Source of the DNA: Candidatus Poribacteria bacterium
GTDB taxonomy: Bacteria > Poribacteria > WGA-4E > GCA-2687025
Reading direction: 5' to 3'
Assembly: GCA_028818695.1 (NCBI GenBank)
Contig: JAPPNK010000026.1
Coordinates: forward strand, 135,164 to 199,163
Length of the DNA: 64,000 nt
Shown: positions 1 to 64,000 of the stretch, one piece after another
Position numbering within the stretch: position 1 is the stretch's first letter
How the letters are laid out: each line of letters begins with the position of its first letter
Notes under the pieces: model-generated
The model's database searches: none
Told to the model about the DNA's origin: nothing
Seen by the model: only the letters and a program-made list of their open reading frames with translations
Made by a program: the position numbers and the translations under genes

Positions 1-1
1 C

Positions 2-319
2 ATTCAGTCCGCCTGCTGCCTGTCCGGCTGGGGGCGCGTCAAGATCGAAGTGTTCGGAAAGCATCTCGCGGCGGACATCACGCAGGGGCAGGCGACGCTC
101 GTCAGCGGCGGCAACCGCGAAGTGATCAAAAGCTCGGTGAACCCGTACCAGCAGGAAGACCGCATCTTCATTGACGCGGTGAAAAGCGGCGACGGATCGA
201 AGATACTCGCGCCGTACGCCGAGGCGTTCCAGACGCAGAAGCTGATGGTCGCCGCGACGCGGTCGATGGAGAGCGGCAAGGCGGTGTTCATTCAGAACGA
301 TCAGTTTGTGTCGGCTTGA
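2..319 (+). CDS. Gfo/Idh/MocA-family oxidoreductase, C-terminal fragment (5' end lies outside the window)
   Basis: Open frame from window edge; the C-terminal region resembles the C-terminus of the complete Gfo/Idh/MocA gene at 52542..53546 (NFIDAIRG / IFIDAVKSG segment). Confidence 0.45.
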   Translation: MQSACCLSGWGRVKIEVFGKHLAADITQGQATLVSGGNREVIKSSVNPYQQEDRIFIDAVKSGDGSKILAPYAEAFQTQKLMVAATRSMESGKAVFIQNDQFVSA

Positions 320-345
320 CGCCGATCTTTTGAAAGGAAAAACGG

Positions 346-675
346 ATGGCTGAAATTCTTGAGCTGACCGATGAAGCGTTTGAGGAGGAGGTTCTCAACA
401 GCGAGCTTCCTGCGTTGGTCGATTTCTGGGCGCCGTGGTGCGGACCCTGCAAGGCGATCGCGCCGATCGTGAAGGAGCTGGCGGAGGAGTACGACGGGCG
501 GCTGAAGGTGGCGAAGGTGAACGTCGACGACAACCAGGGCGCCGCCATGCGCTATCAGGTGCGCGGCATTCCAACCCTGCTGATCTTCAAGGGCGGCGAG
601 GTGAAGCAGCAGGTGGTCGGAGCTGTTCCGAAGGAGGTTTTGACCGAAAAGATCGACGCGGCGCTGGAAGATTGA
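346..675 (+). CDS. trxA: thioredoxin
   Basis: 109 aa; canonical WCGPC active site, GIPTLLIFKGG motif, typical thioredoxin length. Confidence 0.95.
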   Translation: MAEILELTDEAFEEEVLNSELPALVDFWAPWCGPCKAIAPIVKELAEEYDGRLKVAKVNVDDNQGAAMRYQVRGIPTLLIFKGGEVKQQVVGAVPKEVLTEKIDAALED

Positions 676-762
676 GCCTGTTCATTCGGCGCGGAGAGGC
701 GGCATCGTCAGCCTCTCCGCGCCCGCGCTGTTTATTTTATTTAAGAATATCAGGAGAGACGG

Positions 763-1656
763 ATGGCAATAGCGGAAGCCCCTCTTATCGAAACGCCGAA
801 GCCGCTGTCGGATGCGGATGTGCAGTTTTTTGTTGAGAACGGATATTATGCGGCGCCGAATCTCATGACGGCGGAGGAGGTGGAGGAGCTGCGCGCGGAC
901 ACGGCTTATCTGGCGCGCGGCGGGTATCCGTGCGACGCGATGCAGCCGCTCCCCGACGAAACGACCGACGACGAGGCGCTGGCGGACATCCTATGCGTCC
1001 ATCAGCCGCACTTTGTCAGCCCCGTCATGCTGGAGTATGTGAAGCATCCAAAGATATGCGGGGCGTTGAGTCAGCTGACGGCGGCGCATATGCCGTATTG
1101 GGACGGCAGCGTCAAGTGCATGCAGTCGATGCTGTTTGTGAAGCCGCCGGGTTTTCAGGGTCAGGCGTGGCATCAGGACGAGATCTACATTCCGACGCGC
1201 GACCGGTCGCTCATCGGCGCCTGGATCGCGCTGGACGACGCGACGATTGAGAACGGCTGCCTGTGGGTCATCCCAGGGTCGCACCGCCAGGGGTATCTGT
1301 ATCCGCAGCGTCCGCATGAGAACCCGGACGAATTCGATTTCACGCCGGAGAGTTACGGGTTTGACGAGACGCAGGAGGTTCCGGTGGAGGCGGCGGCGGG
1401 GACGCTTGTCTTTTTCAACGGGTATCTGCTGCATCGTTCGCACAAGAACCGCGGGGAAACCTATCGGCGCGTGCTGGTGAACCATTACTGCAACGCCTGG
1501 TCGCTGCTGCCGTGGAGCATTCGTCAAGGGGAAAGCCCCGCGACCGCCGACCGGCGATGCATCGTCCCTGTCGCAGGCGTGGATCCGTATGCGTGGAAAG
1601 GCGTTGAGGAGCCGCCCAAGAATGTGCATCTTCGGCGGTGTCAGGCGAATTCGTAG
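763..1656 (+). CDS. phytanoyl-CoA dioxygenase (PhyH) family Fe(II)/2-oxoglutarate oxygenase
   Basis: WHQDE iron-binding HxD, a distal His and a RxS-like region; length about 300 aa; paralogous to 16509..17408 and 44739..45533. Confidence 0.8.
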   Translation: MAIAEAPLIETPKPLSDADVQFFVENGYYAAPNLMTAEEVEELRADTAYLARGGYPCDAMQPLPDETTDDEALADILCVHQPHFVSPVMLEYVKHPKICGALSQLTAAHMPYWDGSVKCMQSMLFVKPPGFQGQAWHQDEIYIPTRDRSLIGAWIALDDATIENGCLWVIPGSHRQGYLYPQRPHENPDEFDFTPESYGFDETQEVPVEAAAGTLVFFNGYLLHRSHKNRGETYRRVLVNHYCNAWSLLPWSIRQGESPATADRRCIVPVAGVDPYAWKGVEEPPKNVHLRRCQANS

Positions 1657-1681
1657 AGGTTAGGCGAGCCGCGCCGATGTT

Positions 1682-1849
1682 CCGACCTCATGCATAAAGT
1701 TGGGACATTTGAACGAATGATCGCTCTATTTATAGGGAAAAGGCGCTGCCAACCAGGCCGTCATTCCCGCGAAAGCGGGAATCCAGAGGCGCCCCAGAAA
1801 CCGTCTGCGTTCGCCCAGGCGAATGTCCCAACTAAAGCGCTAAGGTCAG
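1682..1849. mobile_element. MITE-like non-autonomous element, copy 1 (about 168 bp)
   Basis: Imperfect 25-29 bp terminal inverted repeats (CCGACCTCATGCATAAAGTTGGGACAT ... ATGTCCCAACTAAAGCGCTAAGGTCAG). Internal perfect palindrome ATTCCCGCGAAAGCGGGAAT. Near-identical copies at 29876-30042 and 54944-55131. Flanks GATGTT / GACGTT may be a degenerate 6-bp target-site duplication. Confidence 0.7.
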
Positions 1850-1903
1850 GACGTTCGGTTGACAACATGAAGCAGACGGCGTATGGCGCTCCCGCCAAGG
1901 GAT

Positions 1904-2194
1904 TCACCTGGATCGATTCCATTTTTGTATTTGCTTTTCATACGGATCATGCGGTCCGACCCAGTACCACACGATTCTTTCGCCTTCGGCTGTTTCTTCC
2001 GCATATCCGAGAATTCTGTATTTTCGGTTGATCCATATAGAATACAGGTAGGGGGGGACTTGCTTAAAATGAAGGCTACGGCGCTGCGGATCAATTTCAA
2101 ACCGCTCCAGAGTTGTATCGGCCTTCTTTTGTAACTGCCTATCGAGACGGTTGTATTCCTTCCAGTAATCCGAATTCTGTCTTGATCGCATCAA
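1904..2194 (-). CDS. RelE/ParE-fold toxin-like small protein (cassette copy 0)
   Basis: 96 aa; aligns with the small proteins at 38873, 39803 and 40746 (FKQ...Y..W...YR..G..........W.W.GPHD.Y). Start overlaps the stop of the upstream TPR gene (ATGA); region is AT-richer than surroundings. Confidence 0.55.
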   Translation of the reverse strand: MMRSRQNSDYWKEYNRLDRQLQKKADTTLERFEIDPQRRSLHFKQVPPYLYSIWINRKYRILGYAEETAEGERIVWYWVGPHDPYEKQIQKWNRSR

Positions 2195-2988
2195 CCGTCC
2201 TTGGAAATGGGCGGCTCTGCTTCTTCAGCTCTGCGCTCTTTCTTCGCTTTTTCTGCCCATGCTTGCAGCATTGCAATCGATTCAGGGCTTTTCAGCGTTT
2301 TGTCCCATTTCTCTTCCCATTCCCGCGCATCTTCCATGATTGGCTCAAACTCTTCTCTGTAAAGATCTGGGTTGAGCATGATCGCCTCGTAGATGTCGTC
2401 ATAGTATTCGTCCTCGTCGCCTCTCGCTTGATGGACAAGTCCTTTTAGGAGAAACGCCTCGGCGCAATAGCTGTCCAAATCGGTCGCTTTTTCGAGGCTC
2501 TCAACCGCGGCGTCCAGATTGCCCGCGTAGGCATGCGCTTCGCCCAAGCGCAGATAGGTTTCCGCGACGGGGTTCAGTTTCGCCGACTTGGCAAGGTCTG
2601 CAACCGCTTTGTTCAGATCGGCTGAGCCGTCTCCTATCTTGATCAAGATCAACGCAACAATCCCGCGGCAGTAGTAGAGGCTCGCTGACGCGGCTTCCGC
2701 CTTTTTTCCGAGCTCTATTTGCTGCGCCAGCCGAATTGCCGCGTTGGAATGCTCAATCGCTTTTTTGTATTCGGATACGGCGTTGGATTTATTCTCCCGC
2801 AAAAAATCCGCTGTCGCCTGACAAAGGGCTGCCGTGACGCGTTTAATTTCTGAGTTGAACTCTGCGCGGTCGTCTGACGAAGAGCCGCTTGGCGTCAGAG
2901 CGCTGAACGGTTTTAGCAGCGCAATCGGCGCCTGTTCAATCAGATTCGATGAAAACAAACCGCTTTTCAATTCCATTAAATGCGGCAT
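2191..2988 (-). CDS. TPR-repeat protein with acidic C-terminal tail (upstream partner of the toxin-like gene)
   Basis: TPR-like helical repeats (AEAFLLKGLVHQARGDEDEYYDDIYEAIMLNPDLY resembles the TPR proteins at 38358, 39285 and 40226); acidic C-terminus; ATGA-coupled to the downstream small gene. Confidence 0.65.
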   Translation of the reverse strand: MPHLMELKSGLFSSNLIEQAPIALLKPFSALTPSGSSSDDRAEFNSEIKRVTAALCQATADFLRENKSNAVSEYKKAIEHSNAAIRLAQQIELGKKAEAASASLYYCRGIVALILIKIGDGSADLNKAVADLAKSAKLNPVAETYLRLGEAHAYAGNLDAAVESLEKATDLDSYCAEAFLLKGLVHQARGDEDEYYDDIYEAIMLNPDLYREEFEPIMEDAREWEEKWDKTLKSPESIAMLQAWAEKAKKERRAEEAEPPISKDG

Positions 2989-3146
2989 GGTTTCCCCCGC
3001 GATTTGTTCATGTCAGACCCTGCGTCGTTTGGCGGATAGATCTATTGCCCGCGACCCTCAACGTCAATTATACCGCAGCGGAAATGACGACGCCCGTCTG
3101 CTTATGGATTACCGCTTACGCGAGAACGGCAAGAGGCGCGCTCGGC

Positions 3147-4319
3147 TTACCGCTCTTCAATCGGCTGGACGACCCGCCCTTCTTCGCCGACATAGATCGC
3201 TTTCGGCCGTATGAGTCGGTTGTCGTTGTGCTGCTCAATGATGTGCGCCGTCCAGCCCGTGATGCGCGCCAGCGCAAACACCGGCGTGAAGAGCGGCACG
3301 TCGATGCCCATCGTTGTGTAAGCGGACGCTGAGAAGAAATCGACGTTCGGATAGACGCCTTTCTCATTAAGACCTTCCTTCTCGCACGCCTCCACAACCG
3401 CCTCTGAAATGTCAACCCAGACCGTTTCGCCCGCGCGTTTTCCGAGCGTTTCCGACATCTCATGCAAGACCGCCGCGCGCGGATCGTACGACGTATAGAC
3501 GCGGTGGCCGAAGCCCGGTATGCGTTTCGGCGCGAGACCTGGGACGACGCGGTCGCCCGCAAGCGTTTCCTTCACATACCGCTCGGCGTTTTCAGGCGCC
3601 TCGATCTCCTCAAGCATCGCGCGCACAATCGCGTTCGCTCCGCCGTGCAGCGGTCCTTTGAGCGTTCCAAGCGCCGATGTGACGGCGGCGTACATATCGG
3701 ACAGGGTCGCGCAGGTGACCCGCGCCGAGAAGGTCGAAGCGTTCATCCCATGCTCGGCGTGGAGCGTCAGCGCGGCGTCCAGCGTGCGCGCGACGAACGG
3801 GTCCGGCTTCTCCCCGCTGAGCATATAAAGAAAGTTGGCGGCAGAGCTGCCGTCTTTGAGCGGCGGAATCGGCTCCTGGTCGTTCGAATGGCGGTAAACG
3901 GCGGCGAGAATGGTCGGAAACTTAGCGGTGAGTCGAATCGCTTTGCGCAGGTTCGCTTCGTTGGAGTTGTCCTCCATCTCCGCATCGGCGCTGGCGAGCA
4001 GGGAGACGCATGTGCGCAGCGCGTCCATCGGGGGGGCTGTTTTGGGATAGGAGGCGATGAGCCTATACGCGTTTTCGTCAATGCCGCGTTCGGCGGCGAG
4101 CTGCGCGTTCAGCGCGTTCAGCTGCGGGCGCGTCGGCAGGTCGCCCGACCAGAGCAGGTATGCCGTCTCTTCAAATGTTGCGTTTTGAGCCAGGTCTCGT
4201 ATGTCGTATCCGCGGTAGATAAGATGGCCGGCGGAGCCATCGATTCTACATATTTTAGATTCGGTGAGGGCGACGTCCTGCAGCCCCGATATAACGTTCG
4301 CCATGCTTGATCCTTTCAC
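3147..4319 (-). CDS. citrate synthase (or 2-methylcitrate synthase) family
   Basis: GFGHRVY catalytic motif, HGGANE-like region; about 385 aa. True start is possibly the internal Met at 4304 (MANVISGL...). Confidence 0.9.
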   Translation of the reverse strand: MKGSSMANVISGLQDVALTESKICRIDGSAGHLIYRGYDIRDLAQNATFEETAYLLWSGDLPTRPQLNALNAQLAAERGIDENAYRLIASYPKTAPPMDALRTCVSLLASADAEMEDNSNEANLRKAIRLTAKFPTILAAVYRHSNDQEPIPPLKDGSSAANFLYMLSGEKPDPFVARTLDAALTLHAEHGMNASTFSARVTCATLSDMYAAVTSALGTLKGPLHGGANAIVRAMLEEIEAPENAERYVKETLAGDRVVPGLAPKRIPGFGHRVYTSYDPRAAVLHEMSETLGKRAGETVWVDISEAVVEACEKEGLNEKGVYPNVDFFSASAYTTMGIDVPLFTPVFALARITGWTAHIIEQHNDNRLIRPKAIYVGEEGRVVQPIEER

Positions 4320-4413
4320 TCGTCGCCTGTCTGTGAGCGCGCTGTTGCCGACTGCTGATATTATTCCATGTCCGAAGCGTTTTTACAATGGAAACTTATG
4401 GGAGGCGGCGCAT

Positions 4414-6057
4414 TCAGACCCGTTGAACGGCGGGGAGCGAGACGGTGAAGCGGCAGCCTCCCCCGCCGACGGCGCTGACCTCAATCGTTCCGTTGTGATC
4501 CTCCACGATGCGCTTCGTCAGGGCGAGGCCGATGCCTGCCCCTTTGCGCTTCGTTGTGTAAAGCGGGTCGAAGATGCGCCGGCGCAGCTCTGGAGAGACG
4601 CCGGGACCGTTGTCTTGCACATACGCCTCCACAACGCGCATGGACCCGCCCGGCGTCCGCTCAACTGCGCGCACCGAGACGCGCAGCTCGCCCCCGTCCG
4701 GCATGGCGTCGATCGCATTGCTGATGAGGTTCAGAAAAACCTGCGTGATCTGATCGGCGTCCGCTAAGACGCGCGGAGCGCTCTTGGAAAAATCGCGCCG
4801 TATCTGCGCGCCCGATTTCTGCGCCTCATTCTTCATCAGAACCAAAGCCCTCTCCGCCGCCTCCACCAGATCGATCTCCTGAAACATATCCGGCGATGAA
4901 CGGCCGTAGCGCAGCTGTTTCTCCACGACGCGGTTCAGCCGCTCAACCTCTTCAATAATGATGGAGGCGTATTGAAGCATGTCTTCAGCCGATTTATTCG
5001 AGAGCGCAGGCTCCCGTCCGCCGTTCATCCGCTTGACGCCGATCTCAATCAGCTGCGCAGCGCCGCGTATGCCTCCAAGCGGGTTGCGTATCTCGTGCGC
5101 CAAGCTTTGCGACATCTCTCCTAGAGCGGCGAGACGTTCATGGAGCGCCGCTTCCTCAATCATCTGTTGTATTTTCAGCGCCTGCGAGAAGACGGAGGCG
5201 ACGATCGTCAAGAAATTCAGGTCGTCGCGCAGGGTTCGCTCGTCCATCGGCGCTCTGTCGACGCTCAACACGCCCGCCGTTTCGCCTTCCATGACGATCG
5301 GCAGGCAGAGGAAAGCGACGGAGCGTTCCTCAGCCGCCGCTTCATGAAGCGCGATCGGTTTGTCGCCTAGGTTCGGCGCCGCCATCGGCTGCCCCGTTTT
5401 CAGCGTCTGTCGATAGATATTCTCGCCCAGGCGGTACTGTCCGCGTTCGATGTCGGCGTCGGTAAGCCCGTAGGCGCATTTGAGCGTGAACCGCTCCGCC
5501 GCGCGGTCGTAGAGCAGCAGCTGTCCGCGGTACATGTTCAGCTGCTCCGACAGGCGGCGCATGACATCTTCAAACAGGCTCTCCATGTCGAAGGTGCGGG
5601 ATATTTCGCGGGCAATTTCAAACAAAGCGGAGCTTTCGCTCAGATGCTTTTGCGCTTCGGCGTTCGCTTCGTCAAGCCGTTTCAGCCGCGTTTGGACGTT
5701 CTTGCGCCAAAGAAGGAGTCGGCTGAGAGCGGCGATCGTCATTCCGCCGACGCAGGCGAACATGCCGCATACCATGGCGATGGCGGGGATATTCGGACGG
5801 AAGAGCGCATAGGCGAAAAGCGACGCAACCCCGGCGCCCCATACCGCCCACGGACGGCCGCGCAGAACGGCGGCAACCAGCGCGAGAATGTAGAGGTGCG
5901 ACAGGGCGGCCGCCGCCGCGAGCGGGTTCAGACGGTCCCCCGCCGCGTATATGCATAGGCTGGACAGGCAGATCCCGACGACGAGAACGATGGTCAGCGC
6001 AACGGGTTGACGCCTCCGCCGCCGTTCGCCGGCATCGTTCTCAGACGAGCTGTCCAT
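4414..6057 (-). CDS. membrane-bound sensor histidine kinase (TM region + GAF + HisKA + HATPase_c)
   Basis: N-terminal hydrophobic segments; H-box HEIRNPL; G2 box GAGIGLAL; GAF-like middle region. Confidence 0.85.
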   Translation of the reverse strand: MDSSSENDAGERRRRRQPVALTIVLVVGICLSSLCIYAAGDRLNPLAAAAALSHLYILALVAAVLRGRPWAVWGAGVASLFAYALFRPNIPAIAMVCGMFACVGGMTIAALSRLLLWRKNVQTRLKRLDEANAEAQKHLSESSALFEIAREISRTFDMESLFEDVMRRLSEQLNMYRGQLLLYDRAAERFTLKCAYGLTDADIERGQYRLGENIYRQTLKTGQPMAAPNLGDKPIALHEAAAEERSVAFLCLPIVMEGETAGVLSVDRAPMDERTLRDDLNFLTIVASVFSQALKIQQMIEEAALHERLAALGEMSQSLAHEIRNPLGGIRGAAQLIEIGVKRMNGGREPALSNKSAEDMLQYASIIIEEVERLNRVVEKQLRYGRSSPDMFQEIDLVEAAERALVLMKNEAQKSGAQIRRDFSKSAPRVLADADQITQVFLNLISNAIDAMPDGGELRVSVRAVERTPGGSMRVVEAYVQDNGPGVSPELRRRIFDPLYTTKRKGAGIGLALTKRIVEDHNGTIEVSAVGGGGCRFTVSLPAVQRV

Positions 6058-6069
6058 CGCCCAGCGCGG

Positions 6070-7572
6070 TCATTCGGGCGTTTCGAAGCCGCGCAGCCGG
6101 CGCAGCGACTTCAACGCCTGCAGGTAATTGACCGCCGACCGTATCTTCGGGTCCCAAATGTAATCGTCCTCCTGACCGACCGTCTCTACCGCAATCGCAA
6201 ATCTCACCAGCGGATCGCTCAGGGCGACGCCTTCGGCTTCCAGCTCCTCCAAGAAGCTGCGGTAGCTGCGCTCTAGGCTGGAGGGGGGCGAGTCGCGCGG
6301 GTCTTCCTGCGCTAAGCGCTCTAGGACATCCGTACCCTCTTTTTCTAAAAACGCTTTCAACGCTTCGCTTGTCCGCGCCTTTAGCCACATGCGCCCTTCG
6401 GCTCCGCTCAACGGGTCAAGCGTCACATCCGGCACGATTCCGACCTTGTGGATATTGACATCGTTTGGGGTGTAGTAGTGTGCGATGGTGAGTTTGACGG
6501 CGGACGGTTCGCGCGCCTCGTTCAGCTGAAAGATTTTTTGAACGCTCGCTTTTCCGAAGGTGTCGGTGCCCATCAACAGAGCGCGTCCATGCGCCTGGAG
6601 CGCCCCCGCGACAATCTCCGACGCGCTGGCGCTGCCCTGATTCACCAGAACAATCAGCGGCAGGTCGGTGTGGAAACTCTTGCTTTCAACGTGAAAGTTG
6701 GTCGGTTCGCCGCGCCCTTTTGTGTACACAATCAGGTCGCCTTCGTTCAGAAAAAATGAGGCGATCTTCGTCGCAGAGTTCAGCAGGCCGCCTGGATTGG
6801 AGCGCAGATCCAAAATGAGCGCCTTCGCCCCCTTCGCTTCCATATCCTGGATCGTCTCTTCGACGACAGCCGCGGTCGGTCCCATGAACTGGGTGATGCG
6901 GATATAACCTGTCATGGACTCTTCAAGGAGCGCGCTTTTGACCGATACGATCGTGATGATTCCGCGCACGATGGGCGTAACGATCGGCTCGTCAACGCCC
7001 TCTCGCAGTATGGTGAGGGTGACGCTGGTGCCGGGTTCGCCGCGCATTTTTTGGGCGCCTTCGTCGACCGAGATGCCGGCGGTCGACTCGCCGTCGATCT
7101 CGACGATTGCATCCCCCGCCATGACGCCCGCTTTATGCGCGGGGGTGTCTTCGATGGGCGCAATGACGGTGAGGCGGTTCTGCTTGATGCCGATATACAT
7201 GCCAAGTCCGCCGAACTTGCCGCTCGTGTCGGTCTGCAGGGCGCTGTACGCTTCGGAGTTGTAATACTGGCTATACGGGTCTAATTCCCGCAGCATGCCG
7301 CGTATGGCGCCTTCGACCAGTCTGTCGATGCCTTCTGGGCTGTAATGCTCGCTCTGTACGCGGGCAAGCGCTTCGCTCAGGACGGCAAGGCTTTCCAGTT
7401 CGGCGTCCTCTTCAGACTTCTCAGCGGGAGGCGGCTGCTCAGGCTCCACAACGGGAGGCGTCTGCGCGGCGGCAAACAAGACGCCCACCGCAAACATCAA
7501 AGCGATCAACAAGGCGAACAGCGCGCAAACAGACGCCGTTCGCCAGACGGCGCTGCGTTCAAGATGCTTCAT
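6070..7572 (-). CDS. S41-family carboxyl-terminal processing peptidase with PDZ domain
   Basis: N-terminal signal/TM; PDZ-like GVMAGDAIVEIDG; catalytic-region motifs RSNPGG and GSASASEI. Confidence 0.85.
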   Translation of the reverse strand: MKHLERSAVWRTASVCALFALLIALMFAVGVLFAAAQTPPVVEPEQPPPAEKSEEDAELESLAVLSEALARVQSEHYSPEGIDRLVEGAIRGMLRELDPYSQYYNSEAYSALQTDTSGKFGGLGMYIGIKQNRLTVIAPIEDTPAHKAGVMAGDAIVEIDGESTAGISVDEGAQKMRGEPGTSVTLTILREGVDEPIVTPIVRGIITIVSVKSALLEESMTGYIRITQFMGPTAAVVEETIQDMEAKGAKALILDLRSNPGGLLNSATKIASFFLNEGDLIVYTKGRGEPTNFHVESKSFHTDLPLIVLVNQGSASASEIVAGALQAHGRALLMGTDTFGKASVQKIFQLNEAREPSAVKLTIAHYYTPNDVNIHKVGIVPDVTLDPLSGAEGRMWLKARTSEALKAFLEKEGTDVLERLAQEDPRDSPPSSLERSYRSFLEELEAEGVALSDPLVRFAIAVETVGQEDDYIWDPKIRSAVNYLQALKSLRRLRGFETPE

Positions 7573-7625
7573 ATCAAATAACTCTCATCGTTTGTCTCAT
7601 AAAAGGCGCTCTACATTCGGCGGCA

Positions 7626-8873
7626 TCAACGGCGCGGGCGCATCCAGTTGATGGCGTTAAACCCGCGCCTCATTTCAAAATACAGAACCGGTCGGTCGAC
7701 CAGCCCGCCTGTGTTTCCGACCGTTCCGATCAAGGCGCCTTTGGCGACCTTTTGCCCTTCCGTCACATGGATGTCGCGCAGATGGGCGTAAAATGTTCGC
7801 AGGCCGTTATGTCCATGGTACACGCAAACCAGTTTGCCAAATCCCAACCCGGCATACCAGTCGGCGACCTCGACCGTTCCGCTCATGATCGATTTGACGG
7901 GCGCGCCTTCTTCCGCCTGTATCGACACGCCGTTCAGGTCCCTGCTGAAATTGGAGATGACGGTTCCGGAGACGGGCCACATGACCGCCTGATAGGTTCC
8001 GCGCAGCTCCAATTTTGAGGTGTGTCCGATGGTTCTTGGATTCCATGGGAGTTTTGAGACGGCGGTTGAAACTGCCCCTGTTCTGACCGGCTTTGCCGCC
8101 GGAGGCGCTGTCGGGCTTGTGTTGGTCAGCTTGCGTATCATCGCGTCTAAGGCGCGGACGGCAGCTTCCCCCTCGCGTATCAGCTGTTCTAGGGCTGCCT
8201 TGTCTTGGCGCGCTTTGGCGAGGATCGATTGGCGCATTTTGCGTTCTTTTTCGAGCGCCGCTTTTTGCTCTTGAACGGTCTGCTCCTGCCGCGCTAAAAC
8301 GGCGCGCCGTTCCGACAGGTCCGCTTTTCGCGCGTCCAGTATCTGCTGCGAATCGACAAGACCTTGCAGTATCTCCTGATCTTTTTCGCGTATTTTGGAG
8401 AGGTATTTTAAGCGGGTGAGCGGTCCGCCGACGCCGTTCCCGTTCAAATGTCCGCGCATGGCGACGCCAAAGGGCGCGCCGCCGGACCGGTACGCAAGTT
8501 TATACTTGGCGCGAAAACGCTGTCCGACGCGCTCTTCGTGCGTTTTGTGCAGCTTCTCAAGCGCCTCGATCTCTTGTTGTACCGCGGCGATGCCGGATTG
8601 GACTCTGGAGATGTCGCGCTGGGCGGCGATCAGTTGCGTTCGCGCGGAGTCGATTTTTCGGTCAAGGCGGTTGATTTCGGCGAGGACGCCTTTTTCGCGT
8701 TGCGCCGCTTTCTGGGCGGCGGCTTCGGCTTGTTGTATGCGGGCGCGCTCTTTGTCGCGTTCGGTCTGGGCGCGCTGCAGCTCGGCGTTTCCCTGCGCCT
8801 GCGCGACGACGGGAAACAGCGCGGCAATTCCGCATAATAATAGAAAGAAGCGGTTCATACTCTTATGATACAC
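7626..8873 (-). CDS. M23/LytM-family peptidoglycan metallopeptidase with N-terminal coiled coil (EnvC-like)
   Basis: Signal peptide; long Q/A/E/R-rich coiled coil; C-terminal LytM domain (HxxxD ... GxTGxxxGPHLH-like region). Confidence 0.8.
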   Translation of the reverse strand: MYHKSMNRFFLLLCGIAALFPVVAQAQGNAELQRAQTERDKERARIQQAEAAAQKAAQREKGVLAEINRLDRKIDSARTQLIAAQRDISRVQSGIAAVQQEIEALEKLHKTHEERVGQRFRAKYKLAYRSGGAPFGVAMRGHLNGNGVGGPLTRLKYLSKIREKDQEILQGLVDSQQILDARKADLSERRAVLARQEQTVQEQKAALEKERKMRQSILAKARQDKAALEQLIREGEAAVRALDAMIRKLTNTSPTAPPAAKPVRTGAVSTAVSKLPWNPRTIGHTSKLELRGTYQAVMWPVSGTVISNFSRDLNGVSIQAEEGAPVKSIMSGTVEVADWYAGLGFGKLVCVYHGHNGLRTFYAHLRDIHVTEGQKVAKGALIGTVGNTGGLVDRPVLYFEMRRGFNAINWMRPRR

Positions 8874-9012
8874 CGCAGGGGGCGATATCGCAAGTGTACG
8901 GGAGGCCCCTGTCAGCGGCGCCTTTCTTTAGAAGTCTCGGTCTTTTGAGGCGCGGACAGATTCAGCCTTGGCAAAGATTCCCGCGTTAAGAACGCCTCGA
9001 CAGACGCAGGGG

Positions 9013-9070
9013 CATGGCATTTTAAAGAAAGGAGGAGCAACCCTGGTTGCCCAGAGTTGCTCTTGCTCCG
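9013..9070 (-). terminator. putative Rho-independent terminator downstream of the HU gene
   Basis: Inverted repeat GGAGCAAC...GTTGCTCC followed on the transcribed strand by a U-rich tract (UCCUUUCUUUAAAAU). Confidence 0.35.
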
Positions 9071-9076
9071 ATCTGC

Positions 9077-9358
9077 TCAGCCGTCAACGCTGTCGCGCAG
9101 CGTTTTCCCAGGTTTAAAAACAGCGACCGTTTTAGCGGCGATCTGAATCTTCTCTTTTGTCTGAGGATTGGTGCCTTCGCGGGCGGCTCGATGGCGCGTT
9201 TCAAAGGTACCAAATCCGATGAGACTCACCTTGTCGCCGTCTGCCAGCGCGCCTGTGATGGCGCCCAGAACGGCGTCAAGAGCCTGGGACGCCTGTTTTT
9301 TCGTCAGGCTCAGATCCTCATGATTGTAAAGGGCGTTGACGATGTCTTGCTTGTTCAC
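9077..9358 (-). CDS. hup: DNA-binding protein HU
   Basis: VNKQDIVNAL...GFGTFETRHRAAREGTNPQT matches the HU/IHF family. GTG start preceded by a strong AGGAGGAG SD. The 36 nt upstream of it in the track ORF are probably untranslated. Confidence 0.9.
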   Translation of the reverse strand: MNKQDIVNALYNHEDLSLTKKQASQALDAVLGAITGALADGDKVSLIGFGTFETRHRAAREGTNPQTKEKIQIAAKTVAVFKPGKTLRDSVDG

Positions 9359-9424
9359 TGGAGGACTCCTCCTGATGTGGACATAAGTGTTCATGAATCG
9401 GCGCCGCGGGCACCCACTATCATT

Positions 9425-12370
9425 TTATTTACTGCGCAGCTCCTCAAATCGTTTCAGGATTCTTCCCAGCCGGTCGTAGTTCACGCCGAATTCGCCCCAG
9501 TTTCCTTGTTTCTGGGCGGCTTCTCCCGCCTCGTACGCTTCCAGGGCGCTCAGCGCCTCCTGAATGAGCGCCTGCGCGTCCTCTTCCAGCGGAACATTCT
9601 GCATGCTCTCCCCCCCGTCCGCCGCCGCGACCGCGCGGCTCTGATCGCCGAACAGGCGCGACAAGGCGTCCATCAGGCTGTCGCCCATCGAAATGCGCGG
9701 CTGATCGGTTCCTTCGGTGTAGCTCACATACCCCGCCAGCACCTTGCGCAGAAGCGGGATGGGCATGTTCGCCGCCTCTAGATAGAGCGGTTCAATCGCC
9801 AGGACGCCCTGACTCAACGGAAACAGCAGCAGGTTGCCGCGCAGGACGTTCGCTTGCTGCGTCTTCCGCCAGAACGAGTAATCGTTGTGTCCGCTGAAAT
9901 GCGATTCCCACTGCTCCGTTCCGGTCATCTGCTGCCCCTTCGGGAAGGTGTAAATGTAGATTTGCCCATACTGCGGTCCCCCCTGCGGGTCGGATCGATA
10001 ATCGCACCGCGCCGCCATCCACGCGCTCATGACCTCCTTGTCGCGCGGCGTGTACGGGTAGATGAGCAGAAATTCAGGGTCGCTGCCGTCGGGGAGCTCC
10101 ATCGTCACATAGTACGGCTCGACCGGAATGGTGTCTTTTTCGTCGCGGTAGTTTTCCTCCGACAGGTCCCACAGGTCCTCTTGTAGGAAAAAGGTGTCAG
10201 GGTCTGTCATATGGTATGCCCGCAGCTGCCGCGCTTGCAGCCAGAACATCGTCAGCGGATAACGGATATGCTTTTTCAGCTCGTCCGACATCTCCGAGAA
10301 GGGGCGGAACAGGTTCGGGAAAATGCGCGAATAGCATTCCAGGACCGGATCGTCCACATTGAGCGTCGGCTCCGTGTCGAGTCGGTAAAACTGAACAGAC
10401 CCGTCATACACATCCACAACCGCCTTGACCGAGTTGCGGATGTAATTGCCCCACGGAACGCCGCGCGGCAGAACGCGCATGGACGCTGACCGTCCGCGCG
10501 CGTCTCTCACCAGCCCTGTATAAGCGTCCAGAAGCGGCTGCGAGTACGGATAGTTCGACGCGGTCATATAGGCGTCAATGATCCAGTGGAGCCGTCCGTC
10601 GGCGACAACAAGGTACGGGTCTTTGTCGTATTTCAAAAACGGCGCGATTCGAATCACCCGTTCCAGTATGTTGCGGCGGTACATGAGCCTGCTGCCGCTT
10701 TTGATGTCGGTGTTGAGAATGTAGTTGTAATCGCCGAACGCCGCCGCGTAAGTGGCTCTCCGCAGAATCGAGTCGATGGGGACGCCGCCCCTGCCGGTGT
10801 AGGTGTATGCGGCGAACAGATCGCCTTGCAATGGATAATCGAACTCGACTGGGTTCTTGTTTTCAGGATTGACGATGACGCTGTGGTTGGTGCGTTCGCC
10901 GTAGTAAATGCGCGGACCTGGCGCCTCCGCCATGCGGTGCTTCCATTCAGGGTCGTACTGATGCGGTATGTCGCGCACATAATAGATCGGCTCGCCCTCG
11001 CGCGTTTCGTTCACCGGACCGGCGACAAAGCCGTACCCGTGGGTGAAATTGAAGGTGCGGTTGATCCAGTTGTTGCCGGCGCTCGTCAGCTGGTTCACAT
11101 CCACCTCGCGCGGCGAGATGGACACCTGGCGCACAATATCGCCCATCTCATACCGGTCAATGTCCACATTTTCAAAGTTGTACTGCGGACGCAGCTCCTG
11201 CTTCTGGATATACACCTTTTTGAGCGGGCGCGGGTCCCACAGCCGTATGTTTTTTTCAATGCTGGGACGGGTGACATCGCTCAAACGCAGCGGCTCCCCG
11301 TCGCTGGACTCTTGAAGCTCTTGCATCTTGATCCCGCTCAGTCCGAAGGCGTGGCGCGTCATGACAATGTTGTTGCGGATATATTTGCGCTGAAGCTCCT
11401 GCTTGTTTGGGACAACCTTGAAATTGTTGACGAGAGTCGGGTACACCGTACCGCCGAGGACGAACGCCAGCAGATACAGCCCCGTCATATAAACCCCCCA
11501 CTTGATCTTGTTCACGCTGACGCTGAGGAACCAAGCGGCGGCGGCAAGCGCGCAGATGCCAATCAGGATATACAGTACGGGCAGGCGGGCGTTATGCTCC
11601 ACATAGCCCGCGCCGAAAAACAGCGGATTGTCGACATACAGCAGCTCGTATCGGCTTAGCCAGTGTCGCCAGCCGAGCGCGGCGAAGGAGACGCCGGCAA
11701 GCGTCCCCAGATGAATGCCGACGCCTTTGGAGATATTGAGCCGATTCTGATCGTCCAGCAGGGCGCCGTAAAAATAATAGGCAGCCGCCATGACAAGCGT
11801 CACAGGAATGCTGACGGCGATGAGCCAGCCGTTCAAAAACTGCTCAAACGGCAGCGTGAGCATGTAGTAAGCGACGTTTTTTTGAAAGATCGGGTCAAGT
11901 ATGGGCTGCCCGGCGGCGTCTGTGAACTGTATGCCGTCGGCGTTGAACCAGCGCTGTATCACCTCCCACTGCGCGGCGGCTGAGTATCCGAGGGCGACGG
12001 CGAAGGCGACGGTCGCTCCGTAGAGAATGCGGCGCAGATACTGGCGCATTTCGGCTGGGGAGGCTTGCCATGGCATGGCGTTCTGGGCGGCTGGATGCAT
12101 GCTTTCGGGCGCGAGTCGATGGAGCAGCCAGACGTTCACAAAGCCGACCGCAAAGATAAGCAGACCGATCAGAATGGCGACGACAACCTTTGTCCACAGG
12201 ATGGTTGTGAAGACATCGACATACTCGGCGCCGCTGGCGGAGCCGACGGAGCGAAACCACCAGACATCCGGCAGAACGGCGAGCCATATTCTAATCAAAA
12301 CCCATAAAGCGCCGGCGACGATGCCGACAATAGCCATTTTTCGAACTCTCTGCGTCATAGACGACTCCAT
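9425..12370 (-). CDS. UPF0182-family large membrane protein
   Basis: About 980 aa; N-terminal multi-TM region then a large domain with VVPN...E..YI..NI..TR.AFGL, characteristic of UPF0182. The first 100 aa of the track ORF are read-through of MITE repeats. Start placed at MESSMTQRV (12370), alternatively 12358. Confidence 0.65.
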   Translation of the reverse strand: MESSMTQRVRKMAIVGIVAGALWVLIRIWLAVLPDVWWFRSVGSASGAEYVDVFTTILWTKVVVAILIGLLIFAVGFVNVWLLHRLAPESMHPAAQNAMPWQASPAEMRQYLRRILYGATVAFAVALGYSAAAQWEVIQRWFNADGIQFTDAAGQPILDPIFQKNVAYYMLTLPFEQFLNGWLIAVSIPVTLVMAAAYYFYGALLDDQNRLNISKGVGIHLGTLAGVSFAALGWRHWLSRYELLYVDNPLFFGAGYVEHNARLPVLYILIGICALAAAAWFLSVSVNKIKWGVYMTGLYLLAFVLGGTVYPTLVNNFKVVPNKQELQRKYIRNNIVMTRHAFGLSGIKMQELQESSDGEPLRLSDVTRPSIEKNIRLWDPRPLKKVYIQKQELRPQYNFENVDIDRYEMGDIVRQVSISPREVDVNQLTSAGNNWINRTFNFTHGYGFVAGPVNETREGEPIYYVRDIPHQYDPEWKHRMAEAPGPRIYYGERTNHSVIVNPENKNPVEFDYPLQGDLFAAYTYTGRGGVPIDSILRRATYAAAFGDYNYILNTDIKSGSRLMYRRNILERVIRIAPFLKYDKDPYLVVADGRLHWIIDAYMTASNYPYSQPLLDAYTGLVRDARGRSASMRVLPRGVPWGNYIRNSVKAVVDVYDGSVQFYRLDTEPTLNVDDPVLECYSRIFPNLFRPFSEMSDELKKHIRYPLTMFWLQARQLRAYHMTDPDTFFLQEDLWDLSEENYRDEKDTIPVEPYYVTMELPDGSDPEFLLIYPYTPRDKEVMSAWMAARCDYRSDPQGGPQYGQIYIYTFPKGQQMTGTEQWESHFSGHNDYSFWRKTQQANVLRGNLLLFPLSQGVLAIEPLYLEAANMPIPLLRKVLAGYVSYTEGTDQPRISMGDSLMDALSRLFGDQSRAVAAADGGESMQNVPLEEDAQALIQEALSALEAYEAGEAAQKQGNWGEFGVNYDRLGRILKRFEELRSK

Positions 12371-12433
12371 GCAGTCTTTCAAGCGATCGACTTTATCGTA
12401 TAACAACGGCGCGCGCAGCGCAAGCGCCGAAAG

Positions 12434-12700
12434 CTGACCTTTAAGGTTTCGTTGGGCATGTCGGTATGCGAACGCGGACAGCGTCTGTTGGACTCTGGAT
12501 TCCCGCTTTCGCGGGAATGGCGATTTGGAATGCGGAGGCTGTCTGGGAGAACTCTGGATTCCCGCTTTCGCGGGAATGGCGATTTGGAATGCGGAGGCTG
12601 TCTGGGAGAACTCTGGATTCCCGCTTTCGCGGGAATGACGCTCTGATTGACGGAGCCTTTTCCCATCCATAAAGGCTTTGTTCGTTCAACGGCTCCATCT
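12434..12700. repeat. degenerate MITE copy carrying three tandem 59-bp core sub-repeats
   Basis: Left end CTGACCTTTAAGGTTTCGTTGGGCATG resembles the MITE terminus. 3x tandem GGATTCCCGCTTTCGCGGGAATGGCGATTTGGAATGCGGAGGCTGTCTGGGAGAACTCT. Right end degenerate. Sits immediately upstream of the UPF0182 start. Confidence 0.7.
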
Positions 12701-13164
12701 TCAAACGGGAGGGCAGCCGAAAGGGTTTAGGAGGGCAGCGAGGGAGGCGGGCGCTCAATTTTTATGAACAGCGCTTAATTATGCGTCGCTTGCTAAAAGG
12801 TCCGCATGGCGCGAACCCGCATGAGGCGCAGAATCACGGACAGGCGGCGTTGGCACGCTTATTGCTAATAAAACGGCGTAAAACGAAAACAACAATACAG
12901 CGCGGCATGAAGACCGCGAAGGAGATACGACAATGCCTCGATTTCAATGCGCCTTCCCATACGAAAATGGGAACCAACCCAGATGCAGCCGGCGGCGTCC
13001 AAGCGGCAACGGAACCTGCCGCAAAACCCGCGCGCGCATCGAAACGGTTTATGAATTTGAAGCGCGCAACGCCGAGCAGCTCTACAAGTGGCTTGAAATG
13101 AGAGGCGCCCCCATACGCTCCATCTGCGACATCAAACCCGTGGAGAGGGAAGCGTCCTCTTAGT

Positions 13165-14565
13165 TCATTCTTTTTCGGCGCGGCCGGGACCTCGCGCTTG
13201 ATCTTTCAGCTGCGCGTCAAAGCGGCGCGCCGCTCCGGTCAAGCGCTCCACGACCGCTTCGTTCGCTTCTGCCGCATTCTCCGACTCGGCGATGTCGGCG
13301 TCCAGCTGATACAGCTCGGCGGGGTTTTTGTTCTTCTCGTTGGCGCCGCCCGCTAAATGCAGTTTCCAGTTGCCGCGGCGGACGGCGCGCAGATTGGCTC
13401 CCCTGTAAAAATAAAAATGCCTATCCGGCGCAGACGCCTCAGGGTCGCGCAGCGTCTCCCCGACATCTTCGCCGTCGATGGCGCGTTCCGGGAGATCGGA
13501 GCCGGCAAGCGCGGCGATGGTCGGCAGCAGGTCGATGGAGCTGACAACCTCGGAGCAGACCGTTCCCGCCGGTATGGTTCCCGGCCAGCGCATGACGCAC
13601 GGGACGCGGAAGCCGCCCTCATAGACGCTGAATTTGCCGCCGCGCAGAGGAAGGGCGCATCCGCCGTCCTCCTTTTTTTGGAGCCAAGGTCCGTTGTCGG
13701 AGGTGAAGACGACGAGCGTGTTTTCGTCGATGCCAAGCTCGCGCAGCGTTTCCAAGATGCGCCCTGTCGACCAGTCGATCTCTTCAATGGTGTCGCCGTA
13801 GAGGCCGCGTTCGGACTTCCCGACAAACCCTTCGGAAGCGTAGAGCGGCACATGCGGCATGGTGTGAGCGAGGTAGAGAAAGAAGGGGCTGTCATGGTTG
13901 CCGCGTATGAAGCGCAGTGCCTCTTCGGTGTAGCGCTGCGTCAGCGTCTCTTGGACAGCGGGGCGCTCAATGATCTCTTCGTTGCGCATGATCGGCACAT
14001 TGAAGATGCGTCCGTTTTCAGTTTGAACCGCGTCCATGTCGTTCGAGTAAGGGATGCCGAAGTAGGAATCGAAGCCGTGCGCTGTCGGAAGAAACTGGGG
14101 CAGATGTCCGAGGTGCCATTTTCCGACGCATGCGGTCGCGTACCCTTTTTTCTTTAAGAGGCTCGCGATGGTCGTTTCGCTGGGGTCGAGTCCGATTACG
14201 TTGCCAGGGAAGAGAACGGAGGTGATGCCGACGCGCGGCGGGTAGCAGCCTGTCAACAGGGCGGCGCGGGAAGGGGAGCAGATAGAGGCGGCGACATAAA
14301 AATCGGTGAGGCGCATGCCCTCTTCAGCCATCTGGTCGATTTGCGGCGTCTTGATGTTCGGCGAGCCGAAGCAGCCCAGATCCTGATACCCCTGATCGTC
14401 CGTGAAGATGACGACAATGTTGGGCAGGTCGGCCGGTTCGCTTTCTGCCTTGTTTTCGTTCGCCGCGCCGGTTTGAGAGGCGGCATGCGAGGCGGCCATG
14501 GCGGACGCCGCGGCTGTTTTGATGAAGTCGCGCCGAGTGGATTCGTCTGCGCGCTCTGTCGTCAT
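13165..14565 (-). CDS. formylglycine-dependent sulfatase (arylsulfatase family) with Tat signal
   Basis: RRDFIK twin-arginine signal; CSPSRAALLTG sulfatase signature (C-x-P-x-R). Confidence 0.85.
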   Translation of the reverse strand: MTTERADESTRRDFIKTAAASAMAASHAASQTGAANENKAESEPADLPNIVVIFTDDQGYQDLGCFGSPNIKTPQIDQMAEEGMRLTDFYVAASICSPSRAALLTGCYPPRVGITSVLFPGNVIGLDPSETTIASLLKKKGYATACVGKWHLGHLPQFLPTAHGFDSYFGIPYSNDMDAVQTENGRIFNVPIMRNEEIIERPAVQETLTQRYTEEALRFIRGNHDSPFFLYLAHTMPHVPLYASEGFVGKSERGLYGDTIEEIDWSTGRILETLRELGIDENTLVVFTSDNGPWLQKKEDGGCALPLRGGKFSVYEGGFRVPCVMRWPGTIPAGTVCSEVVSSIDLLPTIAALAGSDLPERAIDGEDVGETLRDPEASAPDRHFYFYRGANLRAVRRGNWKLHLAGGANEKNKNPAELYQLDADIAESENAAEANEAVVERLTGAARRFDAQLKDQARGPGRAEKE

Positions 14566-14604
14566 AAGACGCTCCCTTTCGATGGTTCCGTTCTGCTGCG
14601 CATC

Positions 14605-16512
14605 TTAGACGAAACGTCGGCCGAGGACAACTGAAATGCCGAAGAGGCGGCGGTAAAACGCAAGCTCCGCTTCTAAGGCGCGCCGCACGTTTTCCGCCTG
14701 TCGAAAGCCATGCCCTTCGCCTTCAAAGAGGACGCATTTGGCTTCCAGTCCGTTGTCGTTGAGCGTTTTGACCATCGCTTCGGTTTGGTTTGGCGGAACG
14801 ACCTTGTCCTCCATGCCCTGCAAGAACAGAACAGGTCCGGAGATGTTCTTGGCGTAATGAATCGGCGACCGCTCCCGATACAGATCGGCGCGCTCAGGAT
14901 ACGGTCCGATCAACCTGTCAAGGTATCTCGATTCAAACTTATGGGTGTCCTTCGCCAGCGCCTCCAGATCGCCGATGCCGTAATAACTGCATCCCCCCTT
15001 GAACGCGTCTCGAAACGCGAGCGCCGCCAGCGCGGTGAATCCGCCGGCGCTTCCGCCGCGCACCGCTATGCGTTCGCCGTCGACGGCTCCGCGCTCTGCC
15101 ATGGCGCGCGCGCCGTTGACGCAGTCGTCCACATCCACGACGCCCCATTGCCCGTTCAGCCGCTCTCTATAGTCGCGTCCGTAGCCGGCGCTTCCGCCGT
15201 AGTTGACGTCCAGCACGGCAAAGCCTCGGCTGGTGAAAAACTGAATTGAGGGGTTGTAGGACGCTGTCGCCGCGCCGGTCGGTCCGCCGTGGCAGCTGAC
15301 AATCAAGGGCGGCTTTTCGTCTTTAGGAGGCTCAACGCTGTCGTTTTTGGGCGGATAAAAGAAGCCGCGCGCTGTCAGCCCGTTCTCCGTCAAAAATTCA
15401 ACCTCCGTCGGCAGCGACAGATGCCGCTCGTCCGCCTCCGTTTCATTGGGGCGGCGAATCGTCTCGATCTCCCTTGAGGCAAGGTCAATCTGAATCAGCT
15501 CGGCGGAGCGGGACGGCGAAGCGGCGTATAGATAGAGGCTCCCATCTGCCGCCAAGGGCGAGCTCAACTCCGTATAAGGCGTCTCAATGCGCTCCGCCTC
15601 TCCAGACAGGAGATAGATGAGCGCGAGGCGGGACTGTCCATTCTGCCGATAAACGGCGGCGACCGTGTCTGCCGAGACGTATGCGTATGCGCGCATTCCA
15701 AACGCCCATTGCGGCAGTCCAAATTCGGCGTCCATCGGGGCGATGTTTCGCGCGTCGCCGTTTTCAATGCGGTAGAGGTTCCACCAGCCCGTTCTGTCGG
15801 ACGCGAAAGCGAGCGCGCCGTCGGGCGACCATGTAGGCTGAAAGATCGACTCGCCGGAGCCGCCGGCGATGCAGCGCGGGTTTGTCAACTCTCCCGAAGG
15901 CGCGCATTCTGCCGTCCACAGCTCCGTTCCATCCCACGGCATGTTCGGATGGTTCCACGCGAGCCATGCAATCTGTGAGCCGTCGGGACTGATTTGCGGC
16001 GAGGAGACAAAGTCGCTTTCCGCGTAGAGAATCGAGACCCGTCCCGTCTCTGCGTCCACTGCCGCAAGCGCGTTCAGCGGTTCGTTCTCTCTCCGCTCCC
16101 GTTCAATGACGCACAAAATGCGGTTGCGCCGCGCGTCCATCACGCCGTCCGCATAGCGGGAGCCGTCCGCCGGGGTGATCGGATCGGGCGGCATGCCGGC
16201 GTCTTGCCGGTAAAGGCGCTGGTCGGCGTCGTTAGAAAAAAAGACCGCGCCGTCATGAACGAGATACCCGCCGCCGCCGTATTCATGGACGCGGGAACGC
16301 GCGCTGAGCGGAGCGGGCGTCAAGTCGTTCAGGGTTCCGTCCGGCTTTCTTTGGACGATGACGCTGCGCCCTTTGTCGGCGGGGCGCGTTTCAACCCAGT
16401 AAATGTCGGCGCCGTCCGAGGCGGACAGCCCCATCCGGACGCCCGCTTTAGCGACCTTTTCGGCGGAAACGGGGGACGGCCATGCGCCGTATGGAGCGCT
16501 CATTTTGTTCAA
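14605..16512 (-). CDS. S9-family serine peptidase (acylaminoacyl-peptidase/prolyl oligopeptidase-like) with N-terminal beta-propeller
   Basis: GGSAGG nucleophile elbow; C-terminal alpha/beta hydrolase with Asp/His; propeller-like N-terminal half. Confidence 0.85.
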   Translation of the reverse strand: MNKMSAPYGAWPSPVSAEKVAKAGVRMGLSASDGADIYWVETRPADKGRSVIVQRKPDGTLNDLTPAPLSARSRVHEYGGGGYLVHDGAVFFSNDADQRLYRQDAGMPPDPITPADGSRYADGVMDARRNRILCVIERERRENEPLNALAAVDAETGRVSILYAESDFVSSPQISPDGSQIAWLAWNHPNMPWDGTELWTAECAPSGELTNPRCIAGGSGESIFQPTWSPDGALAFASDRTGWWNLYRIENGDARNIAPMDAEFGLPQWAFGMRAYAYVSADTVAAVYRQNGQSRLALIYLLSGEAERIETPYTELSSPLAADGSLYLYAASPSRSAELIQIDLASREIETIRRPNETEADERHLSLPTEVEFLTENGLTARGFFYPPKNDSVEPPKDEKPPLIVSCHGGPTGAATASYNPSIQFFTSRGFAVLDVNYGGSAGYGRDYRERLNGQWGVVDVDDCVNGARAMAERGAVDGERIAVRGGSAGGFTALAALAFRDAFKGGCSYYGIGDLEALAKDTHKFESRYLDRLIGPYPERADLYRERSPIHYAKNISGPVLFLQGMEDKVVPPNQTEAMVKTLNDNGLEAKCVLFEGEGHGFRQAENVRRALEAELAFYRRLFGISVVLGRRFV

Positions 16513-17408
16513 GAGATGCCCAATCGGCGTTTCTGCTCCTTCAACATCTTTTTCTGCCGCGCAACTCGTTCCGGCACAACGCGCTCTCTCGGCCGCGTCG
16601 GTTTAAAATCGAGCCGCTTGACGCCGAGTCCTTTCAGAACCGCCTTCTCAACAAGAGAGAAATCGTCCGGATTCTTTCGGTTAAAGTTCATCGGCTTCTT
16701 GAGCGCGACGGGCGGATTCGTGATGAAGCGCGCCCGTCCGGACGGGTTGCGCGACGCCGAATGGAGAACATACGGATGGATCAGAACGATGTCGCCTGCC
16801 AACCCCGTCAGCTCGGCAAAGTCGCTGCAGCGGCGGATCAGTTTGCCGAAGCCCGCCTCGGAGGGGAGCAGTCCTTCTGGATGTTGCGCGAGATAGCGGG
16901 CGATATGCTGGACGGAGTCGGCGGCGACGAAGGTTCCGCCGCTTTTCGGGAAAATGTCCGACCAGATGACGATGGTGAGCAGCCCTTGTTCAGGGCTGTC
17001 GAGAAAGTGGCGAAAGAAATCGCCGTCTTTGTGCCATCCGCTCATGTTGGGGGACGGGGGCTGCCATGGCTCGCCGTCGCCGATATTGAAATTGATGATA
17101 AAGCCGTCTCCGAGCGAGAAGTTTTGCGCGTTTTGGATGCGCTCTTCTCCGCCCATGAGGTCGCAGATCGCGTTCCATGCTCTTGGGGCGATGTCGGCGG
17201 CGCGCTTCCAATTCATGCCGGTGAGATGGACGCGCGGTTCCGCCCAGGTGTCGGGGTCGTAGGGGTCGTATCCGAGCCGCTTGAAGGCGAAGGCGCGCCA
17301 TTCTTCAGCCAGCTCGCGCGGGAATGCCTGGCGTATGACGATATGCCCGCGTTCTAGAAACTGCTGCGCCTGCTCCTGTGTGATTTCTCGATAAGGCTTT
17401 TGCGCCAT
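16509..17408 (-). CDS. phytanoyl-CoA dioxygenase (PhyH) family protein
   Basis: WHKD...H motifs; paralogue of 763..1656; 4-nt overlap with the downstream S9 peptidase gene. Confidence 0.8.
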   Translation of the reverse strand: MAQKPYREITQEQAQQFLERGHIVIRQAFPRELAEEWRAFAFKRLGYDPYDPDTWAEPRVHLTGMNWKRAADIAPRAWNAICDLMGGEERIQNAQNFSLGDGFIINFNIGDGEPWQPPSPNMSGWHKDGDFFRHFLDSPEQGLLTIVIWSDIFPKSGGTFVAADSVQHIARYLAQHPEGLLPSEAGFGKLIRRCSDFAELTGLAGDIVLIHPYVLHSASRNPSGRARFITNPPVALKKPMNFNRKNPDDFSLVEKAVLKGLGVKRLDFKPTRPRERVVPERVARQKKMLKEQKRRLGIS

Positions 17409-17496
17409 TATTTGTTCCTCGCCGGTGGTGCGTTTGTTTGGATTACGTTACAGCATTTTGGGTCGAGTTTCAAGAGCGGACGCTGACATGCTCTCA

Positions 17497-17520
17497 AGTT
17501 GTGACATTTGAACGGATAGG
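17497..17520. repeat. solo MITE terminal fragment
   Basis: AAGTTGTGACATTTGAACGGATAGG matches the MITE terminus AAGTTGGGACATTTGAACGAATGATCG. Confidence 0.4.
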
Positions 17521-17590
17521 GCCTTCTATGCGGCGCTCTTTGAGCGCCCCTTCAGCGTTTCAATGGCGTGGACGAGATCGTCTAGCGGCA

Positions 17591-19036
17591 TCAGCTGTTT
17601 CCTTCATCTGCGCTTGCGGTTTTATCCGCCGCGCGCAGCAGCGTTTTGGATGGATCCACGCCGCAGTGTTCAAATAACAGAATCGGGTCCATGGGTATGC
17701 GAGATCGTCCGTTATCCCTTCCAACAAAAATTCCGTCCACAATCTTCGTAGATCTCATAGGGGATCCTTTAAGCGACTTCGGCTCGGAATTGACGATAAA
17801 GCGCTTTCTAGACTTTGACAGAATCGGCATCTTGTCTGACGTCAGGCGGCCCTGCTCATACAGCCATCCTGCGATTTCACTCAGAATATCGTTCCAAGAA
17901 CGTATATCAATTTCTTTCCCGTCAGGAAATCGTATGGCGGAAGGCGGGGGCGCATTTCTAGGCGGCTTGCATTCAGGCAGCGGCGTCCATCCGTCAGTCG
18001 AAGGCGAGTCTGGAATTGGCGTCGGGGTTGGAGCCTGTTTTGGCTCTGTCGGCGGAACGGGAGTCGGTTCAGGGTCTCTTGACCGCTTCAAATAAATATG
18101 GGAGTTATCGATACCGCAGTTATGGGTCAGAGCTTTTATATTTTCCAAATGCCGCATGGAACTTCCGTGCTTTGAAACATAAATGCCGTGCGCAATTTTG
18201 ACGGGCAACTTCATGTCTTTGCCCGTATGCTCGATCGGTTCCGAATTTGCAACGTAGGCGTCGCTAGTCAATCTCTTAATCGGCATCTGATCAGACGTCA
18301 ACAGCCCTTTTGAATGGAGCCATTTGGCAAGTTCCACATGAAGATCAGTCCAGTCTTGGATTGGAATCTCGCTTTCATCGGGGAATCTGATCGACGCAGG
18401 CACATATTCGTAGACTTCAAAGTAGGTCACCAGAAATCGCGATAGCGCGACCCATTTGTATTCTTCGGAAGGTCTTGTCGTAGGGACAGAAAGCGGTTCT
18501 GGAATTGGCGCCGGGGGCGGATCAAGCTTTTGCTTAGGCTCAGACGCCATAAAAGGTCGATTCGCCGCCGCGGGATTCCATGACGCGAGATTCGGCCGCC
18601 AAAGCGTCAGCAGCTGAAGCGCGCATTCATGGGTCGGCGTATCGTTAATGGCGACGCTCAGCAGGCGCTGATCGTCAACGGCATGCAGCTCCCACTTATC
18701 ACCGTCGGCAAGGCAGGCGTATGCGATCCCCGCTTCTCTTGCGCAGGTAAACAGATCGGTTCGGGCGGCAACGAGCGGGTCGCCCAGTTTCTTGATTTGG
18801 ACGAGAGCGGCAGGCTCTCCGTATGCGGCAAGCAGCGCGTAGTCGAACACATGCTCATTCAGCCGGTAGTCAGACAGTACCGCGTCAGGGTCGGCTGTGT
18901 CCCATCCAAGAGCGCGCAGCAGCGGATCCACAAGAGCGGCGCGCGTCCGCGTTCTGCTTTCGCGCAGAAAGGCGTCATGTTTCAGTATGCGCTTCTTTAG
19001 TGTTTCAATCGTTTCGGCAAGGGCGTCTAAGTTCAT
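17591..19036 (-). CDS. HsdR-N/Mrr-like PD-(D/E)xK nuclease-fold protein with two copies of an uncharacterised ~110-aa C-terminal domain (paralogue A)
   Basis: N-terminus TRTRAALVDPLLRALGWD ... DYALL ... LVQIKK (D...QxK) as in HsdR N-terminal/Mrr_cat domains. Pro-rich linkers. Repeated domain RFPD(G/E)(S/K)EI...W.D......W......LT.D.MPI ... CG(V/I)D.S. AT-richer than the genome average. Confidence 0.6.
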   Translation of the reverse strand: MNLDALAETIETLKKRILKHDAFLRESRTRTRAALVDPLLRALGWDTADPDAVLSDYRLNEHVFDYALLAAYGEPAALVQIKKLGDPLVAARTDLFTCAREAGIAYACLADGDKWELHAVDDQRLLSVAINDTPTHECALQLLTLWRPNLASWNPAAANRPFMASEPKQKLDPPPAPIPEPLSVPTTRPSEEYKWVALSRFLVTYFEVYEYVPASIRFPDESEIPIQDWTDLHVELAKWLHSKGLLTSDQMPIKRLTSDAYVANSEPIEHTGKDMKLPVKIAHGIYVSKHGSSMRHLENIKALTHNCGIDNSHIYLKRSRDPEPTPVPPTEPKQAPTPTPIPDSPSTDGWTPLPECKPPRNAPPPSAIRFPDGKEIDIRSWNDILSEIAGWLYEQGRLTSDKMPILSKSRKRFIVNSEPKSLKGSPMRSTKIVDGIFVGRDNGRSRIPMDPILLFEHCGVDPSKTLLRAADKTASADEGNS

Positions 19037-20070
19037 CCGTCATCCCCCTCGGCAACGTTGGCTGTGATCAAATACACCTCGGACGGATCAACGCCGCCAT
19101 GCTTCAGCAAAACATTAATGTTGTTTCGGGCGATCTTTGGCCATATGTCATGCTTTTCGACAAAGTATCGGCCGTTCTGGATGCTTTCAGGACTTACCAT
19201 CGGCTTTCCATTCCGATGAACCTCGGAAGTGTGAATGATGTACCTACCGGTAGACGCAAACATCCGTATCGGTATATTCTCGTCGGTCAACTTTTGATTT
19301 TGAAACAGCCATTCCGCTGTCGCTACCATCAGCCCCGCCCATTTATGGTCTTCGTCCGTTGGCGCAATTTCGCTTCCGTCTGGAAAACGAAGCGCCTTCG
19401 GGATCGCTTTCCATAACGGGGAGCTGTATCCGACCGCTTTGTACTCCGATATCGGCGTCGATTTTTCAGAAGGATCCGATTCTGATTTTTGGGTCGACTC
19501 TGTATCGGGCAGGGAGTCAGGTTCTTCGTCTTCTGGGACGTGTATTTCAATAATCGGCGGATTGACCTTCTTCACTTTGCCCGACGCTAAATTTAGCCGC
19601 CAGAGCGTCAGCAATTCCAGCGCGCATTCATGCGCCTCATCCTTCGAGATGGAGACGTTTATCATCCGCCGGTCGTTGAGATGTCCGCGCTCAAAGACGC
19701 TGTACAGCTCCCACTTATCGCCGTTGGTCAAACCCGCATACTCAATGCCCTCAGTGTTGGCGTAGTTGAGCATCTGCATGCGATGGTTGTCCAACGCCTC
19801 GCCCAGTTTTTTCGCCTCAAAGACGGCGGCGGGCTTGTCGTCCCCGTCTAGCAGGGCGTAATCGGCGCGCAGATTGCCGACATTGTATTCCAGCGTGACA
19901 AGCGCAGGATCGCCGGGATCCCATCCGAGCGCTTTGAGGATCGGGTTGATGAGCGCCCCGCGCGTCCGCGTTTCATTCTCGCTCAATGTCTGCCGATGTT
20001 GCTCGATTCGTTCTTTGACCGTTTCAATCGCTTCGATGAGAGGTTCTAACACCGCGCCTCTTTCTAACAA
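19033..20070 (-). CDS. HsdR-N-like PD-(D/E)xK nuclease-fold protein with one copy of the same C-terminal domain (paralogue B)
   Basis: ETRTRGALINPILKALGWD ... ADYALLDGDDKPAAVFEAKK (D...EAK). 4-nt overlap with the paralogue A start; divergently transcribed from the Gp37/Gp68 gene. Confidence 0.6.
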   Translation of the reverse strand: MLERGAVLEPLIEAIETVKERIEQHRQTLSENETRTRGALINPILKALGWDPGDPALVTLEYNVGNLRADYALLDGDDKPAAVFEAKKLGEALDNHRMQMLNYANTEGIEYAGLTNGDKWELYSVFERGHLNDRRMINVSISKDEAHECALELLTLWRLNLASGKVKKVNPPIIEIHVPEDEEPDSLPDTESTQKSESDPSEKSTPISEYKAVGYSSPLWKAIPKALRFPDGSEIAPTDEDHKWAGLMVATAEWLFQNQKLTDENIPIRMFASTGRYIIHTSEVHRNGKPMVSPESIQNGRYFVEKHDIWPKIARNNINVLLKHGGVDPSEVYLITANVAEGDDG

Positions 20071-20131
20071 GTTTTAAGACATGCTTGGCATTCTAGCGCG
20101 CTTTTTGCGCTGCCGCAAACCCGTTTCGCTC

Positions 20132-20160
20132 TTGACACCCAACCGCGCTGTCCATACAGT
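20132..20160 (+). promoter_or_regulatory. candidate sigma70-like promoter for the Gp37/Gp68 gene
   Basis: TTGACA - 17 nt - TACAGT, about 41 nt upstream of ATG 20202, in a divergent intergenic region. Confidence 0.25.
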
Positions 20161-20201
20161 ATCTACAAGACGAGATTTGTATCGGCTTAGGGCAAACCGC
20201 A

Positions 20202-21008
20202 ATGTCATCGATTGAGTGGACAGACGCAACATGGAACCCTGTAACCGGATGCAGCCGAGTTTCCCCCGGCTGCGACAACTGCTATATGTTCGCCATGTAC
20301 CCCCGTCTGCGGGCGATGAACGTTAACGGCTACGAAACCTCGCCTGACGACGTCCAGATGATGCGGGGGCGGCTGAACGCCCCCTTGTCATGGGTGAAGC
20401 CGCGCCTCGTCTTTGTCAACAGCATGTCTGACCTGTTTCATCCGAAGGTTGATTTTGAGTTCATTGCCGAGATCTTTCATGTGATGCAGGAGGCGTCGGA
20501 GCGGCGGGGGCATCTGTTTCAGGTGTTGACAAAGCGGCCGGGGCGCGCTGTCGCATGGTGGAAGCGGTATGCGGGCGAGTTTTCGGACAGCTGGCCGGAG
20601 CGCGTGTGGATCGGCGTTTCGGTTGAGACGCAGAAATATGCGCCGCGTTTGACGGTGTTGTCCCGCTTGCCGGCGAAGGTGCGGTTTGTGTCGGCGGAGC
20701 CGCTTCTGGGAGAGCTGGATCTGTCGGAATGGCTGGAGGCGGGGGAGCTTCATTGGGTGATCGCCGGCGGAGAGAGCGGAGCGGGCGACCGACCGATGAA
20801 ATTGGAATGGGCGCGTCGGCTGCGCGATCAATGTTTAGCGTCGGGCGTCCCCTTCTTTTTAAAGCAGCTGGGCGGCGTCTGGAATAGACGGCGAGGCGAC
20901 GCCGCTGTATTGGACGGACGGCGCTGGAAGGAGACGCCTACTTGTCAAAGCTCTTCCCATATCTATTCATACGGCGCTTCAAAAAGATCTAATCATATCT
21001 TATTTTAA
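20202..21008 (+). CDS. phage Gp37/Gp68 family protein (DUF5131) with three-Cys motif
   Basis: N-terminal IEWTDATWNPVTGC...PGCDNCY (C-x6-C-x2-C) is the hallmark of Pfam Phage_Gp37Gp68; about 265 aa. Confidence 0.8.
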   Translation: MSSIEWTDATWNPVTGCSRVSPGCDNCYMFAMYPRLRAMNVNGYETSPDDVQMMRGRLNAPLSWVKPRLVFVNSMSDLFHPKVDFEFIAEIFHVMQEASERRGHLFQVLTKRPGRAVAWWKRYAGEFSDSWPERVWIGVSVETQKYAPRLTVLSRLPAKVRFVSAEPLLGELDLSEWLEAGELHWVIAGGESGAGDRPMKLEWARRLRDQCLASGVPFFLKQLGGVWNRRRGDAAVLDGRRWKETPTCQSSSHIYSYGASKRSNHILF

Positions 21009-21068
21009 TTCGGCGATGCCTGCAAGCGCCGGACAGTCTCTAAAGGCGATGGCATTGATTTTAGAGTC

Positions 21069-21127
21069 GTTTTGGAATGCGGAGGCCGTCTAAGAGAACT
21101 CTAGATTCCCGCTTTCGCGGGAATGGC
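21069..21127. repeat. solo MITE core sub-repeat fragment
   Basis: TTTGGAATGCGGAGGCCGTCTAAGAGAACTCTAGATTCCCGCTTTCGCGGGAATGGC matches the 59-bp sub-repeat at 12480-12650. Confidence 0.55.
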
Positions 21128-21306
21128 AAGTACCCGATTTGAACAGGATTTTCGTACATCATCGTCTGCAGAGGCTATCAAGCGCCGCGGCGCATCCTGT
21201 CAATCTTTTCCGTCTTTCTAATCCTAGTTCCGACAAGAGGCGCCTGGGCATGAATAGTAAGGGATGAGAGAAAAGGAACAGAGAAGAAAGGTTATAAACG
21301 TTCCAA

Positions 21307-21759
21307 TTATCGCAACCTGCGTTCTCTCTCTTCGCGGCTTCGTTGGCGCATTTCGATGGCGAGTTGGCGTTTGGCGCGTTCCCGCTCTCGGATTCGGCGT
21401 CGTTCTTGCGACCGTTTTTCGATGGCGGACAGCGGTCGGTTTCGGTTTCGGCGCCACTGAAAACGCACAGGCACGCGCGGCTTCGGCATCGGTATCTTCT
21501 GCAGCAGCTCGCGCAGTTTGACGATCCAGCCCGGTATGGAGCGCGCCTTGCGCCCGTGTCCGCACAGCTGAATCGGCAGCCCGCGCGCGCGTTCCTTCTC
21601 GCCGAGGTTGAACTCGCACGAGGCGCAATCGCCGCTGTCGCGCAGGAAGCCCGACAACATTGGGCATGCGACGCAGACGCGCTGCCCGATCTGCTTTCGG
21701 CGTATCTTGCGCGGACGCGCCTCAAAAAACCGCTCTATCAAACGCATCGGACTATTCAT
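21307..21759 (-). CDS. hypothetical Cys-rich (zinc-ribbon-like) protein with Arg-rich tail; doubtful
   Basis: CVACP...CASCEF...LCGHG pattern; 8-nt overlap with the upstream nuclease-like gene. The Arg-rich C-terminal half may be GC-rich noise. Confidence 0.25.
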   Translation of the reverse strand: MNSPMRLIERFFEARPRKIRRKQIGQRVCVACPMLSGFLRDSGDCASCEFNLGEKERARGLPIQLCGHGRKARSIPGWIVKLRELLQKIPMPKPRVPVRFQWRRNRNRPLSAIEKRSQERRRIRERERAKRQLAIEMRQRSREERERRLR

Positions 21760-22741
21760 TGCCCCGCCTTGGGCTTGCCTCTTCTTCGGTCGGCGCGGCG
21801 ATAGGCAGGTCAGGCTTGCCCGCCCGTTCCCATGCCGTCAGCCAAAACCGCGCGGCCGTCTCCGCCGCTTTGCTGATCTGCGACTCCAGCGTCTCTCCGC
21901 TCATGATCCACAGCCGCCTGAAATACTCGTCGTTCTTTTCTAGGTTTCCTGTCAAGCCGCTCCGCGCCCTGCGGTCATGGTTCAACAGCAAAAAATGGAG
22001 CGCATACGAGTCCATGACCGCCTCAAAGACAGCGTCATACGGCTTTTCAACCGTCTGCCCCGCCTCAATCTTGGGCGCCGCCGCCGCTTTCAGTTGCGCC
22101 TCGTACCGCTGCACTAGGTTCCATTCCCACAGCGCGTCCGCGTGCGGCTGCCCCGTTTTCCTGCCGTTGAAGTTCATGACGCAGTGGTAGGGCTGGTAAG
22201 GCTTGGCGGCGTAAAACGCATGCGCTCCGAGCGCGGCGGCGATCCGCTCCGAATCCTCCGACCTGAACGCCTCCGTCACAACATCCAGATAGGACACAAT
22301 CCGCCACGGCAGACGTCCATACTTGTCAAACGTCTCCTCCCCAAACTTCTCTACCGCCGCCTCATAATCGCGCGGCAGCTCGTTGAACGGGTAGGGTCCG
22401 AACCCTTCATAGTCGATGTCGAAATAGTGGTTTGCGTGTTCGTTTTGATGTTTTGGGTCGTCGCTCTCGCGCCACAGGTACGGGTCGATAGCGTGTTGAA
22501 CGATCTTGTCCTGGTTCTCGATAAAGAAGGCGCGGACCGGCTCCGGCATCGCCTCGCACGCTTTTTGGGCGATGAGTCGGTGCGCCTCATGCCCCCATCC
22601 ATGCGCGGCGCCCGCCGCCAACAAGAACGCCCCAAACGCCGCCAAACGCCGAACACTCCATCGAACCATACGCGCCCTTTCTAAACGGCAAACGCCTATC
22701 CGCTTCTTGTTCAGTGTATCCAAAAGCGGCGGCGCGCGCAA
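21752..22741 (-). CDS. secreted S1/P1 nuclease / zinc-dependent phospholipase C superfamily protein
   Basis: Signal peptide ending AAHG, then mature N-terminal WGHEAH (N-terminal Trp-His zinc ligands typical of S1/P1 nuclease and PLC folds). Further His/Asp clusters (HANHYFD, HAFYAAKP). Confidence 0.5.
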   Translation of the reverse strand: MRAPPLLDTLNKKRIGVCRLERARMVRWSVRRLAAFGAFLLAAGAAHGWGHEAHRLIAQKACEAMPEPVRAFFIENQDKIVQHAIDPYLWRESDDPKHQNEHANHYFDIDYEGFGPYPFNELPRDYEAAVEKFGEETFDKYGRLPWRIVSYLDVVTEAFRSEDSERIAAALGAHAFYAAKPYQPYHCVMNFNGRKTGQPHADALWEWNLVQRYEAQLKAAAAPKIEAGQTVEKPYDAVFEAVMDSYALHFLLLNHDRRARSGLTGNLEKNDEYFRRLWIMSGETLESQISKAAETAARFWLTAWERAGKPDLPIAAPTEEEASPRRGNE

Positions 22742-22865
22742 ATCCTGCTGGGACGCCTAAGCTTCCCGTTTTCACAGGATGACGATTTCGCTCTTCTGTA
22801 ACCCGTTCCCGCTTAACTCGTTTATTTAAGCGCGACCGCTTTATTGATTGCAAGGAGAAATGCGC

Positions 22866-23279
22866 ATGGCTGGCGTCTATCTGTATTTCAACGGCAACTG
22901 CCGAGAAGCGTTTGAGTTTTATAAGTCCGCTTTCGGCGGCGAGTTTTCATCCGTCTCCGTCTTCCGCGACGCCCCCATTGAGATGCCCGGCATTCCCGAA
23001 GCGGATATGGACAACATCATGCATATCTGCTTGCCGGTCGGCGGCGGCGAGCTGAGGGGCAGCGATCTTCCGGAGTCCTTCGATCTGCGCCCCGGCAACA
23101 ACTTCGCCGCCAACGTCTTTCTTGAAACGCGGGAGGAGGCGGAGGCTGTCTTTGAGGCGCTGTCGGAGGGCGGCGTCGTTTATCAGCCGATGGAAGACGC
23201 CTTCTGGGGCGGTTACTTCGGCGCCTGCGCGGATCGGTTCGGCGTCAACTGGCATATCAACTGCGGCGGCGACTCGTGA
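22866..23279 (+). CDS. VOC (glyoxalase/bleomycin-resistance, PhnB/YjdN-like) family protein
   Basis: MAGVYLYFNGNCREAFEFY...FWGGYFG...DRFGV.W resembles the PF06983-type VOC fold; start moved to the Met at 22866. Confidence 0.7.
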   Translation: MAGVYLYFNGNCREAFEFYKSAFGGEFSSVSVFRDAPIEMPGIPEADMDNIMHICLPVGGGELRGSDLPESFDLRPGNNFAANVFLETREEAEAVFEALSEGGVVYQPMEDAFWGGYFGACADRFGVNWHINCGGDS

Positions 23280-23375
23280 CGACAGGGCGCGCGGCTTTGA
23301 CATCGGGTTTTTAGCGGCGGCTCGCGCAAACCTCGCGGCTCATCTACAAGCGCCTATCCCTCTGCTCGTTATCCC

Positions 23376-24557
23376 CTATCGGTCAAGATGAAAGATGACG
23401 CGAACAGATGATTCGTCCACTTCTAGCTCCGGCTCCGTGCCGTTGAACTCAAGCATTGCCTTGCGCATGATCGGCCAGCCTCGACCGCGTCGTTCCATGA
23501 GTTTCCGCTCCAACATATAGTTCGCTACCCATTCGTTTCTCGATCGGGGAATCGCTCCTGCGCGAACGCTGGCGGGCGTCATGCTGTTCGGCAGCGCGCC
23601 GGGGCTGGTAACCGCCGCCTGACGTGAAAACACTTCAAAAAGAATCTTGGATCCTATGACTGCATAATCGCGGTGAACAACTGCATTGACCAGCGCTTCC
23701 CTAACCGCTTTTAACGGCAGCAGATGCCTATCTTCTCGATATAAACCTTTGTAAACTTCTTGGCGTCCGAGACCTTGGAACCATCCCTCCGCGCGCTCCA
23801 CCTGTTCGTCCAGCCGCCCCTTCGCTTCGCTGACGATGATCGTCTCTGAAGCTCGATCGCCGCCCGCATAAGCGACGCATTCAATCCAAAAGTTGCCTGT
23901 TTGCGGATAGCGCTGCGGCTCGTTCCCGAACGCGAGAATTCCGTAGAGCGTCGCGCGCCGTTCGCCGTCAGATTCGGCAAGGACGCGGCGGTTGACAAGA
24001 TCGTTTTCCGGGCTTGGCTGAGGGTCTTCCTCCATATCAAGCCCATGCTCCCTCAGATAGTCTCGGAAGCATTCCAAGTTGATGCTTTCCACGCCGGCGG
24101 CTTTTAGGACGCGCTCTTCGGTCATGATATACCCGAAATCGTTGTATAGCCCTTGCAGCTCCGTTGGCGAAGGCTCAACGTTGCTGCGCCCTCGGCGAAC
24201 GAAGACCCTTCCTCCTGTGCGCATCGGTTCAAATCCGCGCTGTCGGGAAACCTCTATCCAGTGAACCCAGCCGTCAGAACTTTCATGACGGCCAAGGCGC
24301 GCGGACACAGGGGCGCTGCAGCCTGTCTGTAGGAATCCGGTCAACCGTTCTTGAACCTTTTCCGCGCCCTCTTTCACTCCGACGATCTCGCGCGTCTTGT
24401 TCTCCACCCCCAATATGACGACTCCGCCCCTCGTATTTGCGAACGCGCACATTGCCTCGCAAATTTTTTTGCCGTCTCCTATGCCTCGCTTGAATTCGAC
24501 CTGGTCGCCTTCACCCGATTCGATTCGTTCGAGTATTTCGAGCCATGTCATTTTCAT
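23376..24557 (-). CDS. AlbA_2 (Schlafen-like) DNA-binding domain + HATPase_c_4 protein
   Basis: N-terminal E..EFK...........AFANT.GG....GV (AlbA_2) and a C-terminal GHKL-like region ending RGRG; 0-10 nt from the upstream ATPase stop (operon). Confidence 0.65.
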   Translation of the reverse strand: MKMTWLEILERIESGEGDQVEFKRGIGDGKKICEAMCAFANTRGGVVILGVENKTREIVGVKEGAEKVQERLTGFLQTGCSAPVSARLGRHESSDGWVHWIEVSRQRGFEPMRTGGRVFVRRGRSNVEPSPTELQGLYNDFGYIMTEERVLKAAGVESINLECFRDYLREHGLDMEEDPQPSPENDLVNRRVLAESDGERRATLYGILAFGNEPQRYPQTGNFWIECVAYAGGDRASETIIVSEAKGRLDEQVERAEGWFQGLGRQEVYKGLYREDRHLLPLKAVREALVNAVVHRDYAVIGSKILFEVFSRQAAVTSPGALPNSMTPASVRAGAIPRSRNEWVANYMLERKLMERRGRGWPIMRKAMLEFNGTEPELEVDESSVRVIFHLDR

Positions 24558-24562
24558 GTCCT

Positions 24563-27361
24563 TCAAAACCCATACTTTACGCGCCGCAGATGAAAAGCAT
24601 AGCCTCCTCCGTCCACCGTTTGAACGATGGCATTGCGAACGGCTGGCTCTTCAATAGCTCCGTCCTGCTCAACCCAGCCATGATTCGCGGTCGCTTCCAG
24701 CTGAATGACCTGATCGGCGTCCCCGTTTACAACGATGTTCGCGTTATGCGTTGCGATAATGATCTGTCGGCGGCCTTTTAGCCGCTTCAACGCCGGCAGG
24801 ATAGCGTCAAATAGAAATCGGTTGTCTATTTCGTCTTCGGGCTGGTCAATCACTAGAGGACGGTTGTCGTCCGTCTCCAACAGCAAGGAGAGCAAGAGGC
24901 TCACCCGTTTGCCTCCAGAGAGCTGATCCAAAGGACGGTATTTGTCTTCTTCTATCTTCGACTCCAATAGATAGCGATCTCCGCAGCGAATCGCCTTTAA
25001 CTCGCGCAGTTTCGAGCGGGTAAGATTCTCTCTAAACGTAGATTGCACAGCGCCGCTCATTCCGACAGACGCTAAATCATCGTTTTCAAAAGCTGCGATC
25101 AACTTGCCGGACGACGGCCGTTCTTTCTGATCGTTCCACCACCTCGTCACTCCCCGCTGATTTAGATTCCTCACAAAGCGGTCAAGAGGCAGCAAATCTC
25201 CCTCGTCAATGCGGCGGGCGGAAATCTGGCCTTCAAACTTTTCAGCAATCGCTTTGATCGCCCGGTCGAAGGCGCGCCGCTGCTCTTCCGCCAGATGTTT
25301 TCTTTCTTCCAGCAGCTTTTCAAGCAAGCTTTCCTCTTTGCGGCGCGTTTCCTGTATTTCACGAAATGCCGCCTCATAACTCTCTAAAAGAGTCGCTTGA
25401 CGGCTCAGCGCCTGAAACTCATCAATCTTGGAGCTGTCCATGCCTTTGGCCGCGAGCTTACGGTTCATATCGCCGCGAACATTCTGCTCATTCGTTTTCA
25501 GAACATCCATGATGGATTCAATGACAGCGTCGGCATTGGTCAGCTCATCCATCGCGTCGCGAATCGAAGCGGCGATGCTTTTCCAACGCGCGCGAAACGC
25601 CTCCGCCTGTTCCTCCACGCCGGCCGCCAACAGCAGATCCGCCAAAGCGCCGTCAATATCGGGCATGTCAATACCTTCGGCAGATTGCAGCGCGCTGTGG
25701 ATTGCTTCGGCAAGATCTTTGGACGCTTCCGCGGAGTCCCGCCAACGCCCCAAGTCCCGCGACGCCCGATGATACTCTTCAATGCCGGCTTCCGAAAAGG
25801 CATCCAAGGCATCGGCGGCGCGGCGGCAGCGCTCACAGGACTGCTCTGCATCTGCAGCTTCTTCATCAAGTTGATCAATCCTCTTGGCAGCATTGCGCAG
25901 CTCATCATCCATCCCGCGCAGCCGCTCATCCCGCACTTCAATTTCGGCCGCCTCGGCAGCTGCGAACCGAGCAAGAACCTCGTCGACCGCATCAGGTTCT
26001 TGAGCGAGTCTTTGAAGTTCATTCTGCGAGAAAAATACGGCAGGCCAGCGGTCAAAATGCTCTGCTGTTGGATCGCCGCCCTTAAGTTCTAACGCGACAT
26101 CAGCCGAGCCGCTGCCGAGAAATCGCTTATAGCCGCGAGATTCGATCTGGTTTTTCAGCTTCTCCATATCATTGCGCTGGTCGTCATCAGGATTATTGCC
26201 AGGCTTTACTTTAGGAAGGGGGGCTCCGATATGAACACGGAGGCCGTCAAGAAACGTGCTTTTACCGGTCATGCTGCCGCCAATGATGCATGTCAAATCG
26301 GGGTGAAAGTCGAAGCGCGTTCCCGAATCGCCGCCAAAGAACGAAGCTTTGCCTTTGACCGTGACCGATCTTAGCCAAGAGTGCTCGCGCGCTGTCTCAT
26401 CGGGCGAGTCTGAAATCTCGACCAGTTTTCCGCTCTCGCTGCGTTCATAAGCGATGCGTATCCGCGAATCGCCGGCGAGAAACGCTTGGCGCAGCGCTTC
26501 GATCCGCGGGCTGGCGAGCTTGAACCAAGTATATTGATTGCCAATTTCCTCAACCAAATTTGCGTCGCTGCAGTGGAACAACGCGTCACGGTACTTTTTC
26601 TTTAAATCATGGTCATTTGAGAACCGATGGTCTTCCAAGACATCTTCAGGAAGCTTTTTGCTGTTAAGGCCTAGACCCGTTAATTCGTCGTGCGGAAAGG
26701 TATCCCAGACTTGCGCTCTTTGCTCCTTTAAAAGGCCTTTCTTGGAAAAGATATGAGGGGCGAGCGCAATATAGCTCCACGGGTTATCTCTGTCATGAAA
26801 CTCACGTAGTTCTTTAAACGCTTCCTTTGCTCTATAGCTAGATATTTGAAGCTCATTGCTTTTCCAAGGTTGCCTGTTCTTCATGACAAGATCGAATGCG
26901 CTTAAATAGGCGTTGCGCCCGATTTCGGGGTCAAACAGAAAAAGCATATGCAGCCCGCCATGACCGTCATGAAGCGACGGCTCGAAGCCTGGGAACACGG
27001 CGTATATCTTTTCTCGGAACGGCTTGCCATCGTCGTCATCGCCTTCGTTCCACTCCTGCACGATCTGCCATACCGCGCTCATGTCGCCGTGATCGCTCAT
27101 GCGCGGTCGGTGCGGCGTTAGACCGAGTACGCGGACGCCCTTTTTCACGGCATTTTGTAGAAATATTCGAGCGTAAGCGCGAAGCTCATCCTCTGACCAG
27201 TCTGATGACGCATTGCAAGGCGGGTTAACGCCTTCCGGAACCTTGACCTGGCAGCCAGGCAGGTCGTCTATCGTATGGATTTGAAGATCCGCCTTGAACC
27301 ACCGCGCGCCAGGCACCTCCTCCCGCCAAAAGTCCGTTTCGTTCCGCTCGAAATCTGCCAT
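24563..27361 (-). CDS. fusion of N-terminal PHP-type phosphoesterase domain with SMC/Rad50-like ABC ATPase (coiled-coil)
   Basis: N-terminus ADLQIHTIDD...LGLTPH...FPGFEPS (PHP-like motifs). Walker A IIGGSMTGKST (about 26255-26285). Long coiled-coil. ABC signature LSGGKRVSL (about 24893-24925). Walker B/D-loop LVIDQPEDEID (about 24824-24856). H-loop IIATHN. Confidence 0.7.
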   Translation of the reverse strand: MADFERNETDFWREEVPGARWFKADLQIHTIDDLPGCQVKVPEGVNPPCNASSDWSEDELRAYARIFLQNAVKKGVRVLGLTPHRPRMSDHGDMSAVWQIVQEWNEGDDDDGKPFREKIYAVFPGFEPSLHDGHGGLHMLFLFDPEIGRNAYLSAFDLVMKNRQPWKSNELQISSYRAKEAFKELREFHDRDNPWSYIALAPHIFSKKGLLKEQRAQVWDTFPHDELTGLGLNSKKLPEDVLEDHRFSNDHDLKKKYRDALFHCSDANLVEEIGNQYTWFKLASPRIEALRQAFLAGDSRIRIAYERSESGKLVEISDSPDETAREHSWLRSVTVKGKASFFGGDSGTRFDFHPDLTCIIGGSMTGKSTFLDGLRVHIGAPLPKVKPGNNPDDDQRNDMEKLKNQIESRGYKRFLGSGSADVALELKGGDPTAEHFDRWPAVFFSQNELQRLAQEPDAVDEVLARFAAAEAAEIEVRDERLRGMDDELRNAAKRIDQLDEEAADAEQSCERCRRAADALDAFSEAGIEEYHRASRDLGRWRDSAEASKDLAEAIHSALQSAEGIDMPDIDGALADLLLAAGVEEQAEAFRARWKSIAASIRDAMDELTNADAVIESIMDVLKTNEQNVRGDMNRKLAAKGMDSSKIDEFQALSRQATLLESYEAAFREIQETRRKEESLLEKLLEERKHLAEEQRRAFDRAIKAIAEKFEGQISARRIDEGDLLPLDRFVRNLNQRGVTRWWNDQKERPSSGKLIAAFENDDLASVGMSGAVQSTFRENLTRSKLRELKAIRCGDRYLLESKIEEDKYRPLDQLSGGKRVSLLLSLLLETDDNRPLVIDQPEDEIDNRFLFDAILPALKRLKGRRQIIIATHNANIVVNGDADQVIQLEATANHGWVEQDGAIEEPAVRNAIVQTVDGGGYAFHLRRVKYGF

Positions 27362-27520
27362 AAAAACTCCTAAGTCCGCTGCTCAATCCTGCTCACGCGC
27401 AACAGCCCGACACCGCATTAAACTTGTATCCAATAAAGCCAGTTTGTCAAACTTATCTGCGCAAGCGTGAGCTTACAGGGAGGGAAGCGTCCATCCACAG
27501 CCCCGTCCCTCCGCTGCCTA

Positions 27521-28585
27521 TCAGGAAAGGCGCCACAGCCGGACGGCGTCGCAGTTCGTTCCCGCCGCGAGCGTCTTGCCGTCCGGCGAAAACGCGAAAT
27601 CATAGACCGTCAGCGTCATTTCTTCTATCTCGCGGAGCAGCTCCCCGCGCTCCACATTCCACAGCCGCGCCGCGTTGCCGTCGCTCCCGGTCGCCAGCGT
27701 CTTGCCGTCCGGCGAAAACGCCAGCGAAATCACCGCGTCTTTGTTGACGCCCCAAGCGACCGTCTTCGGCGACGGATTGGAGCCTGCAAAAGCCTCCAGC
27801 CGCTCGCCCGTGTCGACCTCCCACAGCAGCGCGGCGTTGTCGTTCCCGCCGCTCGCCAGCAGCGACCCGTCCGGCGAAAACGCGAGCGAGAGGACATCGT
27901 CCGTATGCCCCTTCAATGTTGCCGTCAACGCTTCGGTTTCGATGTCCCGCAACAGGACGGAGCGGTCATGTCCGCCGGCGGCGAGCGTTTTGCCGTCCGG
28001 CGACAAGGCGGCGGCGCCGTTTCCTTCAAAGGTTTTCAACAGCTCGGCGGTCTCAACATCCCACAGCCGAACAAGATTGTCGGCGGCGCCTGTGACGAGC
28101 GTTTTGCCGTCCGGAGAAAAAGCGAGCAGACCGACGGCGCTCTCATGCGGCAGGTTTGTCATCAGCTTCGGCTCCTCAATGCTCTGCTGTTGGACGCTCT
28201 GCCCCCTTATCTTTTCGGTCGTCCAAACGATGACAACCGGCTCATAGGCGTCGGAGTTGACGCTCCATAGATGGACCGCGCTGCCGTCCCCGCCGGAGGC
28301 GAGCGTCTTGCCGTCGGGCGAGAAGGCGACCGTCCGCACAGGTCCATGATGCGCCAGCGATCGGAGATGCGCCCCTGTGCCGGCGTCCCAAAGGCGAACC
28401 GTTCTGTCCCATCCGCCTGTCGCTAACAGCGTTCCGTCCGGCGAATACGCGACCGAGCAGATGTGGCTCGTATGTCCATGAACGGCGACTCCCTCAATAT
28501 AATGGGGAATATGGTACTTGCTTCGCTCAACCTGCCGAGGGCGCATCTTTTCAAGTATGATCGGGTTCATCCATCTCCCATTCAT
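27521..28585 (-). CDS. WD40 beta-propeller protein (paralogue a)
   Basis: 7 WD repeats (FSPDGKTLA.G..D..VRLWD); N-terminal YHIPHYIEG motif shared with paralogues b and c. Confidence 0.85.
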   Translation of the reverse strand: MNGRWMNPIILEKMRPRQVERSKYHIPHYIEGVAVHGHTSHICSVAYSPDGTLLATGGWDRTVRLWDAGTGAHLRSLAHHGPVRTVAFSPDGKTLASGGDGSAVHLWSVNSDAYEPVVIVWTTEKIRGQSVQQQSIEEPKLMTNLPHESAVGLLAFSPDGKTLVTGAADNLVRLWDVETAELLKTFEGNGAAALSPDGKTLAAGGHDRSVLLRDIETEALTATLKGHTDDVLSLAFSPDGSLLASGGNDNAALLWEVDTGERLEAFAGSNPSPKTVAWGVNKDAVISLAFSPDGKTLATGSDGNAARLWNVERGELLREIEEMTLTVYDFAFSPDGKTLAAGTNCDAVRLWRLS

Positions 28586-28740
28586 TGAGAAATGCCGTCT
28601 GTGTCCGAAGCTGTGTTAATCCTTAAAGATAGAACAACGGCAAGGGCGGAGTCGCTCTCGGACAAGTTGAATCGCATCCGCTGTCGGCGCGGTTTAGGCA
28701 GGGCGGGAAGCGTCCGCAGCCCCCGCCCTTTCTCCGCCTA

Positions 28741-29784
28741 TCAGGACAGGTCCCACAGCTGGACGGTGTCATAATGCGTCCCCGCCGCAAGCGTCTTGCC
28801 GTCCGGCGAAAACGCGACATCATAGATTGTTAGCGTCATCCCCTCCAGCTCCCGAATCAGCTCCCGACGCTCCACATCCCAAAGCCGTATTGTGTTGCCG
28901 ATGCTGCCGGTTGCGAGCGTCTTGCCGTCCGGCGAAAACGCGACCGACTCAATCGAGTCCTTGCTGTCTTCCCATACGCGCGTCTTCGGCGACGGCTCCG
29001 ACACGCCGTCAAATGCCGCCAGCCTCTCGCCGCTTTCAATGTCCCACAGCAGGGCGGCGTTGTCCTCCCCGCCGCTGGCGAGCAGCTTTCCGTCCGGCGA
29101 AAAAGCGAGCGAGCAAACGCTGTCTGTATGCCCCTCAAAAGTTTTTGCCAGCTGTTCGGTTTCGATGTCCCACAACAGGACGGAGCGGTCATGTCCGCCG
29201 GCGGCGATCGTCCTGCCGTCCGGCGACAAGGCGGCTGCCCGATTTCCTTCAAAGGTTTTCAACAGCTCGGCGGTCTCGGCATCCCACAGGCGAACAAGGT
29301 TGTCGACGGCGCCTGTGACAAGCGTCTTGCCGTCGGGAGAAAAGGCGGCAGATCTCACCATGCCCCCATGCGGCAGCATTTTATGATGCTTGCGTTCTTC
29401 GAAGCTCTTCCGTTCGACGCGCCGCCCGTCCGGTTCTGTCGACCATGTGGTTGTGATGGAGCTCTCAACGGGTTCATAGTCGACGCTCCATAGCATGACC
29501 TCGTTTTCTTCGGAGCCTGCGGCAAGCGTCTTGCTGTCGGGAGAAAAGGCGAGCGTCCAGACGGACCCTTTCAGCGACGTTGAGCGAATTTGCGCCCCTG
29601 TGTCGGCGTCCCACAGGCGAACTGTCTTGTCCCATCCGCCGGTCGCCAGAAGCTTCCCGTCCGGCGAGAAGGCGACCGAGAAGATATGGCTGTCATGACC
29701 GCTGATGATAATTCCCTCAACATAATGCGGAATCTGGTAGTTTTTCGATTCCAGCTGTCGGGCGCGCATCTCTTGAAAAGCCAT
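28741..29784 (-). CDS. WD40 beta-propeller protein (paralogue b)
   Basis: First about 100 aa identical to paralogue c; 7 WD repeats. Confidence 0.85.
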   Translation of the reverse strand: MAFQEMRARQLESKNYQIPHYVEGIIISGHDSHIFSVAFSPDGKLLATGGWDKTVRLWDADTGAQIRSTSLKGSVWTLAFSPDSKTLAAGSEENEVMLWSVDYEPVESSITTTWSTEPDGRRVERKSFEERKHHKMLPHGGMVRSAAFSPDGKTLVTGAVDNLVRLWDAETAELLKTFEGNRAAALSPDGRTIAAGGHDRSVLLWDIETEQLAKTFEGHTDSVCSLAFSPDGKLLASGGEDNAALLWDIESGERLAAFDGVSEPSPKTRVWEDSKDSIESVAFSPDGKTLATGSIGNTIRLWDVERRELIRELEGMTLTIYDVAFSPDGKTLAAGTHYDTVQLWDLS

Positions 29785-29875
29785 GATATTTGTCCTCCGT
29801 TCATCTGAAAGCGATCAATTCGTATGCTTGTCTGTAGAAGATAACATGGAGGCGGAATCAAATCAAGCGGACGGG

Positions 29876-30042
29876 CTGACCTTAGCGCTTTAGTTGGGAC
29901 ATGTCGACATGCGAACGCGGACGTCGTCTGTTGGACTCTGGATTCCCGCTTTCGCGGGAATGACGGCCTGGTTGGCGGCGCCTGTTTCCCATAAATAGAG
30001 CGATCATTCGTTCAAATGTCCCAACTTTACGTATGAGGTCGG
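29876..30042. mobile_element. MITE-like element copy with target-site duplication
   Basis: Inverted orientation relative to copy 1; flanked by direct GGACGGG / GGACGGG. The paralogous site upstream of WD40-c (about 31196-31210) has a single GGACGGG directly followed by TTTCCGCCCC (empty site). Confidence 0.75.
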
Positions 30043-30069
30043 GACGGGTTTCTGCCCCTTCGCCGCCTG

Positions 30070-31110
30070 TCAGGACAGGTCCCACAGCTGGACGGTGTCG
30101 TAGTATGTCGCCGCCGCGAGCGTCTTGCCGTCTGGCGAAAATGCGACGTCATAGATTGTCAACGTCATCCCCTCCAGCTCTCGAAGCAGCTCCCTGCGCT
30201 CCACATCCCAAAGCCGTATCGTGTCGCCGGCGCCGGTCGCAAGCGTTTTGCTGTCCGGTGAAAATGCAAGCGAGCGGACATTGCCTCTGTAAATCCCCCA
30301 TTCGTCCTCCGTTGCCGACGACGGATCGGTTCCTTCAAAAGCCGCCAGCCGCTCGCCCGTCTCGGTCTCCCACAGCAGGGCGGCGTTGTCGTTCCCGCCT
30401 GACGCCAGCAGCCTTCCGTCCGGCGAGAACGCGAGCGAAAGGACCTCGTCCGTATGCCCCTTAAAAATTTTTGTCAGCTGTTCGGTTTCGATGTCCCACA
30501 ACAGGACGGAGCAGTCATGTCCGCCGGCGGCGATCGTCCTGCCGTCCGGCGACAAGGCGGCCGCCCGATTTCCTTCAAAGGTTTTCAACAGCTCAGCGGT
30601 CTCAACATCCCACAGCCGAACAAGGTTGTCGACGGCGCCTGTGACAAGCGTCTTGTTGTCGGGAGAAAAGGCGGCAGATCTCACCATGCCCCCATGCGGC
30701 AGCATTTCATAATGCTTTTGCGTTTCTCGAATCTCTTCCGTTTGACGCGCCGCCCGTCCGGTTCTGTCGATCACGGTTGTGACGGCGCGCCGAACGGCTT
30801 CATGGCTGACGCTCCATAGCATGACCTCGTTTTCTTCGGAGCCTGCGGCGAGCGTCTTGCTGTCGGGAGAGAAGGCGAGCGTCCAGACCGACCCTTTCAG
30901 CGACGTTGAACGAATTTGCGCTCCTGTGTCGGCGTCCCACAGGCGAACCGTCTTGTCCCATCCGCCGGTCGCCAGAAGCTTCCCGTCCGGCGAGAAGGCG
31001 ACCGAGAAGATATGGCTGTCATGACCGCTGATGATAATTCCCTCAACATAATGCGGAATCTGGTAGTTTTTCGATTCCAGCTGTCGGGCGCGCATCTCTT
31101 GAAAAGCCAT
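30070..31110 (-). CDS. WD40 beta-propeller protein (paralogue c)
   Basis: 7 WD repeats; near-identical to b over the N-terminal third; upstream region (31111-31200) near-identical to that of b (29785-29875). Confidence 0.85.
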   Translation of the reverse strand: MAFQEMRARQLESKNYQIPHYVEGIIISGHDSHIFSVAFSPDGKLLATGGWDKTVRLWDADTGAQIRSTSLKGSVWTLAFSPDSKTLAAGSEENEVMLWSVSHEAVRRAVTTVIDRTGRAARQTEEIRETQKHYEMLPHGGMVRSAAFSPDNKTLVTGAVDNLVRLWDVETAELLKTFEGNRAAALSPDGRTIAAGGHDCSVLLWDIETEQLTKIFKGHTDEVLSLAFSPDGRLLASGGNDNAALLWETETGERLAAFEGTDPSSATEDEWGIYRGNVRSLAFSPDSKTLATGAGDTIRLWDVERRELLRELEGMTLTIYDVAFSPDGKTLAAATYYDTVQLWDLS

Positions 31111-31313
31111 GATTTTTGTCCTCCGTTCATCTGAAAGCGGTCAATTTGTATGCTTGTCTGTAGAAGATAACACGGAGACGGAATCGAGTCAAACGGACGG
31201 GTTTCCGCCCCGCCCTTGGTCTGAGCGGCGGATGTTGACACGCATGCTGAACGGCGCCATAGTGTTTCGAATCAGCGCATACGCAGCATTGAACTTTGTA
31301 AGGAGCGCAGCCA

Positions 31314-32354
31314 ATGTGGACAGACCTTTCAAACCTTTATCTTGACCGAGACGCCGAGTCGCGCTCGTTGACCGCCGAAAACCCGACCGGAGCCGTCGGA
31401 AAAGGCGCGATGGACGACCCAGGCGGACACGGACCCGCCCGCGAACTGGGCGTCGGATGGAAAGTGACCCCCTGCCTTCAACTGAAAGCGGGCGAAACCG
31501 CGACGCTCATGAACAACGACGGACCGGGCGTCGTCCGCCACATCTGGATCACCTTCCGCGAATCGCATTACAGGCATCTCATCCTGCGCATCTACTGGGA
31601 CGGGGACGACCAGCCCTCCGTCGAAACCCCCCTCGGCGACTTCATGTGCAACGCATGGAACGCCCGCCAGAACATCCTCTCCATTCCCATGAACGTCAAC
31701 CCGTCCGGCGGAATGAACTGCTACTTTCCGATGCCGTTCCGCAAACATGCCAAGATCACCGTTGAAAACGATTCGACGGAAGATCTCAGCCACCTCTTTT
31801 ACACGATCAACTACACGCTGGAATCGGTCCCCGACGACGCGCTCTACTTCCACGCGCAGTGGCGGCGCAGCAACCCGCTCCCCTACGGCGAGGAGTATCT
31901 CATGGCGGACGGCATCGAAGGGCGCGGGCAGTATGTCGGAACCTTCATGGCGTGGCAGCAGAACAACGCCGGCTGGTGGGGCGAAGGCGAAATCAAAATG
32001 TATCTGGACGGCGACGACCCGCACCCGACCATCTGCGGCACCGGGACGGAGGATTACTTCGGCGGCGCATGGTGCTTCGGCGCTAGTTTCAGCGCCCCGT
32101 ACCTCGGCTTTGACCAAGTCCGTGGACGTTCGGGCGAGGTCGGCGCGCGGATGACGCTTTACAGGTTCCACGCCCTGGACCCCGTCTATTTCAAGAAAAG
32201 CCTGCGGGTAACGATGCAGGCGCTCGGCTGGCGCTCGCAGGGGCGGTTCCTTCCGCTTCAAGACGACATCTCATCGGTCGTGTACTGGTACCAGACGCTG
32301 CCGCATGCGCCGCTTCCGCCGCTCCCCGACCGCAACAGCAGAGAAATCATCTAA
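31314..32354 (+). CDS. DUF2961 (glycoside hydrolase family 172-like) protein
   Basis: Conserved WGEGEIKMYLDGD, GTGTEDYFGGAW segments typical of DUF2961. Confidence 0.7.
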   Translation: MWTDLSNLYLDRDAESRSLTAENPTGAVGKGAMDDPGGHGPARELGVGWKVTPCLQLKAGETATLMNNDGPGVVRHIWITFRESHYRHLILRIYWDGDDQPSVETPLGDFMCNAWNARQNILSIPMNVNPSGGMNCYFPMPFRKHAKITVENDSTEDLSHLFYTINYTLESVPDDALYFHAQWRRSNPLPYGEEYLMADGIEGRGQYVGTFMAWQQNNAGWWGEGEIKMYLDGDDPHPTICGTGTEDYFGGAWCFGASFSAPYLGFDQVRGRSGEVGARMTLYRFHALDPVYFKKSLRVTMQALGWRSQGRFLPLQDDISSVVYWYQTLPHAPLPPLPDRNSREII

Positions 32355-32368
32355 CAGGAGAACATGTC

Positions 32369-33181
32369 ATGAGTCCGATACAGGTCGTCATCAACGGAGC
32401 CGCCGGAAAAATGGGGCGAATGATCGCCGCAGGCGTCCATAGCCAGGACGATATGCAGGTTGCCGCCGGCGTAGAGGCGCCCGGCTCCCCGCATCTCGGT
32501 CAAGACGCGGGAGAACTGGCGGGAGTCGGCTTCCTTGAGGCGCCCGTCGTCGAGTCGCTCGAAACGGTCATCGACAAGGCGGACGTTCTGATCGAGTTCA
32601 CGCGCCCCGGACCGACGCTCCAGCATCTCCGCGCCGCCGCGCGGACGCAAACGCCGTTTGTGATTGCAACCACCGGCTTTGAAGAGGAAGAGCTGGCTGA
32701 AATCAGCGAACTGGCGCAGCAGACGCCGACCGTCATGGCGCCGAATTTCAGCGTCGGGGTGAACACGCTCATCAAGGCGGTCGCCCTCGTCGCCGAGACG
32801 CTGGGAGACGCCTACGACATTGAGATTGTGGAGGCGCACCACAACGAAAAGGTGGACGCGCCCAGCGGAACCGCCGTCCGTCTGGCGGATGTCGCCGCGG
32901 AGGCGGTCGGGCGTTCGATGCGCAGTGTCGGCGTCTATGGGCGGCATGGGATCGTCGGCGCGCGGAAGCCGAAGGAGATCGGGGTCCACGCGGTGCGCGG
33001 CGGAGACATTGTCGGCGACCACACGGTCATGTTTGCGGGGAAGGGGGAACGGATTGAGCTGGTACACCGCTCGCAAAGCCGAGAAGCGTTTGCGAGCGGC
33101 GCCATCCGAGCGGCGCGCTGGATCGTCTCGGCGCCGAAGGGGCTGCATAGCTTCGATGACGTTCTCTTCGGACAAGATTAA
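32369..33181 (+). CDS. dapB: 4-hydroxy-tetrahydrodipicolinate reductase
   Basis: N-terminal NGAAGKMGR NAD(P) site; EIVEAHHNEKVDAPSGTA signature of DapB; 270 aa. Confidence 0.9.
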   Translation: MSPIQVVINGAAGKMGRMIAAGVHSQDDMQVAAGVEAPGSPHLGQDAGELAGVGFLEAPVVESLETVIDKADVLIEFTRPGPTLQHLRAAARTQTPFVIATTGFEEEELAEISELAQQTPTVMAPNFSVGVNTLIKAVALVAETLGDAYDIEIVEAHHNEKVDAPSGTAVRLADVAAEAVGRSMRSVGVYGRHGIVGARKPKEIGVHAVRGGDIVGDHTVMFAGKGERIELVHRSQSREAFASGAIRAARWIVSAPKGLHSFDDVLFGQD

Positions 33182-33231
33182 GGCTATACTCGGCGGCAAG
33201 ACGACGCGCCGACACAACGGAGAATTCCCGC

Positions 33232-36200
33232 ATGCAGATTTCCAACGACAGCGACCGCGCCATCGCCGAGGCTCTGGACGAACTAAATGAGATGAGTTCT
33301 CAAGCGACAGACGGCAAGTGGCTGGAAGAGATCACCGTAGACGCAGGTCCGCACATCAGGGACTGGGACGTCTTGGAATGCTGGAGCTGGGCGGATTGGC
33401 CCGATCGGTACCGTATCTTTTCCGTCGATTCCAAGACGGATCTTGGCATCGACGTTGTGGCGAAGCGTCGCAGCGATGGCAAGCATATCGCCGTCCAATG
33501 CAAGTCGCGTCGGTTGGATGAACATGGCAACGGCGCTCCCGTCTTGAAACACGAGATGGACAAGTTTATCAGCGCGTCGGCGAATCCGTTTTGGGCGGAG
33601 CGGTGGCTCGTCACGAACGGCAGCATTCCGCAAAGCCCGCAGCTCCAATCCGCCCTTAAATTGCAGAGCGATTCGGCTAAGGTTAAGTGGGTCAACATCG
33701 CTTCCGCCCTTCAACAGCAACAAAACGCCGCTGTCGAATACAGTGACCCATGCCCGCATTGCGAACCGAACCCAGACGGCGAGTTTCGCATTCAAACGAA
33801 AAACTGCATGCAGCGGGAAGCGGTCAAAAACAGCGTCCGCATTCTGAAAGAGCATGAGCAGTCGGACAGCGGCGGACTGCCAATCGGTCAAGCGCGCGGC
33901 AGGATCATCCTGCCCTGCGGAACCGGCAAAACCCGCATCTCTCTGCGGATTGTGGAAAAGCTGACAGCGCAGGGCGAGCTCTCCATCGTGCTTTGCCCGT
34001 CCATCGCCCTCGTCGCGCAAATTCGGCGGGAGTATCTGCAGCATAATAACGTTAAAATAAGAGCATTGGCGGTCTGTTCTGATAAAACGGCGGGATACAA
34101 CCCGAAAAAAGAGGACGCTGTCGTCAACAGCGACGACCCCACCATTGACCGAAGCAACGTGAGCGCGGCGGAAGTGAAAGGGATGGTGACGACCGATCCG
34201 AACGAGATCGCCGAATGGATCCAAGACCCGATGAGCGAAGGAGCCGTCAACGTCATCTTCGGAACCTATCAGAGCGGACGCCGCATCGCCGAGGCGCTGC
34301 GCCAAACGGAGACTACGGCAAAGGTACTCATTGCGGACGAAGCGCATCGAACCGCCGGCTTCAGGCAAACAAAAGGCAAGAACGCGTCTAAAGTGGAAGA
34401 GAATATACGAAGCTTCACCCTCTGCCATGACAACGACAAATTCCCCGCAACATACCGCGTCTATCAAACGGCGACGCCGAAACAGTACAGCGGAGCGAAA
34501 CAAATCAGTAAAAATGCCGACTACATCATCCGCTCCATGGACGATGAAACCGTCTTTGGGGTTGAGCTGTACCGCAAATCCTACGTCGAAGCGGTCGAGA
34601 ACGAATGGCTGTCCGACTACCGAATCATCGCGCTGGCGATCAACAACCATGACGCGTACGAACAAGCGAACGCGCTAGCGAAAAAGACGCTAAGCAAGAA
34701 ACTGAATACGAACAACTACATACGCGGACTCGCGTTTGCGCTGGCGATGGGCGGAGCGGCGCAAGACGCAGGCGAGGACGATATCAAACTCGAATCATGC
34801 ATCGCTTTCATGAATACGGTCGACAAATCGAAAAACATGGCGCAAGACCTGCAAACGGACGCTGTCAAGCAGTGGGTTCAGAAATGGCTCAACGAAAACG
34901 GACAGCAAGATCGAAAAGCGGCTGATTACAGCCTCGAACATCTGGACGCCTCAAGCAACGTCACTCAACGCGACAACGGCAAAATAAAATTGGCGGACGC
35001 CGACGAAACAGCCCCGCATGGAATCCTCAATGTCGGCATCTTCGGCGAAGGAACCGACTCGCCGTCTCTCAGCGCCGTCGCCTTTCTAGAGCCGCGCAAA
35101 AGTCCCATTGACGTCGTTCAAGCGGTCGGAAGAGCGATGCGTACGGCGCCCGGCAAAAGTTACGGATACGTCATCTGCCCCATTGTCATACCCGCCAACG
35201 CCGACCCAGAACAGTGGCTCAGCACAAGCGAAAAGGAGGAAGGATGGGAAGAACTGGGGCAAATCCTGCTCGCGCTGCGGGCGCACGACAATCGGATCGA
35301 AGATGAACTGGAAAAGTTCCTAAAACTGTACATACCGCCTCCGCCGGAGATTCAGAAAACGATCGTCGCCGTCGCGCGCCAAGAAGGCAAGCGCATCCAA
35401 TATCGCGAACATGAAGGTAAACCGGGAGACGCCGAGAGAGCGCTGCAACGCGCCCTGGACGGGGAAAGCTATGAAGCGGCCGGACTGACGCCGCTCAAAG
35501 AAGAGTCAACGAACGAATTCAGCGGCGTTAGAGAGAAACCTGCCCTGCCGAAACCAAGCGAACCGATCCAGCATACCGCCATCATCGCCGGAAAGAAAAA
35601 CAGCGACGGCGGAACCGAAATGCGCATCGCCTCCGTTCAAAGAGACAAACCGAAGGCGAACGAACTCGTCGGGAAGGTGAATTTCGACAAGTCGAAGAAA
35701 AAAGCGAAAGACATGATCAATAAGGGCGACGGCGTCCGCCTGCCGCTGCCCAAACCTAGAACGCGAAGAACCGAAAAAGAACGACGGGAACTGTCCGGTA
35801 AGTTGTTCCTAGAACGGAGCGGACTGGAAGAAAGCGGAAAAGCGATCTGCATGAACCTGCTGAAAAAGTCCGGACTCTGCAGAAACCGAGTCGAAAGAGA
35901 CCTGAACATCCTAGAAGCAAGCGTCAACGAAGCGGCGCATCATCTGCGAGACGAAAAGATGGGCGCCGTACTCGACAAGCATTTCGGACTGGACAGGCTC
36001 AAAAAAACGAGCGGCAAGCAGCCGGCGGACGGAAGTACGACCGCCGCATTGCTGATGATGAACGCTGCCATGCTCCATCAGCGTATCTGCAACGGCGGCT
36101 GGTTCAAAGGCGTCAAATCGCTGAGCGAAATCAAAAACGACGCAAGAGTTATACAGCGAATCTGCAGAGAATGGGAACGCATCCTGCGGGAAGATTTTCG

Positions 36201-38250
36201 ACCCGTCTTGGAACCGGCGCTGGAGACGATCTACGCCATCGAAGAAACCGGCAAAACAAACGGACTGGAACGCGCCCTGCGCCACCTCGCTGCCGAAGCG
36301 GAACGCATCGCCGAAACCTACGCCGACATGGGAGCCGACCATGCGGGACCGCTCTTCAACAAAGTGATGGGTAATCAGGCGAGCGACGGCGCCTTCTTCA
36401 CAAGACCGCCGGCGGCGTCCATTGCCGCCCGGCTCACACTGGACGCATGCGAAGAAGCAGACGGCGAAACGGACTGGACAGACCCCGATACGTGGAAAGC
36501 GCATAAAACGATAGACCTCGCATGCGGAAGCGGAACGCTCCTGACCGCCATGCTGACCGACATGAAACGAAGGGCGAAAGAGCAAGGCGCCGACAAATCG
36601 CAAATCAGCGCGCTGCAGAAACTGGCGGTCGAAGAGACGATCAAAGGACTCGACATCAACCCCGTATCGCTACAACTGGCGGCGGCGCAGCTGACGGCGG
36701 GAAACCAGAAGATCAGCTACCGAAAGATGGGGCTTTATCAAATGCCCTACGGACCTCAGCCGAACGGACAAGCAGCGTCGGGAACGCTGGAGCTGCTGTC
36801 GCAAAAGGCGATCCTCCCGCGTGTAGAGCTGGGCATACCCGACCATCTGATCGAATCGGAAGCGGTGTGGAATCAGCATGACGACGCCGAGCTGGAAGAC
36901 GCTGTGGACGCCGCTAAAAACTGCCGCATTGTCATCATGAATCCGCCGTTTAGCAGTCGAGAGAAGATGGGCGAGAAGTTCATGAAGGAGGATCAAAAAG
37001 TGCTTCGGGCAAGATCCGACATTATGGCTAAACTTCTGATTGAAATAGATCGTGACATGGATGGATTCGTCAGTAAGTCCACAATAGCCCCCACTTTTGT
37101 TGCATTGGCTGATTACTGTTTGAATTCTGATTCCGCTGCGCTGACTATGGTACATCCTACAATAGCTCTGAGCAACACATCAGGATTGAAAGAACGAATC
37201 GTTCTCGCTCAACGCTATCATATACACACTGTGGTTACCTGCCATCAGCCAGGCCAAATGAACATGAGTCATAACATGAGTCTCAACGAAAGCATTATCA
37301 TCGCTATGCGACATAAAGAGAGGGGGTTTCCTCCTACAAGGTTCATCAACTTAGATCGAATGCCGTTTCAAGAAAGCGATGTGGAAGACCTGTATCAGTG
37401 CCTTGTTGAATGCGGCGATGGGTCAATTGCCAACGGATGGGGCGAGGTGTCCTACTGGCCGGCAAGCCGTATAAAAGCGGGCGATTGGACCCCCGCCGTC
37501 TGGCGGTCGCCTGAATTGGCGGAGGCGGCATATACATATGCTAACATCAATGAAATGCAATCTATCATAGATACTCTTGACCAGTCCCCTACAGCCACAG
37601 GCCCAGTGCTTCGCAGCTCTTTCAAGAGCACAACACCCGGCCAAAAAGGCAGTTTTCCGATATTGAAATCGAAAGGCGCCGACGCACAAAAACGGATTCA
37701 AGGCGAGCCAGATGAGTATTGGATCTCCAAAAAACAAAGCAAGGACGCCACACGAAAGATGCTGGCTAAAGTTGGCTATCTATTGATTACCGCAGGTCAA
37801 GACACCTCCACGGGGCGTCTCACAGCAGTTGCATGCGATACGAAATATGTAGGCAACGGCTGGATGCCGTTAACAGGGCTGTCTTTGGATGAAGCGAAAG
37901 CTCTAGCAGTGTTCATCAACTCGACGCCGGGGCGGCTGCAGTTGATGCGCAATCCTGGTATGAAACTGGCATTTCCTCAATACAGCGTGGCGGAAATCTC
38001 TAACATTCGCATCCCCGACATCCAAGACGCCCGCGTCTGCCGCATCTTAGCGGACTGCTGGGAAGCGACGAAAGAGATGTTGGTTCCGCAGTTCCGCGAC
38101 GGCGAATGCGAGGTTCGCGTCTTATGGGATGAGGCTGTCGCCGAAGCGATGGGCTGGGATCGGGCTGAGTTGGCTCGCCTGCGCCGCCTGCTTCACCAGG
38201 AGCCGCATGTTCGGGGGCTGGGCTATAACCAGTATGCCGACGAAGCGTAG
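33232..38250 (+). CDS. Type ISP-like single-polypeptide restriction-modification enzyme (Mrr-like nuclease + SF2 helicase-like ATPase + gamma-class N6-adenine methyltransferase + C-terminal TRD)
   Basis: Mrr_cat-like D...GIDVVAKRRSDGKHIAVQCK (about 33445-33504). Walker A LPCGTGKTRI (about 33911). DEAH box LIADEAHRT (about 34336). Motif VI QAVGRAMR (about 35118). MTase motif I DLACGSGTLL (about 36513) and motif IV NPPF (about 36937). 1672 aa, consistent with LlaGI/LlaBIII-type architecture. Confidence 0.7.
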   Translation: MQISNDSDRAIAEALDELNEMSSQATDGKWLEEITVDAGPHIRDWDVLECWSWADWPDRYRIFSVDSKTDLGIDVVAKRRSDGKHIAVQCKSRRLDEHGNGAPVLKHEMDKFISASANPFWAERWLVTNGSIPQSPQLQSALKLQSDSAKVKWVNIASALQQQQNAAVEYSDPCPHCEPNPDGEFRIQTKNCMQREAVKNSVRILKEHEQSDSGGLPIGQARGRIILPCGTGKTRISLRIVEKLTAQGELSIVLCPSIALVAQIRREYLQHNNVKIRALAVCSDKTAGYNPKKEDAVVNSDDPTIDRSNVSAAEVKGMVTTDPNEIAEWIQDPMSEGAVNVIFGTYQSGRRIAEALRQTETTAKVLIADEAHRTAGFRQTKGKNASKVEENIRSFTLCHDNDKFPATYRVYQTATPKQYSGAKQISKNADYIIRSMDDETVFGVELYRKSYVEAVENEWLSDYRIIALAINNHDAYEQANALAKKTLSKKLNTNNYIRGLAFALAMGGAAQDAGEDDIKLESCIAFMNTVDKSKNMAQDLQTDAVKQWVQKWLNENGQQDRKAADYSLEHLDASSNVTQRDNGKIKLADADETAPHGILNVGIFGEGTDSPSLSAVAFLEPRKSPIDVVQAVGRAMRTAPGKSYGYVICPIVIPANADPEQWLSTSEKEEGWEELGQILLALRAHDNRIEDELEKFLKLYIPPPPEIQKTIVAVARQEGKRIQYREHEGKPGDAERALQRALDGESYEAAGLTPLKEESTNEFSGVREKPALPKPSEPIQHTAIIAGKKNSDGGTEMRIASVQRDKPKANELVGKVNFDKSKKKAKDMINKGDGVRLPLPKPRTRRTEKERRELSGKLFLERSGLEESGKAICMNLLKKSGLCRNRVERDLNILEASVNEAAHHLRDEKMGAVLDKHFGLDRLKKTSGKQPADGSTTAALLMMNAAMLHQRICNGGWFKGVKSLSEIKNDARVIQRICREWERILREDFRPVLEPALETIYAIEETGKTNGLERALRHLAAEAERIAETYADMGADHAGPLFNKVMGNQASDGAFFTRPPAASIAARLTLDACEEADGETDWTDPDTWKAHKTIDLACGSGTLLTAMLTDMKRRAKEQGADKSQISALQKLAVEETIKGLDINPVSLQLAAAQLTAGNQKISYRKMGLYQMPYGPQPNGQAASGTLELLSQKAILPRVELGIPDHLIESEAVWNQHDDAELEDAVDAAKNCRIVIMNPPFSSREKMGEKFMKEDQKVLRARSDIMAKLLIEIDRDMDGFVSKSTIAPTFVALADYCLNSDSAALTMVHPTIALSNTSGLKERIVLAQRYHIHTVVTCHQPGQMNMSHNMSLNESIIIAMRHKERGFPPTRFINLDRMPFQESDVEDLYQCLVECGDGSIANGWGEVSYWPASRIKAGDWTPAVWRSPELAEAAYTYANINEMQSIIDTLDQSPTATGPVLRSSFKSTTPGQKGSFPILKSKGADAQKRIQGEPDEYWISKKQSKDATRKMLAKVGYLLITAGQDTSTGRLTAVACDTKYVGNGWMPLTGLSLDEAKALAVFINSTPGRLQLMRNPGMKLAFPQYSVAEISNIRIPDIQDARVCRILADCWEATKEMLVPQFRDGECEVRVLWDEAVAEAMGWDRAELARLRRLLHQEPHVRGLGYNQYADEA

Positions 38251-38357
38251 GACGGATAGGCGGCGGGCGCAGCGGTTTCCCAAACCGCGCCCTTGACAAC
38301 GCATCGGCGCGTCTGGCACACTTTCGTCAGCGTCGGCGGTTGAATGGAGAGAGTAAA

Positions 38358-38873
38358 ATGGCGGCTGCGGCATCCAAGGGCGCAGAATTCTATCTCAAAC
38401 GCGGTCGGCTCTACGCAGACAAGGGCAAACTAGAGCGCGCCGCTGCGGAATACACAAAGGCGATAGAGCTGTATCCCGACGATCAGAAGGCGTATCGTCT
38501 CCGCGCAGAGGCGTACCGCGCAGCGGGCGACCTTGACCAGGCTCTTGCGGACATCAACAAAGCGGTTGATCTGGACATCTATGACGCCCAGGCGTTCATG
38601 CTCCGCGGGCTGATCCATAAAGACAGGGGCGAGATGGCTGATTACGAGGAGGAGTTTCGCGTCGCCGTTCTGCTTGACGGCGAACTGGTGAACCACGAAA
38701 CGCATGGGGCGGAGTTTGCGCGTATCAAGAAGGCTGACGAGGAAGAGGAGGCGGAGTGGGACGAACTTGTCAGCCAGCCGGAAGCGGAGGCGCTGTTTGA
38801 GGAATGGGAAGCGGAGGCGCTGGAGGAGCGTCAAGCGGGGAAAACGAAGCCTCTGGATCCTGAGGCTCTATAA
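38358..38873 (+). CDS. TPR protein with acidic C-terminal tail (cassette copy 1)
   Basis: ATG with GGAGAG SD (track ORF starts at upstream TTG 38340). TPR-like repeats. Acidic tail EEEEAEWDEL...EEWEAEALEE. Stop overlaps the start of the next gene (TAATG). Confidence 0.7.
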   Translation: MAAAASKGAEFYLKRGRLYADKGKLERAAAEYTKAIELYPDDQKAYRLRAEAYRAAGDLDQALADINKAVDLDIYDAQAFMLRGLIHKDRGEMADYEEEFRVAVLLDGELVNHETHGAEFARIKKADEEEEAEWDELVSQPEAEALFEEWEAEALEERQAGKTKPLDPEAL

Positions 38874-39154
38874 TGCGCTCGCGCACAACTTCGCGGTTTC
38901 GAAAGCAATTCAGGCTTCTTCCAAAGGAAGTCCGGCAACGGGCAAAGGAGGCATACCGCCTATTTGAAACGAACCCCCGCCATCCCGCCTTACGATTTAA
39001 AAAATTACGCGGCAGCAGCCGCAGATATTCGGTTCGTTTTTATAAAAAATACCGCGCTCTAGCCAGAAAAACGGATGAGGGCGACCTCGAATGGTATTCT
39101 ATTGGATCGCATGCGACATACGACCAAGATATAGAGAACAAGAAGCTGGGATAG
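38873..39154 (+). CDS. RelE/ParE-fold toxin-like small protein (copy 1, divergent/shorter)
   Basis: 93 aa; FRLLPKEVRQRAKEAYRLFETNPRHPALRFKKL...YSVR...YRA family pattern. C-terminus diverges from copies 2 and 3 (no WFWIGPHDEY). Confidence 0.55.
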   Translation: MRSRTTSRFRKQFRLLPKEVRQRAKEAYRLFETNPRHPALRFKKLRGSSRRYSVRFYKKYRALARKTDEGDLEWYSIGSHATYDQDIENKKLG

Positions 39155-39284
39155 CGCCGCATGGTTTCCGCGCCCCCTTCTCGTTCTTCCCGCCTTGCGA
39201 TAAAATATGCGGGAATCCAGATTATGCGCCGCCCCGTATCAACTTGACGCGCATACCAGCAGACGGTTAAATGGAGAAAGTACA

Positions 39285-39800
39285 ATGGCGGCTGCGGCAT
39301 CCAAGGACGCAGAATTCTATCTCAAACGCGGTCGGCTCTACGCCGACAAGGGCAAATTAGAGCGCGCCGCTGCGGAATACACGAAGGCGATAGAGCTGTA
39401 TCCCGACTATCAGAAGGCGTATCGTCTCCGCGCAGAGGCGTACCGCACAGCGGGCGACCTTGACAGCGCCCTTGACGACATCAATAAGGCGGTTGATCTG
39501 GACCTCTACGATGCGCAGGCGTTCATGCTCCGCGGATTGATTCATAAAGACAGGGGCGAGATTGAGGACTACGAAGAAGAGTTTCGCGTCGCCGTTCTGC
39601 TTGACGGCGATTTGGTGAGCCATGAAACGCATGGGGAGGAGTTTGCGCGTATCCTGAAAGCGTATGAAGAATCGGAGGCAATATGGGAAGAACTATTCAG
39701 TCGCCCCGAGTCGGACGCATTCTTATTAAAGATGGCGGAAGAGGCGCTGGAGGATCACAGGCAGGGCAAAACGAAGCCGCTTAAGCTAGAAGATCTATAG
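39285..39800 (+). CDS. TPR protein with acidic C-terminal tail (cassette copy 2)
   Basis: 5' 200+ nt nearly identical to copies 1 and 3; GGAGAAAG SD. Confidence 0.7.
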   Translation: MAAAASKDAEFYLKRGRLYADKGKLERAAAEYTKAIELYPDYQKAYRLRAEAYRTAGDLDSALDDINKAVDLDLYDAQAFMLRGLIHKDRGEIEDYEEEFRVAVLLDGDLVSHETHGEEFARILKAYEESEAIWEELFSRPESDAFLLKMAEEALEDHRQGKTKPLKLEDL

Positions 39801-39802
39801 GC

Positions 39803-40135
39803 ATGCGCTCGTTTACATGCCCGCGCTTCTGGAGGGAGTTCCGCGCGCTTCCAGAAGATGTGCAAAGACAGGCGCGCAAATCCTATTCATATTTCAAAGA
39901 CAATCCCCGCCATCCAAGCCTCCGTTTTAAACAGATATCGAGAATTGTCGGCTTATGGTCTGCCAGCGTTGATCAAAATTACCGCGCGATGGGCGCGATA
40001 TCGGGTGAGAACGAGATCATGTGGTTCTGGATCGGGCCGCATGACGAATATGAGCGTAAGATCAACGATCCGAATATCGCGCGATCAGTTGAAATGGCGC
40101 GGAAAAATTTAGCCGACCGCCGCTCTAAACGCTGA
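39803..40135 (+). CDS. RelE/ParE-fold toxin-like small protein (copy 2)
   Basis: 110 aa; FRALPEDVQRQARKSY.YFKDNPRHPSLRFKQI...YRAMG...EIMWFWIGPHDEY, resembling the RelE/ParE C-terminal beta-sheet region ending IG.H..Y. Confidence 0.6.
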   Translation: MRSFTCPRFWREFRALPEDVQRQARKSYSYFKDNPRHPSLRFKQISRIVGLWSASVDQNYRAMGAISGENEIMWFWIGPHDEYERKINDPNIARSVEMARKNLADRRSKR

Positions 40136-40225
40136 ACCGAAACAGCGCCGCGCCTCTCATTTGACAGCGCATAGGCGCGTCTGGCACACTTTAGGCAGCG
40201 TCGGCGGTTGAATGGAGAGTGTAAA

Positions 40226-40729
40226 ATGGCGGTTTCGGCATCCAAGGACGCAGAATTCTATCTCAAACGCGGTCGGCTCTATGCAGACAAGGGCAAACTA
40301 GAGCGCGCCGCTGCGCAATACACGAAGGCGATAGAGCTGTATCCCGACGATCAGAAGGCGTATCGTCTCCGCGCAGAGGCGTACCGCGCAGCGGGCGACC
40401 TTGACCGCGCCCTTGCGGACATCAATAAGGCGGTTGATCTGGACCTCTACGACGCGCAGGCGTTCATGCTCCGCGGGCTGATCTATAAAGACAGGGGCGA
40501 GATTGAGGACTACGAAGAAGAGTTTCGCGTCGCCGTCCTGCTTGACGGCGAGCTGGTGAACCACGAAACGCATGGGGAGGAGTTTGCGCGCATCCTGAAA
40601 GCTGACGAGGAAGAGGAGGCGAAATGGGAAGAGACGTTCAAGCTGCCCGAATCGCAAATCTTCCTAAAAAAGATGGCGGAAGAAGCGCTGGAGGCGCATC
40701 GTCAGGGCAAAACGAAGCCGCTAAATTAG
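40226..40729 (+). CDS. TPR protein with acidic C-terminal tail (cassette copy 3)
   Basis: As copies 1 and 2; conserved leader upstream (40170-40225). Confidence 0.7.
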   Translation: MAVSASKDAEFYLKRGRLYADKGKLERAAAQYTKAIELYPDDQKAYRLRAEAYRAAGDLDRALADINKAVDLDLYDAQAFMLRGLIYKDRGEIEDYEEEFRVAVLLDGELVNHETHGEEFARILKADEEEEAKWEETFKLPESQIFLKKMAEEALEAHRQGKTKPLN

Positions 40730-40745
40730 AATATCTGATGTAAGC

Positions 40746-41078
40746 ATGCGCTCGTTTATATGCCCGCGATTCGTGAAGGAGTACCGCGCGCTTCCAAAGG
40801 CCGTCCGTATCAAGGCTCGCAAAGCCTACTCTTTCTTCAAGATAAATCCGAGATACCCAAGCCTCCACTTTAAGCCTGTAATCAGCAGCATCGGGCTGTA
40901 TTCCGCCCGAGCGGATAAGAATTACAGGGCGTTGGGCGCGGTATCAAGTGAGAACGAGATCATGTGGTTCTGGATCGGCCCGCATGACGAATACATGCGC
41001 AAGATCAACGATCCAAATATCGTCAGGTCTGTTGAAATGGCGCGGGAACGTCTAGCCGACCGCCGCCCTAAACGCTAA
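40746..41078 (+). CDS. RelE/ParE-fold toxin-like small protein (copy 3)
   Basis: 110 aa; about 75% identical to copy 2; same WFWIGPHDEY C-terminal motif. Confidence 0.6.
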   Translation: MRSFICPRFVKEYRALPKAVRIKARKAYSFFKINPRYPSLHFKPVISSIGLYSARADKNYRALGAVSSENEIMWFWIGPHDEYMRKINDPNIVRSVEMARERLADRRPKR

Positions 41079-42093
41079 ACCGAAATAGCATCGCGTCCCC
41101 GTCCTGAACGACGTACTCTTTCCCTTCCAGCCGAAGCTTCCCGCTGGAGCGCAGTTTGGAGAACGACCCCGCCTCGGCGAGCTCGTCCCAGCGGCATGTC
41201 TCTGCGCGGATGAACCCTTTCGCCATGTCCGTATGCACCGACTCCGCCGCCTCTAGAGCCGTCGCCCCGCGCGGCAGAAGGCGCATGCGCGTCTCTTCCT
41301 CGTTCGCCGTGAAAAAGGCGCACACCTCCAGCGCCTCATACGCCGCCTCCGTCAACCGCTTCATTGCCGATTCTTCAGGCAAACCCAGATCGACTCGGAA
41401 CGCAAGAGCCTCTTCCTCCGGCAGCTGCGTCAGCTCCGCCTCCAGCTCCGCGCACACCTCAACGCAAACCCCTCCGCCCGGCGCATCCGCTTGCCGTTCC
41501 GCCTCCTCGCCCGCGTTTATAACGGCGATGAGCGGCTTCATCGACAAAAACTGAAACCCGCGCGTGAGCCGCTCCTCTTCGGCAGACGTCTTGAGTTCGC
41601 GCAGCGGACGCCCCGCCTCCAGCGCCTCCTGAAAACGCAGCAGAACGTCCCGCTCTTTCAGCTGCTCAGGGTCTTTCTTGACCTGTATCTCCCGTTTCAG
41701 GCTTACGAAGCGGTTCTCGATGATCTGCAGGTCTGCTAGGACAAACTCATCCTCCAGCGTCTGCGCGTCCCTTTTCGGATCAATCGACCCGGCGATATGC
41801 GGCGCGGCATCGTTCTCAAACGCGCGCAGCGTATGCGCGAGCGCGTCCGCTGTCCGCGCGTCAGGATTAACATACCCCTTCGACGGCGGCGCCAGATCGA
41901 CAAACGTGAAGGCGGCGCGGTGAACCTTCGGCGCGCCGACCCCCTCCGCAATCGCCGAAAGCCGCGGATCGTCGATGGGAACGGCGGCTGCGCGGTTTTG
42001 GCGCCGCCCGTCCGGCGGGCTAAACGATCCGGTGAGCGCATTAAAGAGCGTCGTTTTACCTGAAAAAGGCAGTCCAACCAGAGCGATTTCCAT
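41068..42093 (-). CDS. ychF: YchF/Obg-family P-loop GTPase/ATPase (ribosome-binding ATPase-like) with C-terminal TGS-like domain
   Basis: GLPFSGKTTLFNALT G1 motif; C-terminal GFIRAE segment typical of YchF. Confidence 0.7.
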   Translation of the reverse strand: MEIALVGLPFSGKTTLFNALTGSFSPPDGRRQNRAAAVPIDDPRLSAIAEGVGAPKVHRAAFTFVDLAPPSKGYVNPDARTADALAHTLRAFENDAAPHIAGSIDPKRDAQTLEDEFVLADLQIIENRFVSLKREIQVKKDPEQLKERDVLLRFQEALEAGRPLRELKTSAEEERLTRGFQFLSMKPLIAVINAGEEAERQADAPGGGVCVEVCAELEAELTQLPEEEALAFRVDLGLPEESAMKRLTEAAYEALEVCAFFTANEEETRMRLLPRGATALEAAESVHTDMAKGFIRAETCRWDELAEAGSFSKLRSSGKLRLEGKEYVVQDGDAMLFRFSV

Positions 42094-42105
42094 CAGCGGC
42101 TCAAC

Positions 42106-43212
42106 TCACTCCCGCCATTCCGCCTTGGGCGGATGGACGAAATTATGAAACGCCCCCTCAATGTCCGCTTCCAGATGTCCGCCCGCATGCGCCGCCACCT
42201 GATACCGAAACGTCAGCGTTTCTCCCGCTTTGAGCGTGAAGCTTCCGTCCCCGTCGATGAGCTGCCCGCCGCGCTGGAAGGTTCCGCGCCCAAAGATGTT
42301 CGTCCCCATCAAGCCGTAGTTGCGCACATGCCAGTGGCACGGGTAGCGCGGGTTGGAGATATGGTCAAGCGTCGCAATGCCGGCGCGGACGCCGTCGGCG
42401 AGTCCCGAATAGTCGCACCAGTTGGCGCGCTTGCCCCATGTCTCCGCCTCGTTGACGCCGCCAAACGAGTTCACGATCCGCCCCGTGTTCGACACCTTCA
42501 AGCTCGGCGCGACGCGGACGCACATGATCCCCGCCTCTTTGGTGTCGCCGAAGACAACGTCGCCCTCGCTCGCCTTGAAGACGATCTTCGACTCAATAAT
42601 CCTCCGCGTTGAAGGCAGATTGTAGATGCGCCAGACGATCTCGTCGGTCATGAGCGCGTTGCCGTCCTTGTCCTGCCAGACGCTTTCGGCGTTGATCTGG
42701 GCGAAGACGGCGCCGCCCGTTCCGCTTGCCGACATCGCCTTCACGCTGCCTGAATTCTTGCCTTCGCCCCAGCAGTCGGCGCCGTTCACCTCGCCGTAGG
42801 CGACATAGAGCGAGCGGTGGTGGATATGATCGGACGGATCCTCTTCGGTCAGCTCCTTCCCGCCTGGTCCGAGGACAGGGTAGAAGTACGGCCGCTTGCG
42901 TTCGGTTGAGTACAGGTAGGTTGTGAACGCCTCCCCGCCGACGCGGACCCACATGCTCTCGCCGTCGTCGTCCAGCTGCACGAGTTCGGGCGAAGGGTAC
43001 GGATGCGTTTCATATGTCCGAGTTTCCCCTGCCGAGAGACAGTCCGCGATGAAAGCGAGACGCCCGTCCGAGGTCGCCTGCGCAGGCAGAGAAGCGCCTG
43101 TAGATTTGTCCAAGACGCGGACGGGACCTTCAACAGGCTGCGGAGTTTTCACAAAAACAGGGCATTGGCGGCGGTCATGCTCCCCAGCGTTCACAACAAT
43201 AAGCGGCATCAA
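42106..43212 (-). CDS. PmoA-like / DUF6807-family protein
   Basis: 368 aa; conserved segments HIHHRSLYVAYGEVNG, RYPCHWHVRNYGL typical of PmoA-family proteins in Planctomycetota/Verrucomicrobiota-type genomes. Confidence 0.5.
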   Translation of the reverse strand: MMPLIVVNAGEHDRRQCPVFVKTPQPVEGPVRVLDKSTGASLPAQATSDGRLAFIADCLSAGETRTYETHPYPSPELVQLDDDGESMWVRVGGEAFTTYLYSTERKRPYFYPVLGPGGKELTEEDPSDHIHHRSLYVAYGEVNGADCWGEGKNSGSVKAMSASGTGGAVFAQINAESVWQDKDGNALMTDEIVWRIYNLPSTRRIIESKIVFKASEGDVVFGDTKEAGIMCVRVAPSLKVSNTGRIVNSFGGVNEAETWGKRANWCDYSGLADGVRAGIATLDHISNPRYPCHWHVRNYGLMGTNIFGRGTFQRGGQLIDGDGSFTLKAGETLTFRYQVAAHAGGHLEADIEGAFHNFVHPPKAEWRE

Positions 43213-43509
43213 AAAGCTCCATCTGATAAAGCGGCGCGGTCATGTCATCATGCGCCCATCATAAACCGACGCCGCCTCCAACGCAAGAGCGCGGCGATGT
43301 TGGCAGTACATTTAGAACGGGGAACGGGAAGGGAATCTTAAAAGAGACATCTCCCGACCAGACGCCATCGCCATCCATAACCTCGTTGGAGCGTACTGCC
43401 CGCCGCCGCTTCTTGAGAATCTGGCGGAAGCTGCTAGACTGCATGCGCCTCGCCTCCTGTTTAGTTAGTCAGGCGCAGCATCTATTTTGTTTTGTTAAAA
43501 GGAGACGTC

Positions 43510-44667
43510 ATGCCGCGCGTCCAGACCGGGCTTGAAACGCTTGCCGCTTCGGACTTCAAGGCGGTACGAAACATGCGCGTCGGCCTCATCACAAACCAGA
43601 CGGGCGTCGATTCGCGTTTTGAGGACAACGCTTCGCTCATCGTTCGGTCGGGGAAGGCGCAGCTGACGGCGCTCTTTGCGCCGGAGCATGGGCTTCTCGG
43701 AACGCAGCAGGCGGGAGGGAAAGTGGCGGACGGGCGGGAGCGCCGTTTTCAGATCCCGGCGCATTCGCTTTACGGGAAGCTGCGCGAGCCGTCCGACGCC
43801 CAGCTGGAAAACATCGACGCGCTTGTGTATGACATTCAACCCGTCGGCGCCCGCTACTACACCTATCTTTCAACCTTGAAGGGCTGTCTCGAAAAAGCGG
43901 CGGAGGCGGGCGTCCGCTTTGTCGTGTTAGACCGCCCGAACCCGCTTGGCGGCGAGGCGGCGGAGGGCTTTCCGCCGTTTGACGACAGGTTCCGCTCTTT
44001 CGTCTCATGCGCCCCCGCCCCGATACGGCATGCCCTCACCGCCGGCGAATTCGCCCGCTGGATCGTTCATGAAGAGGCGCTGGACATCGATCTCAAGGTC
44101 GTCCCGATGCGCGGATGGAAGCGCTCAATGTACTACGCCGACACGGGGCTGCCATGGGTCGCGCCGTCTCCGAACATGCCGACGCCGGCGACCGCGCTGG
44201 CGTACCCGGCGTCCTGCCTCATCGAAGGGACGAACGCGAGCGAGGGGCGCGGAACGACGCAGCCGTTTGAGCTGTTTGGGGCGCCCTGGGCGGACGCTCA
44301 CCGCTTCTGCGCGGATCTGAACGGGCTTGGGCTGCCGGGCGTCTGGTTCCGCCCTGCGTCGTTCAAGCCGTCTTTTTCTAAACACGCGGGGGAAGTGTGC
44401 GAAGGGGCGCAGATGCATATCGCGGAGCCGCGGGCGTTACGCGCCGTTGAAACCGGCATGGAGCTGCTTGCCGCGCTGCGCCGCCAGAGCGGTCGGTTTG
44501 CGTTCATCGGCGCTGAAAACCGGAAGATGATCGATCTGCTGCTCGGAAACGACGCCCCCCGGCGGGCGTTGGAAGCGGGCGCTGAAGGCAGGGAGGCTGC
44601 CGCCGGCTGGGAGGCGCGCGCGCAGGCATGGCAGGAAAAAACCGCCCCCTTCCGCCTTTACGATTGA
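43510..44667 (+). CDS. DUF1343 (exo-beta-N-acetylmuramidase NamZ-like) protein
   Basis: RVGLITNQTG...LFAPEHG...DIQPVGARYYTY...VLDRPNPLGG motifs; GGAGA SD before ATG 43510. Confidence 0.7.
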   Translation: MPRVQTGLETLAASDFKAVRNMRVGLITNQTGVDSRFEDNASLIVRSGKAQLTALFAPEHGLLGTQQAGGKVADGRERRFQIPAHSLYGKLREPSDAQLENIDALVYDIQPVGARYYTYLSTLKGCLEKAAEAGVRFVVLDRPNPLGGEAAEGFPPFDDRFRSFVSCAPAPIRHALTAGEFARWIVHEEALDIDLKVVPMRGWKRSMYYADTGLPWVAPSPNMPTPATALAYPASCLIEGTNASEGRGTTQPFELFGAPWADAHRFCADLNGLGLPGVWFRPASFKPSFSKHAGEVCEGAQMHIAEPRALRAVETGMELLAALRRQSGRFAFIGAENRKMIDLLLGNDAPRRALEAGAEGREAAAGWEARAQAWQEKTAPFRLYD

Positions 44668-44738
44668 CGCCCGCGCTTTGACAACGCCGCCCCGTTCCAG
44701 TACACTCATCCCCAACATCACAAAGCGGGAATCTCAAC

Positions 44739-45533
44739 ATGCGCACCGAACTGACACAGGACCAGATCGAGTTCTACCGAGAGAACGGCTTCATCGTACT
44801 GGACGAATTTTTAGACGACGGGGAACTGGAAGAGTGGCGCGAAGCGGTCGATGAGACCGTCCACAAGCGCGGGATGTATCTTGACCCTGAAAAACGGCGC
44901 GAGAAAAGCGGCTATTATCAGCGCGTCTTCATTCAGTCGCTCAACATGTGGAAAGAGAGCGAGCGCATCCGCAAGCTGATACTAGACCCCAGAATCGGCG
45001 AGATGTGCTGCAAGCTGGAGGGCATGAACGGATACCGCGTCTGGCATGATCAGGCGCTCATCAAGGAGCCGTGGGCGAACCAGACCAGCTTTCACCTCGA
45101 CAACCCGTACTGGTCGTTCAGCTCGCCGCATGCGGTCAGCATCTGGGTCGCGCTGGACGACGCGACGTTTCAGAACGGCTGCCTTTACTTTCTGCCGGGG
45201 ACGCACAAGCTGGCGCGTTATGACAATGTCGGCATCGGTCCGCATTTCGGCGCGCTGTTCGACGTCTATCCTGAATGGGCGGAGATCGAGGCGGTCGCGG
45301 CGCCGATGAAGGCGGGCAGCTGCTCCTTCCACAACGGCCTCGTCGCCCACGGCGCCGGCGCCAACGCGACGCCCGGCTACCGACGCGCCATGACCTGCGG
45401 CTATATGCCGGACGGCTCCACCTTCAACGGCAAGCAGAACATTCTCTCCGCCGAGCAGATGGCGCAGCTGGAGATCGGCGATCCGCTCATCGACCCAGAG
45501 CAGAACCCGCTCGTGTTCTCTTTGGAGGGGTAA
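44739..45533 (+). CDS. phytanoyl-CoA dioxygenase (PhyH) family protein
   Basis: WHQD...H..N motifs; third PhyH paralogue in the window. Confidence 0.8.
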   Translation: MRTELTQDQIEFYRENGFIVLDEFLDDGELEEWREAVDETVHKRGMYLDPEKRREKSGYYQRVFIQSLNMWKESERIRKLILDPRIGEMCCKLEGMNGYRVWHDQALIKEPWANQTSFHLDNPYWSFSSPHAVSIWVALDDATFQNGCLYFLPGTHKLARYDNVGIGPHFGALFDVYPEWAEIEAVAAPMKAGSCSFHNGLVAHGAGANATPGYRRAMTCGYMPDGSTFNGKQNILSAEQMAQLEIGDPLIDPEQNPLVFSLEG

Positions 45534-45584
45534 AGCGAACATAGGCGGCGCGCCCTCTCCCGCGTCTGGGCTGGAAGGACGGTT

Positions 45585-46880
45585 ATGAATCAACAGCAGC
45601 CGAACTGGACGAACCGCACCATGTGGACGGGCGATAACCTGGACATCATGCGCGGCATGAATTCGAACAGCGTCGATCTGATCTATCTAGATCCGCCGTT
45701 CAATTCCAACAAAAACTATTCGGCGCCGGTCGGGTCAGATGCGGCGGGGGCGGCGTTCAAAGACACATGGACGCTGGACGACGTCGACCTCGCATGGCAC
45801 GGCGAAATCGCCGACCGGGAGCCAGCCCTCCACGCTGTGATCGAAGCGGCGGGCTTCGCGCACAGCAAGAGCATGAAGTCCTACGCGGTCATGATGGCGG
45901 TTCGCCTGCTAGAAATGAAACGCATTTTGAAAGAAACGGGCAGCGTTTATCTGCATTGCGATCCGACAGCGTCTCATTATCTGAAGCTGATCATGGACGC
46001 TGTTTTTGGTAAAGAACAGTTCCGAAATGAGGTCGCTTGGTGTTATCGGAAGTGGACGAACGCCGCCTCTTACTTTCAACGCAACCATGACACGCTGCTG
46101 TTTTACGCAGGAAACGGACATACCTTTAACAAGCAATACGGGCCGCCTTCAAAACGGCAACTCCAGATACGCCAACTTGGATACAACGCAGGATCAAGAG
46201 GCGGGGTTCGAATACTCAGGGTGTATGACAAGGAAAAAGCCGCCAAGAAGATTGAACAGGCTGAAAAAGACGGCGTCTCGGTTTATTATGTTGACGATGA
46301 ATTGAAAGGCAACCCTATCCCCGATTATTGGCAAATTTCCGTTCTCAACGGAGCGGCAAAAGAGCGCATGGGTTATCCAACGCAGAAGCCTCTTGAGCTG
46401 TTGGAGCGCATCATCAAGGCGTCCTCCAACGAGGGCGATATGATTCTAGACCCGTTTTGCGGCTGCGCGACGGCGTGCGTCGCCGCGGAACGTTTGAACC
46501 GTCAATGGGCGGGAATCGACCTGTCGCCGAAGGCTGCGCAGCTGGTGAAGATACGCATTGAAAAGGACAACCCGCTGCTGTTCACCCAGCATCCGATGGC
46601 GCACCGAACCGACATTCCGAAGCGAACCGATCTCGGCAAGCTGCCGAATTACCGGACGCATAAGCATACGTTGTTTGGGAAACAGGAGGGCGTTTGCGCG
46701 GGCTGTGAGACGGCGTTTCCGTTTCGCAATTTCACCATTGATCATATTGTCCCGACCAGCAAAGGCGGCTCCGATCATCTCGACAACCTGCAGCTGCTGT
46801 GCGGGGCATGCAACTCGGTCAAGGGGAACCGCGATCAGGCGTTCTTAGTCGCCGAGCTCCGCCGCAGCGGAATTCTTTGA
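45585..46880 (+). CDS. beta-class N6A/N4C DNA methyltransferase fused to C-terminal HNH endonuclease domain
   Basis: Motif IV DPPF near the N-terminus precedes motif I ILDPFCGCATA (beta permutation). C-terminal CAGCE...IDHIVPTSKGGSDHLDNLQLLCGACNSVKGN HNH motif. AT-rich patch at 46000-46350. Confidence 0.8.
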   Translation: MNQQQPNWTNRTMWTGDNLDIMRGMNSNSVDLIYLDPPFNSNKNYSAPVGSDAAGAAFKDTWTLDDVDLAWHGEIADREPALHAVIEAAGFAHSKSMKSYAVMMAVRLLEMKRILKETGSVYLHCDPTASHYLKLIMDAVFGKEQFRNEVAWCYRKWTNAASYFQRNHDTLLFYAGNGHTFNKQYGPPSKRQLQIRQLGYNAGSRGGVRILRVYDKEKAAKKIEQAEKDGVSVYYVDDELKGNPIPDYWQISVLNGAAKERMGYPTQKPLELLERIIKASSNEGDMILDPFCGCATACVAAERLNRQWAGIDLSPKAAQLVKIRIEKDNPLLFTQHPMAHRTDIPKRTDLGKLPNYRTHKHTLFGKQEGVCAGCETAFPFRNFTIDHIVPTSKGGSDHLDNLQLLCGACNSVKGNRDQAFLVAELRRSGIL

Positions 46881-46987
46881 TGCGGGGAGAACATCGTGAA
46901 ATCCCCCGTAAAGGGAGAGGAGCTGTCCGCCTTGACGCGCCGCCGGCGTCCTTTATGCTTATTCGGCAGGCTCGAAAGGAGACGCCC

Positions 46988-48850
46988 ATGAACAAGCGCT
47001 TCTCTTGGATCGGCGCGCTATTCTTGATCAGTTGCGTCTGGGGGGCGTCGGCGTCGGATCCTAAGCCGTCGCCGTACACTTCTCGTCTGTCGCTGCCGGA
47101 CGGCGCCAAGATGCGCGTCGGCAAAGGCCAGATCTATTCCGTCGCCTATTCCCCGGACAGCAGGCGAATCGCCGCCGCGAGCTCCATCGGCGTATGGATA
47201 TACGACGCGGATTACAGCAAGGAGATCGCGCTGCTGCGGGGACATACAAGGCGCGTCAATTCGGCGGCGTATTCCCCAGACGGAACGCGGATTGTCAGCG
47301 CTTCGGATGATAAAACCGTTCGGATATGGGATGCCCAAACGGGGGCTGCTCTCAAAACGCTTAAAGGACATACAAGGCGCGTCAATTCAGCGGCGTACTC
47401 GCCAGGCGGCAAAAGGATCGCGAGCGGCGGCAGCGACAACGACAAAGCGATTCGAATATGGAATGCGGACGACGGGGCGCTTCTCAATACTCTGGAAGGA
47501 TATATTTACTGGATCAATTCAATCGCATATTCGCCGGACGGCAAAACGATCGCGGGGGGCGGCTGGGACGGCGCGGCGCGCATATGGGACGCCGAAAGCG
47601 GCGCCCTTCTCCGCGTCCTTGAAGGGCATCAGAGGGAAATCAGATCGGTCGCGTATTCGCCGGACGGCAAAACAATTGTGATCGGCAGCGACGACGGAAC
47701 GGCGCGCGTCTGGAACGCCGACGCCGGCGCCCTTCTTCATACTCTTGAACCAGAGAATAGACCCAGTTGGGTAAGGACGCATTCGGTCGCGTATTCGCCG
47801 GATGGGAGGCTAATCGCAAGCGGAGGGTTGTACGAAGGCGGTGTTGGGGTTCTGATGTGGAACGCCGCCGGCGGCTCGCCTTTTCGGAAATTCGAGAAAG
47901 GCGGCAGCCATTGTATTGCGTTTTCCCTTGACGGGCATAACTTAGCAAGCGGAGGCTCTCGTGGAATTGCTACTTTTAACATCAAGATCGGCGAACGCAT
48001 CCGTTGGATCCGCGGGCATCCGACAAGGATCAAGTACGCTCTATTCACCCCGGACGGACAGGGGATCGCCGTTGTTTTCTCAGCAAACATCTTACATATT
48101 TGGGAACCCGAAACCGGGGCGCTCCTCAGAAGGATGGAATGGGTGTCTGGAAGCAAAGGAGTCTTCTCGCCGGACGAAAATCTTCACGCTGTCGCCGAGT
48201 TCAACAGGACGGTCATAAGCGTCTATGATGTCGAGACCAATTCAAAGCTCCGTACGCTCAAGGGGTATGGGATCCAGCCCATGGCGTTTTCGCCGGACGG
48301 AAAAACGCTTGCTTATTCAAACGACGAAGATGCCGTTTATCTCCGGAATGTCGAGACCGGCGCTCTGTTCAATACGCTGGAAGGGCATACAAGAGAGGTC
48401 AATTCGGCGGCATACTCGTCCGACGGCAAAAAGATTGTCACCGGCAGCAATGATTTCACGGTTCGGATTTGGGACGCTAAGACAGGCGCTCTGTTCAATA
48501 CGCTCAAAGGGCATACAAAAGAGGTCCTTTCGGCGGCGTTTTCGCCCGACGGAAAAACGATCGTCAGCGCGGACAAGGGCGAAACCGTTCGAACCTGGGA
48601 CGCTGACGGCTCTCCTCTCAACACGCTGGAAGGGCGTCATTGGGCGGCGTATTCGCCCGACGGCAAGCGTATCGCCGGCGGAGGAGACAACAACGCGGTT
48701 CGGATTTGGGACGCTAAGACCGGCGCCCTCTTAAAGACGCTTGAGGGACATACGGACATGATCACATGGGTTGGATATTCGTCGGACGGCAAGACGCTCG
48801 GCAGCGCCAGCGATGATGGTACCGTCCTCCTTTGGGATGCGTCCGACTAA
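46988..48850 (+). CDS. secreted WD40 beta-propeller protein (about 14 repeats)
   Basis: AAGGAG SD; signal peptide MNKRFSWIGALFLISCVWGASA; repeated AYSPDGK..ASGS.D.T.RIWD units. Confidence 0.8.
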   Translation: MNKRFSWIGALFLISCVWGASASDPKPSPYTSRLSLPDGAKMRVGKGQIYSVAYSPDSRRIAAASSIGVWIYDADYSKEIALLRGHTRRVNSAAYSPDGTRIVSASDDKTVRIWDAQTGAALKTLKGHTRRVNSAAYSPGGKRIASGGSDNDKAIRIWNADDGALLNTLEGYIYWINSIAYSPDGKTIAGGGWDGAARIWDAESGALLRVLEGHQREIRSVAYSPDGKTIVIGSDDGTARVWNADAGALLHTLEPENRPSWVRTHSVAYSPDGRLIASGGLYEGGVGVLMWNAAGGSPFRKFEKGGSHCIAFSLDGHNLASGGSRGIATFNIKIGERIRWIRGHPTRIKYALFTPDGQGIAVVFSANILHIWEPETGALLRRMEWVSGSKGVFSPDENLHAVAEFNRTVISVYDVETNSKLRTLKGYGIQPMAFSPDGKTLAYSNDEDAVYLRNVETGALFNTLEGHTREVNSAAYSSDGKKIVTGSNDFTVRIWDAKTGALFNTLKGHTKEVLSAAFSPDGKTIVSADKGETVRTWDADGSPLNTLEGRHWAAYSPDGKRIAGGGDNNAVRIWDAKTGALLKTLEGHTDMITWVGYSSDGKTLGSASDDGTVLLWDASD

Positions 48851-48991
48851 GATTCCAGCGCGTAATGACCGCGGAGGCGAGAACGACAGTCTGTGGATTC
48901 CCCTCTCGCCTGCGCGAGACGAACCTTGCGCTCCAACGCAAATCCGCGTATGCTTTAGGCGCGTTAGGCGGATTCATGATTGGAGAAGGCG

Positions 48992-50542
48992 ATGCGTTCC
49001 GCGCCGTTGACCGACAAGGCGCTCATTTTGCGCGCGGGCGACGATGTCGCTGTCGCGCGGGAGTGGATACCCGCAGGCGCGGCGCTGTCGCGCGGCGAAG
49101 ACATTTTACAGACCGCCGAGCCGATTCGACCCGGACATAAACTCGCCCTCAAAGCGATACCGAAGGACGCCCCTGTCCGCAAATACGGACATGTGATCGG
49201 CTTCGCTTCCCAAGAGATCGCGCCCGGCGCCCATGTCCATTCCCACAACCTAGAGGCGCGCGACTTCGACCGCGACTACCGCTTCGGCGAGGACGCCGTC
49301 CCGCTGCAGCCCTACCCGCCCGGCAAGGCGCGAACCTTTGACGGCTATCTCCGCTCAGACGGCCGCGTCGGAACGCGCAACTACATCGCCGTCATCTCCA
49401 CCGTGAACTGCTCCGCCAGCGTCTCCCATTATGTGTCGCGTGAATTTTCAGACGAGCTGCTTAGCGGCTATCCGAATGTGGACGGGCTGCTGCCGTTGAC
49501 GCATAAAGGCGGCTGCGGCGGCGTCTTGGGAGGCGCGGACTATCTTCAGCTGCAGCGCACGCTCGCCGGCATGGCGACCCATCCGAACGTGTACGGGTAT
49601 ATCCTGATGGGCTTGGGCTGCGAAGTGAATCAGATGGCGGATCTGGCGGCGAACGAGGGCTTGTTGACGATTGAAGGCATGGGCGCGCCGCCCAAGATGA
49701 TCTCCATTCAGGCGGAAGGCGGCATCCAAAAGGCGGTGGAGGCGGGCTGCGCAGCGGTGGAAGAGATGCTGCCGCATGCGGACGCTTGCCGAAGGACGCC
49801 GCAGCCGCTCTCCAAGCTGATTGTCGGGGCGGAGTGCGGCGGTTCCGACGCGCATTCCGGCGTCACGGCGAACCCGGCGGTCGGCTGCTTCGGCGACGAG
49901 CTGGTGCGGCATGGCGGAACGCACTGCATCGGCGAGACGCCGGAGATGTACGGCGCGGAGCATCTGCTGACGGCGCGCGCGTCCAGCGAACAGGTCGGCA
50001 GGCGGCTTCTGGAGCGCATCCGCTGGTGGGAAGAGCATGCCGCCGCGCATGGCGCCAAGATCGACAACAATCCGACGCCCGGCAACAAGGAGGGCGGCTT
50101 GACGACGATCTACGAAAAGTCGCTCGGCGCGATTGCGAAGGGCGGCTCGTCGCCGCTGCGCGCTGTTTACGGGTACGCCGAGCGGATTGTGGAGAAAGGC
50201 TTTGTGGCGATGGACACGCCGGGCTACGATCCGGTGTCGGTGACCGGCATGGCGGCGGGCGGCGCGACGGTCATTCTGTTCACAACAGGGCGCGGGAGCG
50301 TCTTCGGGTTCAAACCGTCCCCCTCCATCAAGATTGCGACGAATTCGCGCCTGTTTCATCATATGCCGGACGATATGGACATCAACGCCGGCGCGGTTTT
50401 AGAAGGCAAAACGGTTGAAGAGGTCGGGCGGGAGATTTTGGAGGCGGTCGTCGCGACAGCCTCCGGCAAAAAAACGAAGAGCGAACTGGCAGGCGTCGGC
50501 GAATTGGAGTTCAACCCATGGACGCTGGGTCCGATTTTGTAG
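48992..50542 (+). CDS. UxaA-family (altronate/galactarate) dehydratase with N-terminal SAF domain
   Basis: SAF-like N-terminus (ILRAGDDVAVA); long C-terminal UxaA-type domain with conserved Cys/His cluster. Confidence 0.75.
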   Translation: MRSAPLTDKALILRAGDDVAVAREWIPAGAALSRGEDILQTAEPIRPGHKLALKAIPKDAPVRKYGHVIGFASQEIAPGAHVHSHNLEARDFDRDYRFGEDAVPLQPYPPGKARTFDGYLRSDGRVGTRNYIAVISTVNCSASVSHYVSREFSDELLSGYPNVDGLLPLTHKGGCGGVLGGADYLQLQRTLAGMATHPNVYGYILMGLGCEVNQMADLAANEGLLTIEGMGAPPKMISIQAEGGIQKAVEAGCAAVEEMLPHADACRRTPQPLSKLIVGAECGGSDAHSGVTANPAVGCFGDELVRHGGTHCIGETPEMYGAEHLLTARASSEQVGRRLLERIRWWEEHAAAHGAKIDNNPTPGNKEGGLTTIYEKSLGAIAKGGSSPLRAVYGYAERIVEKGFVAMDTPGYDPVSVTGMAAGGATVILFTTGRGSVFGFKPSPSIKIATNSRLFHHMPDDMDINAGAVLEGKTVEEVGREILEAVVATASGKKTKSELAGVGELEFNPWTLGPIL

Positions 50543-50615
50543 CCTATGCGGCGCATGGGGCGCATCATTGAGTCGCTGTCGAGCCGCTTTTAAATAAAAG
50601 AAAGGGAACGGATAG

Positions 50616-51626
50616 ATGAGCTATTTGACGGACGAACGGGTCGCCATTTTAGGAGCCGCCGGGGCGATCGGTTCCAATCTGGCGCAGTCGGTTCTGGCGA
50701 TGGGCGTTTCAAGCCGAGTCGTCATGTTCGACCCGTTCGAGTCAGGTTTGCATGGCGCCGCCGAGGAGATGAATCACTGCGGTTTTCCTGGGGCTGAAAT
50801 CGCTTGGACGACCGATCTGGGCGAAGCTCTGGAAAGCGCCTCGTACGCGATCACATCGGGCGGGGCGCCGCGCAAAGAGGGCATGACGCGCGAAGACCTG
50901 CGCAGAGACAACTGCGCTATTGCGAAGGAGCTGGGCGAAACGATACGCAAGCGCGCCCCGCATCTGAAATTCCTGATTGTCATCTTCAACCCGGCGGACA
51001 TCACCGGCTTGACCGCTCTTGTGCATTCGGGCTTGGACCCGAAGCGGGTGTCCACGCTGGCGGCGCTTGATTCGACGCGCCTTCAGACCGCCCTCGCGCA
51101 GCGGTTCGGCGTGCGCCAGGACCTCGTGACCGGCTGCCGAACCTACGGCGGACACGGCGAAAAGATGGCGGTCTTTAAAGACGGCATCCGCATCGACGGC
51201 AAGCCCCTGACAAGTTACTTGAGCGAGGGCTGGCTGTCGCAGGAGGACTGGGAGGAGATACAGGCGCATGTGCGGGGCGGCGGCGCGCGGGTCATTCAGC
51301 TGCGCGGGCGCAGTTCGTTTCAATCGCCCTCCCATTTGAGCGTTCTCATGCTGCGGTCGGTTCTTGGCGGGGGCGAATTTCCGTGGCCGAGCGGCGCGTA
51401 TATCGGCGCTGAGGGGGATGCGTCCGAATGGGGCGGCGTCATGATGGCGGCGGACACGTCGCTCGGCGCGGACGGCGTCACAGCGCGCCTGCCGGACGGC
51501 TCCGAGGAGGACATGGCGGCGTTGAAGGAGTCGCATGCGCATCTGGCGGCGCTGCGCGACCAGACCATCGCGGACGGGCTGCTTCCGCCGCTGAACGAGT
51601 GGAAGCGGATCAATCCGCATCTGTGA
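50616..51626 (+). CDS. lactate/malate dehydrogenase family protein
   Basis: GAAGAIGS NAD site; GAPRKEGMTREDLLRDN; NPAD; catalytic His region (GGHGE). Confidence 0.75.
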   Translation: MSYLTDERVAILGAAGAIGSNLAQSVLAMGVSSRVVMFDPFESGLHGAAEEMNHCGFPGAEIAWTTDLGEALESASYAITSGGAPRKEGMTREDLRRDNCAIAKELGETIRKRAPHLKFLIVIFNPADITGLTALVHSGLDPKRVSTLAALDSTRLQTALAQRFGVRQDLVTGCRTYGGHGEKMAVFKDGIRIDGKPLTSYLSEGWLSQEDWEEIQAHVRGGGARVIQLRGRSSFQSPSHLSVLMLRSVLGGGEFPWPSGAYIGAEGDASEWGGVMMAADTSLGADGVTARLPDGSEEDMAALKESHAHLAALRDQTIADGLLPPLNEWKRINPHL

Positions 51627-51695
51627 CGCGGGGTCGGCGGCGATGAAGCGGAATCTTAGAATGCCCCCTTGCCGTTCAAACGAGAGGATAGCGCG

Positions 51696-52496
51696 ATGTC
51701 GGATTTGTTGATATGGGTCATCGGTTTAGACCATACGCAGACCGATCTGAAAAAGGCGCAGAAAGCGCTGGCTGAGGCGGCTCCTGAAGAGTGGGCGGCG
51801 TATAAGCGGTCGCGCGCGGCGTACGAGGCGGCGCGGACGCTTGTTGTGCGGAATTCGGCGGTGATGGACGCGGAGGCGGAGCTGAAAATGACAGCCGCCG
51901 CCGAGTGGAAGGCGTACCAAAAAGCGCAGGACGCATTCCGCGAGGCGATTGAGGAGCATATCGAGGCAAAGAACGATGTCAAGCGGGAAGCGCCGGATCA
52001 GTACGCCGCGATCAAGGCGCTGTTCAAAGACGACTCGCTCTTTCAAGGCGGGTTTGAAAAGCGTTACAACGAGGCGCGCGATGCGTTGAAAGCCGCTGTC
52101 CCTCCCCCGAAGTGGGAACGGTATGAACATACGTCGGATAAGGTGTACCATAAAGGCGAGGATTTGGGAAAGGCGGAGGAGGCGCTGCGCGACAACGCTC
52201 CCATGGAAATAGAAGTGTACCATGAGGCGGTGGAGTCGGCAGGCAACGCGCGCAGGCTTCGGCGGGCGCCGGTAGAATGGGCGTTGTTCTACGCGGCAGA
52301 GGAGGCGCTGATTTTAGCGGCGCCGGACGAATGGTTCGCCTACGAAAACGCGCTGGATGAGGACGAGCTCCATGCGGCGCAGAACGAGCTCTCAAAGGCG
52401 GCGCCGGACGAATGGGCGGCGTACCAAACCGCGGAGGACGCGCTGGGCGACGCGCTGGGGCGGCGGCGCAAACTCATACAGTATATGGACTTTTGA
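51696..52496 (+). CDS. hypothetical alpha-helical protein with internal AP(E/D)EW(A/F)AY repeats
   Basis: ATG with GAGAGGA SD; about 35-aa helical repeats; no recognisable family. Confidence 0.4.
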   Translation: MSDLLIWVIGLDHTQTDLKKAQKALAEAAPEEWAAYKRSRAAYEAARTLVVRNSAVMDAEAELKMTAAAEWKAYQKAQDAFREAIEEHIEAKNDVKREAPDQYAAIKALFKDDSLFQGGFEKRYNEARDALKAAVPPPKWERYEHTSDKVYHKGEDLGKAEEALRDNAPMEIEVYHEAVESAGNARRLRRAPVEWALFYAAEEALILAAPDEWFAYENALDEDELHAAQNELSKAAPDEWAAYQTAEDALGDALGRRRKLIQYMDF

Positions 52497-52541
52497 ACGG
52501 AACGAACCGCTTATCAACACACAGAAAAGGGTCAAAATCGT

Positions 52542-53546
52542 ATGGCAGAAACGATACGGGTTGGGTTTATCGGAACGGGCGGCAACGCGCGCGGACATAT
52601 CGGGTGCCTCGCCGGCATGAAGGGCGTTCAGATTGCCGCGTTTGCCGATCCGAGCAAGGGGGCGCTCAAAGCGGCGCAGGAGCGAGTCAAAACGAAGGTT
52701 CCCGTCTTCAGCGACTATGTCGAGATGCTTGACAAAACCGAGATGGACGCCGCCGTCATCTCCACGCCGCACACGCTGCATTTTGAGCAGGTCATGGCGT
52801 GCCTCGACCGCGGGCTGCATGTGCAGGTGGAAAAGCCTATGACCTGTACGAGCGCCCATGCGCGGGAAGTGATCCGCAAGCAGAAGGAAACCGGCAAGAC
52901 GCTGCTGATCGGATACCAGCGGCATTACGATCCGCGTTTCCGCTGGGCGCGTCAACAGATCGCCGAGGGCGCCATCGGACGCGTCACGCTCACGCATGTT
53001 TACCAAGGGCAGAACTGGCTGCGCAATCAGCAGGGAAGATGGCGGCTTGACCCCGCCCTGAGCGGCGGCGGACAGCTGAACGATTCGGGCAGCCATGTGG
53101 TCGACATACTGCTCTGGATAACAGGGCTGGAGGCGGAAGAAGCGTTTGCGTATGTCGACAACCGAGGGGCGGAGGTGGATGTCAACAGCGCCGTCTCGGT
53201 GCGCTTCACGAACGGCGCCATCGGCACAATCACGATCGTCGGCGACGAGGTCGCAGGCGGCATGTGGGAAGACATCACGATCGCCGGCGACAAGGGAATC
53301 ATCTGGATACGGCAGGGCGGCAAGCTGCTCGTTGCGAACGAGTCGCGGCGCCGGCCGACCGAGGTGACCGATTTCAGCGGCGTCGAGTCGTTCCCCGGCA
53401 GCAAGGACGGCAACTTCATCGACGCGATACGCGGCAAGGCGGAGAATCAGGTCCCGGCAATCTGCGGGCTGCGCGTCATTGAGTTGACGGAGGCGGTCTG
53501 GCGCTCGGCGGCGTCCGGTCTGCCGCAGAAGGTGGAGAAGTCCTAA
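52542..53546 (+). CDS. Gfo/Idh/MocA-family NAD(P)-dependent oxidoreductase
   Basis: N-terminal VGFIGTGGNARGH Rossmann motif; 334 aa. Confidence 0.85.
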   Translation: MAETIRVGFIGTGGNARGHIGCLAGMKGVQIAAFADPSKGALKAAQERVKTKVPVFSDYVEMLDKTEMDAAVISTPHTLHFEQVMACLDRGLHVQVEKPMTCTSAHAREVIRKQKETGKTLLIGYQRHYDPRFRWARQQIAEGAIGRVTLTHVYQGQNWLRNQQGRWRLDPALSGGGQLNDSGSHVVDILLWITGLEAEEAFAYVDNRGAEVDVNSAVSVRFTNGAIGTITIVGDEVAGGMWEDITIAGDKGIIWIRQGGKLLVANESRRRPTEVTDFSGVESFPGSKDGNFIDAIRGKAENQVPAICGLRVIELTEAVWRSAASGLPQKVEKS

Positions 53547-53548
53547 AG

Positions 53549-54217
53549 GTGAAGAAGAGAGAGTCGCCGGGCGAGATGCTTCGGGATCGGATTAAGCGTC
53601 AGGGGGTCGGCTCGTTGACGGTGGAGGAGCTGTTCGGGCTGATGCTTGGGGGAACAGAGAAGCATATGGACGGCGCGCGGATGCTGCTGCGCCGTTTTGA
53701 CGGGAACCTGGCGCGGATGGCGGGCGAGTCGTGCCAGACGCTCGCGCTCACCCCTGGGATGAGTTTTCGGGACGGCTGCCACGCGGCGGCGGCTCTTGAG
53801 CTGGCGCGCCGCTGGGCGGCTTTTCTGCCGAGTCAGAAGATGAAGTTTCAAGGACCTGAGCATGTCGCCAATTTTTTGCGCCCGTCTCTTCGAGGCGCGC
53901 AGCAGGAAATGCTGTGGGCAATGTGCCTCGACACCAAAAATGTGATCACGCACTGGAAAATGCTGACCGTCGGGACGCTGAACGCGAGCCTGATCCATCC
54001 GCGCGAGGTGTACCGCTATGCGATCGAAAACGCCTCGGCGGGAGTCATCCTGGCGCACAACCACCCCTCCGGCGACCCGACGCCCAGCCCCGAAGACATC
54101 AACGTGACGCGCCGCATTGCGCAGGCGGGCAAGCTGCTGGACATCCCCCTGCTTGACCATGTGATTGTGGCGGACAACAGCTTCCGCAGCTTAAAAGAGG
54201 ACGGGCATCTCCGCTAA
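53549..54217 (+). CDS. radC: RadC-like JAB/MPN-domain protein
   Basis: JAMM motif ILAHNHPSGDPTPSPED; GTG start 2 nt after the preceding stop. Confidence 0.85.
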   Translation: MKKRESPGEMLRDRIKRQGVGSLTVEELFGLMLGGTEKHMDGARMLLRRFDGNLARMAGESCQTLALTPGMSFRDGCHAAAALELARRWAAFLPSQKMKFQGPEHVANFLRPSLRGAQQEMLWAMCLDTKNVITHWKMLTVGTLNASLIHPREVYRYAIENASAGVILAHNHPSGDPTPSPEDINVTRRIAQAGKLLDIPLLDHVIVADNSFRSLKEDGHLR

Positions 54218-54229
54218 AAGCGGGCTTCG

Positions 54230-54934
54230 TCAGTCGCTATCGCCCGCCTTCAGCCGCCCCCATGGGATAAAACCCAGAGGAAATCTGCCGCTCCCTCCTG
54301 AAAGAACCCATTCCTGACCAAGCCCCCCAGGATCGCCATGCGTTACCTGAACAACCTCTTTGGTCTCAACATGGATCCGGTAAATGTTCCATGCGCCCCC
54401 GCGGAATAGATCCACTCCGTCTCCTGTCTCGCCAGAAGAATACAAGATCCATTTGCCGTCCGGAAACCAGGACGGAGCAACTTCCCAATGAGGACCAAAC
54501 GTCAACTGCCGAATGTTTGACCCGTCCGGATCCATCAGATACAGGTTGAATCCTGGCGGATCCGACCGATCGTACGAGTAAAAAGCTATCGTCTTTCCGT
54601 CTGGCGACCATCTTGGCTCCCCGTCCTGCGCGGGATGGTCTGTGAGTTGAACCCTGTTCTTGCCATCGGCGTCCATGACAAAAATATCGCGAATCAACTC
54701 CTCCTTCGCGTTTCTGCGCCACGAATGAAAGACGATTCGCTTCCCGTCCGGCGACCAGTAGGGCTTCCCGTCATTTTCCTTCGGGGTGTTGGTCAGATTG
54801 ACAATCTGTCCAGTTTCGATATCTACCTTGTAAATGTCGATAGTGCTGCGCCCGCCTTCGCAGACGATCGTCGTTCCGTCCGGCGACCATTGAGGGGCAA
54901 CGATGCTTATACGAGGAAAAACTTGGTTTTGTAA
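54230..54934 (-). pseudogene. TolB-like PD40 beta-propeller gene, 5'-truncated by MITE insertion
   Basis: The frame stays open (PD40 repeats WSPDGTTIV..., YWSPDGKRIVF..., RWSPDGKTIAF...) from 54230 up into the MITE, where a stop occurs at about 54986. No ATG/GTG/TTG start occurs until TTG 54697. No signal peptide or N-terminal domain. Confidence 0.55.
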
Positions 54935-54943
54935 TTGATCGCA

Positions 54944-55131
54944 TTCCCTATGCTGAAAGTTGGGACCGTTGAACGACCAAAGCCTTTATTCATGGGAAAA
55001 AGGCGCCGCCAACCAAGCCGTCATTCCCGCGCAAGCCAGATCCCCGTGAAAACGGGGAGGGAATCTGGAGACGCCGCAGAAACCGTCCGCATCCGCCAGG
55101 CGGAATTTCCCAACTAAAGCGCTAAGGTCAG
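54944..55131. mobile_element. MITE-like element copy (with extra nested hairpin)
   Basis: Termini ...TGCTGAAAGTTGGGACCGTT ... AATTTCCCAACTAAAGCGCTAAGGTCAG. Core ATTCCCGCGCAAGCCAGATCCCCGTGAAAACGGGGAGGGAAT. Abuts the truncated TolB-like frame. Confidence 0.7.
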
Positions 55132-55144
55132 AAAAAACATACGC

Positions 55145-55173
55145 TTGACACGCCGCGCGTTGATGTTTATGGT
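55145..55173 (+). promoter_or_regulatory. candidate sigma70-like promoter for the DUF58 gene
   Basis: TTGACA - 17 nt - TATGGT, about 33 nt upstream of ATG 55206. Confidence 0.3.
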
Positions 55174-55205
55174 ACGTTCCGTAACAAGCAGAAACGGGGC
55201 TATCT

Positions 55206-56078
55206 ATGGAAGAAGCCTACCGACAGCATCTTGTGAACGGGGAGCGGGCGGGCGCGCGGTATGTGCTGAACGCGCCGCGCATCGTCCCTTTGGGCGCCGC
55301 CGGCGACCAGCTCGCCAAGCGCGCCGGCAGCTCCTTAGAGTTCATCGACCGGCGCGAATACCAACCCGGCGACGACCTGCGCGCCATCGACTGGAGCGGA
55401 TTCGCCCGAAGCGACAAGCTGATTGTGAAACTGTACCGCGACGAGGTCTCCCCCCATGCCGACATCATCCTGGACGGCTCCCGCTCCATGAACCTAGAAG
55501 GGACGCGCAAGGCGGAAGCGGCGCTCGGTTTGACCGCGGCGTTTGCCGCCGCCTCCTTCAACGCCGGCTACTCCGCCTCGGCGTGGATCGCCGCGGACGG
55601 GTACCGCCCCGTCGAAAACGGCTCCTCCCGCCCTTCCATATGGGACGGCATCGACTTTGAATATACAGGCAGCCCCGCCGATTCGTTTCGGCGCGCCGCC
55701 CCAAGATGGCGTCCCTACGGCATTCGAATACTCATCAGCGACCTGCTCTGGATCGGCGACCCGATGGAGACGCTGAGCCGCATCGCCGAGCGGGCGTCCG
55801 CGGTGGTCGTCGTTCAAATGCTCGCCGAAAGCGACATCGCAACGCCGGAGCGCGGCAATGTGCGCTTTGTCGACTCTGAAACGGAGGAGATGCAGGAGAT
55901 CTTTTTGGACGCGGGAGCTCTGGCGCGCTATCGGAACGCCCTTGCGCGTCATCAGGAGCGCTGGCATACTGCTTGCCGTCAGGCGGGCGCCGTCATGACA
56001 ACAGCGACAGCCGAAGAAACCGCCTCCGAATGGAAACTGGACGCTCTCGTCAAATCGGAGGTTCTCCAGGTCGCATAA
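55206..56078 (+). CDS. DUF58 (vWA-like, MoxR-associated) protein
   Basis: Hallmark AGSSLEFIDRREYQPGDDLRAIDW segment of DUF58. Confidence 0.85.
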   Translation: MEEAYRQHLVNGERAGARYVLNAPRIVPLGAAGDQLAKRAGSSLEFIDRREYQPGDDLRAIDWSGFARSDKLIVKLYRDEVSPHADIILDGSRSMNLEGTRKAEAALGLTAAFAAASFNAGYSASAWIAADGYRPVENGSSRPSIWDGIDFEYTGSPADSFRRAAPRWRPYGIRILISDLLWIGDPMETLSRIAERASAVVVVQMLAESDIATPERGNVRFVDSETEEMQEIFLDAGALARYRNALARHQERWHTACRQAGAVMTTATAEETASEWKLDALVKSEVLQVA

Positions 56079-56129
56079 TGTATCCAAGCATCCAACGCGA
56101 TTTTGAAGTTCACTAAGAAAGGACGCTAC

Positions 56130-59036
56130 ATGATACGACACATCGCCTCGATTATTGTTGCCGCGTCGTTTACCGCGGCCGCCTGGGCAGGTCCCGCTAT
56201 CGGCTCGTCGGGCATGCCGCCCGGCGCGGTCTCTTCAAGCGGGTTTCTGTTCAGCGTTCTCACTAGCGCCAACGGCGCAACCGTTCTGAACGGCCTTCCG
56301 CTTTCCGTTTACATCGTCGCGGCGGGACATCTGCCATGCGAGCAACCGGCTGAAGGAGAGATGGAAGAGCCGCATGCCGAAGAAGAGACGAAGTCCGGCG
56401 CTTCAGAGATTGAGCTGGAAAAGGTGTCTGTCACCGCCTCCCGCCGCCCCGAAAAGGTGATAGAGGCTCCCGCCTCCATCGCCGTCATTGAGGGCGATCA
56501 GCTGCGCGCCCAGGTCGCCGTCAACCAGGCAGAGCGGCTGCGCCATCTGCCCGCCGTCGATGTCGCTTCTTCCGGCATCGTTCAGGCGAACGCCGTTGTG
56601 CGCGGCTTCAACAATGTTTTCTCAACAACGCTTCTGACGCTTGTCGACAACCGTTATGCGCGCATTCCGTCCCTGCGCCTGAACGCCTACTCCTTCATCC
56701 CCTCGACCGACGACGACATTGAGCGGGTTGAGGTCGTTTTGGGTCCAGGCTCCGCGCTCTACGGGCCAAACAGCGCGAACGGCGTCCTGCATATGTTGAC
56801 CCGCTCTCCGTTTGATTCGGCGGGAACCGACATCTCTGTCGGCGCGGGGGAACGCGGCATTCTCATGGGTTCAGTGCGCCACGCGGGCGTCGTCAACGAG
56901 CAGATTGGCTACAAGCTGTCCGCTCAATACTACCAAGGGGATGACTGGGAATTCGTCGACCCTATTGAGCAGCGGCAGCGCGGTCAAGCGCTCCGTAAAG
57001 CGATCGAGGACGCAGGAAAAGACCCTGGCGAGGAGGTTCTTGTCAGCGATCCCAACTTTGAAGATTATCTGCAGGCGCTTCATCAAAAGCTCACTGACGC
57101 CGGGGGAAACCCGGACGCGATTCGCATCGGCGCGCGCGATTATGAAGTGGACAAACTGAGCGCCGACGCGAGGCTTGACTACCGCCTCAGCGACAGCGCG
57201 ACCGCAATACTCTCCGGCGGGTTCGTTCAAGCGAAACAGATTGAGCTGACTGGCCTCGGAGCCTCCTCTGCGGATGGATGGACGTATAGCTATGTACAGG
57301 GCAGGCTCGCGGCGGGCGACCTGTTCGCGCAGGCGTTCATCAATATGAGCGACGCCGGCGACAGCTTCCTGCTGCGCGACGGCGCCCCGATCATTGACAA
57401 ATCGCAGGTGATGGTTGCGCAGATTCAGCACGGAACCTCCCTCGGCGAGCGCGAGCGGTTGACCTACGGAGTTGACGCGCTGTTGACCCGCCCCGACACT
57501 GAAGGCACCATCAACGGCTCCAACGAAGAGGACGACACGATCAACGAAATCGGCCTCTACCTGCAGTCGGAGACCGTCTTGACCGATCAGCTGAAGCTGG
57601 TCGCGGCGGCGCGCGTGGACGACCACAGCCGGCTGGCAGACATGATCTTCTCGCCGCGCGCCGCGCTGGTCTTTAGCCCAACCTCCACCGACAATCTGCG
57701 CCTCACCTACAACAGGGCGTACAGCACCCCCAGCACAAACAACCTGTTCTTGGACATCCGCGCTGCGCAGGACCCCTTCGGCCTCGGGATTGATGTGCGC
57801 GGCTCCGGCGTTCCGGACTCGGGCTTCACCTTCGAACGAAGCGAAAATGGACAACCGAAGTTCAGATCGCCGTTTTCGCCGCTCGCAGAGATGCCGGTGG
57901 ACCACTACTGGGAGCTGGACGATCCCGCCTTCACGAACGTTATGTGGGGCGTAGCCCGAAGCGCTGTGATTGATGGCCTGATTACGGACCCGGGGATCAG
58001 CGCGCTCATGAAGAGTGCGTTGACACGCTTAGGTCTGCCAGCGGATGAAGAGACCATGAAGACAATTGCTGAGGGGTTAATACCTCAACAGGTGGACGGT
58101 GTGAAAAACACCCTTCTAGCGTTCAACCCTAATTACAACCCTGAGGATCCCAATTCGCAGCCGTTTCTACAGCTACAGAAACCCGTGCGTGACGTTGCTC
58201 CGATGGAGCCGACGATCACCCAGACCGTAGAGCTGGGCTACAAGGGCGCGCTCTTCAATCAGCTGGTCATCGGCGTCGATTTTTACCGTACAAACATCGT
58301 GAATCTCGTTGGTCCGATCACCGCTGAAACGCCCAACGTGTTTTTGGACAGCGAAACGCTCTATGCCTTCCTTGCGCAGCAGTTGGGTGAAACGTTTAGC
58401 CTGCCTCAAAATCAGCCGCTGGGAGAAGCGTTGATCGCGCTTGACGGCATTTACGAAGAGGAAACACAGGGAGCGGTGGCGAAAAACGGCTCTGGGGTTG
58501 ATGAGGTGGCGTACTTAATCACAAACGGGGCGGCGCGTATTCCGCTCGGAACGGTGACGCCCAACGAAGCCTCCGACCCGACTGCCATCATGACAACCTA
58601 CCGCAACTATGGCGACATTTCATTGTTTGGGGCGGACCTGAACCTGAACCTCTTCCTGAACGAGAACTGGGTCGTCGGCGGAACCTACTCGTTCGTGAGC
58701 GAAGACACGTTCGAGCTGGAGGGGGAGCCGAATGTGTCGTTGAACGCCCCGAGGCACAAGTTTGGAGCGCGCCTTCAGTATATGAACGCCGATCTGGGCG
58801 CGCTGGCGGCGGAGCTGCGCCTGCGTTATGTGAACGAATTCCCGGTCAATTCGGGCACCTATCAGGGCGTTGTGGAGCAGTATCAGACGATCGACGTGAG
58901 CGCAGGGTACAACGTTCTAGACAACACGCGCCTGTCGCTGTCTGTCCAGAACATCCTGGACGACAAGCATATCGAGTTTATCGGCGCCCCCGAGCTGGGG
59001 CGGCTGACGATCGTTCGATTGACGCAGTCGTTCTAA
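56130..59036 (+). CDS. TonB-dependent outer-membrane receptor
   Basis: Signal peptide; plug-domain-like N-terminal region; long beta-barrel with C-terminal aromatic (…RLTQSF) terminus. Track ORF begins at upstream TTG 56103. Confidence 0.85.
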   Translation: MIRHIASIIVAASFTAAAWAGPAIGSSGMPPGAVSSSGFLFSVLTSANGATVLNGLPLSVYIVAAGHLPCEQPAEGEMEEPHAEEETKSGASEIELEKVSVTASRRPEKVIEAPASIAVIEGDQLRAQVAVNQAERLRHLPAVDVASSGIVQANAVVRGFNNVFSTTLLTLVDNRYARIPSLRLNAYSFIPSTDDDIERVEVVLGPGSALYGPNSANGVLHMLTRSPFDSAGTDISVGAGERGILMGSVRHAGVVNEQIGYKLSAQYYQGDDWEFVDPIEQRQRGQALRKAIEDAGKDPGEEVLVSDPNFEDYLQALHQKLTDAGGNPDAIRIGARDYEVDKLSADARLDYRLSDSATAILSGGFVQAKQIELTGLGASSADGWTYSYVQGRLAAGDLFAQAFINMSDAGDSFLLRDGAPIIDKSQVMVAQIQHGTSLGERERLTYGVDALLTRPDTEGTINGSNEEDDTINEIGLYLQSETVLTDQLKLVAAARVDDHSRLADMIFSPRAALVFSPTSTDNLRLTYNRAYSTPSTNNLFLDIRAAQDPFGLGIDVRGSGVPDSGFTFERSENGQPKFRSPFSPLAEMPVDHYWELDDPAFTNVMWGVARSAVIDGLITDPGISALMKSALTRLGLPADEETMKTIAEGLIPQQVDGVKNTLLAFNPNYNPEDPNSQPFLQLQKPVRDVAPMEPTITQTVELGYKGALFNQLVIGVDFYRTNIVNLVGPITAETPNVFLDSETLYAFLAQQLGETFSLPQNQPLGEALIALDGIYEEETQGAVAKNGSGVDEVAYLITNGAARIPLGTVTPNEASDPTAIMTTYRNYGDISLFGADLNLNLFLNENWVVGGTYSFVSEDTFELEGEPNVSLNAPRHKFGARLQYMNADLGALAAELRLRYVNEFPVNSGTYQGVVEQYQTIDVSAGYNVLDNTRLSLSVQNILDDKHIEFIGAPELGRLTIVRLTQSF

Positions 59037-59110
59037 TCAGCATGAGAACGGGCGCGGGCGGGCTTAAAAAACCTGCCCGCGCATCCTTTCTCTATCCAAT
59101 GGAGGGCGCG

Positions 59111-59389
59111 ATGAGCAGATGGCAGATCGTGGACGCCGCCGTAACGGTCGCAGGCGTTGCGTTGCTCGCGATCGGCGTTTATATGATCATTGCGGCGGTC
59201 GGTTCCTATATTCCGATGAGCGCGGCGCTGAAAAACACGCCAATGGGCAGTTCAGCGGGGATCAACATGAGAATGCTTACTGTGGCGCCGTTGCTGAAGG
59301 GAATGCTCTTGTTCATTGTTGGAATTCTGACCTGCGCATTATCAGACAAAATAGCGACCATGTTCCGCCCGGACGGCGATGGAAGTTGA
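59111..59389 (+). CDS. small two-TM membrane protein, paralogue 1 (C-terminal FRPD motif)
   Basis: GGAGGG SD; 92 aa; two hydrophobic helices; ends ...TMFRPDGDGS. Preceded by a GC hairpin repeat (about 59051-59085). Confidence 0.5.
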   Translation: MSRWQIVDAAVTVAGVALLAIGVYMIIAAVGSYIPMSAALKNTPMGSSAGINMRMLTVAPLLKGMLLFIVGILTCALSDKIATMFRPDGDGS

Positions 59390-59448
59390 AGCGGCGCGGG
59401 CGGGCTTAAAAAAAACCTGTCCGCGCCTCTCACACGGAGAACGGCAAC

Positions 59449-59697
59449 ATGACCATGCGGAAAATACTTGAGATCGCGACGCAGATCATCGGCGTCTATC
59501 TGATCTTCACAGCCGTACCCGCCCTGTTAGCGTCGATTATCATCGGATGCGCCGTGTCGATCGAGATGAACTCTTTGAATATGGCGCAATTTATGTCGGC
59601 GGGCGTTGCAGGTCCTTTCATTAAATTTTGCTTTGGGCTTTGGGCGGCTTACTCGGCGGAATCGATTTCGCGCACGTTTCGCCCGAACGACGACTAA
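59449..59697 (+). CDS. small two-TM membrane protein, paralogue 2
   Basis: GGAGAA SD; 82 aa; MTMRKILEIATQIIGV...; ends ISRTFRPNDD. Preceded by the same hairpin repeat (about 59393-59425). Confidence 0.5.
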   Translation: MTMRKILEIATQIIGVYLIFTAVPALLASIIIGCAVSIEMNSLNMAQFMSAGVAGPFIKFCFGLWAAYSAESISRTFRPNDD

Positions 59698-59717
59698 CAT
59701 TCAACGGAGACAGCGGC

Positions 59718-59990
59718 ATGACGATGCGGCGCGTTATTGAGATTGCTGTAACGATTGTCGGCGTTGTCTTTATGGGGTCGGCGCTGTGGAGCTTTATTGA
59801 GGCGGTTGTGAACGCCGCATTCAACATGCCGTTCGACACGGACAACGATCCCTCGTATGCGGTTCAAGAATCGTTGCTTGTCAAAACGCGGATGTTGACC
59901 ATGTTGATGACTCTTTTGCAGTTCTGGGTCGGATACTGGATATGCAAAGGGGCGTCCGGCATCGCCCGACATTTCCGACCCGATGAGTGA
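59718..59990 (+). CDS. small two-TM membrane protein, paralogue 3
   Basis: GGAGAC SD; MTMRRVIEIAVTIVGV...; ends GIARHFRPDE. Confidence 0.5.
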   Translation: MTMRRVIEIAVTIVGVVFMGSALWSFIEAVVNAAFNMPFDTDNDPSYAVQESLLVKTRMLTMLMTLLQFWVGYWICKGASGIARHFRPDE

Positions 59991-60004
59991 GAGGGGGAAC
60001 GATC

Positions 60005-60283
60005 ATGTCCATGCGGCGCGTTATTGAGATTGCTGTAACGATTGTCGGCGTTATTTTTATGGCGGGTTCGCTCTGGGTGGCTACGATGGTTCTCGGCGTC
60101 TTCACCGGCGGAGCGTCCTTAATGGGCGTACTCTCTTTCAAGATGACCGCGACTGAAGGCATTCCCACCATGCTGCGGGGCATCGCCGCCGGCATCGTGT
60201 CGGTCGCTTTGCCGTTTATCGTCGGATACTGGCTCTGTAAAAAAGCGTCCGGCATCGCCCGGCACTTCAGACCTGACCAATGA
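60005..60283 (+). CDS. small two-TM membrane protein, paralogue 4
   Basis: GAGGGGG SD; MSMRRVIEIAVTIVGV... (N-terminus identical to paralogue 3); ends GIARHFRPDQ. Confidence 0.5.
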   Translation: MSMRRVIEIAVTIVGVIFMAGSLWVATMVLGVFTGGASLMGVLSFKMTATEGIPTMLRGIAAGIVSVALPFIVGYWLCKKASGIARHFRPDQ

Positions 60284-60309
60284 CGCCTCTATCGAAAGAT
60301 TCTTAAGCG

Positions 60310-62139
60310 ATGCCTGTCTTTGCCTTGCCTGCCGCATTTTTCGCGCTTGCCGCTATACCGGGTCTTGTCGCCATCTACTGGCTTCGGACGCGCTCGCGCC
60401 GCGTTCCTGTGTCCAGCTTGGCGCTCTGGATTGACCAGCGGCGCGCCCGGCAGGGCGGAACGCGCATTGAGCGGTTTCAGATGCCGCTTCTGCTTATTCT
60501 TGAAATACTGGCTATTCTGGCGTTGACGCTCGCGGCGGCTTCTCCGCTTTTTTTGATGGACGCGGACGCGCCGACGCTTTACGTCGTCCTGGACGACTCC
60601 TTCTCCATGCGCGCCGACGGCGAAAACAGCCCCCGCGCCCGCGCCGCCGACGCCGTGCGCGCCGAGCTCGGCATCGACACGCGCAACCCGTTCGCCAAGC
60701 CGCGGTATGAAGCGCGCTACATCGTCGCCGGCAGAAAGCCGCGCCTCGCCGAAACGGACGGCGGCATGCCCGACGAAAATGAATGGAGCTGCCGGTCGCC
60801 TGTCGCCGACATCGCCGGCGCCGTCGCTCTCGCCGAAGAGTTGAGTCAAGAAGCGGCGCTGATCCTTGTCGTCTCCGACGAGCCGCCCGCCGCCGACATT
60901 CAAAACGACCGGCTCAAATGGCGCTCCTTCGGCCGCGCGAAGCCGAACGCCGCCATTGTGAACGCGACTCGGTCTCCCGCCGAAACGGGCGAACGGTGCC
61001 TTCTGGAGATCGCCAACCTGTCGAAAGAGACGTACCGCGCAACGCTTGTCATCGAAGAGCTGCCAGATTCGGACGCGGCGGATGAAAGCGTCCAGCCGTC
61101 CGTCCTGCGCGAGGAGGAGTTGACGCTTGACCCAGAAGAGACGCGCCGGCTCATCTTCAGCCTGCCTGAAGGGACGCCGGGCGTCCTGGCGCGCATCGGC
61201 GCGGACGCGCTCAACATCGACAACGAAGCGTATCTGCTGCCTGAAGAAAGAAAGCAGGCGCGCGTTCAGTTGGACATACGGAACGAGTCGCTCCGCCGGC
61301 GCGTTCGGTCGGGCTTGGAGTCGACAGGCGCGGTTCATTTCACGAATCTGCGCCCCGAGCTGCTTTTGACAGACGCGCCGTTTGACGGTCCGCCCGCCTC
61401 GCCGCAGGTCTGGCGCGTGCTGTTTGACGCGCCTGACAACGCCGCGGCGTATGTCGGTCCTTTTGTCGTTGACCAGACGCATCCGCTGGCGGAGGGGGCG
61501 GGCTTGGACGGCGTCGTCTGGGCGGCGGGCGAGGCGGAGGAGTATGCCGGCATGCCGGTTGTGACGGCGGGGAATGTTCCGCTCATCGTCGACGCGGAGC
61601 GCTCCGACGGCGGACGCGATCTGAAATGGAGCCTGCGCATCGACCTTTCCAACCTGCAGGACGCCCCGGCATGGCCGATTTTCATGTGGAACCTGGCGCA
61701 GTGGCGCGTCTCCGAGACGCCGGGGCTGCGGCGCATCAACTACCGCCTCGGCGACGATGTGAGCCTGACGGTCAACCCTCCGCCGCCCGAAAGCGTTGAA
61801 GAAGCGGCGAGCATCGTCTCGCCCAGCGGAGTCGTGCGCGACCTGCCTCCGCCGCAGGAGGGCGTCTATGCGCTGGCTGAAGAAACGGGCGTTTACCGCA
61901 TTGAAGCGGACGGCGAGGAGTACCGGTTCGCCGTCAGCGCCTTCTCTAAAAATGAATCGAACCTGCTCAACAAGGAGCGCGGAGAATGGGGCGGCTGGGC
62001 GGGGTCCGAGCTGCTAGAAAGGGGCTATAGAGACATGGGCTGGGCGCTGATGCTGCTTGCCGTTCTCATCTTGACGGCGCATATGATTCTCGCCGCCGCC
62101 GAAGGGGGAACGGCGCGACCCGCGGAGACCGCCGCATGA
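60310..62139 (+). CDS. BatA-like N-terminal double-transmembrane domain protein (DUF4159-like C-terminal region)
   Basis: N-terminus PAAFFALAAIPGLVAIYWLRTRSRRVPVSSLALW...LLLILEILAILALTLAAASP matches the aerotolerance BatA N-terminal double-TM domain. 609 aa. Stop overlaps the next start (ATGA). Confidence 0.6.
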   Translation: MPVFALPAAFFALAAIPGLVAIYWLRTRSRRVPVSSLALWIDQRRARQGGTRIERFQMPLLLILEILAILALTLAAASPLFLMDADAPTLYVVLDDSFSMRADGENSPRARAADAVRAELGIDTRNPFAKPRYEARYIVAGRKPRLAETDGGMPDENEWSCRSPVADIAGAVALAEELSQEAALILVVSDEPPAADIQNDRLKWRSFGRAKPNAAIVNATRSPAETGERCLLEIANLSKETYRATLVIEELPDSDAADESVQPSVLREEELTLDPEETRRLIFSLPEGTPGVLARIGADALNIDNEAYLLPEERKQARVQLDIRNESLRRRVRSGLESTGAVHFTNLRPELLLTDAPFDGPPASPQVWRVLFDAPDNAAAYVGPFVVDQTHPLAEGAGLDGVVWAAGEAEEYAGMPVVTAGNVPLIVDAERSDGGRDLKWSLRIDLSNLQDAPAWPIFMWNLAQWRVSETPGLRRINYRLGDDVSLTVNPPPPESVEEAASIVSPSGVVRDLPPPQEGVYALAEETGVYRIEADGEEYRFAVSAFSKNESNLLNKERGEWGGWAGSELLERGYRDMGWALMLLAVLILTAHMILAAAEGGTARPAETAA

Positions 62140-64000
62140 CGCTGTTCTATCCGATCTGGCTGCTTTTGCTGATTCCGCTCATCGCGTCCATGCGCGTCTG
62201 GCGCCTGCCGTCGCGCCTTCTCATCGGGCTTCGTTTCACGGCTGTTCTGCTGATTGTTCTCGCGCTGGCGGGCTTGTCCTTAAAAATACCGAGCCGAGCG
62301 GGCGTTGCGGTCGTCGCAGTGGATAGAAGCCTCTCGATGCCGGCAAGCAGCGAGGCGCAGCAGCTGGAAGCGATCGCGCTCATTCAGGAGGCGCAGAAAC
62401 AGGACTCGCGCCTAGCGGTCGTCGCGTTTGGAGAAAAAAGCGCCATCGAACAGGGACCGACAACGGGCAAATTCGGCAGCTTTATGCATGAGGTCAAGGG
62501 CGACGCCTCCAACATGCATGACGCGCTCGAAACGGCGCTATCGCTCATACCGGCGAACGCGCCGGGGCGAATCATCCTGCTCTCCGACGGCAGATGGACA
62601 GGCAAAGACCCGACCGAAGCGGCCGTCCAAGCCGCGGCGCGCGGCATTCCTATTGATTATAGGGCGATTCGCCGTTCCGCCGCCAACGACGCCGCCATTG
62701 AACGCATCAACGCACCGCAGTCGGCTCGCCCCGGCGAGTCGTTCATGATCGCCGGCTGGGTTCGAGCGCCGGTTTCTACCGAGATCAAGTACAGGCTCAT
62801 GCGCGGCGGGGAGACGTTGTCCAGCGGTACGCGCTCCATTCCGTCCGGCCTCTCGCGCCTGCTTTTCCGCGACACGGCGCATCAACCGGGCGTCCAGAGC
62901 TACATCCTGGAGATCGACGGCGGGGGAGACGACCCTGTGCCTGAAAACAACAAGGCGAAACTGCTTGTCGGCGTGGAAGGCGAGCGGCCGATCCTACATA
63001 TCGCCAACGACGCAGATTCGGGGCTTGGAGAATTTCTGCGCCGCGGGCAGCTGAATGTGCAGACGCGGACGCCGCGGCAGATGCGCTGGTCGCTGGACGA
63101 GCTGGGCGGATACTCGGCCCTTCTGATCGAGAACGCGCCGGCGAACCGCATCGGGACGCGCGGCATGGAAAACATCGCAAATTGGGTGAAGGAGGCGGGC
63201 GCGGGCATTATGATGACCGGCGGCAAAACCTCCTACGGCCCCGGCGGCTATTTCAAGTCCCCCCTAGAGCCGATCATGCCGGTCTCAATGGAGCTGCGGC
63301 AGGAACACCGCAAGATGGCGGTCGCCATTGCGATTGCGATGGACAGGTCGGGAAGCATGGGCATGCCGGTTGCGGGCGGTCGAATGAAGATGGACCTGGC
63401 AAACTTAGCGGCGGCGGAAGTATATGACATGCTCAGCCTGACAGATGAATTTGGGGCGATCGCCGTCGACAGCCAGGCGCATGTCATCGCCGATCTAGAC
63501 TATGTTGATCATGAGAACTCCGACGCGCGCGATAGGGTCATACAGATCAGCCCAGGGGGAGGGGGGATTTATGTTTACAACGGTCTGGATGCAGCCGTGC
63601 GGATGCTCCAAGGCGCGACGGCGCAGACGCGCCATGTGATTCTGCTGGCGGACGCCGCCGACTCTGAGCAGCCCGGCGCATATGTGGAGCTGATACGGCT
63701 CTCGCGCAAGGCGGGGATCACCTTCAGCGTTGTCGGCCTCGGCAACGACACCGACCCGGACGCCGAATTTTTGAAAGACATTGCCAAGCGGGGCGACGGG
63801 CGCATCTTTTTCACAAACAACGCCGAAGACCTGCCCAGACTCTTCGCGCAGGACACGATTGATGTCGCGCGCAGCTCCTTCATCGAAGACCCGGTCAACG
63901 TCAACACAACGGGCGAACTGCTCACCCTTGTCGGCAAAAAGCATGAGATTCCTTATACGATCGGCGGTTATAACCTGTGCTATGTGCGCCCTGAGGCGAA
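62136..64000 (+). CDS. large vWA-domain protein (BatA-like N-terminus, two vWA-like regions flanking a GATase-like segment); 3' end outside the window
   Basis: Not in the ORF track because no stop occurs in the window. My translation from ATG 62136 gives MTLFYPIWLLLLIPLIASMRVWRL...VAVDRSLSMP (vWA MIDAS-like DxSxS) and later IAMDRSGSM. Confidence 0.65.
   Translation, partial: MTLFYPIWLLLLIPLIASMRVWRLPSRLLIGLRFTAVLLIVLALAGLSLKIPSRAGVAVVAVDRSLSMPASSEAQQLEAIALIQEAQKQDSRLAVVAFGEKSAIEQGPTTGKFGSFMHEVKGDASNMHDALETALSLIPANAPGRIILLSDGRWTGKDPTEAAVQAAARGIPIDYRAIRRSAANDAAIERINAPQSARPGESFMIAGWVRAPVSTEIKYRLMRGGETLSSGTRSIPSGLSRLLFRDTAHQPGVQSYILEIDGGGDDPVPENNKAKLLVGVEGERPILHIANDADSGLGEFLRRGQLNVQTRTPRQMRWSLDELGGYSALLIENAPANRIGTRGMENIANWVKEAGAGIMMTGGKTSYGPGGYFKSPLEPIMPVSMELRQEHRKMAVAIAIAMDRSGSMGMPVAGGRMKMDLANLAAAEVYDMLSLTDEFGAIAVDSQAHVIADLDYVDHENSDARDRVIQISPGGGGIYVYNGLDAAVRMLQGATAQTRHVILLADAADSEQPGAYVELIRLSRKAGITFSVVGLGNDTDPDAEFLKDIAKRGDGRIFFTNNAEDLPRLFAQDTIDVARSSFIEDPVNVNTTGELLTLVGKKHEIPYTIGGYNLCYVRPEA

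Follow-up and report, generated by a model that had tools for sequence, protein, structure and literature searches.

Four two-gene cassettes in the stretch of Candidatus Poribacteria DNA analysed here (64,000 nucleotides, hereafter the window) are probably type II toxin-antitoxin (TA) modules of the widespread PF24732 branch of the RelE/ParE superfamily, judging from sequence comparisons and structure models. Each would pair a basic toxin with an antitoxin that carries the family's canonical tail behind a lineage-specific TPR head. The kind of TA system is ordinary; the TPR-headed antitoxin is an unusual, lineage-restricted variant.

Two-Gene Cassettes and a Variable Genomic Island

Three of the cassettes stand in tandem (38358-41078, + strand) and one is inverted (1904-2988, - strand). 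In each, the gene for an acidic TPR protein precedes that for a basic protein of 93-110 aa, an arrangement proposed in a sequence-only reading and borne out by open reading frames, Pfam matches and charge. The TPR proteins match Pfam TPR models with E-values of 1e-8 to 1e-11 and are acidic over their last 80 aa (net charge -11 to -20, with -20 in cassette 1), and the small proteins have pI values of 9.7-10.8. This is the layout of type II TA systems, with adjacent, co-oriented genes joined by a 1-nt overlap or spaced by +2 or +16 nt and an acidic protein encoded upstream of a basic one. The features are as follows, with TPR gene coordinates given for the likely ATG starts.

1904-2191, -: cassette 4 predicted toxin, 95 aa from ATG (PF24732, E 1.6e-5)
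2191-2988, -: cassette 4 predicted TPR-headed antitoxin, 265 aa, N-terminal region longer and unlike the others, tail diverged (WDKTLKSPESIAMLQAWAEKAKKERRAEEAEPPISKDG) (TPR matches)
32369-33181, +: dapB, left border of the variable island (DapB_N/DapB_C in the syntenic locus L001)
33232-38250, +: single-polypeptide, Type ISP-like RM enzyme with Mrr-like nuclease, ResIII/helicase and N6 methyltransferase (Pfam; PADLOC REase_MTase_IIG, E 1e-95)
38293-38357, +: conserved 5' module of cassette 1, with promoter-like TTGACA (38293-38298), 18-nt spacer, CACACT (38317-38322), leader and GGAGAG Shine-Dalgarno sequence (38346-38351) (alignment of 11 cassette leaders from 5 sources; putative promoter function)
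38358-38873, +: cassette 1 predicted TPR-headed antitoxin, 171 aa, with 3 TPRs, acidic linker and type-A tail (SQPEAEALFEEWEAEALEERQAGKTKPLDPEAL) (Pfam TPR, tail homology to the canonical antitoxin)
38873-39154, +: cassette 1 predicted toxin, 93 aa, short S subtype (EWYSIGSHATY) (PF24732, E 1.4e-9)
39285-39800, +: cassette 2 predicted TPR-headed antitoxin, 171 aa, type-B tail (SRPESDAFLLKMAEEALEDHRQGKTKPLKLEDL) (AlphaFold, Foldseek, hhalign)
39803-40135, +: cassette 2 predicted toxin, 110 aa, long L subtype (WFWIGPHDEY plus a 23-aa C-terminal helix)
40151-40225, +: conserved 5' module of cassette 3, with TTGACA (40151-40156), leader and Shine-Dalgarno sequence (leader alignment)
40226-40729, +: cassette 3 predicted TPR-headed antitoxin, 167 aa, type-B' tail, stopping 4 residues early (KTKPLN*)
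40746-41078, +: cassette 3 predicted toxin, 110 aa, L subtype (PF24732)
41068-42093, -: ychF (DUF933/YchF GTPase), right border of the island

The stop/start overlaps first read at the junctions are present in copy 1 (TAATG) and copy 4 (TGATG), whereas copy 2 has a 2-nt spacer and copy 3 a 16-nt spacer, the latter because its antitoxin ends four codons early; this 167-aa form also occurs in an independent assembly (P0141). The cassette 3 toxin is 71% identical to that of cassette 2 (dS 0.82, dN 0.19), and the 3' end of its gene overlaps that of the convergent ychF by 11 nt. In cassette 4, the antitoxin tail is matched by tblastn at E 0.004 and the head at 39% identity, related forms of 254-267 aa were found (P0152, P0159, P0166, and P0234), and the toxin keeps the R, H and Y of the family motif.

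The surroundings of the tandem cassettes are those of a defence island, with RM, TIR and FRG genes, the Type ISP-like RM gene lying directly upstream of cassette 1. This RM enzyme is the sole PADLOC system-model match at the locus. Against PADLOC-DB v2, neither the toxins nor the cassette 4 TPR protein gave a match, and the cassette 2 TPR protein gave only a repeat-driven PrimPol match (PDLC01101, E 3.3e-6, TPR residues 6-87). The MITE reported beside copy 4 is a real MITE-like element (inverted repeats at 1679-1709 and 1822-1852) with a hairpin core that occurs 6 times in the window vs. 0 expected. A CRISPR reading of a 59-nt repeat at 12492-12637 was rejected, the "spacers" being identical.

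The Small Proteins Match a RelE/ParE-Like Family

All four small proteins match PF24732 (ParE_like) at 38.3, 26.8, 24.6, and 25.3 bits for a Pfam gathering threshold of 24.4 bits, and they have the superfamily's N-terminal helical hairpin on a 3-4-stranded antiparallel sheet; the RelE/ParE-type fold suspected from the letters is supported. PF24732 toxins were confirmed at 485 loci among GTDB species representatives. The small proteins resemble the RelE, YoeB and YafQ mRNA interferases more than the ParE gyrase poisons, ParE being a more distant structural match, and they gave no match to PF05016 that would place them in ParE proper. At the sequence level PF24732 was the only match, with none to the Pfam models of RelE, YoeB or YafQ.

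Catalytic acid/base residues are E46, R65, H83, and Y84 in YoeB and R61, R81, and Y87 in RelE. Across 28 toxin sequences Arg61, His80, and Tyr83 are invariant, at positions that tentatively resemble YoeB R65, H83, and Y84; hhalign pairs toxin R61 with YoeB R65, and this equivalence is tentative because the match is weak (probability 9.6%). Based on the fold and these invariant residues, the toxin would most probably act as a ribosome-dependent mRNA endonuclease like YoeB and RelE and not as a gyrase poison. PDB sequence searches with the toxin and antitoxin profiles returned nothing significant. No member of PF24732 or of its partner family with experimental data or a solved structure was found in the literature or the PDB, so that the labels "toxin" and "antitoxin" are given on the strength of homology, gene order and fold.

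The toxin-like gene of copy 1 had been described as divergent and shorter. It does encode only 93 aa, but as a separate S subtype and not as a degenerate copy: proteins 79-89% identical to it occur at three related loci (L001, L002, and L089), always behind type-A tails.

A Canonical Antitoxin Tail Behind a TPR Head

In other genomes, at ∼75 of 80 examined loci (drawn from the scan that gave the 485 confirmed loci) the PF24732 toxin sits behind an ORF that ends in a conserved antitoxin tail. This canonical partner is a helical protein of ∼74 aa, exactly 74 aa at ∼30 of the 80 loci, the longer upstream ORFs being due to alternative starts further upstream, and the canonical modules share the 2-nt or overlapping junction. 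Residues 116-171 of the TPR protein align with residues 19-74 of the canonical antitoxin (hhalign probability 99%, E 7.9e-18), at 50-67% identity. An exhaustive HMMER search with the tail profile recovered 506 clusters at 50% identity, nearly all of 55-110 aa; such a search was needed, as a word-indexed one with the 56-aa tail gave just 3 proteins. Hits of phmmer and hmmsearch likewise include 74-aa proteins, and identity between the tail and canonical proteins of that length is 59-67%. Neither the canonical 74-aa antitoxins, which the sources label "hypothetical protein," nor the isolated tails of the TPR proteins matched any family in Pfam or NCBIfam.

The proposal that the TPR protein is the antitoxin is upheld by this homology of its C-terminal 56 aa to the toxin family's usual upstream partner. 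The further suggestion that an acidic-tailed TPR protein makes an unusual antitoxin stands for the head, which is new, but not for the tail, which is the family's canonical antitoxin. The tail being homologous to the canonical partner, the cassettes would be canonical type II TA modules with the antitoxin N-terminus replaced by TPRs; by the alignment, the head evidently replaces only about the first 18 residues.

No N-terminal DNA-binding domain (RHH, Phd, HTH, or AbrB) was found in the TPR proteins, the N-terminal part of which matches TPR families only, and likewise none was found in the canonical 74-aa partner. The AlphaFold model of the cassette 2 antitoxin (pLDDT 92) has six TPR helices (residues 2-106), two further helices (117-139 and 141-159) and a disordered end (160-171), and its Foldseek matches are 3-TPR domains. 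A disordered tail end in a monomer model is as expected for a region that folds upon binding.

In the mechanism we propose, the basic downstream protein would act as the toxin and the acidic upstream protein as its antitoxin, whose last ∼56 residues, comprising the two helices and the disordered C-terminal peptide, presumably wrap around and block the cognate toxin. In the Poribacteria lineage, the N-terminal stretch of the normal 74-aa antitoxin would have been swapped for a TPR array.

Distribution and Cognate Pairing

All TPR-tail fusions found come from related Poribacteria assemblies. There the pairing that the sequence-only reading suggested looking for recurs, with at least 12 intact TPR-tail and toxin pairs and toxin identity down to 40-43%. 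Tail type tracks toxin type in all nine typed pairs, type A accompanying S in 4/4 and type B or B' accompanying L in 5/5. The tandem cassettes have three TPRs and their relatives 2 to ∼10. In several relatives (L085, L086, and L003) a TPR-tail gene stands alone or the toxin survives as a remnant, so that some cassettes are decaying. Small toxin genes beside TPR genes are routinely missed by gene callers.

TPR proteins have been reported as eukaryote-like proteins that are enriched in sponge symbionts (PMC4850255). This enrichment and the orphan TPR-tail genes could be taken to mean that the TPR proteins are "eukaryote-like" host-interaction proteins of a sponge symbiont, with unrelated or degenerate small genes as hitch-hikers and no functional TA modules. 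We consider this very improbable, as the tail is clearly homologous to the toxin family's partner in hundreds of non-symbiont genomes and the N-termini have no secretion signal visible on sequence inspection. The two genes of a cassette also overlap or lie close together, each tail type keeps to its own toxin type, purifying selection acts on the toxins, and a defence island forms the setting.

Exchange of Heads, Tails and Toxins

The cassettes share a 5' module with the consensus TTGACA-N18-CATACT...GGTTGAATGGAGAG, which emerged only from the alignment of the cassette leaders; a strict consensus promoter scan found none. The ∼75-bp leader thought to be conserved in all three tandem copies is present in copies 1 and 3 and in relatives, but copy 2 retains only about its last 25 nt. 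In relatives, cassettes with VapC/PIN toxins are headed by the same promoter, leader and TPR head, and the PIN-type tail matched no family in Pfam or NCBIfam.

A 300-nt direct repeat spans the three tandem copies at 92-93% identity, and their first ∼150 coding nt are 96-100% identical. Such repeats can mislead assemblers, and one might take the triplication for an error of assembly or for the very recent amplification of one cassette; this is extremely improbable given how strongly the 3' halves of the three copies have diverged. Moreover, in an independent assembly (L090) a copy-2-like and a copy-3-like cassette stand next to ychF in the order seen here, which speaks against an artefact, and equivalent tandem arrays occur in related genomes.

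Between the window copies, dS is 0.12-0.30 in the heads and 0.8 or saturated in tails and toxins, and the three tandem toxins share 37-71% amino-acid identity. Of the very recent amplification or gene conversion first put forward, the tail and toxin values rule out amplification, and gene conversion, or more exactly module exchange, fits. Comparison of copy 1 with L089 gives a dS of 1.96 for the head, 0.13 for the tail and 0.16 for the toxin, and that of copy 2 with L001 gives 0.11, 0.18, and 1.07, respectively. These values show that heads which have been exchanged or homogenised sit on older modules of tail and toxin. Purifying selection is seen throughout, with dN/dS of ∼0.2-0.3 in tail and toxin and ∼0.15-0.3 in the head.

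Comparison With Known TA Systems

Like RelBE, YefM-YoeB and DinJ-YafQ, the cassettes are two-gene operons with the antitoxin first, a basic toxin of ∼90-110 aa and an acidic antitoxin with a C-terminal toxin-binding region (here predicted) that is disordered when alone. Unlike these systems, their antitoxins have TPRs in place of an RHH, Phd, or HTH domain, and their L-type toxins carry the extra 23-aa C-terminal helix. PaaA2, the antitoxin of the PaaA2-ParE2 system of E. coli O157, is small and helical and lacks a DNA-binding domain. The canonical 74-aa partner resembles it in these respects; compared with PaaA2-ParE2 and ParDE, however, it has no sequence similarity to any PDB chain, and no third regulator gene like paaR2 was seen beside the cassettes. 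Among the closest known systems are the canonical PF24732 modules of Chloroflexota, Latescibacterota, Acidobacteriota, Planctomycetota, Poribacteria, and others, in which both genes are direct homologues of the cassette genes. Their toxins are 45-58% identical to the cassette toxins, and their antitoxins start with an 18-aa helix (MTxLLQxAFExAxxLPxE) where the cassettes have ∼115 to 360 aa of TPRs.

In Panacea systems one antitoxin domain, PanA, occurs with toxins of many families (PMC8832971; NetFlax, PMC10440598, which does not mention TPRs). The cassettes likewise combine a shared antitoxin-side domain, the TPR head, with the unrelated RelE/ParE-like (S and L) and VapC/PIN toxins. Unlike PanA, this head is limited to one lineage and would not be the neutralising part, a role that probably falls to the toxin-specific tails. 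CapRel is a sensor-type antitoxin system. In toxin-antitoxin-chaperone (TAC) systems, a SecB-like chaperone is encoded as a third gene (bioRxiv 10.1101/2024.02.24.581848). The two are conceptual precedents for an extra antitoxin-side element through which the release of a toxin comes to depend on a phage protein or on a chaperone, although the cassettes have neither a SecB-like third gene nor a fused toxin; no third gene was found between or after cassettes in the window, the related loci or L090.

Possible Roles of the TPR Head

The antitoxin having no DNA-binding domain, the head would not be an operator-binding module. We infer instead a protein-binding module through which a ligand of cellular or phage origin would control how stable or available the antitoxin is. 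Promoter, leader and head make up a 5' module subject to exchange or homogenisation between cassettes; the tail and its toxin would be a 3' module, old and co-adapted in each pair. The most probable role of the tandem cassettes is abortive-infection defence or island stabilisation.

Alternatively, the head could be a built-in chaperone or stabiliser that requires no external ligand, shielding the labile tail from proteolysis, keeping it binding-competent or replacing a lost dimerisation element, as a cis equivalent of the SecB-like chaperone of TAC systems. The head does take the place of the canonical N-terminal ∼18 aa, conservation among otherwise divergent heads is highest in the final TPR and the acidic linker, the head's dN/dS indicates purifying selection and its fold is like the 3-TPR co-chaperone modules of SGT, Hip, and RPAP3. 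Yet a range of 2 to ∼10 repeats and the swapping of whole heads on an unchanged tail and toxin (L089) are more variation than a purely structural role needs, and we regard this option as possible but rather unlikely. A more specific idea, that the head is an Hsp70/Hsp90-type carboxylate clamp for the antitoxin's own ...LEDL C-terminal peptide, seems doubtful, as manual inspection showed no conservation at the clamp positions (Lys at TPR position 5, Asn at position 9).

A bolder and more doubtful version of the protein-binding module is a sensor shared among RelE/ParE-like S and L and VapC toxins with their cognate tails, such that one protein trigger, from phage or sponge host, would release a multi-toxin abortive response, the 5' module serving as a recombination handle that re-pairs sensors and toxins. 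The island's heads are under purifying selection and homogenised, which counts against an arms-race sensor and fits equally well the binding of a conserved host factor or self-association.

Implications

Our analysis gives the large toxin family PF24732 a probable cognate antitoxin, one without a Pfam or NCBIfam model. Searches on TPR antitoxins (including full text), PF24732, and Poribacteria TA systems with TPRs found nothing relevant, and no description of an antitoxin whose N-terminus is replaced by a TPR array was found in the literature searched. Mosaicism at synonymous sites shows a modular exchange of heads, tails and toxins, with one promoter and head serving both RelE/ParE-like and VapC toxins, and these modular cassettes offer a natural system for probing what non-DNA-binding antitoxin domains do. 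If the shared-sensor reading were true, it would be a new organising principle for TA networks, and some "eukaryote-like" TPR proteins of sponge symbionts would be immune components. More generally, some of these proteins may be TA components, which calls for caution in their interpretation.

TPR-toxin cassettes in the window

The ORF listing and the raw sequence bear out the arrangement proposed in the sequence-only reading, namely three co-oriented cassettes and an inverted fourth, each pairing a TPR gene with a small toxin gene. For the TPR genes we chose the most plausible ATG, and GGAGAG lies 5' of the chosen start in all four.

38358-38873, forward strand: copy 1 TPR gene, 171 aa
38873-39154, forward strand: copy 1 toxin gene, 93 aa
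39285-39800, forward strand: copy 2 TPR gene, 171 aa
39803-40135, forward strand: copy 2 toxin gene, 110 aa
40226-40729, forward strand: copy 3 TPR gene, 167 aa
40746-41078, forward strand: copy 3 toxin gene, 110 aa
2191-2988, reverse strand: copy 4 TPR gene, 265 aa
1904-2191, reverse strand: copy 4 toxin gene, 95 aa

Copies 1-3 are bounded by a large restriction-modification (RM) gene (33232-38250) and the convergent ychF (41068-42093). The upstream proteins match Pfam TPR models (E 1e-8 to 1e-11), and PF24732, the “ParE-like toxin domain”, is matched above its gathering score by each of the four downstream proteins. An acidic TPR protein followed by a basic small protein, also claimed earlier, is indeed what is encoded: net charge over the C-terminal 80 residues of each TPR protein is between -11 and -20, and pI values for the small proteins are 9.7-10.8. 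The claimed stop/start overlaps hold for copies 1 (TAATG) and 4 (TGATG), each of 1 nt, and not for copies 2 and 3, where spacers of 2 and 16 nt separate the genes, the latter because the copy 3 antitoxin stops four codons early. This antitoxin ends in KTKPLN and a stop (40718-40745), so that the nearly invariant C-terminal residues are gone. The 167-aa form recurs in an independent assembly (protein P0141, locus L090) and is thus a real allele, not an error. The copy 3 toxin gene and ychF overlap at their 3' ends by 11 nt (41068-41078). The window YchF is identical to a protein on record for Candidatus Poribacteria bacterium (MDE0022170.1), which places the window in an uncultured lineage associated with sponges.

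Fold of the toxin and of the TPR protein

The window toxins belong to PF24732 and to the RelE/ParE superfamily. A PDB sequence search with the toxin detected no relative. Structure comparison upheld the RelE/ParE fold that had been claimed from sequence pattern: when the AlphaFold model (28 homologues; pLDDT 93.1, pTM 0.84) was searched with Foldseek against the PDB, all 24 matches at E<=1e-3 fell in the RelE/YoeB/YafQ/HigB group, with E. coli YoeB at the top. The model therefore predicts a RelE/ParE fold nearest to the mRNA interferases. R61, H80 and Y83, inside YRALG...WIGPHDEY, are invariant across the toxin family and retained by all four window copies, and in a weak profile alignment to the YoeB sequence, R61 stands opposite YoeB R65. 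The window toxins fall outside ParE proper, and a ribosome-dependent RNase seems to us more likely than a gyrase poison.

The 171-aa TPR protein (AlphaFold pLDDT 92) is modeled as six TPR helices at residues 2-106 and a short cap, followed by a long acidic helix (117-139), a further helix (141-159) and a disordered end (160-171). Its TPR head superposes on the 3-TPR modules of CTPR3, SGT, Hip and RPAP3.

The acidic tail and the canonical antitoxin

With the toxin alignment as query, a scan that took one genome from each GTDB species yielded 485 confirmed loci, spread over many phyla. Among the best 80 of these 485, ~75 encode, 5' of the toxin, a helical acidic protein with the conserved antitoxin tail (for example MTQLLQKAFERAAKLPQEEQDKFARFLLAELEAERQWAELFSRSESEDLLERLADEALTAHRTGRTQPLDIEEL; an example among loci L005-L084 is L013, 2774-2998). 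The gene for this canonical partner stops 2 nt before the toxin or overlaps it, and the product is exactly 74 aa in ~30 of these ~75 loci, longer ORFs being due to upstream alternative starts. The sources label it “hypothetical protein”, and no model for it was found in Pfam or NCBIfam. The 90% cluster of toxin P0015, otherwise made up of toxins of 89 aa and proteins of 74 aa, also contains the 163-aa protein P0335, in which antitoxin and toxin may be joined by read-through or fusion (74 + 89 aa).

In profile-profile comparison, residues 116-171 of the TPR protein correspond to residues 19-74 of the canonical partner (99% probability, E 7.9e-18, 50% identity), and the tail is 59-67% identical to individual 74-aa proteins. 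This homology indicates that the tail is the normal antitoxin of the PF24732 toxin family. Thus, the cassette is a canonical module whose antitoxin has exchanged no more than its first ~18 residues for a TPR array. When 1.84 billion representatives were searched exhaustively by HMMER, the tail profile returned 506 clusters (50% identity), nearly all of 55-110 aa. The long TPR-bearing matches are P0146, P0159, P0166, P0167, P0169, P0189 and P0234, and every one that was traced sits on one of two Poribacteria assemblies, ERZ21830300 or ERZ25069580.

Pairing in related Poribacteria

Proteins closely related to the long toxin and to the TPR protein turned up in no more than a handful of related assemblies. 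Within them, loci L001-L004 and L085-L090 carry TPR-tail genes of 165 to ~417 aa with a PF24732-type toxin next, and the recurrence of the pairing in other genomes was confirmed by at least 12 intact pairs. Some of these TPR genes look like orphans in public predictions because the intact toxin genes directly 3' were not called (L001 4942-5217, L087 3381-3704, L088 3275-3526, L089 2998-3261). Three cases are decayed: an orphan TPR-tail gene at L085, an orphan with a recombination scar at L086, and, at L003 4395-4928, one followed by 17 toxin residues and then an FRG gene. At L086 (6270-6340), a PIN-type TPR gene is followed, between two stops, by PMRYLIDTEYRQGKTKPLKLEDL, in which the start of a PIN toxin runs straight into the final part of a ParE-type antitoxin tail, apparently a scar left where cassettes underwent deletion or recombination.

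Tail and toxin subtypes correspond. Type A tails (SQPEAxxLFEEWEAEALEE...) accompany a short toxin of 91-93 aa in 4/4 pairs, and types B and B' (PESxxFLxKMAEEALExHRQGKTKPLKLEDL) a long toxin of 109-111 aa in 5/5, as expected if the tail binds the toxin. Pairs that have diverged further are found at L087, at L088 and in window copy 4; their toxins share 35-43% identity with the long window toxin. The long toxins end in a basic helix of ~23 aa (NDPNIARSVEMARKNLADRRSKR; residues 88-110, window 40066-40135 and 41009-41078). This helix is absent from canonical members of 83-91 aa and is found only in Poribacteria toxins with type-B tails; through it the toxin may gain a further contact, to the acidic linker or to the TPR head.

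Separate histories of heads, tails and toxins

Synonymous divergence (dS) by cassette part, Nei-Gojobori estimates
Between window copies: head 0.12-0.30 (dN ~0.04); tail 0.8 to saturated; toxin 0.82 to saturated
Window copy 1 and L001 type A: head 0.21; tail 0.11; toxin 0.12
Window copy 1 and L089: head 1.96; tail 0.13; toxin 0.16
Window copy 2 and L001 type B: head 0.11; tail 0.18; toxin 1.07

Copy 1 and the L001 type A cassette look like simple vertical descent. Against L089, copy 1 has a matching tail and toxin but a different head, and copy 2 shares its antitoxin with L001 type B but has another toxin. Heads, tails and toxins thus had histories of their own, and between paralogues the heads are homogenized. 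The recent tandem amplification suggested by the sequence-only reading must be rejected, given how far tails and toxins have diverged between window copies compared with heads; its alternative, gene conversion, fits the pattern once widened to module exchange. In all parts dN/dS is ~0.2-0.3, which indicates purifying selection and functional genes.

The possibility that the array is an assembly artefact was ruled out by L090, from an independent assembly, where a copy-2-like and then a copy-3-like cassette stand in unchanged order beside ychF, with TIR and FRG genes upstream in place of the RM gene. There (3059-3575), the copy-2-like TPR antitoxin is broken by an apparent frameshift into ORFs of 67 and 113 aa next to an intact toxin; the break may stem from an error in sequencing, or the antitoxin may be in decay.

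A shared 5' module and PIN cassettes

Alignment of 11 cassette starts (window, L001, L002, L003, L086) revealed a conserved 5' block, CTTGACAGCGCATAGGCGCGTCGGGCATACTTTCGTCAGCGTCGGCGGTTGAATGGAGAGAGTAAAATGGCGGC..., consisting in order of TTGACA, an 18-nt spacer, CATACT, a leader and a Shine-Dalgarno sequence. The ~75-bp leader previously attributed to all three tandem copies is present in copies 1 and 3; in copy 2 no more than its final ~25 nt survive. The block and the N-terminal TPR sequence (MAxxASKDAEFYLKRGRLYADKGKLERA...) also head proteins of 127-361 aa with the tail ...SAAGSWKGLIDGEKLIREIYEARKNSLRAYKP, directly followed by a 136-aa VapC-like PIN toxin (for example L001 2292-3395 and L086 3412-4911). 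Further PIN-paired TPR-headed loci (L086 5579-6268, L002 612-1953) have either SAAGSWKGLIDGEKLIREIYEARKNSLRAYKP or a 155-aa domain as C-terminal part, and the 295-aa P0151 has yet another C-terminal region before a 154-aa PIN protein. By sequence, then, genes in the antitoxin position share the TPR head across two toxin superfamilies or more, and these cassettes suggest a lineage-specific accessory domain placed on at least three toxin-specific neutralizing regions.

Genomic setting

The dapB-ychF interval (window 32369-42093) is a variable defense island in this Poribacteria lineage, and cassette number differs among relatives. The window island contains a Type ISP-like RM enzyme (Mrr nuclease, helicase and methyltransferase); the L003 and L086 islands hold Type IIG RM enzymes, those of L001, L003 and L090 FRG-TPR, FRG and TIR genes, and relatives also carry TIR_2 and an IS1595 transposase.

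Away from the array, a MITE-like repeat adjoins copy 4, as had been noted. This MITE/REP-like element (1679-1852 and 29889-30029) has 31-nt imperfect inverted repeats around a hairpin core, GTCATTCCCGCGAAAGCGGGAATC, which has six occurrences in the window where 0 would be expected (1760, 12498, 12557, 12616, 21104, 29941). The core also lies within a 59-nt unit that is repeated perfectly in tandem over 2.5 copies (12492-12637); a CRISPR array was ruled out there, as the intervening sequence is identical in every unit.

Proposed mechanism and comparison with known systems

We propose that the tail keeps the toxin in check by binding to it, that the toxin would otherwise cleave mRNA on the ribosome, that the conserved promoter would drive transcription without antitoxin autoregulation, and that the TPR head may bind a protein ligand controlling antitoxin availability. 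The head may be a sensor of a trigger or a built-in stabilizer or oligomerizer, and on this choice the evidence is split. Variable repeat number and swapped heads favor the sensor; purifying selection on the island heads and their homogenization speak for a conserved partner.

The window modules would work in the same way as RelBE and YefM-YoeB. Unlike classical type II antitoxins, which have a DNA-binding domain, the TPR antitoxins are computed to have none. PaaA2 is likewise an antitoxin without a DNA-binding domain, a likeness between PaaA2-ParE2 and the cassettes. In Panacea antitoxins, too, one antitoxin-side domain is re-used with different toxins (PMC8832971, PMC10440598), but the domain shared here, the TPR head, would not be the neutralizing one. 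A literature search found no paper on a TPR-bearing antitoxin. The widespread ~74-aa canonical antitoxin merits a family model, and the system would be of greater interest should the TPR head turn out to act as a shared sensor of a trigger.
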